Source of the DNA: Pseudomonas aeruginosa PAO1
GTDB taxonomy: Bacteria; Pseudomonadota; Gammaproteobacteria; Pseudomonadales; Pseudomonadaceae
Direction: 5' to 3' (one strand)
NCBI RefSeq assembly: GCF_000006765.1
Contig: NC_002516.2
Length of the DNA: 64,000 nt
The notes beneath the pieces were generated by a model that saw nothing but the letters and a program-made list of their open reading frames with translations, was not told the DNA's origin and did not search any database. Below, piece by piece: positions 1-64,000 of this stretch. Numbering within the stretch: the first letter of the stretch is position 1; every line of letters starts with the position of its first letter. The position numbers were made by a program, and so were the translations under genes.

Positions 1-1062
1 CCACGCCTACCGGCAGCAGGTTCAACTGCCCGTCGAGGATGTAGCCGCTACGGTTGCCCAGCAGCGTACCGATCGGCATGTAGGCCGCGCCGCAGGCATC
101 GCCCGCTCGCGCTTTCCACAGCAGCGGCGTCACCACCGTCTCGGTCGGGCCGTAGCCGTTGAACAGGTACTTCGGCTTCAGCGCCCGCCACGCCAGGTCA
201 TAGCTGGCCTGCGCCACCGCGTCGCCGCCGAAGCAATAGACCCGTACCGGCGGCGGATTGCCGTCGCGCTCGGCATGCTCGGCCAGTTGCTGCAGGTACA
301 CCGGCGGGAACACCCCCACCGTTACCCCGTGGCGATGCATCTCGGCGTAGGTCCGTTCCGGCAGCCACAGGCTGTCGTCGCGGATCAGCACCCGCGCACC
401 GTTGATCAACGGGTGCATCCAGCCTTCGTGGGAACCGTCGAAGGCGAACGACATGAAGTGCAGCTCGCAGTCCTCCGGGGTCATCTCGTAGCGCTCGCCG
501 GTAGCCACGATATGGGCGATCAACGGACCGTGGGACACCGCCACGCCCTTGGGCATGCCGGTGGAGCCGGAGGTGTAGATCACATAGGCCAGGTTGTCGC
601 CGTGCAGCGCCACCTCTGGATCATGGGCGGGGAAGCCGGCCCACTCCTCCTCGCGATCCACGGACAGACAGGACAACCCCTCGGGGATCGGCAGACGCTC
701 CAGCAGGTGGCTATGGGTCAGCAGCAGGTGCGCGCGACTGTCCTGCATCATGTACAGCAGGCGCTCGCGCGGGTATTCGATATCCAGCGGCACGTAGGCG
801 CCGCCGGCCTTCAGTACCGCCAGGAACGCCACCATGATCTCCGCACTGCGCTGCATGGCGATCGCCACCCGCACCTCGGGGCCAACGCCTCGGGCGATCA
901 ATGCATGGGCCAGGCGGTTGGCCCGGTTATCCAGTTCGGCGTAGGTGAGCTTTTCCTCGTCGAAGATCACCGCCACCGCATCCGGCGCCATACGCGCCCG
1001 CTCGGCCACTCGCTGGTGTACCAGCGGCGTTGCCGGATAGCCCGAGTCGCTGCGGTTCCAGA
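1..1062. repeat. Repeat B copy 1 (fOHOrn A domain, pvdJ), continues past window edge
   Basis: Near-identical by eye to 6544-7605 (offset 6543); identity ends at the W-N codons of the C-A linker. Confidence 0.92.
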
Positions 1063-4000
1063 GCTGCCCGATGACTTCGCGCTCCTCGCGGTCGAGCATG
1101 TCCAGCTCTCCCAGGCGAGCGTCAGGCATCGCCAGGATCGCATCCAGCAGGTTCTGCCAATGCCGTACCAGGCGCTCTGCGGTCGAAGCATCGAATAGAT
1201 CGGTCGCATAGACCAGCGCCGCCCAGATGTCCGACTCGGACTCACAGGTATCCAGCACCAGGTCGAACTGCGCCGTATGGCTTTCCCACGCCTGCTCTTC
1301 GATGCTCAGTCCCGCGACTTCCGGCAAGCCGTGCTCGCCCCGCTCCGCCTGGTAGTTGAATAGCACCTGGAACAGCGGGCTGTGGCTGAGACTGCGCTCC
1401 GGTTGCAAGGCTTCCACCAGTTGCTCGAACGGCAAGTCCTGGTGCGCCTGCGCCTCCAGCGAGCGCTGGCGAACCTGGTGCAGCAATCGGTCGAACCCCA
1501 TCTGCCCATCGATGTCGGCCTTGAGCACCTGGGTGTTGACGAAGAACCCGATCAGTCGCTCGGTTTCGACCCGGTTGCGATTGGCGACCGGCACGCCGAC
1601 ACGGATATCCGACTGACCGCTGTAGCGATACAGCAGCGCCTGGAACGATGCCAGCAGCAACATGAAGGTACTCGCACCCTGCCGTTGGGCAAGCGCCTTC
1701 AGCCGCCTGGCCCGCTCGGCGCCGAGTTCGAACTCCAGCCGCGCGCCGCGAAAGCTCTGCTCCGCAGGACGGGGACGATCGAACGGCAGCTCCAGCACCG
1801 GCTGTTCGCCACCCAGCAGGCCGATCCAGTACGCCAACTGGCGCTCCCTCTCTCCGGCCTCCATCCATTCGCGCTGCCAGACGGCATAGTCCGGATACTG
1901 TATCGGCAGCGCCGGCAGGGCCGCTTCGCGCCCCTGGCTGTAGGCGGCATAGAGCTGGACCAGCTCTTCGACCATCAACTGCATCGACCAACCGTCGGAG
2001 ACGATATGGTGCTGGACCATGACCAGCACATGGTCATTCGGAGCCACTTCGAACAGACTGATCCGCAGCAACGCATCCGTCCGTAGGTCGAAGGGCCTGG
2101 CCATCTCCGCTTCGACTGCCGCCCTGAGCGACGCGTCATCGACATTCGCCAGGTTATGCCGGGAAACCTGCAACTGCCCATCGGCGTCCACCACCTGAAC
2201 GGTACGCAGGCCTTCCTGGCGGAAGCGGGTACGCAACGACTCGTGACGCTGTGCGAGGCGCTCGAAACTGCGCTGTAGCGCGACGACATCGAGGCCGCCG
2301 CGCAAGCGCAGGGCGGCGGGAATGTGATAGGCCGCGCTCTCCGGTTCCAATTGCCAGAGGAACCACTGGCGCTCCTGTGCATAGGACAACGGCAGCGGCT
2401 GCTCGCGGGTAACGGGCGTGATCGGCGGAACCTCCGCCGGTTTCTCGCCCAGGCTCTCGACGAATCCCTGCAGGACCGGCTGCTCGAAAAGGCTCTTCAG
2501 GCTGACTTCGATACCGAGATCCTGGCGAATCCGCGAGACCAGGCGCGTCGCCAGCAGCGAGTGTCCGCCCAATTCGAAGAAGTTGTCGGTCAGGCCGACC
2601 CGTTCGACGCCCAGCAACTCGCCCCATATCGCGGCCACGTCTTTCTCCAGCGCGCTCGCCGGCGCCATGTGGTCGCGTTGCATCAGGCCGGCATCCGGCT
2701 TCGGCAGCGCCCGACGGTCCAGCTTGCCATTTGGACTGAGCGGCATCCGCTCGAGGAACAGCAGGTGCGAGGGCACCATGTAGTCCGGTAGCGAGGCCCG
2801 TAGCGCTGTGCGGATACGCTCGCGCAAAGCCGGCTGGCGAGTTTCGTCCTCGCCCCCCTCAGCCACCAGGTAGGCCACCAGTTGACCGTCCAGCGCAAGA
2901 GCCGCCGCTTCGCGTATTCCCTCCAAGTCCAGGAGGCGGGCTTCGACCTCCCCCAGCTCGATGCGGAAGCCGCGGATCTTCACCTGATGGTCGGCACGCC
3001 CCATGTACTCGATCACGCCGTCACCGCGTCGGCGCGCCAGGTCGCCGGTCCGGTAGAGCCTTGAGCCCGGTTCGCCGAAGGGGTCGGGCAAGAAGCGCTC
3101 GGCGGTCAAGCCGGGCCGATCGTGGTAGGCACGGGCCAGCCCGGCACGGCTGGCGATATAAAGCTCGCCTACCGGCCCTACGGGCAGTAGGCCGAGATGT
3201 TCATCCAGCACCAGCAACGTACGGCCGGGTAGCGCCTGGCCGATAGGACTGGCATTGCCCACCCGGGCGTTCTCGGCGGAACAATCGAAGACGCTGGACA
3301 CCACCGTGGCCTCGGTCGGTCCATAGGTATTGAGCAACCTCACCCGGCCCATGCCGGCTTGCCGCCAGAGCTTCGGCCCCTCCAGTGGCATGGCTTCGCC
3401 ACCGATGTGGATCTGCCGCAAGGCACCGTAGGAACGCCGTGGCTCGGCCAGGGCATCGAGCAGGAACAGGTTCCAGTACGCCGTGGGCAGGTCGGCAAGG
3501 GTCACGCCCTGCTCGACTATCTGCCGATACAGCTCACCGGTATCCCAGAGGTCGCCGCCACGCAGGACCACGCAGGCACCACGGGTCAGCGCCGGATAGA
3601 GCTGTTCGACGAAGCCGTCGAAGCTCAGGGTGGCGAACTGCAATATCCGATCCTCCGGGGTGAGCGCGGAATAACCACTGGCGATACGCGAGAACTGCGC
3701 AAGCGCCGCATGGCTGATGGCCACGCCCTTGGGTTTTCCGGTGGAGCCGGAGGTGTAGATCACATAGGCCAGGTTCTCCGGCCGCAGGTTCACCACCGGA
3801 TCATCCGTAGACACCGATGCGTCCCGTTCCAGGCGGTCGATGGAGAGCACCTCCAGCCCTTCGTGCAAAGGCAGCCCGGGCAGCAAATGCTCCTGGCTGA
3901 GCAACAGGCCGACGGCGCTGTCCTCGAGCATGTGACGCAAACGGTCCTGCGGATAGGTCGGGTCCAGCGGCACATAGGCACCACCGGCCTTGAGGATCGC

Positions 4001-5725
4001 CAGCAGACCGACCACCATGTCCAGCGAGCGCTCGACGGCGATTCCCACCAGCACATCGGGACCGACGCCACGCGCTATCAGGCAGTGAGCCAGACGATTG
4101 GCGCGGGCGTTGAGCTCGGCGTAGCTCAAGGCCTGCCCCTCCAGCGCCAGTGCTTGCGCCTGCGGACGCAGACGGGCCTGCTCCTGGATCTGCAACTGGA
4201 CCAGGGGCGGCAACCCACCCTCGTCGGCGTTCTCTGCCCAGGCCCGCGACAGGCAATCGCGCTCCTCGTCCAGCAACAGCGGCAACTCGGCGACCGGCCG
4301 GCCCGGTTCGGCCACGATGCCGCGCAGGAGATTCTGCCAGTGCCGAGCCAGGCGCTCGACGGTCGAGGCCTCGAACAGATCCGTGGCATAGCCGAACGAT
4401 GCCCAGATACCGTCCTCGGCCTCGTGCACGTCCAGCGTCAGGTCGAAGGCCACGGAGCTGCTCCGCCACTCCATCCGCTCCAGCGACAGGCCTGGCAGTT
4501 GCACGCCCTGGTTGGCCGAACGAGAGTCGGCCTGGTGATTGAACATGACCTGGAACAACGGGTTGTGGCCGAGGCTGCGTTCCGGCTGCAAAGCCTCCAC
4601 CAGTTGCTCGAACGGCAGGTCCTGGTGAGCCTGTGCCTCCAGCGCGCGCTGGCGGGCCTGGGCCAGCAACTCGTCGAAACCCATCCGGCCATTGATGTCG
4701 GCCTTGAGCACCTGGGTGTTGACGAAGAAACCGATCAGCCGCTCGGTTTCAACCCGGTTACGGTTGGCGATAGGCACGCCGACACGGATATCCGCCTGTC
4801 CGCTATAGCGATGCAACAGCGCCTGGAAGGAAGCCAGCAACAGCATGAACATGGTCACACCCTTGCGCTGAACCAGCTGTTTCAAGGCAAGGGCCAGGTG
4901 TGGCTCCAGCTCCAGGTCCAATTGCGCTCCACGATAGCTGCGCAGCGGCTGCCGCGGGTGATCGAGGGGCAACTCGATCACCGGCTGCTCGCCGCCCAGC
5001 AGGCCGGTCCAGTACGCCAACTGGCGCTCCTTTTCCCCCGCCTCCATCCAGCTGCGCTGCCACAGGGCGTAGTCCGCGTACTGGATCGGCAGGGCCGGCA
5101 ACACCACGTCGAGCCCTTGGCTATAGGCGGCATAGAGCTGGACCAGTTCCTCGACCATCAATTGCATCGACCAACCGTCGGAGACGATATGGTGCTGGAC
5201 CATGACCAGCACATGCTCGTCGGCGTCCACCTCCAGCAAAGTCACCCGCAGTAACGGTCCCTGTTCGAGATCGAAGGGTCGTGCGATCTCCGCCTCGACC
5301 CGCTCCAGCAATCGCTGTTCGTCGAGTCCCCGTTGCACTTCGACTTCGAGCGCCAGCGAGACGTCGGCGGAGACGACCTGCACCCATTCATCACCCATCC
5401 GCGCGATCCGCGTGCGCAGGCTTTCGTGCCGCTCGACGAGCGCCGCGAAGCTGCGCTGCAAGGACGCAATGTCCAACCTGCCGCGCAGGCGCAGGGCGGT
5501 AGGAATGTGGTAGGCGGAACTCTCCGGCTCCAGCTGCCAGAGGAACCACTGCCGCTCTTGGGCATAGGACAGCGGCAGGTTGTCCATCTCCTGGCGAGTC
5601 TGCGGGATCGGCAGGCGGGCGAAGCTCATGCCCTTGGCCTGGACACGCTGATAGAACAATTTCTGCTGCGCCAGAGGCAGGCGAACGAAGCGGGACACGA
5701 GGTCCAGGTTTGGATTGGAAAGCAT
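1..5725 (-). CDS. pvdJ: Pyoverdine NRPS PvdJ, C-A(Lys)-T-C-A(fOHOrn)..., 3' end outside window
   Basis: ATG at 5725 (MLSNPNLDLVSRFVRLP...), 3 nt after the pvdI stop. Absent from the ORF track because this frame has no stop before the edge; no minus-strand ORF in this frame is listed. C motifs QHHIVSDGW; hand-read A codes DGEDHGTVVK (Lys) and DGEVCGGVTK (formyl-hydroxyornithine). Confidence 0.93.
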   Translation of the reverse strand, partial: MLSNPNLDLVSRFVRLPLAQQKLFYQRVQAKGMSFARLPIPQTRQEMDNLPLSYAQERQWFLWQLEPESSAYHIPTALRLRGRLDIASLQRSFAALVERHESLRTRIARMGDEWVQVVSADVSLALEVEVQRGLDEQRLLERVEAEIARPFDLEQGPLLRVTLLEVDADEHVLVMVQHHIVSDGWSMQLMVEELVQLYAAYSQGLDVVLPALPIQYADYALWQRSWMEAGEKERQLAYWTGLLGGEQPVIELPLDHPRQPLRSYRGAQLDLELEPHLALALKQLVQRKGVTMFMLLLASFQALLHRYSGQADIRVGVPIANRNRVETERLIGFFVNTQVLKADINGRMGFDELLAQARQRALEAQAHQDLPFEQLVEALQPERSLGHNPLFQVMFNHQADSRSANQGVQLPGLSLERMEWRSSSVAFDLTLDVHEAEDGIWASFGYATDLFEASTVERLARHWQNLLRGIVAEPGRPVAELPLLLDEERDCLSRAWAENADEGGLPPLVQLQIQEQARLRPQAQALALEGQALSYAELNARANRLAHCLIARGVGPDVLVGIAVERSLDMVVGLLAILKAGGAYVPLDPTYPQDRLRHMLEDSAVGLLLSQEHLLPGLPLHEGLEVLSIDRLERDASVSTDDPVVNLRPENLAYVIYTSGSTGKPKGVAISHAALAQFSRIASGYSALTPEDRILQFATLSFDGFVEQLYPALTRGACVVLRGGDLWDTGELYRQIVEQGVTLADLPTAYWNLFLLDALAEPRRSYGALRQIHIGGEAMPLEGPKLWRQAGMGRVRLLNTYGPTEATVVSSVFDCSAENARVGNASPIGQALPGRTLLVLDEHLGLLPVGPVGELYIASRAGLARAYHDRPGLTAERFLPDPFGEPGSRLYRTGDLARRRGDGVIEYMGRADHQVKIRGFRIELGEVEARLLDLEGIREAAALALDGQLVAYLVAEGGEDETRQPALRERIRTALRASLPDYMVPSHLLFLERMPLSPNGKLDRRALPKPDAGLMQRDHMAPASALEKDVAAIWGELLGVERVGLTDNFFELGGHSLLATRLVSRIRQDLGIEVSLKSLFEQPVLQGFVESLGEKPAEVPPITPVTREQPLPLSYAQERQWFLWQLEPESAAYHIPAALRLRGGLDVVALQRSFERLAQRHESLRTRFRQEGLRTVQVVDADGQLQVSRHNLANVDDASLRAAVEAEMARPFDLRTDALLRISLFEVAPNDHVLVMVQHHIVSDGWSMQLMVEELVQLYAAYSQGREAALPALPIQYPDYAVWQREWMEAGERERQLAYWIGLLGGEQPVLELPFDRPRPAEQSFRGARLEFELGAERARRLKALAQRQGASTFMLLLASFQALLYRYSGQSDIRVGVPVANRNRVETERLIGFFVNTQVLKADIDGQMGFDRLLHQVRQRSLEAQAHQDLPFEQLVEALQPERSLSHSPLFQVLFNYQAERGEHGLPEVAGLSIEEQAWESHTAQFDLVLDTCESESDIWAALVYATDLFDASTAERLVRHWQNLLDAILAMPDARLGELDMLDREEREVIGQLWNRSDSGYPATPLVHQRVAERARMAPDAVAVIFDEEKLTYAELDNRANRLAHALIARGVGPEVRVAIAMQRSAEIMVAFLAVLKAGGAYVPLDIEYPRERLLYMMQDSRAHLLLTHSHLLERLPIPEGLSCLSVDREEEWAGFPAHDPEVALHGDNLAYVIYTSGSTGMPKGVAVSHGPLIAHIVATGERYEMTPEDCELHFMSFAFDGSHEGWMHPLINGARVLIRDDSLWLPERTYAEMHRHGVTVGVFPPVYLQQLAEHAERDGNPPPVRVYCFGGDAVAQASYDLAWRALKPKYLFNGYGPTETVVTPLLWKARAGDACGAAYMPIGTLLGNRSGYILDGQLNLLPVGV

Positions 5726-5728
5726 GGG

Positions 5729-21196
<15,468 letters not shown>

Positions 21197-21233
21197 ATGG
21201 GCAACGAGCGCGGGGCTCGGTCATTCATGTGAA

Positions 21234-21257
21234 ACGGACGACACATCGTGAAAATTA
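21234..21257 (-). promoter_or_regulatory. PvdS-dependent promoter (iron-starvation box) of pvdI
   Basis: Minus strand TAATT-N16-CGTT versus PvdS consensus TAAAT-N16-CGT, ~40 bp upstream of the ATG. Confidence 0.75.
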
Positions 21258-21496
21258 ACCGGACAGCGACTTCCGGTCGCACCTTGGCCGATCGGTTTTT
21301 TTGCATAGCCATCAGGCGTTTACGGAAGCCCTCGGACAAGCCGCCGGCACCAGGCTGAAAGCAACTGCGAAACATTTGCTTTCATCTTCCCCTTCAGGTT
21401 CTACCGGCCTCATTCGTCCTATATGGATGAACGGGGCGCATCCAGTCCCCGCAACCCTTGGTCGGTGCCCACGACCCCTAACCTACCGTTAGCCTC

Positions 21497-22708
21497 ATGT
21501 CGAAAAAGTCCCGCTCCAGACTCTGGTTCCTCGTCCACAGCTGGCTGGCCCTGCCCATCTGGTTCTTCGTCCTGATCGTCTGCGTCACCGGCACCCTGGC
21601 GGTGGTCAGCCAGGAGATCGTCTGGCTGGCCAACCCGGACGTCCGGGCCAGCAAGCCCTACGAAGATGCCGAGCCGCTCAGCTTCAGCCAGGTCCTGAAG
21701 GCGATCAACGAAGCCCAACCGGACCTCCTGGTCGAATCCATCCAGCGCCCCGACGAAGAGCATTTCGCCCTTACTGCCGAGGTCAGCTATCCCGGCGGCA
21801 GCGAGGCGACCCTGTACATCAACCCCTACACCGGCGCCATCCAGGGCGAAAGCCCCTCCTTCGACTTTCGTCAGTTCACCCGTGCCCTGCACGGATGGTG
21901 GCTGGTTCCGTTCAACAACGGCTACAGCTGGGGCTGGTACATGGTCTCGCTGCTCGGCCTCCCCATGCTGGCATCGCTCATCACCGGGCTGGTGGTCTAT
22001 AAACGATTCTGGAAGGGCTTTCTCAAACCCAGATTACGCATCAACCAGGGCGCCCGGATCTTCTGGGGCGACTTCCATCGCCTGAGCGGCATCTGGTCGA
22101 TCTGGTTCATCGCCCTGATTTCCATCACCGGCACCTGGTTCCTGATCCAGGCCATCCTTGCCGACAACCACGTCACCCTGACCAACGACGGCATCCCTCC
22201 GGTCATCGCACGCGCCGACGTGCCCCGCGCCGCACCCGGTCAGAAGGTTCCATACATCGAGCTGGACGAGGCGGTGCGGCTCGTCACCGGGCGTATCCCC
22301 AGCCTGGAGGCCAGCGCGGTGTTCCTGCCCGGCAACGCCTACAGCCCGATGTTCGTGGCCGGACGCGGCTGGTATCCGCTCATGTTCCAGTCGGCCGCGC
22401 TGAACCCTTATACCGGCAAGATCGAAACCACCCGCCTGCTCAGCGACCGTACCCCCCTGCAGTTCGTCACCGAATCCATGCGTCCCCTGCACACCGGCGA
22501 TTTCGGCGGTATCTGGGTCAAGCTGATCTGGTTCGTCTTCGGCCTGCTGCTGAGCATGATGGTGCTCAGCGGCCTGCTGATCTGGAGCAAGCGCACCGCA
22601 CAGGCCACCGCCGCGCTGGTCAAGCGCGGCAAGCGCCCGGCGCGCCAGCCGAAACCGGCCAAGCCGGCGCCGGTAATGGCCAACCAGACCGCGGAGGGAC
22701 AGCCATGA
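21497..22708 (+). CDS. fpvG: PepSY-associated TM helix protein, ferripyoverdine reductase FpvG
   Basis: VHSWL, ALHGWW, FHRLSG and PLHTGDFGG His motifs in TM helices; position divergent from pvdI. Confidence 0.88.
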   Translation: MSKKSRSRLWFLVHSWLALPIWFFVLIVCVTGTLAVVSQEIVWLANPDVRASKPYEDAEPLSFSQVLKAINEAQPDLLVESIQRPDEEHFALTAEVSYPGGSEATLYINPYTGAIQGESPSFDFRQFTRALHGWWLVPFNNGYSWGWYMVSLLGLPMLASLITGLVVYKRFWKGFLKPRLRINQGARIFWGDFHRLSGIWSIWFIALISITGTWFLIQAILADNHVTLTNDGIPPVIARADVPRAAPGQKVPYIELDEAVRLVTGRIPSLEASAVFLPGNAYSPMFVAGRGWYPLMFQSAALNPYTGKIETTRLLSDRTPLQFVTESMRPLHTGDFGGIWVKLIWFVFGLLLSMMVLSGLLIWSKRTAQATAALVKRGKRPARQPKPAKPAPVMANQTAEGQP

Positions 22709-23244
22709 GCAAGGCCGCCGTTGCCCAGCCCGTTTCGCCGCTGCGCCAGTTCTGGCTGCGCTGGCGTTTCCACCTGAACGTTCTGCTGATCCTGATCCCG
22801 CTCGGTTTCATGCCGCGTTATTTCGCCGACATGGCGTTGTTCTCTGGCAGCAGCGGACTGGGTGAACGCGAGATCGGCGAAGTCCAGGTAGGCCCCTGGA
22901 GTCTCAAGCTCGCCGAATGGCGTATCGAACCGCCGCACGACGAAGGCCCCGCCGGCTTCATGAAGGACTTCAATGCCGCCCTCTGCCAGGCCTGCATTCC
23001 CCAGGTCAAGGCGACCTACCTGCGCATCGGCAAGCCGCGCAGCCTGCGTGCCGCCGGGGTGATCTTCTTCGGCAGCCCCTACCGCATGGGCACCAGCGTG
23101 CCGATCCCGCCGCGCACCCGGCCCGATGCCGAGCTGTGGATCACCATGGAAGGTTGGGACGGCTCCATGCACCAGGCTTCCATTCCCCTGGCCGAGGCAT
23201 CCCCCGCCACCGTGGCCTGGCTGAACAAACGAGGTAAGCAATGA
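22705..23244 (+). CDS. fpvH: Inner-membrane protein FpvH
   Basis: ATGA overlap with fpvG; one N-terminal TM segment; synteny. Confidence 0.8.
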   Translation: MSKAAVAQPVSPLRQFWLRWRFHLNVLLILIPLGFMPRYFADMALFSGSSGLGEREIGEVQVGPWSLKLAEWRIEPPHDEGPAGFMKDFNAALCQACIPQVKATYLRIGKPRSLRAAGVIFFGSPYRMGTSVPIPPRTRPDAELWITMEGWDGSMHQASIPLAEASPATVAWLNKRGKQ

Positions 23245-23570
23245 GCATCCACACCCGCCCCTGGCGCCTGCCCCTGGCCGCCCTGTTGCTCGGCCTGAGC
23301 GGCGCGGCCCTGGCGCACAACCCGATCTGCGAATGCGAGGAAGTGCAGGCCGGCGAGATCCGCTGCAAGGGCGGCTTCTCCGACGGCAGCGGCGCCCCCG
23401 GCGTAACCCTCGACGTGATCGGCTACGACGAGCAGATCCTGGTTCCCGGCAAGCTCGGCGCCGACTCGACCCTGACCTTCAAGCGTCCCGACGGCGAGTT
23501 CTACGTGCTGTTCGACGCCGGCCCCGGCCACGTGGTGGAAATCGACCACGCCGACATCGCCGCGCCATGA
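23241..23570 (+). CDS. fpvJ: Periplasmic protein FpvJ
   Basis: Signal peptide ending ALA-HNPICEC; ATGA overlaps; synteny. Confidence 0.8.
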   Translation: MSIHTRPWRLPLAALLLGLSGAALAHNPICECEEVQAGEIRCKGGFSDGSGAPGVTLDVIGYDEQILVPGKLGADSTLTFKRPDGEFYVLFDAGPGHVVEIDHADIAAP

Positions 23571-24127
23571 GCGTCGAAACCGTCCGCCCGGCCGGCGCCG
23601 GCCACGAGACCCTCTACGTACTGCTCGGCAGCGTGCTGATCCTGGCCCTCGCCGCCACGGTGGTCGGGCTGCGCCAGCAGTCCCATGAAGCGCAAGCCCT
23701 GGACGCCCACCAGGTGGACGCCCGGCTCGACCTGAATGCCGCCGAACAGGGCATCTATGCCGACCTGCAGGTCGCCGCCGAAGACATCCAGGCGCGCCTG
23801 GACGACGGCGAAGCCGCGCCCTCCGTCGACGAACTGGCCGCCGAGGGCTTCCCGCCCTTCGTCGCCGACGTCGCCGCGAGCAGCCGCGGCGAGCACCGCT
23901 GGAGCCACGGCGAAACCGCCGGGCGTCCGAGCTACCTGGGCGTCAGCGGCAAGCCCGAGGTGGCCGGCTCGTTCCTCCTGCTGCTCGGCCCCGCCGAAGT
24001 CTGGCTGAAGCCCGCCGCGGCCGCTGCCGGCGCCGTACCGGGCGACGCCCGCGCCCTGGCCGACGCCGGCTGGCGCCAGGTGGTCAGCCGCTTCGACGCC
24101 GGCGTGACCCGTCAGCACCGCCATTGA
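23567..24127 (+). CDS. fpvK: Inner-membrane protein FpvK (186 aa, MSVETVRPAG...)
   Basis: Internal ATG of track ORF 23333..24127 overlapping the fpvJ stop (ATGA); one TM segment; synteny. Confidence 0.78.
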   Translation: MSVETVRPAGAGHETLYVLLGSVLILALAATVVGLRQQSHEAQALDAHQVDARLDLNAAEQGIYADLQVAAEDIQARLDDGEAAPSVDELAAEGFPPFVADVAASSRGEHRWSHGETAGRPSYLGVSGKPEVAGSFLLLLGPAEVWLKPAAAAAGAVPGDARALADAGWRQVVSRFDAGVTRQHRH

Positions 24128-24159
24128 TCGCACATCGACTCCACAGAAGGCGTTTTTCC

Positions 24160-25113
24160 ATGCTGTTCTCCCGTCGCTCATCCCGTCCGCGCGGCCTCGC
24201 CGCCCTCCTCCCGGGCCGTGCCCTGCTGGCCGCCCTGCTGCTGGCCCTGCTCGCCCCGCTGGCCCAGGCCGAAGACGGCAAACGCCTGCGCATCGGCATC
24301 ACCCTGCATCCCTACTACAGCTACGTGAGCAACATCGTCGGCGACAAGGCCGAGGTGGTGCCGCTGATCCCCGCCGGTTTCAACCCGCATGCCTACGAGC
24401 CGCGCGCCGAGGACATCAAGCGCATCGGCACGCTCGACGTGGTGGTGCTCAACGGCGTCGGCCACGACGATTTCGCCGAGCGCATGATCGCCTCCAGCGA
24501 AAAGCCCGGCATCCCGGTGATCGAGGCGAACGCCAAGGTGCCGCTGCTGGCCGCCACCGGCATGGCCGCGCGCGGCGCCGGCAAGGTGGTCAACCCGCAT
24601 ACCTTCCTGTCCATCAGCGCCTCGATCACCCAGGTCAACACCATCGCCCGCGAACTGGGCAAGCTCGACCCGGCCAACGCCAAGGCCTACACCCGCAACG
24701 CCCGGGCCTACGCCAAGCGCCTGCGGGCCCTGCGCGCCGACGCCCTGGCGCGGCTGAACAAGGCCCCGGCCGCCGACTTCCGCGTCGCCACCATCCACGG
24801 CGCCTACGACTACCTGCTGCGCGAATTCGGCCTGGAAGTCACCGCCGTGGTCGAGCCGGCCCACGGCATCGAGCCGAGTCCGAGCCAGTTGAAGAAGACC
24901 ATCGACCAGCTCAAGGCGCTGGACGTGAAGGTGATCTTCTCCGAGATCGACTTCCCCTCCACCTATGTCGAGACCATCCAGCGCGAGTCCGGGGTGAAGC
25001 TCTATTCGCTGTCGCACATTTCCTATGGCGACTACAGCGCCGGCAAGTACGAGGAAGAAATGGCGCGCAACCTCGACACCGTGGTCCGCGCCATCCAGGA
25101 GTCCGGCGCATGA
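24160..25113 (+). CDS. fpvC: Metal ABC transporter substrate-binding protein FpvC
   Basis: ZnuA/TroA-type motifs NPHAYEP, NPHTFLS, TIHGAYDY; signal peptide. Confidence 0.88.
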   Translation: MLFSRRSSRPRGLAALLPGRALLAALLLALLAPLAQAEDGKRLRIGITLHPYYSYVSNIVGDKAEVVPLIPAGFNPHAYEPRAEDIKRIGTLDVVVLNGVGHDDFAERMIASSEKPGIPVIEANAKVPLLAATGMAARGAGKVVNPHTFLSISASITQVNTIARELGKLDPANAKAYTRNARAYAKRLRALRADALARLNKAPAADFRVATIHGAYDYLLREFGLEVTAVVEPAHGIEPSPSQLKKTIDQLKALDVKVIFSEIDFPSTYVETIQRESGVKLYSLSHISYGDYSAGKYEEEMARNLDTVVRAIQESGA

Positions 25114-25865
25114 CCGTAGCCGAACGGCTTTGCGCCACGCCTTGCGGGCCGGTCATCGAGTTCGCCGGGATCGACCTGAGCCTCGGCGGCAGCCGCATCC
25201 TCGATGGCGTGCGCCTGCGCGTCGAGGCCGGCAGCGTGCACGCGCTGGTCGGACCGAACGGCGGCGGCAAGAGTTCGCTGGTCAAGACCCTGCTCGGGCA
25301 GATGCCGCATCGCGGCGAGCTGCGCCTGGAGTGGCCCGGCGCGCCCGGCTGCATCGGCTACGTGCCGCAGGCGCTGGAGTTCGACCGCGGCCTGCCGCTC
25401 ACCGTCGACGATTTCATGGCCGCCATGTGCCAGCGCCGTCCGGCCTTCCTCGGCCTGTCGCGCAGCCGGCGCCCGGCGATCGACGCGGCCCTGGAACGGG
25501 TCGGCATGCTGGCCAAGCGCGGTCGGCGCATGGGCGCCCTCTCCGGCGGCGAGCGCCAGCGCGTGCTGCTGGCCCAGGGCCTGGTACCGCCGCCGCAACT
25601 GCTGGTGCTGGACGAACCGATGTCGGCCCTCGACGAGGGCGGCATCCAGGTCTTCGAGCGGCTGCTGCTGGACTGGCGCCAGGCCGGCGTCACCGTGCTC
25701 TGGATCGAGCACGACCTGGAGGCCGTCGGCCGCCTCGCCGACCGGGTCAGCGGTCTCAACCGCCACCTGCTGTTCGACGGTCCGGCGGCCAGCAGCCTGA
25801 CCCCGGAACGCCTGCTCACGCTGTTCTCCACCCAGCCCCGGAAGAACGCGGAGGCCAGTCGATGA
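25110..25865 (+). CDS. fpvD: ABC transporter ATPase FpvD
   Basis: Walker A GPNGGGKS, signature LSGGE, Walker B LVLDEP. Confidence 0.9.
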   Translation: MTVAERLCATPCGPVIEFAGIDLSLGGSRILDGVRLRVEAGSVHALVGPNGGGKSSLVKTLLGQMPHRGELRLEWPGAPGCIGYVPQALEFDRGLPLTVDDFMAAMCQRRPAFLGLSRSRRPAIDAALERVGMLAKRGRRMGALSGGERQRVLLAQGLVPPPQLLVLDEPMSALDEGGIQVFERLLLDWRQAGVTVLWIEHDLEAVGRLADRVSGLNRHLLFDGPAASSLTPERLLTLFSTQPRKNAEASR

Positions 25866-26767
25866 ACGACGCCTACGAACAACTGCGCCAGGCCGTCCAG
25901 GCCTGGGCCGCCGCCGGCTACCTGCCGGAGACCCTGGCCTACGGCTTCGTCGTCAACGCGCTCCTCGCCGGCCTGCTGATCGGCCCGGTGCTCGGCGGCC
26001 TCGGCACCCTGGTGGTGGTCAAGCGCTTCGCCTTCTTCTCCGAGGCGGTCGGCCACGCCGCGCTCACCGGCGTGGCCATCGGCATCCTTCTCGGCGAGCC
26101 CTACACCGGGCCCTACGGCAGCCTGTTCGGCTACTGCCTGCTGTTCGGCGTCCTGCTCAACTACCTGCGCAACCGCACCGGCCTGGCCCCGGACACCCTG
26201 ATCGGGGTGTTCCTCTCGGTGTCCCTGGCGCTCGGCGCCAGCCTGTTGCTGGTGCTGGCGGGCAAGATCAACGTGCATATCCTCGAGAACGTGCTGTTCG
26301 GCTCGGTGCTGACCGTGAACGGCCATGACCTCGCGGTGCTGGCGGCGGTCGCCGTGCTGGTGCCGTGCCTGGCCCTGCCGCTGTACAACCGCATCATGCT
26401 GGCCAGCTTCAACCCGCAACTGGCGGCGGTGCGCGGGGTCGCGGTGAAGAGCCTGGACTACCTGTTCGTGGCCCTGGTGACCCTGGTCACCGTCGCCGCG
26501 GTGAAAGTGATCGGCGCGATCCTGGTCGGAGCCCTGCTGGTGATCCCGGCGGCGGCGGCGCGCCTGGTCAGCCAGTCGCTGAAAGGGTTCTTCTGGCTGG
26601 CGGTGCTGATCGCCACCGTCAGCACGCTGGCCGGTATCCTGTTGCCGATCATGTTCGACCTGCCGATTCCCTCCGGCGCCGCGATCATCCTGGTCGCCGG
26701 CCTGGCCTTCGGCCTCGCCGCCATCGCTCGCGGCTGCCTGCCGCACCTGAAAGGAACCCCCGGATGA
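25862..26767 (+). CDS. fpvE: ABC transporter permease FpvE (ZnuB-like)
   Basis: ATG 25862 (MNDAYEQL...); multi-TM; FFSEAVGHAALTG motif. Confidence 0.88.
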   Translation: MNDAYEQLRQAVQAWAAAGYLPETLAYGFVVNALLAGLLIGPVLGGLGTLVVVKRFAFFSEAVGHAALTGVAIGILLGEPYTGPYGSLFGYCLLFGVLLNYLRNRTGLAPDTLIGVFLSVSLALGASLLLVLAGKINVHILENVLFGSVLTVNGHDLAVLAAVAVLVPCLALPLYNRIMLASFNPQLAAVRGVAVKSLDYLFVALVTLVTVAAVKVIGAILVGALLVIPAAAARLVSQSLKGFFWLAVLIATVSTLAGILLPIMFDLPIPSGAAIILVAGLAFGLAAIARGCLPHLKGTPG

Positions 26768-27681
26768 ACCTGAAACCCCATTGCCTCGCCCTGGCCCTGG
26801 CTTGCGCCGGACTCGCCGGCCCGCTCCCGGCCCTCGCCGCGACGCCGGCCGCGGCCCAGTCCGCGCCAGTCACGGTACTGGCCAGCCTGCCGGTCACCCA
26901 CGCCCTCGCCGAACGCCTGCTGCGGGACACCGAGGTCAAACTGCAACGGGTCGCCCCGGCCAACCTGCCGGCCAGCCGCCAGGCCTCGTTCTTTGCTGGG
27001 CGCGGCGCCGGCGGCCTGGCCAAGGCCGCCGGGCAGGCCGACGCGGTGATCGACCTGCGCTCGATCTGGAGCGACGACCCGCTCTATCCGCTGGCCCGCC
27101 GTAGCAATATCCGTATCGTCGAGATCGACGCCGCGCGTCCGGTGGACGGCGCCCTGCCCGGCATCGCCCTGCGCCCCGGCAGCGACCTGCATGCCTACCC
27201 CTGGCTCAACCCGACCAACCTGGGGCGCATGGCCGATGTCCTCGCCAGCGACCTGGAACGCCTGGCGCCCGGCGCCGCAGCGACCATCCAGGCCAACCTG
27301 GCGACGCTGAAGAAGCAATTGCTGGAAGCGACCGCCAGTAACGAGACTCGCCTGGCGAAGGCCGACAACCTCAGCGTGATCAGCCTCTCCGAACGCCTCG
27401 GCTACCTGCTCGCCGGGCTCAACCTGGACCCGCTGGACGTGGAGATCCAGGCCGACGACGGCTGGACCGAGACCAATATCCAGGCTTTCGCCGAGGAGCT
27501 GAAGAGCGAGGATATCGCCCTGGTCCTGCACCATCGCCAACCACCCAAGCCCCTCGCCGATGCCATCGCCGCCAGCGGCGCACGCCTGATAGTGGTGGAC
27601 ACCGAGGCGGCGGACCCGGTGGCCGGCCTGGAAAGTGACATGAAAGCGATAGTCGAAGGGCTGCTGGCCGGTAAGGGCTGA
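26764..27681 (+). CDS. fpvF: Second substrate-binding protein FpvF
   Basis: ATG 26764 (MNLKPHCLALAL...); signal peptide; PWLNP motif. Confidence 0.85.
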   Translation: MNLKPHCLALALACAGLAGPLPALAATPAAAQSAPVTVLASLPVTHALAERLLRDTEVKLQRVAPANLPASRQASFFAGRGAGGLAKAAGQADAVIDLRSIWSDDPLYPLARRSNIRIVEIDAARPVDGALPGIALRPGSDLHAYPWLNPTNLGRMADVLASDLERLAPGAAATIQANLATLKKQLLEATASNETRLAKADNLSVISLSERLGYLLAGLNLDPLDVEIQADDGWTETNIQAFAEELKSEDIALVLHHRQPPKPLADAIAASGARLIVVDTEAADPVAGLESDMKAIVEGLLAGKG

Positions 27682-27697
27682 GCCGCGCCTCGTAACG

Positions 27698-27734
27698 AAA
27701 AAGGCCGGGGAGCGCTGCTCCCCGGCCTTTTTTT
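27698..27734. terminator. Bidirectional intrinsic terminator between convergent fpvF and thioesterase gene
   Basis: AAAAAGGCCGGGGAGC-GCT-GCTCCCCGGCCTTTTTTT perfect inverted repeat. Confidence 0.9.
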
Positions 27735-27780
27735 CGTCGACATCGGACCCGCCGCAGGGCCTATGGCGCCCTCGCGGGCA

Positions 27781-28545
27781 TCAGCAGATCGCCGCCGACT
27801 CCACCGCCAACGCCGCGGCGCCCTGCCCCGCGCGCCAGGCCTCGACCTGGCACTCGACGACCGCCAGCACCTCGGCCTCGCGCTGATGGATGAAGAAGTG
27901 CCCGCCGTCGAACAGTTCCAGTTCGAAACCGCTGCGGGTTTCCTCGGCCCAGGCCAGCAACTGTTCTTCGCTGGCCTTGTCCTCCCTGCCGCCAAGCGTT
28001 CGGATCGGACAGGCCAACGGCGGGCGCCGCTGGTGACGATAGCTGCCGCAGAGCAGGAAATCGGCGCGCAGGATCGGCAGGGTCAGGCTCATCAGCTCGC
28101 GGTTGCCCAGCACCTCTTCCGGCGTACCTTGCAGGTCGCGCAGGTCGGCGATCAGCTCGGCGTCGCTCTTCGGTTCGGCGAAACCGCGGTCATACTCGGC
28201 GCGTCGCGACGGCGCCGCGGTGCCGCAGGCGAAGAACCCCAGCGGCGTCGGGCAACCCAGCTCGCGCAAGGCATACAGCACCTCGCAGGCGAGCAAGGCG
28301 CCGAGGCTGTGCCCGAGCATCGCGTAGGGGCCCTGGCGGACCTCGTCGTGCAGCTCGCGCGCCAGTTGCTGCGCCAGGCTCGCCAGGTCGGTCTGCAACG
28401 GCTCGGCCATCCGCGCCCCGCGCCCCGGCAACTCCACCGGACGCACCGCCAGCCAGGCCGGCAGCTTGCGCCGCCAGCGGCTGTAGGTCATGGCGCTGGC
28501 GCCGGAATACGGCAGGCAGAACAGCCGTACGGGCGTACCGCCCAC
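27781..28545 (-). CDS. Type II thioesterase (PA2411-like)
   Basis: LFCLPYSGAS, GHSLG nucleophile, LRADF, GGHFF; GTG start abutting the mbtH stop. Confidence 0.9.
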   Translation of the reverse strand: MGGTPVRLFCLPYSGASAMTYSRWRRKLPAWLAVRPVELPGRGARMAEPLQTDLASLAQQLARELHDEVRQGPYAMLGHSLGALLACEVLYALRELGCPTPLGFFACGTAAPSRRAEYDRGFAEPKSDAELIADLRDLQGTPEEVLGNRELMSLTLPILRADFLLCGSYRHQRRPPLACPIRTLGGREDKASEEQLLAWAEETRSGFELELFDGGHFFIHQREAEVLAVVECQVEAWRAGQGAAALAVESAAIC

Positions 28546-30255
<1,710 letters not shown>

Positions 30256-30340
30256 TCAACCCTCAAGGCGTGGTGGTGTTCCACTGGCAACCGGCGATCC
30301 GGCCGCCAGGGGCGGCATTCGCGGATCGGATGCACAGGAG

Positions 30341-30364
30341 ACGCAGGAGGGACGCACGGATTTA
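30341..30364 (-). promoter_or_regulatory. PvdS-dependent promoter of pvdH
   Basis: Exact TAAAT-N16-CGT. Confidence 0.85.
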
Positions 30365-30429
30365 CTGCGCCGGACCGCAGCACCGTGCTCGGACCGCCAG
30401 CTCCGGCCCGGACACCGTCGAGCGGGCCG

Positions 30430-31749
30430 CTAGTCGGCGCCCGCGGCGCTCACCCGCCAGATCGCGTTGCCGACGTCGTCGGCGATCAGCAACGCGCCGT
30501 CGGCCGCCTGCGCCAACCCCACCGGCGCGCCGAACAACTGCTTCTCGTCCGCGGAGACGAACCCGGTCACCACCGGCTGCGGCGCACCGGCGGGCTTGCC
30601 GTCGGCGAACGGCACATGGACCACCTGGAAGCCGCTGACCGGCGAGCGGTTCCAACTGCCGTGCTCGCTGACGAAGGCGCCGTTGCGATAGCGCTCGGGC
30701 AACTCGTTGCCGGTGTAGAAGAACAGGCCCAGCGCGGCCACGTGGGAACCCAGCGCGTAGTCGGGGACGATGGCCTTCGCCACCAGGTCGGGACGCTGCG
30801 GCTTCACCCGCGAATCCAGGTGCTGGCCGAAGTAGCTGTAGGGCCAGCCGTAGAAGCCGCCCTCCCGTACCGAGGTCAGGTAGTCCGGGACCAGGTCGTT
30901 GCCGATCTCGTCGCGCTCGTTGACGATGGTCCACAGCTTGCCGGAGACCGGTTCCCACTGCAGGCCGGTCGGGTTGCGCAGGCCGGAGGCGTAGATGCGG
31001 CTGCCGCGGCTGGCGACGTCCACCTCGAGAATCGCCGCGCGACGGTATTCGATCGCCGCGCCGTTCTCGGTGATGTTGCTGTTCGAACCGACGCCCACGT
31101 AGAGCTTGCGCCCGTCGGGACTGGCGAGCAGCGCCTTGGTCCAGTGGTGGTTGATGGTGTCCGGCAGGTCGGTGAACTCCATCCCCGGGTCGGCGACCCG
31201 GGTTTCACCCGGCACGTAGCGGTAGCGCATGATGTTCCCGGTATTGGCGACATACAGGTAATCCCCCACCCGCTGCACGCCGAACGGCGAGTCCAGCCCT
31301 TCCAGGAACACGTACTTCTGCCACTGGCCTCCGGCGCCGGCTCGGCGCAGCAGGGTGATGCGGTTGCCGCCCTTGCCGGCCTTGCCGGACTTCCCCTTGA
31401 CCATCCCCGCGATGAGTTGCTTCGGCGTGGTCACCGGCGCGGTGCCGGGCGAGTTGGCCTCCACCACCAGCACATCGCCGTTGGGCAAGACCAGCAACTG
31501 GCGAGGGTGTTGCAGGCCATCGGCGATCTTCTCGATCTTCAGGCCCTGGGCCACCGTCGGCTTGGCCTCTCCCGACCAGCCCACGCCTTCCGGTACCTTC
31601 ATCGGCGGCAGGAGGAAGTGCTTCGGTTCCGGAAGCGCCGGATTGGCGCCGGTCTGCTGCTGCGGATCGTTCTGCGACCCCTGGTTGCAGCCGGCCAGGG
31701 CCAGGCCGAGGGCAAGCGCGACGGGACGCAGCGAGTGGAGGCTAGCCAT
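30430..31749 (-). CDS. Sorbosone/glucose dehydrogenase family (PQQ beta-propeller) lipoprotein
   Basis: Lipobox LAGC; motifs YVGVGSNSN, GLRNPTG, NERDEIG, YGWPY. Confidence 0.85.
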   Translation of the reverse strand: MASLHSLRPVALALGLALAGCNQGSQNDPQQQTGANPALPEPKHFLLPPMKVPEGVGWSGEAKPTVAQGLKIEKIADGLQHPRQLLVLPNGDVLVVEANSPGTAPVTTPKQLIAGMVKGKSGKAGKGGNRITLLRRAGAGGQWQKYVFLEGLDSPFGVQRVGDYLYVANTGNIMRYRYVPGETRVADPGMEFTDLPDTINHHWTKALLASPDGRKLYVGVGSNSNITENGAAIEYRRAAILEVDVASRGSRIYASGLRNPTGLQWEPVSGKLWTIVNERDEIGNDLVPDYLTSVREGGFYGWPYSYFGQHLDSRVKPQRPDLVAKAIVPDYALGSHVAALGLFFYTGNELPERYRNGAFVSEHGSWNRSPVSGFQVVHVPFADGKPAGAPQPVVTGFVSADEKQLFGAPVGLAQAADGALLIADDVGNAIWRVSAAGAD

Positions 31750-32167
31750 GCGCCACCTCCTCCGCGGATACCGCCAGGAGCGCCTCTCCCAGCGCCAGCA
31801 GCAGCACCGTCGCGATCGACAGCCATAGCCCGGCCGGCATCACCGCATAGGCGTCGCGGCTGTGCACGAAGGCATTGAAGATGGCCAGGACGATGCCGGC
31901 GAACTTCAGCAAGGAGGAAACCCTGGCCGCCGCAACCACCGCCGCGCGCCGCAGCAGCCATACGCGGCACAGATCGACGATGCAGGGCAGGATGGCGAAC
32001 AGCAGGCCGAGACTGATCAGCCAGGCCGCGCTCTTGCCCCACATCACCTCCGCCGTGGCGAAATAGGTGGCATCGAAGACCAGGGCGGCGACGAAGAAAC
32101 CGAAGGGAACCGGGTTGAGGACGTTGTAGAAGGCGTCCAGCGGTCTGAAGCGTAGTGCGGTGGCCAT
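31742..32167 (-). CDS. Small multi-TM membrane protein (DUF2231-like, 141 aa)
   Basis: Start MATALRF; hydrophobic helices, FVHSRD motif; stop overlaps the dehydrogenase start. Confidence 0.72.
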   Translation of the reverse strand: MATALRFRPLDAFYNVLNPVPFGFFVAALVFDATYFATAEVMWGKSAAWLISLGLLFAILPCIVDLCRVWLLRRAAVVAAARVSSLLKFAGIVLAIFNAFVHSRDAYAVMPAGLWLSIATVLLLALGEALLAVSAEEVAHG

Positions 32168-32525
32168 TGCGAAACACTCCTCTCGGGAAACGCAGGCTTC
32201 CCGACGTGAAGGGACGGGCAGGAGATTCGAACCGCCGAGGCCCTGCGCAAGGCGCGGGCAGCGGGGAACGGCACGGCGAAACGGCGACTGGGGGGCTCGC
32301 GCCCCTTCTGCGACGGACCTGCGCGAAGCGCTGGAGTTCATCCGCAAGGACCTGTCGGAAGCGATAGGTACGCTGGCGATCCTTCCGATGGAACTTCGTG
32401 CGCCGCGACTCACCGAAACAGGGGTAGCGCCCTTCCCGGCCCTCCCGCCGGGTTGCCGCGCCGCCCCAGGCGCACCCCGCCGGCGACCGATCCGCGCCCG
32501 GCGTTTGCCGAAGAGGAGACAGCCG

Positions 32526-34163
32526 ATGCCTGATCGAACCGCTCTACCCCGCGCCATGCTCGCGGCCTGGGTCCTGCTCCTGCTGGCGGCCTGCAGCCAG
32601 GGCCCGGCGCCTACCCCGCCCGCGTCCTGGGGTTGGCAGGACGCCAGCGGCGAACGCGCGATCGCCCCCGACGAAGCCTATCCCGAGCTGTTCCAGGCGG
32701 TGCAGGAAAACCGGCTGTTCAGCGACCAGAAGCACTTCGTCGATGCGCTCCCGCTGCGCGAGCCTGCACGGATCCGCGCCGACTACCTGCGCGAGAGGGA
32801 GCGGCCCGGCTTCGACCTGCGCGCCTTCGTCGGCCGCAACTTCGAGGAGTCCGGCAGCGTCGAGACCGCCCCGCCGGAAGCGGGTGCCGATCTCGCCAGC
32901 CACATCAGCGACCTGTGGCCGGCGTTGACCCGCCACTACGAGCAGGTGCCGGCCCACAGCAGCCTGCTGCCGCTGCCGAAACCCTACGTGGTCCCCGGCG
33001 GACGCTTCCGCGAGGTGTACTACTGGGACTCCTACTTCACCATGCTCGGCCTTGCGGAGAGCGGGCAGCACCAGCGGGTGCGCGACATGCTCGACAACTT
33101 CGCCTACCTGATCGATACCTACGGGCACATTCCCAACGGTAACCGCAGCTACTACCTGAGCCGTTCGCAGCCGCCGTTCTTCGCCTACATGGTGGATCTC
33201 CAGGCAAGACGCGAAGGCGACGCCGCCTACCGGCGCTACCTGCCGCAGCTACAGAAGGAATACGCCTACTGGATGGAAGGCTCCGCCGGGCTGCGCCCCA
33301 ACGAGGCGCGCCTGCACGTGGTGAAACTGGCCGACGGAAGCCTGCTGAACCGCTACTGGGACAACCGTGACACACCGCGCCAGGAGTCCTTCCTGGAGGA
33401 CCGGGCGACCGCCGCGCGCGCCCCGCAGCGCCCCGCGGGCGAGGTCTATCGCGACCTGCGGGCCGGCGCGGAAAGCGGCTGGGACTTCTCCTCCCGCTGG
33501 CTGGACGACGGCCGCGAACTGGCCAGCATCCGCACCACCGCCATCGTCCCGGTGGACCTCAACGCCCTGCTCTACCATCTCGAACGAATCATCGCCAAGG
33601 CCTGCGCCAGCAGCGCGCTGAAGGCCTGCGAGCAAGGCTACGGCGCCCGCGCGGAGAAGCGACGACAGGCCATCGAAGACCACCTCTGGCACCCGGCGGG
33701 CTACTACGCCGACTACGACTGGCAACGCCGGCGGCCCATCGAGCGGATCAACGCCGCCAGCCTCTTCCCGCTATTCACCGGGCTGGCCTCCGCCGAACGC
33801 GCCGGTCGTACCGCCGACAGCGTCGCCGCCCAACTGCTGCGCCCGGGCGGACTGGCCACCACCACCCGTGCCAGCGGCCAGCAATGGGACGAGCCGAACG
33901 GCTGGGCACCCTTGCAGTGGGTCGCCGTACAGGGCCTGCGCGCCTACGGCCGGGACGCCCTGGCGGAAGACATCGGCCGGCGATTCCTCGCCCAGGTGCA
34001 GCAGGTCTACGACCGCGAAGGAAAACTGGTGGAGAAATACGACATCAGCGGCAACCAGGGCGGCGGCGGCGGTGGCGAGTACCCGTTGCAGGACGGCTTC
34101 GGCTGGTCCAACGGCGTGACCCTGCAACTGCTCCGACTCTACGGCCCGGGCGCCGGTCGCTGA
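32526..34163 (+). CDS. treA: Periplasmic trehalase, GH37 (545 aa)
   Basis: PGGRFREVYYWDSY, RSQPP, ESGWDFSSRW, QWDEPNGWAP, DGFGWSNG; GAGGAG RBS before ATG 32526; lipobox-like LAAC. Confidence 0.93.
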   Translation: MPDRTALPRAMLAAWVLLLLAACSQGPAPTPPASWGWQDASGERAIAPDEAYPELFQAVQENRLFSDQKHFVDALPLREPARIRADYLRERERPGFDLRAFVGRNFEESGSVETAPPEAGADLASHISDLWPALTRHYEQVPAHSSLLPLPKPYVVPGGRFREVYYWDSYFTMLGLAESGQHQRVRDMLDNFAYLIDTYGHIPNGNRSYYLSRSQPPFFAYMVDLQARREGDAAYRRYLPQLQKEYAYWMEGSAGLRPNEARLHVVKLADGSLLNRYWDNRDTPRQESFLEDRATAARAPQRPAGEVYRDLRAGAESGWDFSSRWLDDGRELASIRTTAIVPVDLNALLYHLERIIAKACASSALKACEQGYGARAEKRRQAIEDHLWHPAGYYADYDWQRRRPIERINAASLFPLFTGLASAERAGRTADSVAAQLLRPGGLATTTRASGQQWDEPNGWAPLQWVAVQGLRAYGRDALAEDIGRRFLAQVQQVYDREGKLVEKYDISGNQGGGGGGEYPLQDGFGWSNGVTLQLLRLYGPGAGR

Positions 34164-34166
34164 GCC

Positions 34167-35105
34167 TCAGCCCGGCTCCGGGTACTGGCGCTGCGCGGCG
34201 TCGGCGAAGCCTGCGGCGAGAAAGTCGATCAGCGCGCGGACCGAAGGCAACAGCCCGCGCCGCGAGGGGAACATTGCCACCACCATGCCTTCCACCGGCG
34301 TCCACTCCGGCAGCACCCGCACCAGCCGGCGCTCGGCCAGGTCGCGACTGACCACGCAGAGCGGCAGGCCGCCGATCCCGACGCCCTCCAGCACCGCCTG
34401 GCGCAAGGTGCCGAGGTCGTCGCTGAGCAGTTGCGGGCGCAGGTTGAGGGCCGCGCTGCTGCCATCCGCGCCGACCAGCCGCAGGCTGCCGTCCAGGCGC
34501 GAACGCTCCCAGCCGACGTAGGGCATCGCCGACAGGTCGGCCGGCAGCTCCGGCGGGCGGTAGCGGGCCAGCAGCTCCGGGCTGGCCACCAGCACCTGCG
34601 GGCTGCGTGCCAGCACCTTCATCACCAGGTCGCTGTCCTCCAGCGGCGGGAAACGCAGCGACAGCGAGATGTCGTAGCCTTCGGCGATCACGTCGACCCG
34701 GCGATTGAAGGTCTTCACATACAGCTCGACGTTCGGATACTGCGCCATGAAGCGCGCCAGCATCGGCGCCAGTTCGAAGTGCAGCAGCGGCGTCGAGCAG
34801 GTCAGGCGGACCATTCCGCACGGCTCCGAGCGGTTCTGTTCGATGACGTCCTCGGCAGCCTCCGCTTCCACCGTCATCGCCACGCAATGACGGTAGTAGG
34901 CCTGGCCGATCTCGGTCACCTGGAATTGCCGCGTCGAGCGCTGCACCAGGCGTACGCCCAGGCGCGCCTCGAGCTGCGCGACCTTGCGGCTGATGGTCGA
35001 CTTGGGAATCCCCAACACCCGCCCGGCGGGGGCGAAGCCACCGTGCTCGACCACCTTGGCATAGATGAAAAGCGCGTTCAGATCGAACACCAGCTCACCA
35101 CTCAT
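34167..35105 (-). CDS. LysR-family regulator (CrgA/DmlR-like)
   Basis: N-terminal HTH GGFAPAGRVLGIPKSTISRKVAQLE; divergent from pirin. Confidence 0.9.
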   Translation of the reverse strand: MSGELVFDLNALFIYAKVVEHGGFAPAGRVLGIPKSTISRKVAQLEARLGVRLVQRSTRQFQVTEIGQAYYRHCVAMTVEAEAAEDVIEQNRSEPCGMVRLTCSTPLLHFELAPMLARFMAQYPNVELYVKTFNRRVDVIAEGYDISLSLRFPPLEDSDLVMKVLARSPQVLVASPELLARYRPPELPADLSAMPYVGWERSRLDGSLRLVGADGSSAALNLRPQLLSDDLGTLRQAVLEGVGIGGLPLCVVSRDLAERRLVRVLPEWTPVEGMVVAMFPSRRGLLPSVRALIDFLAAGFADAAQRQYPEPG

Positions 35106-35106
35106 C

Positions 35107-35166
35107 GTTCCACCTGCGAGACTCTGAGACTTGATTTGCGGACTACCGGTTCCCACTCCCGGGAAC
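35107..35166. promoter_or_regulatory. Candidate LysR operator region
   Basis: GTTCCACCTGCGAGAC (contains T-N11-A) and palindrome GTTCCC-N6-GGGAAC in the 100-bp divergent gap. Confidence 0.4.
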
Positions 35167-35205
35167 TAGCGTATCGCTCCATCGACTCAATCGAGGAGCA
35201 CCGAC

Positions 35206-36066
35206 GTGAAAAAGGTCCTGGGAATCTACGGCAACGCCAACCGCCACTGGGTGGGCGACGGATTCCCCGTTCGTTCGCTCTTTTCCTACAACACACTGGG
35301 CCAGCATATCAGCCCGTTCCTCTTGCTGGACTACGCCGGGCCTGCTGATTTCCCCCCCGCACAGCAGCGCCGCGGCGTAGGCCAGCATCCTCATCGCGGC
35401 TTCGAGACGGTGACCATCGTCTACCAGGGCGAGGTCGAGCACCACGACTCCACCGGCGCCGGCGGACGCATCGGGCCGGGGGATGTGCAGTGGATGACGG
35501 CGGCCTCCGGGATCCTCCACGAGGAGTACCACTCGGAACGCTTCCGTAGCACAGGTGGAACGCTGGAAATGGTCCAGCTATGGGTCAACCTGCCCTCCAG
35601 CGACAAGATGAACCCGCCGCGCTACCAGACCCTGCTGGATGCCGACATTCCCCGCGTCGGCCTGCCCGACAGGGCCGGCGAACTGCGGGTGATCGCCGGA
35701 CGCTACGGCCGCCACCAGGGGCCGGCGCTGACCCACTCGCCGCTGGCGGTCTGGGACGTGCAGCTGAAGGCCGGCAAGCACCTCGCCCTCGACCTGCCCA
35801 AGGGACATACCTGCGCCGTGGTGGTCCTGCGCGGCACCCTCGCGGTCGGCGACGAGATCGTTCGCGAAGCCCAGGTCGCCCTGCTCGACCGCGACGACCC
35901 GCGGCTGGAACTGGAAGCCAACAACGACGTGCAGTTGCTGGTGCTCAGCGGCGAGCCGCTGGACGAGCCGATCATCGGCTATGGCCCCTTCGTGATGAGC
36001 AGCCGCGAGGAAATCGACCAGGCCATCGAGGACTTCGAGAACGGGCGCTTCATCCGCGCCCACTGA
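35206..36066 (+). CDS. Pirin family protein
   Basis: Metal ligands HPHRGFET and GILHEE; GTG start with GAGGAG RBS. Confidence 0.92.
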
Positions 36067-36163
36067 AGTCCGCCCCCCTACGACATGGCCCGCGCAGGAA
36101 GCGCGGGCCCGGCCGGGCTTTGCCCGAAATTCACGGACGACCACCCTGCAAGAGGAAATGGAA

Positions 36164-36844
36164 ATGAGCGCTCCCGCCAACTTCAACGGCCAGACCCCGA
36201 AGATCGATCCGGCCAACGCCGCCATGTTGCTGATCGACCACCAGAGCGGCCTGTTCCAGACGGTCAAGGACATGCCGATGACCGAACTGCGCGCCAACGC
36301 CACCACCCTGGCCAAGGTCGCCACCCTGGCGAAGATCCCGGTGATCACCACCGCCTCGGTACCGCAGGGCCCCAACGGCCCGCTGATCCCGGAGATCCAC
36401 GAGGCCGCGCCGCACGCCCAGTACGTCGCGCGCAAGGGTGAGATCAATGCCTGGGACAACCCGGAATTCGTCGCCGCGGTGAAGGCCACCGGCAAGAAGC
36501 AACTGATCATCGCCGGCACCATCACCAGCGTGTGCATGGCCTTCCCCAGCATCGCCGCGGTACACGACGGCTACCAGGTATTCGCGGTGATCGACGCCTC
36601 CGGCACCTACTCCAAGATGGCCCAGGAAATCACCCTGGCACGGGTGGTCCAGGCCGGCGTGGTGCCGATGGACACCGCCGCGGTCTGCTCGGAAATCCAG
36701 CGTACCTGGAACCGCGACGACGCCGTGCAGTTCGCCGAAGCCTACAGCGCGGTATTCCCGCACTACCAACTGCTGATCGAGAGCTACGCCAAGGCCCAGG
36801 CCGTGGTCAACAACCACGAGCAACTGGATTCGCAGCGCAAGTGA
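36164..36844 (+). CDS. YcaC-like isochorismatase-superfamily hydrolase
   Basis: LLIDHQ (Asp), [17 protein letters not shown] (Cys nucleophile). Confidence 0.88.
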
Positions 36845-36925
36845 TCCATGGGAAGGAAGGGGCTGCACGCCCCTTCTTTTGCCGAGCAGGAGCCTGGTGG
36901 ACAGCAACGACTACGGACCGGACCC

Positions 36926-38344
36926 ATGCCTGATTCCTCCATGAAGCGCGGGGCTACGCTCTGCCTTGCCCTTGCCATAGGTCCGGGCTCGACCCTCGCC
37001 GACGACTCCCTGGGCCATCGCGACAACATCAGCACCGGCCTGAACCAGCGGCAGAAAGCCGAAATGAAGGTGCCGCCGGGCTTCGTCGAAGGCTCGACGC
37101 TGAACGGTTTCATCCGCAACTACTATTTCGCCCGCGACAACCACGACACCCCGTCCCGCCGCGACCAGCGCGAATGGGCCCAGGGCCTGATGCTGTCGTT
37201 CCGCTCCGGCTATACCGACACGCCGATAGGCATCGGCCTGGATGCGCACGCCTTCTACGGCCTGCGCCTGGACGGCGGTGGCGGCAGCGGCGGTGCCGGC
37301 GTGCTGCCGCTGGACTCCGCCGGTCGCCCCGCCGACAGCTTCTCCGCGGCCGGCGCGGCCCTCAAGCTGCGCGGCCTGGACAGCCTGCTGAAGATCGGCG
37401 ACCAGTTGCTGGAGAACCCGGTGATCGCCAGCGGCGTCAGTCGCATGGTGCCGCAGAGCTACCGTGGCGTGACCCTGAAGAACTACCATTTCCGCGCGCT
37501 CGAACTGGACGCCGGCTTCGTCGAAGCCACCCGCCTGCGCAACCAGAGCGGCCACAGTCATCTCACCAGCGGCTACGGCAACGGCACCAAGGGCGGTATC
37601 GCCGCCGATCGCGAAAGCCCGCACATCGCCTGGCTGGGCGCCAGCTACAGCGCCCCCGGCGGCAGCCAGGCGACGCTCTACAGCGGCCGCCTGGAGGATA
37701 TCTGGAACCAGCACTACCTCGGCCTCAGCCAGCCGTGGCGGCTTTCCAGCCAATTGACCCTGACGCCCTGGCTGCATTACTACAAGACCCGCGACCAGGG
37801 CCGCAGCCAGCTCGGCCGGATCGACAACGACCTCTACAACGCCGGCCTGACCCTGGCCGGCGGCGGCCAGTCGCTGAGCCTCAGCCTGCAAAAGGTCGAT
37901 GGCGACACCCCGTTCGACTTCATCGCGCAGAACGACCGGACCTTCCTCTACGAAAGCAACGCCATGCAGTACGCCGACTTCAACGGCCCCGGCGAGCGCT
38001 CGTGGAAGATCCAGTACCAGGCCAGCCTGGCCTTCCTCGCCGCCCCGGACTGGCAATTCGGCGCCGCCTACGGCCGTGGCCAGGCCGACCTGACCCGGGT
38101 CGACCCGGACAGCGCGGGCTATGGCTACCTCTACAACCCCAATGGCAAGAACGCCCAGCACTGGGAACGCGACCTGTCGCTGCGCTACGCCTTCCCCGCC
38201 GGCCCGGCCAAGGGCCTCAGCGTGACCCTGCGCTGGGCCACCCACCGCCCCGGCGAAGGCTACACCGCCCCCGGCAACACCCGCGGCAACTCCAGCTCCG
38301 ACGAATACCGGGTGGTGGTCGACTACCCGATCAGGTTGCTCTGA
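36926..38344 (+). CDS. opdJ: OprD-family outer-membrane porin (probably OpdJ)
   Basis: RNYYFARD, EWAQG...FRSGYT, ADFNGPGERSW, terminal DYPIRLL; start codon uncertain; symbol from recalled synteny. Confidence 0.8.
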   Translation: MPDSSMKRGATLCLALAIGPGSTLADDSLGHRDNISTGLNQRQKAEMKVPPGFVEGSTLNGFIRNYYFARDNHDTPSRRDQREWAQGLMLSFRSGYTDTPIGIGLDAHAFYGLRLDGGGGSGGAGVLPLDSAGRPADSFSAAGAALKLRGLDSLLKIGDQLLENPVIASGVSRMVPQSYRGVTLKNYHFRALELDAGFVEATRLRNQSGHSHLTSGYGNGTKGGIAADRESPHIAWLGASYSAPGGSQATLYSGRLEDIWNQHYLGLSQPWRLSSQLTLTPWLHYYKTRDQGRSQLGRIDNDLYNAGLTLAGGGQSLSLSLQKVDGDTPFDFIAQNDRTFLYESNAMQYADFNGPGERSWKIQYQASLAFLAAPDWQFGAAYGRGQADLTRVDPDSAGYGYLYNPNGKNAQHWERDLSLRYAFPAGPAKGLSVTLRWATHRPGEGYTAPGNTRGNSSSDEYRVVVDYPIRLL

Positions 38345-38376
38345 ACCCACGGAACCAGAAAAAGAGAAATCCCCTC

Positions 38377-39297
38377 ATGCGTGCAGCCCTGCTACCCACC
38401 TTCGGCGCCCTCTCCGCCGCGCTCTGCCTGGAGGCCCACGCCGACGCCGTCGCGCTGCCGCCGCTGGCGCTCGGCAACACCAGCTTCATGGACGGCGTCA
38501 GCCGTCCCGGCATGCTCTTCGAACTGCCCCTGCAATACGTTCGGGCGAACAACGCCAGCGATGCCGGCGGGCATTCGGTTCCCGGACGGCAACGGGTTCG
38601 TGGCACCACGCTGTTGCCGCACTTCGCCTACCTCAGCCAGAACACCCTGCTCGGCGCCCACTACGGCGCCGAAGTGCTGCTGCCGCTGGTACGCCTGGAC
38701 CTCGATATCGACGGCGGCCCGGACGGCCGGCGCACCCGCCAGGGCGACCTGATCGTCAGTCCGCTGATGCTGCAATGGGGGCCCGCTACGCTGTTCGGCC
38801 GCCCCTACTGGCAGCGCCTGAACTTCGTCTTCTCCCTGCCCACCGGCGACTACGACAAGGACGCCGCGATCAACACCGGCAGCAACACCTGGATCTTCAA
38901 CCCGCACTACGCCTTCACCTGGGAACTGGGCGAGCGCCTGGAACTCAGCGGCCGCCTGCACTACGCCTGGATCAGCCGCAACGACGACCCCTCGCCGCGC
39001 CTGGGCGCAAACGACGTACAGCCGGGCCAGGCGCTGCACGCGAACTTCTCGATCTCCTACGCGCTGGACCCGCACTGGCGGATCGGCCTGGCCGGCTACC
39101 AGTTGAAACAGATCAGCGCCGACCGCATCGACGACCACCGGCAGGCCGACTCGCGCGAGCAGGTCTTCGGCATAGGCCCGGGGGTGATGTACAGCCAGGG
39201 CAGGCAAACGCTGTTCGCCAACCTCTACGCCGAAAGCGGCGCGCGCAACCGCAGCGAAGGCAACCAACTGACCCTGCGCTACCTGCTGGCGTTCTGA
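38377..39297 (+). CDS. SphA/phenol-meta-pathway-type outer-membrane beta-barrel transporter (306 aa)
   Basis: ATG 38377 (MRAALLP...); signal peptide; LGNTSFMDG, GDL..SP, PTGDYD...INTG motifs; C-terminal Phe. Confidence 0.75.
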   Translation: MRAALLPTFGALSAALCLEAHADAVALPPLALGNTSFMDGVSRPGMLFELPLQYVRANNASDAGGHSVPGRQRVRGTTLLPHFAYLSQNTLLGAHYGAEVLLPLVRLDLDIDGGPDGRRTRQGDLIVSPLMLQWGPATLFGRPYWQRLNFVFSLPTGDYDKDAAINTGSNTWIFNPHYAFTWELGERLELSGRLHYAWISRNDDPSPRLGANDVQPGQALHANFSISYALDPHWRIGLAGYQLKQISADRIDDHRQADSREQVFGIGPGVMYSQGRQTLFANLYAESGARNRSEGNQLTLRYLLAF

Positions 39298-39300
39298 ATC

Positions 39301-39566
39301 GGCGGATAACGCCCTGGAAACGCCGACACCTCCCCGGGTCCGTAGGGCGAATAACCGCTCGCGGTTATCCGCCGCTTATCCGCGACATCGGCGGATAACG
39401 CCCATGGCGTTATTCGCCCTACGCACCCCGGAAACGCCGGACAGCGTCCCAACTCCGTAGGGCGAATAACCGCTCGCGGTTATCCGCCGCTTATCCGGGG
39501 TATCGGCGGATACCGCCTGTGGCGGTATTCGCCCTACAGGCCCTGGAAACGCCGGACAGCTCCCCC
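39301..39566. repeat. Tandem REP doublet (REPIN/BIME-like) array, GTAG family
   Basis: GTAG-GGCGAATAACCGC-TC-GCGGTTATCCGCC at 39342-39373 and 39457-39488; inverted partners at 39390-39422 and 39505-39537; truncated copy at 39301; period 115 bp. Confidence 0.85.
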
Positions 39567-39696
39567 GGACATTTCCGCAGGCTCTCTCAGAAGCCCGGGA
39601 ATTGGATAAAAACCCAGTAGGAGGATGATGGAGGGGCCGGCAAATCCATCCCGCAGGGACAGGACCGAACGGCACTGCCCTCTATTTTCTGAGGGC

Positions 39697-39778
39697 AAAA
39701 AAGACGCGGGCCGCAGGTGGTGGAACACCTACGACCCGCTAACCACAAACCAGCTTATGAAGGAGCTGACCCATGGCT
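39697..39778 (-). ncRNA. Predicted ~80-nt cis-antisense RNA covering the RBS and start of the 104-aa gene (SymR-like layout)
   Basis: -10 TATCAT (39791-39786); 14-bp stem 39739-39706 fully paired on the minus strand (2 G-U pairs) followed by GUC-UUUUUU. Ends inferred; -35 weak. Confidence 0.5.
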
Positions 39779-40087
39779 AAGCCGAATGATACGTCCAACC
39801 CCGAGGTAACAGAATCGTCCCCCCGCTTCGTCCCGCTGCTCCCCACCTCCCAGGCCGACATGTGTCCGCGTAGCGCCACCCTGTACGTGGACACCCATGC
39901 ACTCCCCACGCACTTGTTCGACAACGCGAAAGTGCGCTTGAGGTCGGCGATCAACATCCTGGCCATGACCCGTTTGCTCGATGAGAAAGAAGAGCCCGGC
40001 GGCACCCTGGCCTACATCAACGGTGCGTTGCTGTCGCTGCTCAGCGATGCCTTGTCCGAAATCGAGGCGGGCCACCCGAGCCTGTAG
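39773..40087 (+). CDS. Orphan 104-aa cytoplasmic protein (PA2422-like)
   Basis: AAGGAG RBS 7 nt upstream, own terminator downstream; no domain I can name with certainty. Confidence 0.8.
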   Translation: MAKPNDTSNPEVTESSPRFVPLLPTSQADMCPRSATLYVDTHALPTHLFDNAKVRLRSAINILAMTRLLDEKEEPGGTLAYINGALLSLLSDALSEIEAGHPSL

Positions 40088-40106
40088 CGCCGCTCCCCGG
40101 CGCGAC

Positions 40107-40132
40107 GCCCCCGGCCTGGCCGGGGGCTTTGT
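40107..40132 (+). terminator. Intrinsic terminator of the 104-aa gene
   Basis: GCCCCCGGCC-T-GGCCGGGGGC-TTTGT. Confidence 0.7.
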
Positions 40133-40668
40133 GGCATCGCCCATCACAGGACCTTTCGCGCCCGAACGGCACGCTTGATCGCCGTCCCGGTCCTCGCGAA
40201 ACGGCCGCCAATTGCCCGAAGCTTCCGACCCTTTTTTCGGACGATTTCTTACGCCCTTATAAATCAGTAAGTTACGAGACCTCGAAAAAAGAGGTTTTCT
40301 GGCAGGGAAAAACCCGCCGCTCCTGTTTTCCGCCAAATGGCTATAGGTTTTCCGGGCCAGCCCAGTGCCACGCAGATAACCAGGAAATGCTCAGGGAACG
40401 GGTTCGGCTGCGAGCAGTTCACCGCCATATAGACAGTGGACAAGAGCCTACCCTCATAGGCCTAGCTGTTCAGCGGGCTTGTGCCATCGGAGACTTCGTA
40501 CAAGGCTTAGCCATTGCCGTCCTACAGGCGCTGTCAGTAGGCTTTTTTCGCCGGCGACTTCGGTTCCCGGCAGGCCACAGCCTGCTGGCCCAACACCCAC
40601 GAGCGGCCTGTCTCCCTGCCGCGCCGGCAGAAGCCAGGCAGCGGACAGCTCAGAGAAGGATTTCTCCT

Positions 40669-41181
40669 ATGCACGGCCATACCCAGCTTGCCCCGCACTA
40701 CTTCTTCCGACAGCAGCGATTGCTGCGCGCGCTGCTGATCGACGACCAGGCCTGGTTCGTCCTCGACGACTTCGCCCGGCTCATCGAACACAGCCAGCCC
40801 GAACAGATGCTCGCCCGCCTGGACGACGACCAGGCGCGCCGCGAGTCGTTGCGTTCCGAACGTGGCGAAGACCAGGCGCAGTGGCTGATCAGCGAGTCCG
40901 GCGCGTATGCCGCGCTGATCTACCAGCAGCGCGGCGATGGCGGCGAATTGCGCCGCTGGCTCAGTGGCGAGGTGGTGCCGGAGTTGCGCAGCGCCACCGA
41001 CGACAGCGGCATGCCGCGCTACGTCAAGTTGCGCTGGGAGCGCCAGGTGGTGCACATGCTCGACTGGCAGGGCAAGCTCTGGGTGAATTTCAGCGAGATG
41101 CCCGACCTCCTCGAACGCCAGGGCGAGCCCATGGTGCAACTGGGTTGGCGACGCTGGTTGCGCAAGTTGCGGCCGCTCTAG
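40669..41181 (+). CDS. Bro-N domain protein (170 aa)
   Basis: LRALLIDDQAWFVLDDFARL...QWLISESGAYAAL...LRRWLSGEVVPELR is the Bro-N pattern; AGAAGGA RBS before ATG 40669. Confidence 0.82.
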   Translation: MHGHTQLAPHYFFRQQRLLRALLIDDQAWFVLDDFARLIEHSQPEQMLARLDDDQARRESLRSERGEDQAQWLISESGAYAALIYQQRGDGGELRRWLSGEVVPELRSATDDSGMPRYVKLRWERQVVHMLDWQGKLWVNFSEMPDLLERQGEPMVQLGWRRWLRKLRPL

Positions 41182-41315
41182 GCGCCGCTCTGGCGTCGTG
41201 TTGGGCGGGGCCTGTCAGATCTGCCAGCTTAAGCGGCGCGGCGCCATCCATTAACAATAGAGCAACGACTCGGGCCTAGCCTCTCCTTTCCCACGGACAG
41301 CACGAAACCGCTGGC

Positions 41316-41474
41316 ATGAAGATAACGCGAAACCTTCTGGACGATCTCTACACGGATGACCAGGGCAGCCAGGACCTGACGGGCCTCCGTCAGCCTCGCA
41401 AGATGCGTCGTGAAACCAAGGAGAAGCCGCGCAAGCGAACGCTGCGCGACTCCCGGCCGGACCGTCCCCTGTAG
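41316..41474 (+). CDS. Unlisted 52-aa small protein MKITRNLLDDLYTDDQGSQDLTGLRQPRKMRRETKEKPRKRTLRDSRPDRPL
   Basis: Hand translation; GC3 40/52 versus GC2 23/52; terminator follows; no clear SD. Confidence 0.5.
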   Translation: MKITRNLLDDLYTDDQGSQDLTGLRQPRKMRRETKEKPRKRTLRDSRPDRPL

Positions 41475-41565
41475 GAGCTACGCTCGCCTAGCGGGCGGGT
41501 TCGCCGCTCCGAACGCCCCTCTCCCTCAAGGTCAGAGGGCTGGTTTGCCTAGAACGAATTTGTAG

Positions 41566-41609
41566 AAAGGCCCGCCAAGGACGCCCGGGCGTCTTCGGCG
41601 GGCCTTTTT
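41566..41609. terminator. Bidirectional terminator between the small ORF and pvdL
   Basis: AAAGGCCCGCC-AAGGACGCCC/GGGCGTCTT-CGGCGGGCCTTTTT long inverted repeat. Confidence 0.82.
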
Positions 41610-41665
41610 CATGCCTTTCCGCCACGCGCCCCGCACAGGATCCGGCCTGTGGCGGGGCGCGTGCC

Positions 41666-54730
<13,065 letters not shown>

Positions 54731-54766
54731 CTAGTGAGTCCCGGAAACAGTCGTCGCGGCCGCCCC

Positions 54767-55531
54767 TCAACTGGCGGCGCGCATGCTTCCCCGGACCTTG
54801 TCCTTGTGCCAGCGCAGCAGATGCTGGCCGGCGTAGCGACGCAGCAGGCGCAGCAACTGCCCCTGCTGTTCACGGATGAAAAAGTGCTGCCCGTCGAGCA
54901 GGTCGAGGGTGAAGTCGCCCCCGGCCTCATGCAGCCAGCCGAGCAACTCGGCGCTGCGCAGGCTGTCCTCGCGTCCGCCGAACAGGTGCAGCGCCGCGTC
55001 CAGCGGCCCATGCGCCTGGTAGCGGTAGCTGCCGGTGACGAGAAAGTCCGCTCGCACCACTGGCAACAGCATCTGCATCAGCGACGGATCGTTGAGGACG
55101 GCCTCCGGAGTACCCCGGTAGTCGCGCAACGCGGCGACCAGTTCGGCGTCGGCCTTGGCGCGCCGGTAGCCGCTGACATCGTTTTCGGCGGGCGGGGATA
55201 CACCGGAGAGGAATAGCGCCAGCGGCCCTTCGAGGCCGCGCCGACGCATGGCATGGGCCAGTTCGAAGGCCAGCAGCCCGCCCAGGCTGTGGCCGAAGAA
55301 GGCGTAGGGAGAAGCGCTATCGAGGGTGCCTTGCAGCTCGCCGGCCAATTGCGCGACCAGGCTGGCGGCATCGGTATGCAGGGCCTCGCCGAAGCGAAGG
55401 CCGCGCCCCGGCAATTCCAGGGGTAGCAAGCGGATCCAGCCCGGCAGGCTGGGCTGCCAGCGGCGGAACAGCCTGGCGCTGGCCCCCGAATAAGGCAGGC
55501 AGAACAATTGCAGGGAAACGGCCGGGCTCAC
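54767..55531 (-). CDS. pvdG: Type II thioesterase PvdG (254 aa)
   Basis: GTG start with AAGGAGG RBS; GHSLG; directly upstream of pvdL. Confidence 0.92.
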   Translation of the reverse strand: MSPAVSLQLFCLPYSGASARLFRRWQPSLPGWIRLLPLELPGRGLRFGEALHTDAASLVAQLAGELQGTLDSASPYAFFGHSLGGLLAFELAHAMRRRGLEGPLALFLSGVSPPAENDVSGYRRAKADAELVAALRDYRGTPEAVLNDPSLMQMLLPVVRADFLVTGSYRYQAHGPLDAALHLFGGREDSLRSAELLGWLHEAGGDFTLDLLDGQHFFIREQQGQLLRLLRRYAGQHLLRWHKDKVRGSMRAAS

Positions 55532-55663
55532 CTGCCGACCTCCTTGCGCCGCTGTCGTGGCCCTCGTCCGGGGCAGAGCGCTTTCCCATGATCGATCGGC
55601 ATTTCCGTCTCCTGCTGCGCACGCCGGGGCGCCGGGCACCTGCCCGCGCTGTCACAGAGGGGA

Positions 55664-55687
55664 ACGGATAACAACGGCAAATAATTA
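55664..55687 (-). promoter_or_regulatory. PvdS-dependent promoter of pvdG-pvdL
   Basis: TAATT-N16-CGTT. Confidence 0.75.
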
Positions 55688-55913
55688 GCGCATGTAACCG
55701 CAATCTCCGGGCAACCGCGGAGCATTGCGCGAAAGGACGCCAACCCCTATCCATTCTGATGGGTTGTGCCCGGCGCTATCGCCGCATCGGCGATAGCGAT
55801 GTACGCCATGGAGCAGCCGGGAACGGTTGTCGCAGCGCCTTCGCGCAGTTCTTGCGCGGAACGCCGGCAGGAGCCGCGAGGCATTCAATACCGATTTCTA
55901 ACTAGCTGATTCC

Positions 55914-55937
55914 TAAAGATTATTAAAAAAATTTCGT
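55914..55937 (+). promoter_or_regulatory. PvdS-like box oriented toward pvdS
   Basis: CTAAAG-N16-CGTC with an AT-rich spacer. Confidence 0.35.
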
Positions 55938-56072
55938 CTGCGACGCATGACTGCAACATTGGCGCGGCCATCCTTCTGAAACGCCGAAGAATTTCTCCCC
56001 TCCATCATTCGCAGCGGCTATTTGCCAGCATGCGGACCATTCACGAATAAAGGTGAGATTGGTTATTTCTTC

Positions 56073-56105
56073 GTAATTGACAATCATTATCATTCAACAT
56101 AATTT
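56073..56105 (+). promoter_or_regulatory. Fur box overlapping the sigma70 promoter of pvdS
   Basis: GTAATTGACAATCATTATC matches 15/19 of GATAATGATAATCATTATC and contains TTGACA (56077-56082); TAATTT lies 17 bp downstream of it. Confidence 0.88.
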
Positions 56106-56174
56106 GTTGCGCCATGTGTGGGTCTTACCCCACCGCCAGTGCTCTGCAGCCCCCTCCGCAGCAAGGTGATTTCC

Positions 56175-56738
56175 ATGTCGGAACAACTGTCTACCCGCAG
56201 ATGCGATACCCCGCTCCTCCAGGCATTCGTCGATAACCGTACGATCCTGGTGAAGATCGCCGCCCGCATTACCGGTTGCCGCTCGCGAGCCGAAGATGTG
56301 GTCCAGGATGCGTTCTTCAGGCTCCAGTCGGCGCCGCAGATCACTTCGTCGTTCAAGGCACAGCTCAGCTACCTGTTCCAGATCGTCCGCAACCTGGCCA
56401 TCGATCACTACCGCAAGCAGGCGCTCGAACAGAAATACTCGGGGCCGGAGGAAGAAGGCCTGAACGTGGTGATCCAGGGCGCCTCGCCGGAAACCTCGCA
56501 CATCAACTACGCGACCCTCGAACACATCGCGGATGCCCTCACCGAGCTGCCCAAGCGCACCCGCTACGCCTTCGAGATGTACCGCCTGCACGGCGTGCCA
56601 CAGAAGGACATCGCCAAGGAACTGGGCGTCTCGCCGACCCTGGTCAACTTCATGATCCGCGACGCCCTGGTGCACTGCCGCAAGGTCACCGCCGAGCGCC
56701 AGGGCGACAACGTCACCCATCTCAGCGCCCGCCGCTGA
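56175..56738 (+). CDS. pvdS: ECF sigma factor PvdS (187 aa)
   Basis: MSEQLSTRRCDTPLLQAF...; region 2 AEDVVQDAF; region 4 HTH QKDIAKELGVSPTLV. Confidence 0.97.
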   Translation: MSEQLSTRRCDTPLLQAFVDNRTILVKIAARITGCRSRAEDVVQDAFFRLQSAPQITSSFKAQLSYLFQIVRNLAIDHYRKQALEQKYSGPEEEGLNVVIQGASPETSHINYATLEHIADALTELPKRTRYAFEMYRLHGVPQKDIAKELGVSPTLVNFMIRDALVHCRKVTAERQGDNVTHLSARR

Positions 56739-56754
56739 CGGCGGCGAGCATTCC

Positions 56755-57222
56755 TCAGCGCCGGTAGCGGCGCACCGACGCCGCCTGCGCCTCGGCCCTG
56801 GCGGCGAAATGGGTTCCCAGCAGCAACAGCGCCGCGCGCTTGTGGCGAAAATCGAAGGGTTGGCCGCAGCAGCGGCAAAGGCCCGGCGCGGTTTCGCAGC
56901 GCTCCTTTCCCAGCGTTGTCCTCGGCGGCTCAACGGGACCGTCCAGGTAGAAATGGTGGACCAGCGCCGCCAACCACTCCGCCACCCGCTCCGGCTCTCC
57001 CCGCTCCCGCGGCCCAAGGGCGTAAAGCAAGCCCGTGGGATCGCCACGCCGGCGCTCCTCCTCGATGAATGCGCAGGTCGCGACAGGTTCAGGACGCTCC
57101 TGCGCCGGCTCGTGCGACTCGTTGCACGCAGGCCGCTGCCTGTCGCAGCGGGCATATGGATCGGCCTCGCGGCGCTCGAGGGGCGACGGAAACGACAGGC
57201 TGGAGGCTGGGGACGGAAGCAT
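56755..57222 (-). CDS. pvdY: Degenerate PvdY/IucB-like hydroxylamine acetyltransferase fragment (PA2427-like)
   Basis: WLAALVHHFYLD and FDFRHKRAALL resemble the C-terminal motifs of siderophore N-acyltransferases; N-terminal half unrecognisable; start uncertain. Confidence 0.6.
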   Translation of the reverse strand: MLPSPASSLSFPSPLERREADPYARCDRQRPACNESHEPAQERPEPVATCAFIEEERRRGDPTGLLYALGPRERGEPERVAEWLAALVHHFYLDGPVEPPRTTLGKERCETAPGLCRCCGQPFDFRHKRAALLLLGTHFAARAEAQAASVRRYRR

Positions 57223-57252
57223 GGCCGGCTACTCGTGGGGCTTGCCTGAGTA

Positions 57253-57276
57253 ACGTCGCATCCCGCCGCGAATTTA
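57253..57276 (-). promoter_or_regulatory. PvdS-dependent promoter of the pvdY-like gene
   Basis: Exact TAAAT-N16-CGTT. Confidence 0.85.
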
Positions 57277-57308
57277 CCCGTCCAGCCCGGCGTCCGGCCG
57301 AACGGCCA

Positions 57309-58223
57309 TCAATAGACTTCCGGCACGATGATCTCGCCGGGCGTCGGATGCCTGACGTAATCGGCGTGGCGCAGGCGCTCCGGCAGGTGTACCGGCGGCT
57401 GCGGAACTTCCCGGTAGGGCATCTGCTGCAACAGGTGGTGGATGCAGTTCAGCCGCGCGCGCTTCTTGTCGTCGGCCTGTACCACCCACCAGGGCGCCTC
57501 GGGGATGTGGGTGCGTTCGAGCATGGTTTCCTTGGCCTTGGTGTAGGCCTCCCAGCGCCGCCGCGACTCCAGGTCCATCGGACTGAGCTTCCACTGCTTG
57601 AGCGGATCGTGGATACGGCTGAGGAAACGCAGGTGCTGCTCGGCGTCGGAGATGGAGAACCAGTACTTGAGCAACTGGATGCCCGAGCGCGCCAGCATCT
57701 TTTCGAACTCAGGCACGCTGCGGAAGAATTCCTCGTATTGTTCGTCGTTGCAGAAACCCATGACCCGCTCGACCCCGGCGCGGTTGTACCAGCTGCGGTC
57801 GAACAGGACGATCTCGCCACCGGCCGGCAGGTGCGAGACGTAGCGCTGGAAATACCACTGGGTCTGCTCGCGGTCGTTCGGCGCGGGCAGCGCGGCGACC
57901 CGGCAGACCCGCGGGTTGAGGCGCTGGGTGATGCGCTTGATCACGCCGCCCTTGCCCGCCGCGTCGCGCCCCTCGAAGAGAATCACCACCTTGTGCCCGG
58001 TGTGCACCACCCAGTTCTGCAGTTTCACCAGTTCCCGTTGCAGGCGGAACAGTTCGCGGAAATAGCGGCGCCGACTCAATTCGCCGGGCGCATCCTCCTG
58101 CTCGGGACCGAACAGCTCGTCCAGGTTCAGCTCGTCGTCGAGCAGTTCCTGCTCCAGCTCTTCGTCGTGTCGATCGAGCCAGTCGCGACCGATGCGGCCC
58201 GAGGTATCGCCATAGGAGTCCAT
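57309..58223 (-). CDS. ppk2: Polyphosphate kinase 2 family protein
   Basis: EGRDAAGKGG Walker A, LFDRSWYNRAG, KQWKLSPMD. Confidence 0.93.
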   Translation of the reverse strand: MDSYGDTSGRIGRDWLDRHDEELEQELLDDELNLDELFGPEQEDAPGELSRRRYFRELFRLQRELVKLQNWVVHTGHKVVILFEGRDAAGKGGVIKRITQRLNPRVCRVAALPAPNDREQTQWYFQRYVSHLPAGGEIVLFDRSWYNRAGVERVMGFCNDEQYEEFFRSVPEFEKMLARSGIQLLKYWFSISDAEQHLRFLSRIHDPLKQWKLSPMDLESRRRWEAYTKAKETMLERTHIPEAPWWVVQADDKKRARLNCIHHLLQQMPYREVPQPPVHLPERLRHADYVRHPTPGEIIVPEVY

Positions 58224-58274
58224 GCGCTGCTCTCCACGTCATGCCGAAATACCGCGAATGCTAGGCGCGTCTTC

Positions 58275-58303
58275 ATGACGGTTTGGTGACGGTTAGATGA
58301 AAA
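58275..58303 (-). promoter_or_regulatory. PHO box (three 11-bp-phased repeats) upstream of ppk2
   Basis: TTTTCAT-CTAA-CCGTCAC-CAAA-CCGTCAT, then TAGCAT -10 at 58263-58258. Confidence 0.75.
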
Positions 58304-58484
58304 CGTAGCGATCGCTCGTCGTCGAAAACAGTCGAAAGGTCACTGAAAGTCAGAAAATTCCCTAATCATTTGAATGACTTGGCCTAAGCTGGCCAGCCTC
58401 TCCGCACTTTCCACATGCTCCGCGCACCCCGGCGACCGCCGGGGCGAACCGCGCCCTTGCGGCGCCATTGATCGGAGATCGACC

Positions 58485-58730
58485 ATGCAAGCGTTTTCCA
58501 AACAGCAACTCATCGATGCGCTGAATGCCCAGAGCAGCGACCTGGCCACCCTGCAGAGCCTGGTCATGGGCCTCTACCTGTGGATTCGCGACAGCCATGG
58601 CCAGGCCAGCGTCGATGCGGCCTTCCAGCGCGCCCGCGAGGAGGCCAGGCAATTCCGCCAGCAGAGCGGCAACCAGGCTGACGAGCGATTGATCCTGCAC
58701 CTGGCGGAAATCGTCCGCGAACAACCCTGA
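58485..58730 (+). CDS. Hypothetical helical protein (81 aa, MQAFSKQQL...)
   Basis: GGAG RBS; Pseudomonas-like codon usage. Confidence 0.7.
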   Translation: MQAFSKQQLIDALNAQSSDLATLQSLVMGLYLWIRDSHGQASVDAAFQRAREEARQFRQQSGNQADERLILHLAEIVREQP

Positions 58731-58766
58731 GCCATGACCGGCACAGACTGACCGGTTCGGCCTGAC

Positions 58767-59771
58767 TCAAGGCCGCAAGGCAGTCCCGGGCGCCGCGGAA
58801 TCGACTTTCGCGGTGTCCTCCGCGGGCAGCACCCGGATGGTCGCGGTCACGCCGGCGCGCAAGGTGTTGCGCTGGCGATAGGCGGGATCGATGGCGATGC
58901 GCACCGGAATTCGCTGGGCCAGCTTGACCCAGGTATAGCTCGGGTTGATGTTCGCCAGCAGGCGCGAGCCCTCGGCATTCTCCCGGTCGGTGATGGCATG
59001 GGCGATGCTCTGCACGCGCCCGTCGAAGCGCTCGCCGCTCATCAGTTCCACCCGCGCCCGGCTGCCGACGTGGATGCCCGGCAACTTGGTCTCCTCGAAG
59101 TATCCGCTGACATAGAACGAATCGCGGTCCACCAGCGCCAGCAATGGCACCCCGGCGTGGGCGTAGTCGCCCTCGCGGGTCTGCAGGTTGGTCACGTAGC
59201 CGCTGACCGGGGCGCGCACCTGGGTACGTTCGAGATCGAGACGGGCCTGCTGCAAGGCGGCTTCGGCAAGCTCCACGTTGGCCTGGGCCAGGCCGAGGCT
59301 GGCCTGGTTCCTCAGCAACTCGGCCTGGGCCAGGCTGACGTCGGTCTGGGCCTTTTCGTTCTCTTCCACCGATAGCATCGAGCGCTTCTGCAATGCCGAG
59401 CGCCGTTGCGCCTCGCTGCGGCGCTGGCGCAACTGGGCCTGGCTGGCCTCGATCGCCGCGCGCGACTCGCCCAGCGCCGCCCGCGCCACGTTCACCGCGC
59501 GCTCGGCGCGCAGCACCGCCAGTTCATAGCGCGCCGGATCGATGCTGAGCAGCAGTTCGCCCTTCTCCACGGGCTGGTTGTCGCTCAGCGGCAACCGGGT
59601 GATCAGCCCGGAAACGTCCGCCGACAGCGTCACCACATCGGCGCGGACCCGCGCGTCACGGGTCCACGGCGTGCGGGTGTAGCGTTCCCAGGCGAGGAAC
59701 ACCAGTGCCGCCGCCACCAGCACCGCCAGCAGGGTGGCCAGGCGCGGCCATTTGCCTTGCAACAGATTCAT
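58767..59771 (-). CDS. HlyD/AaeA-type membrane fusion protein
   Basis: PWTRDARVRAD, APVSG, WVKLAQRIPVRI. Confidence 0.9.
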   Translation of the reverse strand: MNLLQGKWPRLATLLAVLVAAALVFLAWERYTRTPWTRDARVRADVVTLSADVSGLITRLPLSDNQPVEKGELLLSIDPARYELAVLRAERAVNVARAALGESRAAIEASQAQLRQRRSEAQRRSALQKRSMLSVEENEKAQTDVSLAQAELLRNQASLGLAQANVELAEAALQQARLDLERTQVRAPVSGYVTNLQTREGDYAHAGVPLLALVDRDSFYVSGYFEETKLPGIHVGSRARVELMSGERFDGRVQSIAHAITDRENAEGSRLLANINPSYTWVKLAQRIPVRIAIDPAYRQRNTLRAGVTATIRVLPAEDTAKVDSAAPGTALRP

Positions 59772-59977
59772 CGGGACATCTCCCCCATCCACAGGATCAG
59801 ACCGGCGCAGATCGCGCAGTACAACGCGCCCTGGAACAGCGCTTCGTGCCAGACCCGCTGCAACACGCCGAAGCGCCGCAACAGCGGGTTGAGCAGCAGC
59901 AGGATCAGCCAGGCCAGCAGCAGCGCCTGGGCGATCGGCGGCAGGTAGACGCCCCCGATCTCGACATCAGCGGGCAT
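59768..59977 (-). CDS. DUF1656/AaeX-like small membrane protein
   Basis: DVEIGGVYLPP...RVWHEALF; sits between the FUSC and MFP genes with overlaps. Confidence 0.82.
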   Translation of the reverse strand: MPADVEIGGVYLPPIAQALLLAWLILLLLNPLLRRFGVLQRVWHEALFQGALYCAICAGLILWMGEMSR

Positions 59978-62141
59978 GTCCGCCCTCCTCTTCTGGTTCT
60001 TCGACGACCGCCGGTGCGCCGCGGTCCTCCTCCAGCAACGTCCGATAGCGTTGCAGCGACTGCTGCAGGATCAGTACCGCGACATTCATGATGAAGCGCT
60101 GCCGCGTCGCCCCGAGGTCCTTCGACGGCTGCGCCAGCAAGGCCTCCAGGCCCCGGCCGAAACGCCGCAGGGCGGCCAGGGCGAGGTCCTGCCGCGGGGC
60201 GTCCGCTCCGCCGGCTATGTAGGCGGCGACCTCGCGCAGCGCCTCGCCCAGCAGCGGCTGCAACTCCAGCGGCACCACCCCGGCGTCATGCAGCGGCTCG
60301 CGCAGGCGGTTCAACGCCACGCCCATCACCACACAGCCCAGGGCGCACTGGAAACGTTCCGCCGAAGCCGGCTCCTGGCTCGCCGGCAGCAGGCCGACCA
60401 TCACCGCCAGGCGATCGATCATCCGCGTCTCGAAGGCGAAGCGCTGCGCCTCGCTGGCCTCGCAGCGCGACATTTCCGCGACGTCCTGGCGCGACAGGTA
60501 GAGCAGCCGGCGCAGGCGCGGGTCGGCGCGGAACGGATAGACCAGGGCGAACACCAGCACGGCGAGGACCGCCGCGGCGAGGAAGCCGCCGACGAACTCG
60601 AACCACTGCGAAGCGTTGCTGTAGTAGACCGCGATATTCTGCGGCGCCACCATCAGCAAGGTCTCCAGGCCGATGCCCATGGCGATCCCGGCGCTCAGCG
60701 GGCTGCTCAGGCCGACCGCGACCACGTACAGCAGCAACGCCATCCACAACGCCAGCCACTCGAAGTCGGCGGATGCCGGTAACAGCACGAACAGCAGCGC
60801 CGCCGAGATCAGGATCGCCAGCAGCAGCCCGCGCAGGAAGTTCTGCGCCGCCAGCAGCGGACGCGGGAAGGTCGCCATCAGCGAGCACATCACGCCGACC
60901 AGCAGCAGGCTGCTGAGGGCGCCGTTCCAGGCGCTGGTGATCCACAGCCAGGCGGCGCAGGACAAGGCGACGAAAGCGCGCACGGCGTTCATCGAGGCCA
61001 GCGCCCAGTCCAGGTGCAGCGCCTGCGCCTGGCCACGGCGGTAGAAACTGCTGGCCTGGCGGCCGGACTGGATCGCATCGTTGAGTTCGAGCACTTCGCC
61101 CAGGCGCTGGAACAGCCGCGCGTATTCCCAGCGCAGGATCGCCACCTGCGGGCGCAGCGCCGGGCTCAGCGCCTCGTCGTAGGACTCCGCGCGCGTCGCC
61201 GCGGCATCGAAGGCCTGGCGCACCGCCTGGAACTCCTCCAGCACCTCGGAGGGTACCGCCCGCCCCTGCTCGGCCAGCGCGTCCAGCACCCGCAGCGCAC
61301 GATCCAGCAGTGCCTGGATATCCGCCGGCAACGGCCCGACCCAGTGCGCCCGCACCAGCAGGCGATGCTGGCGCAGCAGCAACAGCCGCGAGGCCATCAG
61401 CACCAGCAGGTTACCCAGCAACTGCACCAGGCCATCGGCGCGGCGCAGGTTCGGCGCGTCGAAATAGAGGTGCCGGCGCAGGCCGTCCAGCGCGGTGATG
61501 CTGGCGACCAGTTGCATCTGCCGCTGGTTGAACGACTCGTCGCCCTCGTCGCCGCGGATCACCGCCGCGGCGTGCCGCGCGGTACTGCGGATCAGGCCGT
61601 CGACCTGGGCGAAGTAGCCCTTCGCCACCGCCTGCGGTCGCGCGCTGAGCAGGCTGACCAGGGCCACGCAGGCGACGCCCAGCAGGGTCTCGGTGACCCG
61701 CACCACGGCGAGCATGAAGGTGTTTTCCGGATCGGGAATCGACAGCACGGCGACGATCACCGCGGTGAAGCCGCTGAGCACGAAGGCGTGCGAGTCGGTG
61801 TAGCGCAGCAAGGTGCCGCCGGCGGTGCAGAGCGCCAGCCAGAGTCCCAGGGCGACGAAGAACGGCAACGGTTGCTGGGCGAACAGCGCCATGATCAGCA
61901 CCGCCACCACGGCGCCGGCGAAGGTACCGAGGACCTGGGCGAAACTGCGCTTGAGAGCCATCCCGGCCAGCGGCTGGCTGACGATGACCACGGTCATCAG
62001 CGCCCACTTCGGCTGCTCCAGGTCGAAGAGGAAGGCCAGGTAGAGGGTCAGCAGCCCGGCGGCGACGGTGCGCAGGGCGAACAGCAGGGTTTCCCGCGGC
62101 GGCCGCCAGAGCAAGCGGGCGTAGAATTTCAGCCCTTCCAT
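59967..62141 (-). CDS. FUSC/AaeB-family inner-membrane efflux protein (724 aa)
   Basis: LEQPKWALMTVVIVSQP, FVLSGFTA, RVTETLLG. Confidence 0.9.
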   Translation of the reverse strand: MEGLKFYARLLWRPPRETLLFALRTVAAGLLTLYLAFLFDLEQPKWALMTVVIVSQPLAGMALKRSFAQVLGTFAGAVVAVLIMALFAQQPLPFFVALGLWLALCTAGGTLLRYTDSHAFVLSGFTAVIVAVLSIPDPENTFMLAVVRVTETLLGVACVALVSLLSARPQAVAKGYFAQVDGLIRSTARHAAAVIRGDEGDESFNQRQMQLVASITALDGLRRHLYFDAPNLRRADGLVQLLGNLLVLMASRLLLLRQHRLLVRAHWVGPLPADIQALLDRALRVLDALAEQGRAVPSEVLEEFQAVRQAFDAAATRAESYDEALSPALRPQVAILRWEYARLFQRLGEVLELNDAIQSGRQASSFYRRGQAQALHLDWALASMNAVRAFVALSCAAWLWITSAWNGALSSLLLVGVMCSLMATFPRPLLAAQNFLRGLLLAILISAALLFVLLPASADFEWLALWMALLLYVVAVGLSSPLSAGIAMGIGLETLLMVAPQNIAVYYSNASQWFEFVGGFLAAAVLAVLVFALVYPFRADPRLRRLLYLSRQDVAEMSRCEASEAQRFAFETRMIDRLAVMVGLLPASQEPASAERFQCALGCVVMGVALNRLREPLHDAGVVPLELQPLLGEALREVAAYIAGGADAPRQDLALAALRRFGRGLEALLAQPSKDLGATRQRFIMNVAVLILQQSLQRYRTLLEEDRGAPAVVEEPEEEGGHAR

Positions 62142-62378
62142 GCCCGGCCCCGCACCTCCAGGCAACGGTTGGCCGCGGACCAGGCGGCGATGAAGCGACT
62201 CGACATGCTGGTTTCTCGTTCGGGGTTCATGCGGCGGGTTCGCTTCCAGTCTAGAAGGCGCAAGGAAATCCGTGGCCGCCTACGGGGGCGGGCAGGTGCG
62301 GTCGGCCACGGAGCGACGAGTCGCGGCTACAGGGTAAAAGCCCCGACAGCCTTCCCGGTAGCGCGTCCAGGCGAAAAC

Positions 62379-62395
62379 CGTTTTCGCTGAGAACG
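62379..62395. promoter_or_regulatory. Candidate LysR recognition site
   Basis: CGTTTTCGCTGAGAACG, dyad with T-N11-A, in the FUSC/LysR divergent gap. Confidence 0.45.
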
Positions 62396-62541
62396 AACGC
62401 TGCGGCGCCTTTCGATTGGGTAAGCTTGCTCAAGGCTGGATCGATTTAGCTTGCGAATCAAGCGGATAGAAAGCCTAAGGAAAACGACCAGGAGGAGCCG
62501 AGAATGCGTCGAGCGATTGCCACTGTATCGTGGGCCCACCG

Positions 62542-63456
62542 ATGAGCCTGCGTTTCGACGATATCGAAGCCTTCCTCAACGTCGCCGAACTCAACAGCGT
62601 GACGTCGGCGGCCGAGCGCATGAGCCTGTCCAAGTCGGTGATCAGCAAGCGTGTCAGCGATCTCGAACGACGCCTCGGCGTCCGCCTGCTCTATCGCACC
62701 ACGCGCAACGTCGAGCCGACCGAGGCCGGGCATTTCTTCTACAAGGCCGCCAAGGCCTCGCTGCAGGAACTCAACAACGCCGCGGAGATTGTCGCCCTGC
62801 GCGAGAACGACCTGTGCGGCGAATTGCGCATCGTCACCCCGATGAGCTTCGGCACCCTCTGGCTGTCGCCGATCATCGCCGACTTCATGAGCCAGCACCC
62901 GCGCCTGGAGATCGTCCTGCAGATGGACGACCGCCTCACCGACTTCGAGAAGGAAGGCTACGACCTGAGCATCCGCGTCACCCGCCTGGACGACAGTTCG
63001 CTGATCGCCCGGCCGCTGGCCAACAGCCAGCGGGTGGTCTGCTGCAGCCCCGACTACGCGGAACGCCACGGCACGCTGGACACCCTCGAACAACTGATGC
63101 AGCACGAGTGCCTGGGCTACAACAACGCCACGCCGAGCCAGGTCTGGACCTTCGAACCGGCGTTCCCCGGCGCCAAGCCCCGTGCCGTCTCGCCACGCGG
63201 ACGCTTCAGCAGCAACAACGGCCAGGCCATGCGCGACGCCGCCCTGCGCGGCCAGGGACTGGCGTTGCTGCCGCTGTTCATCGTCGCCGAGGACCTCAAG
63301 AACGGCCGCCTGGTGGACGCCGCGCCCGGCCTGCGCCCACTCGACGACGTGATCTACGCGATGTATTCGCGGGCGGCGGCGATGTCGCCGAAGGTCAAGG
63401 CGTTCATCCAGCATCTCCAGCAGGCGCTGTCGATCCCGCCCTGGGGCAACGGCTGA
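62542..63456 (+). CDS. bexR: LysR-family regulator, probably bistable expression regulator BexR (304 aa)
   Basis: LysR HTH NSVTSAAERMSLSKSVISKRVSDLE; symbol from recalled PAO1 synteny (PA2432). Confidence 0.78.
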   Translation: MSLRFDDIEAFLNVAELNSVTSAAERMSLSKSVISKRVSDLERRLGVRLLYRTTRNVEPTEAGHFFYKAAKASLQELNNAAEIVALRENDLCGELRIVTPMSFGTLWLSPIIADFMSQHPRLEIVLQMDDRLTDFEKEGYDLSIRVTRLDDSSLIARPLANSQRVVCCSPDYAERHGTLDTLEQLMQHECLGYNNATPSQVWTFEPAFPGAKPRAVSPRGRFSSNNGQAMRDAALRGQGLALLPLFIVAEDLKNGRLVDAAPGLRPLDDVIYAMYSRAAAMSPKVKAFIQHLQQALSIPPWGNG

Positions 63457-63570
63457 GCGACCGAACCATTCCGGCGAGGCTCCGGTCAGATACTGGGCAT
63501 GCGGAGAAGACTCCCAGGAGCCTGTCGTCTCTCCCCCGTCCGGCCACCCGGCCCACAAAGGAGAACTGCC

Positions 63571-63840
63571 ATGATCGTGCGTACCCTGCTCATCGCCGCC
63601 GCCCTGCTCGGCGGCACCGCCCAAGCCGCCGAAAGCACCGACCTGTGCGGCGCCAACCTGCAGAAGCTGGACGATATCCTCGCCGTGCGCGGCAAGACCT
63701 CGGTCACCGGTGCGCGGGTCACCGAGGTCAAGGAACTCCAGGCCAAGGCCAGGCAGGACCAGGCCAGCGGCGACACCAAGGGCTGCATCACCGCCACCAC
63801 CCAGGCCCTGCAGATCCTGCAGAACGCCGGGAAGAAATGA
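63571..63840 (+). CDS. Small secreted protein with two Cys (89 aa)
   Basis: AAAGGAG RBS; signal peptide ending AQA; DLCGAN and KGCITA. Confidence 0.82.
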   Translation: MIVRTLLIAAALLGGTAQAAESTDLCGANLQKLDDILAVRGKTSVTGARVTEVKELQAKARQDQASGDTKGCITATTQALQILQNAGKK

Positions 63841-63856
63841 TCCGCGACAGACGCAA

Positions 63857-63937
63857 GGCGGATAACCGCAAGCGGTTATCCGTCCTACCCCAATGCGACC
63901 CTCCGCAGGGCGAATAGCGCCGCAGGCGTTATCCGCC
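63857..63937. repeat. Two REP palindromes of the same family as the 39.3-kb array
   Basis: GGCGGATAACCGC-AA-GCGGTTATCCGTC-CTAC (63857-63888) and GCAG-GGCGAATAGCGCC-GCA-GGCGTTATCCGCC (63905-63937). Confidence 0.8.
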
Positions 63938-63975
63938 GACACTCCAGCCCCCGCCCCGACCGCGTCCGATTTCGC

Positions 63976-64000
63976 TCATTCGAAGCGCAGGCTTTCCCGC
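63976..64000 (-). CDS. Possible 3' end of a gene entering from the right edge (...RESLRFE*)
   Basis: Only 7 codons and a TGA are visible. Confidence 0.3.

Follow-up and report, generated by a model that had tools for sequence, protein, structure and literature searches.

How is PA2422, a small gene of Pseudomonas aeruginosa, controlled, and what kind of protein does it encode? In the 64 000-nucleotide stretch of the PAO1 chromosome analysed here (the window), the gene lies among chromosomal neighbours, a porin gene and a pyoverdine NRPS gene, with no replication genes near it; in the PA14 gene table of Wurtzel it is PA14_33370, 315 nt long and situated between the homologues of PA2421 and PA2423. 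A first-pass annotation, made from the letters of the DNA, had described PA2422 as an orphan gene whose Shine–Dalgarno (SD) sequence and start codon are covered by a short antisense RNA, in the manner of symE/SymR of Escherichia coli, and had suggested a type I toxin–antitoxin or other antisense-controlled module. Each of the five sequence features on which it relied was recovered at its given position. The features of the locus are collected in Table 1.

Table 1. Positions of the gene, of the predicted antisense RNA and of the associated signals, numbered from the first nucleotide of the window.
Feature	Position	Strand	Basis or remark
Gene PA2422 / PA14_33370 (104 aa)	39773..40087, stop codon included	+	ORF
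Protein regions of PA2422			Residues 1 to ~17, leader common to SymE-family genes; residues ~18–104, small beta hairpin and helical hairpin (predicted)
Leader codons 1–17 (MAKPNDTSNPEVTESSP)	39773..39823	+	Opposite strand carries the putative antisense promoter; common to SymE-family genes
SD AGGAG of PA2422	39761..39765	+	7 nt before ATG; wholly under the predicted antisense RNA
Predicted SymR-family cis-antisense RNA, ~82 nt	39697..39778	−	5′ end A39778, opposite codon 2; 3′ end in U-tract
Stem-loop 1 of antisense RNA	39741..39778	−	Arms 39778–39764 and 39755–39741; complementary to start codon and SD
Stem-loop 2 (intrinsic terminator stem of antisense RNA)	39706..39739	−	14 bp, including two G–U
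U6 tract of antisense terminator	39697..39702	−	A-run on the plus strand
Antisense −10 box TATCAT	39786..39791	−	Inside PA2422 codons 5–7 (AAT GAT ACG, 39785–39793)
Weak −35-like hexamer TTCTGT	39809..39814	−	17 bp upstream of the −10 box; codons 13–14 (Thr-Glu)
Terminator-like hairpin of PA2422 (GCCCCCGGCC-UGG-CCGGGGGC, then UUUGUGG)	40107..40134	+	Fold
Upstream block common to paralogous loci of the P. aeruginosa group	39540..39651	+	Window, L124 and L128 closely similar

The predicted antisense RNA runs from A39778 to the U-tract at 39702–39697, its 5′ end being placed by alignment to SymR and by the 7-nt distance that separates it from the −10 box upstream, and its length of ~82 nt, with the SD and the ATG (39773–39775) inside its span, agrees with the ~80-nt RNA proposed earlier. 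An 84-nt RNA of the minus strand folds at −44.4 kcal/mol, compared with −24.5 ± 3.2 kcal/mol for shuffled sequences (z = −6.28), and none of 200 shuffles folded as well. The hairpin at 39706–39739, which the first-pass annotation had read as a minus-strand terminator, is indeed present and was called by the terminator scan on that strand only, with 14 pairs (10 of them G–C), a 6-nt loop and the tail GTCTTTTTTG; its stem is perfect on the minus strand and has two internal mismatches when folded on the plus strand. A simple terminator scan did not rise above background for the region (two terminators found against 1.7 expected), and it is the comparison between loci, given below, that decides against chance. 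On the mRNA, the inner helix of stem-loop 1 has a mirror-image counterpart that partly sequesters the SD, and the hairpin previously suggested to hold this sequence was recovered there as CAGCUU paired with GAGCUG, a 6-bp stem that contains part of the SD. We also considered the hairpin at 39706–39739 as the terminator of a 193-residue minus-strand open reading frame (39755–40336) and rejected this assignment; the frame was judged to be a G+C shadow, because the cassette described below is conserved before unrelated downstream sequences.

The −10 box TATCAT, which had been placed in codons 5–7 of the gene, reads at 39791–39786 on the minus strand. The −35 hexamer had already been described as poor, and a consensus promoter scan of the region bore this out, finding no canonical sigma-70 promoter on the minus strand and leaving TTCTGT uncalled. 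Family-wide, only TT (0.67, 0.66) and G (0.67) are conserved in the −35 region, and the −35-like hexamer is present in six of the nine loci of the PA2422 protein family. The poor −35 and the missing consensus call are a point against antisense control of the gene.

Comparison with Rfam gave a symR (RF01809) match at 39703–39778 on the minus strand, with 48.3 bits (E = 1.6 × 10−7) over model positions 1–77 of 77. The score is below the RF01809 gathering score of 61 bits, and cassettes adjoining verified SymE_toxin genes score 46–55 bits (46.3 at L003 and 55.0 at L013); because cassettes before bona fide SymE_toxin genes outside the Enterobacteria likewise fall below the gathering score, this threshold is put down to the narrow seed of the model. 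A covariance model built in the present analysis from more than 100 related cassettes (CM R1) scored 78.3 bits at 39686–39778 on the minus strand, its sole copy in the window, and 61.3 bits at an E. coli locus annotated by PGAP as a SymE family toxin. By these matches the predicted antisense RNA is homologous to SymR and not merely similar in layout, which goes beyond the likeness of architecture originally claimed, and the homology to the symE/SymR loci spans the RNA, the 5′-UTR and the first ~15 codons, rather than being an analogy only. Weaker matches were found to two further families, namely PtaRNA1 (RF01811) at this position of the minus strand, with 30.8 bits and E = 1.3 × 10−3 (gathering threshold 47), and the R1162-like plasmid RNA (RF00043) over the same 76 nt on the plus (mRNA-sense) strand, with 37.7 bits and E = 2.6 × 10−4 (gathering score 55); other cassette loci score 41–44 bits with RF00043. 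The antisense RNA is thus below every Rfam gathering threshold.

A DNA pattern scan revealed more than 100 loci with the same cassette, in a census that carries selection bias, since the pre-filter selected for the outer pairs of stem 1 and for AGGAG. In 109 distinct cassettes, 96.9% of cells were paired, compared with 82.4 ± 0.4 in shuffles and 34–44% in slid controls, and 321 cells were compensatory, compared with 77 ± 7 in shuffles. Pairing is more complete on the antisense strand (96.9%) than on the mRNA strand (84.0%), with G–U pairs making up 13.6% of cells. Compensatory changes occur in all four pairs of the inner helix of stem-loop 1 and in 10 of the 14 pairs of stem-loop 2; the outer five pairs of stem-loop 1 are invariant, partly because the scan pattern selected them, and the SD AGGAG, although conserved across cassettes, also belonged to that pattern. 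The −10 position is TAnnnT in 89 of 99 distinct cassette loci.

Among the relatives of PA2422 itself, the cassette is found at all nine sampled Pseudomonas loci, down to ~35% protein identity, with scores of 62–87 bits. The first-pass annotation had named beforehand two things to look for among homologues, covariation of the stem and, as the point on which its reading could fall, retention of the internal −10 box, the minus-strand stem and the U-tract. The stem covaries in the protein family (100% of the terminator cells paired over the nine loci, with four covarying pairs) as it does across the 109 cassettes, and the −10 box, stem and U-tract are kept in nine of nine loci, the −10 box even though the encoded residues differ. 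The U-tract reads GUCUUUU at eight of these loci and GUCGUUU at L128. Between PA2422 and its paralogue L124, identity is 89% in the cassette and 61% in the coding region.

Judged by its conservation, PA2422 is a real gene: relatives comprise ~295 near-identical sequences and paralogues at 36–75% identity, in which frame and length are kept in several Pseudomonas species, dN/dS is 0.18–0.77, and the downstream terminator is conserved. The label ‘orphan’ has to be amended in this respect: the P. aeruginosa group and the P. nitroreducens group both contain relatives of the protein, with a few leaderless ones elsewhere that occur without any cassette. Many of the copies deposited for this family have a truncation or a frameshift. 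The terminator previously attributed to the gene corresponds to a GC-rich hairpin at 40107–40127, 20 nt past the stop codon and followed by UUUGUGG; it is weak by itself (z = −1.65) and is not listed by the terminator scan, and a hairpin is kept after the stop codon in L124, L128, L044 and L132, the last of which has flanking A- and U-runs and forms a textbook U-rich terminator. An apparent upstream open reading frame (39625–39780) was rejected, as the paralogues carry indels there whose lengths are not divisible by three.

The block upstream of the cassette that is common to the paralogous loci is a candidate site for the sense promoter, and no sigma-70 consensus match was found in it. A motif search over the upstream 300 nt gave no LexA box (CTG-N10-CAG) in the window, L124 or L128, and such boxes are present upstream of some SymE loci; no other inducer site was found upstream of PA2422. 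No transcription start site was detected for PA14_33370 in PA14 dRNA-seq, which fits a silent gene. The antisense RNA was not found in the accessible portions of the supplementary tables of P. aeruginosa transcriptome and Hfq studies, and the literature searched contained no report of an antisense RNA over PA2422.

The protein had been said to lack the AbrB-like signature of SymE, and we found no match to PF08845 (SymE_toxin), nor to any Pfam family at E values up to 10. Scans of the protein and its relatives against Pfam, NCBIfam, PADLOC and PHROGs, and a sequence profile search of the PDB with the PA2422 protein, were likewise without a match. An AF2 model made with 17 sequences reached a pLDDT of 81.4 (an earlier run on six sequences, with a pLDDT of 57, was too poor for use) and has strands at residues 19–21 and 38–40 and helices at 45–68 and 77–100; the 17-residue leader is disordered, residues 1–10 having a pLDDT of 57. 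A Foldseek search of this model against the PDB gave no significant fold match, the best hit having an E value of 2.0 and only generic helical hairpins being returned. By these searches and the model, the PA2422 protein is not SymE, its fold being modelled as a helical hairpin and not as the AbrB-like beta fold. UniRef labels three relatives (P0006, P0075 and P0081) ‘DUF3077 domain-containing’, and DUF3077 proteins resemble the PA2422 family as small helical proteins restricted to Pseudomonas. This label was not reproduced, as neither PA2422 nor any of 16 relatives matched a DUF3077 Pfam-A model even at E values up to 1–10. The acidic, soluble and helical character of the PA2422 protein, together with its lack of a catalytic or membrane signature, speaks against toxicity. 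We found no report of any PA2422 function, nor functional data on its toxicity or on neutralization by the RNA, in the literature searched.

The other proteins encoded downstream of the cassette are mostly of one kind, 59 of 86 being SymE_toxin; the other 27 are not, and several of these are conserved helical proteins. Some cassette loci, L001 and L002, have truncated open reading frames only. In hhalign comparisons the PA2422 family and the Rhodanobacter/Dyella class aligned in leader residues 1–15 only, and a comparison with the downstream helical open reading frames of the Dyella and Luteibacter loci was not significant (E = 0.017, probability 2.7%). Despite a likeness by eye, therefore, we do not claim a shared ancestry for the non-SymE proteins.

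The PA2422 locus shares with symE/SymR of E. coli (RF01809, PF08845) a cis-antisense RNA of ~77–82 nt with two hairpins, a predicted antisense promoter within the first codons of the target gene, the position of the RNA over the start codon, SD and 5′-UTR, an RNA sequence and structure that are detectably homologous over the full model, the first ~15 target codons, which are common to SymE-family genes, and a monocistronic unit with its own terminator. It differs in that the PA2422 protein has no SymE/AbrB-like domain and is modelled instead as an acidic helical hairpin, in that motif searching found no sign of SOS control, and in that its RNA, with a score under the RF01809 gathering threshold, is known here from sequence alone. 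SymR overlaps the ribosome-binding site and start codon of symE, and mutation of the symR promoter raises the SymE protein 7-fold (PMC4147584).

With the R1162/RSF1010-type countertranscript, the PA2422 cassette shares the motifs CUAACCAC, GGAG and AUGGCU; in contrast to that type, the match at PA2422 is mRNA-sense and below the gathering score, and the locus is chromosomal and not an IncQ-type replicon. The R1162 RNA serves the control of plasmid copy number and is not part of a toxin system, and the match suggests that such a cassette can also serve non-toxic genes, a second observation that speaks against toxicity. PtaRNA1/XCV2162 (RF01811; Pfam ‘Plasmid_toxin’), a candidate type I pair known from computational description, resembles the PA2422 locus in that an antisense RNA faces the 5′ end of a small gene and in a patchy distribution across beta- and gammaproteobacteria. 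The PA2422 protein lies outside the XCV2162/Plasmid_toxin family, because it has no Pfam match of any kind; that family has a predicted membrane domain (PMC5367252).

Taken with the conservation of the cassette, these comparisons suggest that PA2422 is probably controlled by a SymR-family cis-antisense RNA, made from a promoter within its own codons, that silences its translation. This reading is built on the cassette, its homology, the structural covariation, the strand bias, the conserved −10 box and the non-SymE protein, all of them shown by the DNA sequence. Weighing against it are the poor −35, the Rfam scores under the gathering thresholds, the lack of the RNA in the accessible parts of the published transcriptome and Hfq tables, and the lack of a LexA box or other inducer site upstream of the gene. 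We regard constitutive antisense silencing as the likeliest mechanism and infer both the transcription of the RNA and the repression. A promoter within codons 5–14 (−10 TATCAT, weak −35) would fire on the minus strand, and the resulting RNA would start opposite codon 2, cross the start codon, the SD and the 5′-UTR, and end at the strong intrinsic terminator. Because this RNA would be perfectly complementary to the translation-initiation region, its pairing with the mRNA should block ribosome binding, as for SymR and symE in E. coli, and PA2422 protein would be made only when sense transcription outran the antisense RNA. As to origin, the RNA gene, the 5′-UTR and the first 15–17 codons form one conserved cassette, which also stands before SymE toxins in many proteobacteria and which, in PA2422, continues in frame into an unrelated protein, acidic and modelled as a helical hairpin. 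Our preferred reading of the protein, that it inhibits growth or burdens the cell in some other way, so that the locus would be a type I toxin–antitoxin-like pair with a new toxin, we put at a little under an even chance.

The same antisense RNA might instead be attached to a gene that is not a toxin, as a portable translational silencer for a protein that does no harm but has to be kept at a low level, such as a regulator, an inhibitor or an immunity-type protein. The acidic, helical PA2422 protein shows no sign of a nuclease, of a membrane protein or of any other toxin, and found no match in Pfam, NCBIfam, PADLOC or the PDB or by fold; the cassette also matches an RNA family concerned with copy number rather than with toxins; 27 of the 86 downstream proteins are not SymE_toxin, several of them conserved helical proteins; and leaderless relatives occur without the cassette. 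However, the majority of the downstream proteins (59 of 86) do belong to a toxin family, many copies of the PA2422 family are truncated or frame-shifted, as is common for toxin genes, and the sense gene appears silent in PA14, so that we regard a non-toxic role as possible but somewhat doubtful.

Two further explanations dispense with one or the other half of the antisense-controlled gene. If there were no antisense RNA, the hairpins would belong to the sense mRNA as a cis-acting leader that sequesters the SD or works as an attenuator, and TATCAT would be a mere codon pattern. The inner helix of stem 1 does form on the mRNA, where it holds part of the SD, no consensus promoter was called on the minus strand, and the antisense transcript is missing from the accessible portions of the published P. 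aeruginosa supplementary tables. A leader of this kind is nevertheless improbable, given the asymmetry by which G–U pairs of the antisense strand become C–A on the mRNA (96.9% against 84.0% paired), the T-run that follows the stem on the minus strand only, the TAnnnT fixed in 89 of 99 loci although codons 5–7 encode different residues, and the homology of the element to SymR, an experimentally characterized antisense RNA. Alternatively, the gene might be the illusory half, the locus being a former symE locus that has lost its toxin and the 104-residue open reading frame a chance frame in G+C-rich DNA. Such DNA does yield long spurious frames, for example the minus-strand frame at 39755–40336, and cassettes followed by truncated open reading frames only are known from L001 and L002. 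Decay of this kind is nonetheless very hard to credit, as frame and length are kept at 36–75% identity in several Pseudomonas species with dN/dS below 1, the model with 17 sequences reaches a pLDDT of 81, the downstream terminator is conserved, leaderless homologues exist, and the PA2422 protein carries no SymE_toxin signal.

Antisense silencing of PA2422 can also be set in a wider and more speculative scheme, in which the SymR-type RNA gene, the 5′-UTR and the leader of 15–17 codons would be a portable ‘silencing cassette’ that recombination has attached to five or more small protein families with no relation to one another (SymE, the PA2422 helical family, a Rhodanobacter/Dyella family, an alphaproteobacterial coiled-coil family and a Morganella family) as well as to the replication control of IncQ plasmids. 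PA2422 and its paralogue would then found, in the P. aeruginosa chromosome, a new family of type I toxins that are neither SymE nor membrane proteins. As a whole, this scheme seems to us unlikely.

P. aeruginosa is among the most heavily transcript-mapped pathogens, and to our knowledge few type I systems have been described in it. The predicted antisense RNA over PA2422 is unannotated in this model pathogen; if it is expressed, P. aeruginosa gains an antisense regulator of the SymR class and perhaps also a type I toxin of a new kind. Protein-based searches for type I systems rely on toxin HMMs and would pass over loci in which another protein has taken the place of the toxin. A single antisense cassette, whose sequence, structure and embedded promoter are all conserved, precedes unrelated proteins, so that antisense regulators may be swapped as whole units, like promoters or riboswitches. 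The cassette thus offers a practical handle, in an RNA-based rather than a protein-based search, on further small, tightly silenced genes.

The elements that the first-pass annotation had named around PA2422 are all present in the sequence. A terminator scan called the hairpin read as a minus-strand terminator on that strand only, with 14 pairs, a loop of 6 nt and GTCTTTTTTG as its tail. Folding of the minus-strand RNA gave two perfect hairpins at −44.4 kcal/mol, compared with −24.5 ± 3.2 kcal/mol for shuffled sequences (z = −6.28; 0/200 as stable); on the plus strand the terminator stem forms only with two internal mismatches, and the long first stem is absent. The proposed minus-strand −10 does lie within codons 5–7, and the predicted RNA covers both the SD and the ATG. 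We infer that its 5′ end is the A opposite the T of codon 2, 7 nt past the −10, which is position 1 of the SymR model. The −35 had been called poor and is indeed weak: across the cassette loci among the matches listed, this region retains only TT.nG. The gene's own terminator stood in part: its hairpin is present and conserved in related loci, with a canonical A-run/stem/U-run in the counterpart at L132, a locus from another genome, but taken alone it is a weak terminator. A promoter scan recognized no sigma-70 promoter for the sense gene, no LexA box was found upstream of PA2422, and the P. aeruginosa supplementary tables, in the parts covered, contained no transcript data for the antisense RNA. 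A 193-aa minus-strand ORF, Arg/Gly/Ala-rich, which spans the entire 104-aa gene and ends just before the antisense terminator, was judged a G+C shadow ORF and rejected as a gene.

In an Rfam scan of 2.2 kb around the locus, ranked by E-value, the top match was symR (48.3 bits, E = 1.6e-7; gathering score 61). PtaRNA1 matched on the same strand (30.8 bits) and an R1162-like plasmid RNA on the opposite strand (37.7 bits); all three lie below curated thresholds, so that annotation pipelines would not call the RNA. Cassettes preceding bona fide SymE genes scored 55.0, 46.3, 50.2 and 48.2 bits against Rfam symR, no better than that of the window. The R1162 RNA functions in plasmid copy-number control. 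Its model, RF00043, hits the mRNA-sense strand of the cassette with 37.7–43.8 bits, and the model consensus has GGAG...AUGGCU at its end. From this, the IncQ control region and the SymR cassette look like homologs, with RF00043 apparently built in mRNA orientation.

The same 100 nt were found by blastn, in plasmid records, at 81–88% identity in two P. aeruginosa records and in Burkholderia stagnalis, and the Burkholderia ORF starting at the conserved ATGGCTAAG is a Pfam SymE_toxin (E = 5.4e-6). A pattern made from the invariant parts (CCGCTAACC, N10–24, AGGAG, N5–10, ATGGCTAA), scanned against one genome per species, matched at least 120 loci; about 10 of those listed are chance matches to 'MAK...' genes with high expression (tuf and rplK, for instance), and the others share an obvious common architecture. 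Hosts among the matches listed are Burkholderia, Paraburkholderia, Pseudomonas, Xenorhabdus, Photorhabdus, Yersinia, Morganella, Collimonas, Janthinobacterium, Herbaspirillum, Dyella, Rhodanobacter, Luteibacter, some Alphaproteobacteria, Acidobacteria and others. An alignment in the RNA sense (A4) comprised 109 distinct cassettes, and RNAalifold recovered two hairpins, with standard pairs in 96.9% of pair cells, compared with 82.4 ± 0.4% after column shuffling and 34–44% in a control with partners slid by 1–3 columns. Both-side changes numbered 321 cells, against 77 ± 7 in shuffles, and 14 of 23 pairs showed compensatory change (10/14 in the terminator stem, 4/4 in inner stem 1). The outer five pairs of stem 1 are invariant and carry no evidential weight, because they are partly fixed by the search pattern; the invariance of CCGCTAACC, AGGAG and ATGGCTAA, on which the loci were selected, is likewise meaningless. 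Read on the mRNA strand, the same columns were paired in 84.0% of cells, because 13.6% of cells are G–U pairs, and this difference argues that the structure is selected on the antisense strand.

The −10 position lies outside the search pattern. Among the matches listed, the minus-strand hexamer at gene positions 19–14 was TAnnnT in 89 of 99 distinct loci (TATGAT 32, TATCAT 25, TAGAAT 17, with further variants; frequencies by position T.90, A.92, t.62, n, A.92, T.94), and in 91 the best −10-like hexamer nearby lay exactly there. The residues encoded beneath it vary (N-D-T, N-H-K, H-S-K, D-C-N, N-L-N, etc.), which places the conservation at the DNA level.

A covariance-model search, whose E-values are rough because calibration was shortened, covered nine family loci: the window, the paralog next to pmpM, two P. 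paraeruginosa copies, and one each from P. nitroreducens, P. denitrificans, P. nicosulfuronedens, Pseudomonas sp. ZM23 and a metagenome. The module occupied the same position in all nine (62–87 bits). The first-pass annotation had named this comparison of homologs as a test, and the outcome supports it: all cells of the terminator stem were paired (100%) and four of its pairs covaried (11 compensatory cells; shuffles 4.2 ± 1.3), TAnnnT stood at codons 5–7 in every locus (TATCAT, TATGAT or TATAGT), and the RNA ended GUCUUUU in eight and GUCGUUU in L128, a P. paraeruginosa copy. Identity to the paralog was 89% in the module versus 61% in the rest of the CDS. No cassette was detectable, with filters off too, at the leaderless relatives P0065 and P0063; P0065 is 43% identical (E = 2e-18) to P0049, a metagenomic relative with the same leader as PA2422. 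The P. denitrificans and P. nicosulfuronedens copies have a tandemly duplicated SD-start segment (TCAGCTCCTTAATGG twice, RNA sense). A ~110-nt upstream block is common to three paralogous loci of the P. aeruginosa group. It is preceded by REP-like units (GTAGGGCGAATAACCGC...GCGGTTATCCGCC) with sub-threshold Rfam matches to the Pseudomonas sRNA P33 on both strands (27–36 bits; gathering score 45), and units like them stand ahead of the paralogous copies in L124 and L128.

Coordinates of features in the window and at related loci
Feature	Location	Strand	Remark
Porin	36848-38344		ORF
Two REP-like inverted-repeat units	39310-39546
Shared upstream block	39540-39651
Antisense RNA	39778-39695 (segment folded)	-	predicted
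symR (RF01809) match	39703-39778	-	model positions 1-77 of 77
RF00043 matches	39705-39780; L128 5932-6008; L049 1255-1327	+ (window)	Rfam
Antisense terminator	39706-39739	-
Rejected ORF	39755-40336	-	193 aa
SD	39761-39765		AGGAG
PA2422	39773-40087	+	ORF, 104 aa; 99-100% identity to ~295 deposited P. aeruginosa proteins
Antisense -10	39791-39786	-	TATCAT; codons AAT GAT ACG
Hairpin after PA2422	40107-40127
PA2423 homolog	40669-41181	+	Bro-N domain
NRPS	41666-54694	-	ORF, 4342 aa, pyoverdine
Tandem SD-start duplication	L137 1400-1506; L139 1402-1506		within stem-loop 1
CRISPR-DR4 repeats and IS elements	L128 6587-6734, 2491-2518
Cargo, Rhodanobacter/Dyella, 112-118 aa	L049, L099, L104, L107		no Pfam match
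Cargo, alphaproteobacterial coiled-coil, 61-65 aa	L040, L047, L058, L102, L117		no Pfam match
Cargos, Morganella 93 aa; Variovorax 62 aa; Acidobacteria 165 aa; HTH-like 112 aa	jointly L021, L068; L060; L023; L111		no Pfam match

The protein had been described as lacking the SymE signature, and this held: searches of Pfam, NCBIfam, PADLOC and PDB sequences gave no match to it, and its AlphaFold2 fold differs from the AbrB-like SymE fold. The model (17 sequences; pLDDT 81.4, pTM 0.68) has a low-confidence N-terminal leader, a beta hairpin (19–21 + 38–40) and a helical hairpin (45–68 + 77–100); Foldseek against the PDB gave a best E of 2, and PHROGs one marginal match (E = 0.064), whose family has no known function. 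Searched with a profile, a set of 1.84 billion representative proteins yielded only 30 matches, namely the P. aeruginosa family, P0049 and three leaderless relatives (E ~1e-4). Further members, from the group of P. nitroreducens, P. denitrificans and P. nicosulfuronedens, came from a second, word-based profile search; each of them begins MA-x-x-(N/D)-(H/D/Y)-T. By its conservation PA2422 is a real gene: reading frame and length hold in relatives as distant as 36% identity, dN/dS ranges below 1 (NG86, 0.18–0.77) and the terminator is conserved; deposited family copies are often truncated or locally frame-shifted, chiefly in the paralog class.

What the cassette carries bears on whether this protein is a toxin. 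Among the matches listed, 59 of 86 downstream proteins (distinct, complete, at least 40 aa) match Pfam SymE_toxin at E ≤ 1e-3 (best 4.7e-24; a Pseudomonas sp. protein reaches 61.5 bits and a Xenorhabdus protein 74.2, gathering score 29), a share valid only for this pattern-selected cassette subtype. An accessory E. coli locus, with a cassette at 61.3 bits under the covariance model built here, is annotated by PGAP as 'SymE family type I addiction module toxin'. The remaining cargos listed comprise several conserved non-SymE classes, among them the PA2422 family. With hhalign, this family and the Rhodanobacter class align over residues 1–15 alone; what they have in common is thus the leader, which is the antisense promoter seen as coding sequence. 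We put the toxicity of the PA2422 protein, which by a count of its residues is net acidic, at a little short of an even chance; that the cargo is non-toxic seems somewhat less likely, though a serious possibility. At some loci (L025, L029, L095 and L118, Dyella; L028 and L051, Luteibacter; L022, L085 and L088) the cassette opens only a 29–39-aa Pro/Arg-rich ORF, with a helical ORF of 80–146 aa on the same strand 40–260 nt further downstream; these ORFs resemble the PA2422 domain by eye, and the hhalign comparison was non-significant (E 0.017, probability 2.7%).

The window DNA is the pyoverdine region of P. aeruginosa. PA2422 corresponds to PA14_33370 (315 nt), a 'hypothetical protein' in the operon table of Wurtzel et al. 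2012 (PMC3460626, supplementary file 4), flanked there by homologs of PA2421/PA2420 (hypothetical protein, porin) and PA2423, and the gene order in the window agrees. The literature searched contained no functional study of PA2422; one network paper names it, with nothing further, among genes of unknown function whose expression differs in cystic fibrosis infection. The PA2423 homolog, the next gene 3′, also matches phage anti-repressor (Ant) families (PHROGs, E = 4.5e-13), which suggests that the PA2422–PA2423 stretch is a remnant of mobile DNA. The L128 copy adjoins CRISPR-DR4 repeats and IS elements, and in the PA14 table of PMC3460626 type I-F CRISPR-Cas genes (PA14_33300–33350) lie between the PA2423 and PA2422 homologs of PA14, so the locus borders a genome-plasticity region. 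PA2422-family copies in L138 and L140 (P. nitroreducens group) adjoin CdiA-like genes (Fil_haemagg/DUF637), and the E. coli SymE-family locus L136 adjoins an RHS-repeat gene; such neighbourhoods are typical of inter-bacterial competition islands.

Sequence comparison shows an RNA gene that is conserved and structured, is under selection on the antisense strand, carries a terminator and an embedded −10 that is itself conserved, and is homologous to SymR. The predicted RNA is perfectly complementary to the PA2422 translation-initiation region. SymR overlaps the symE RBS and start codon, and mutation of the symR promoter raised SymE protein sevenfold with little change in mRNA and independently of RNase III, pointing to a translational block (review PMC4147584); the same block would act on PA2422. 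PA14 dRNA-seq, in the available part of PMC3460626, gave no sense TSS for PA14_33370, consistent with a silent PA2422. The original observation is thus confirmed and its interpretation supported. The SymR family itself is known; what would be new is the control of a non-SymE protein by a SymR-family antisense cassette on the P. aeruginosa chromosome.
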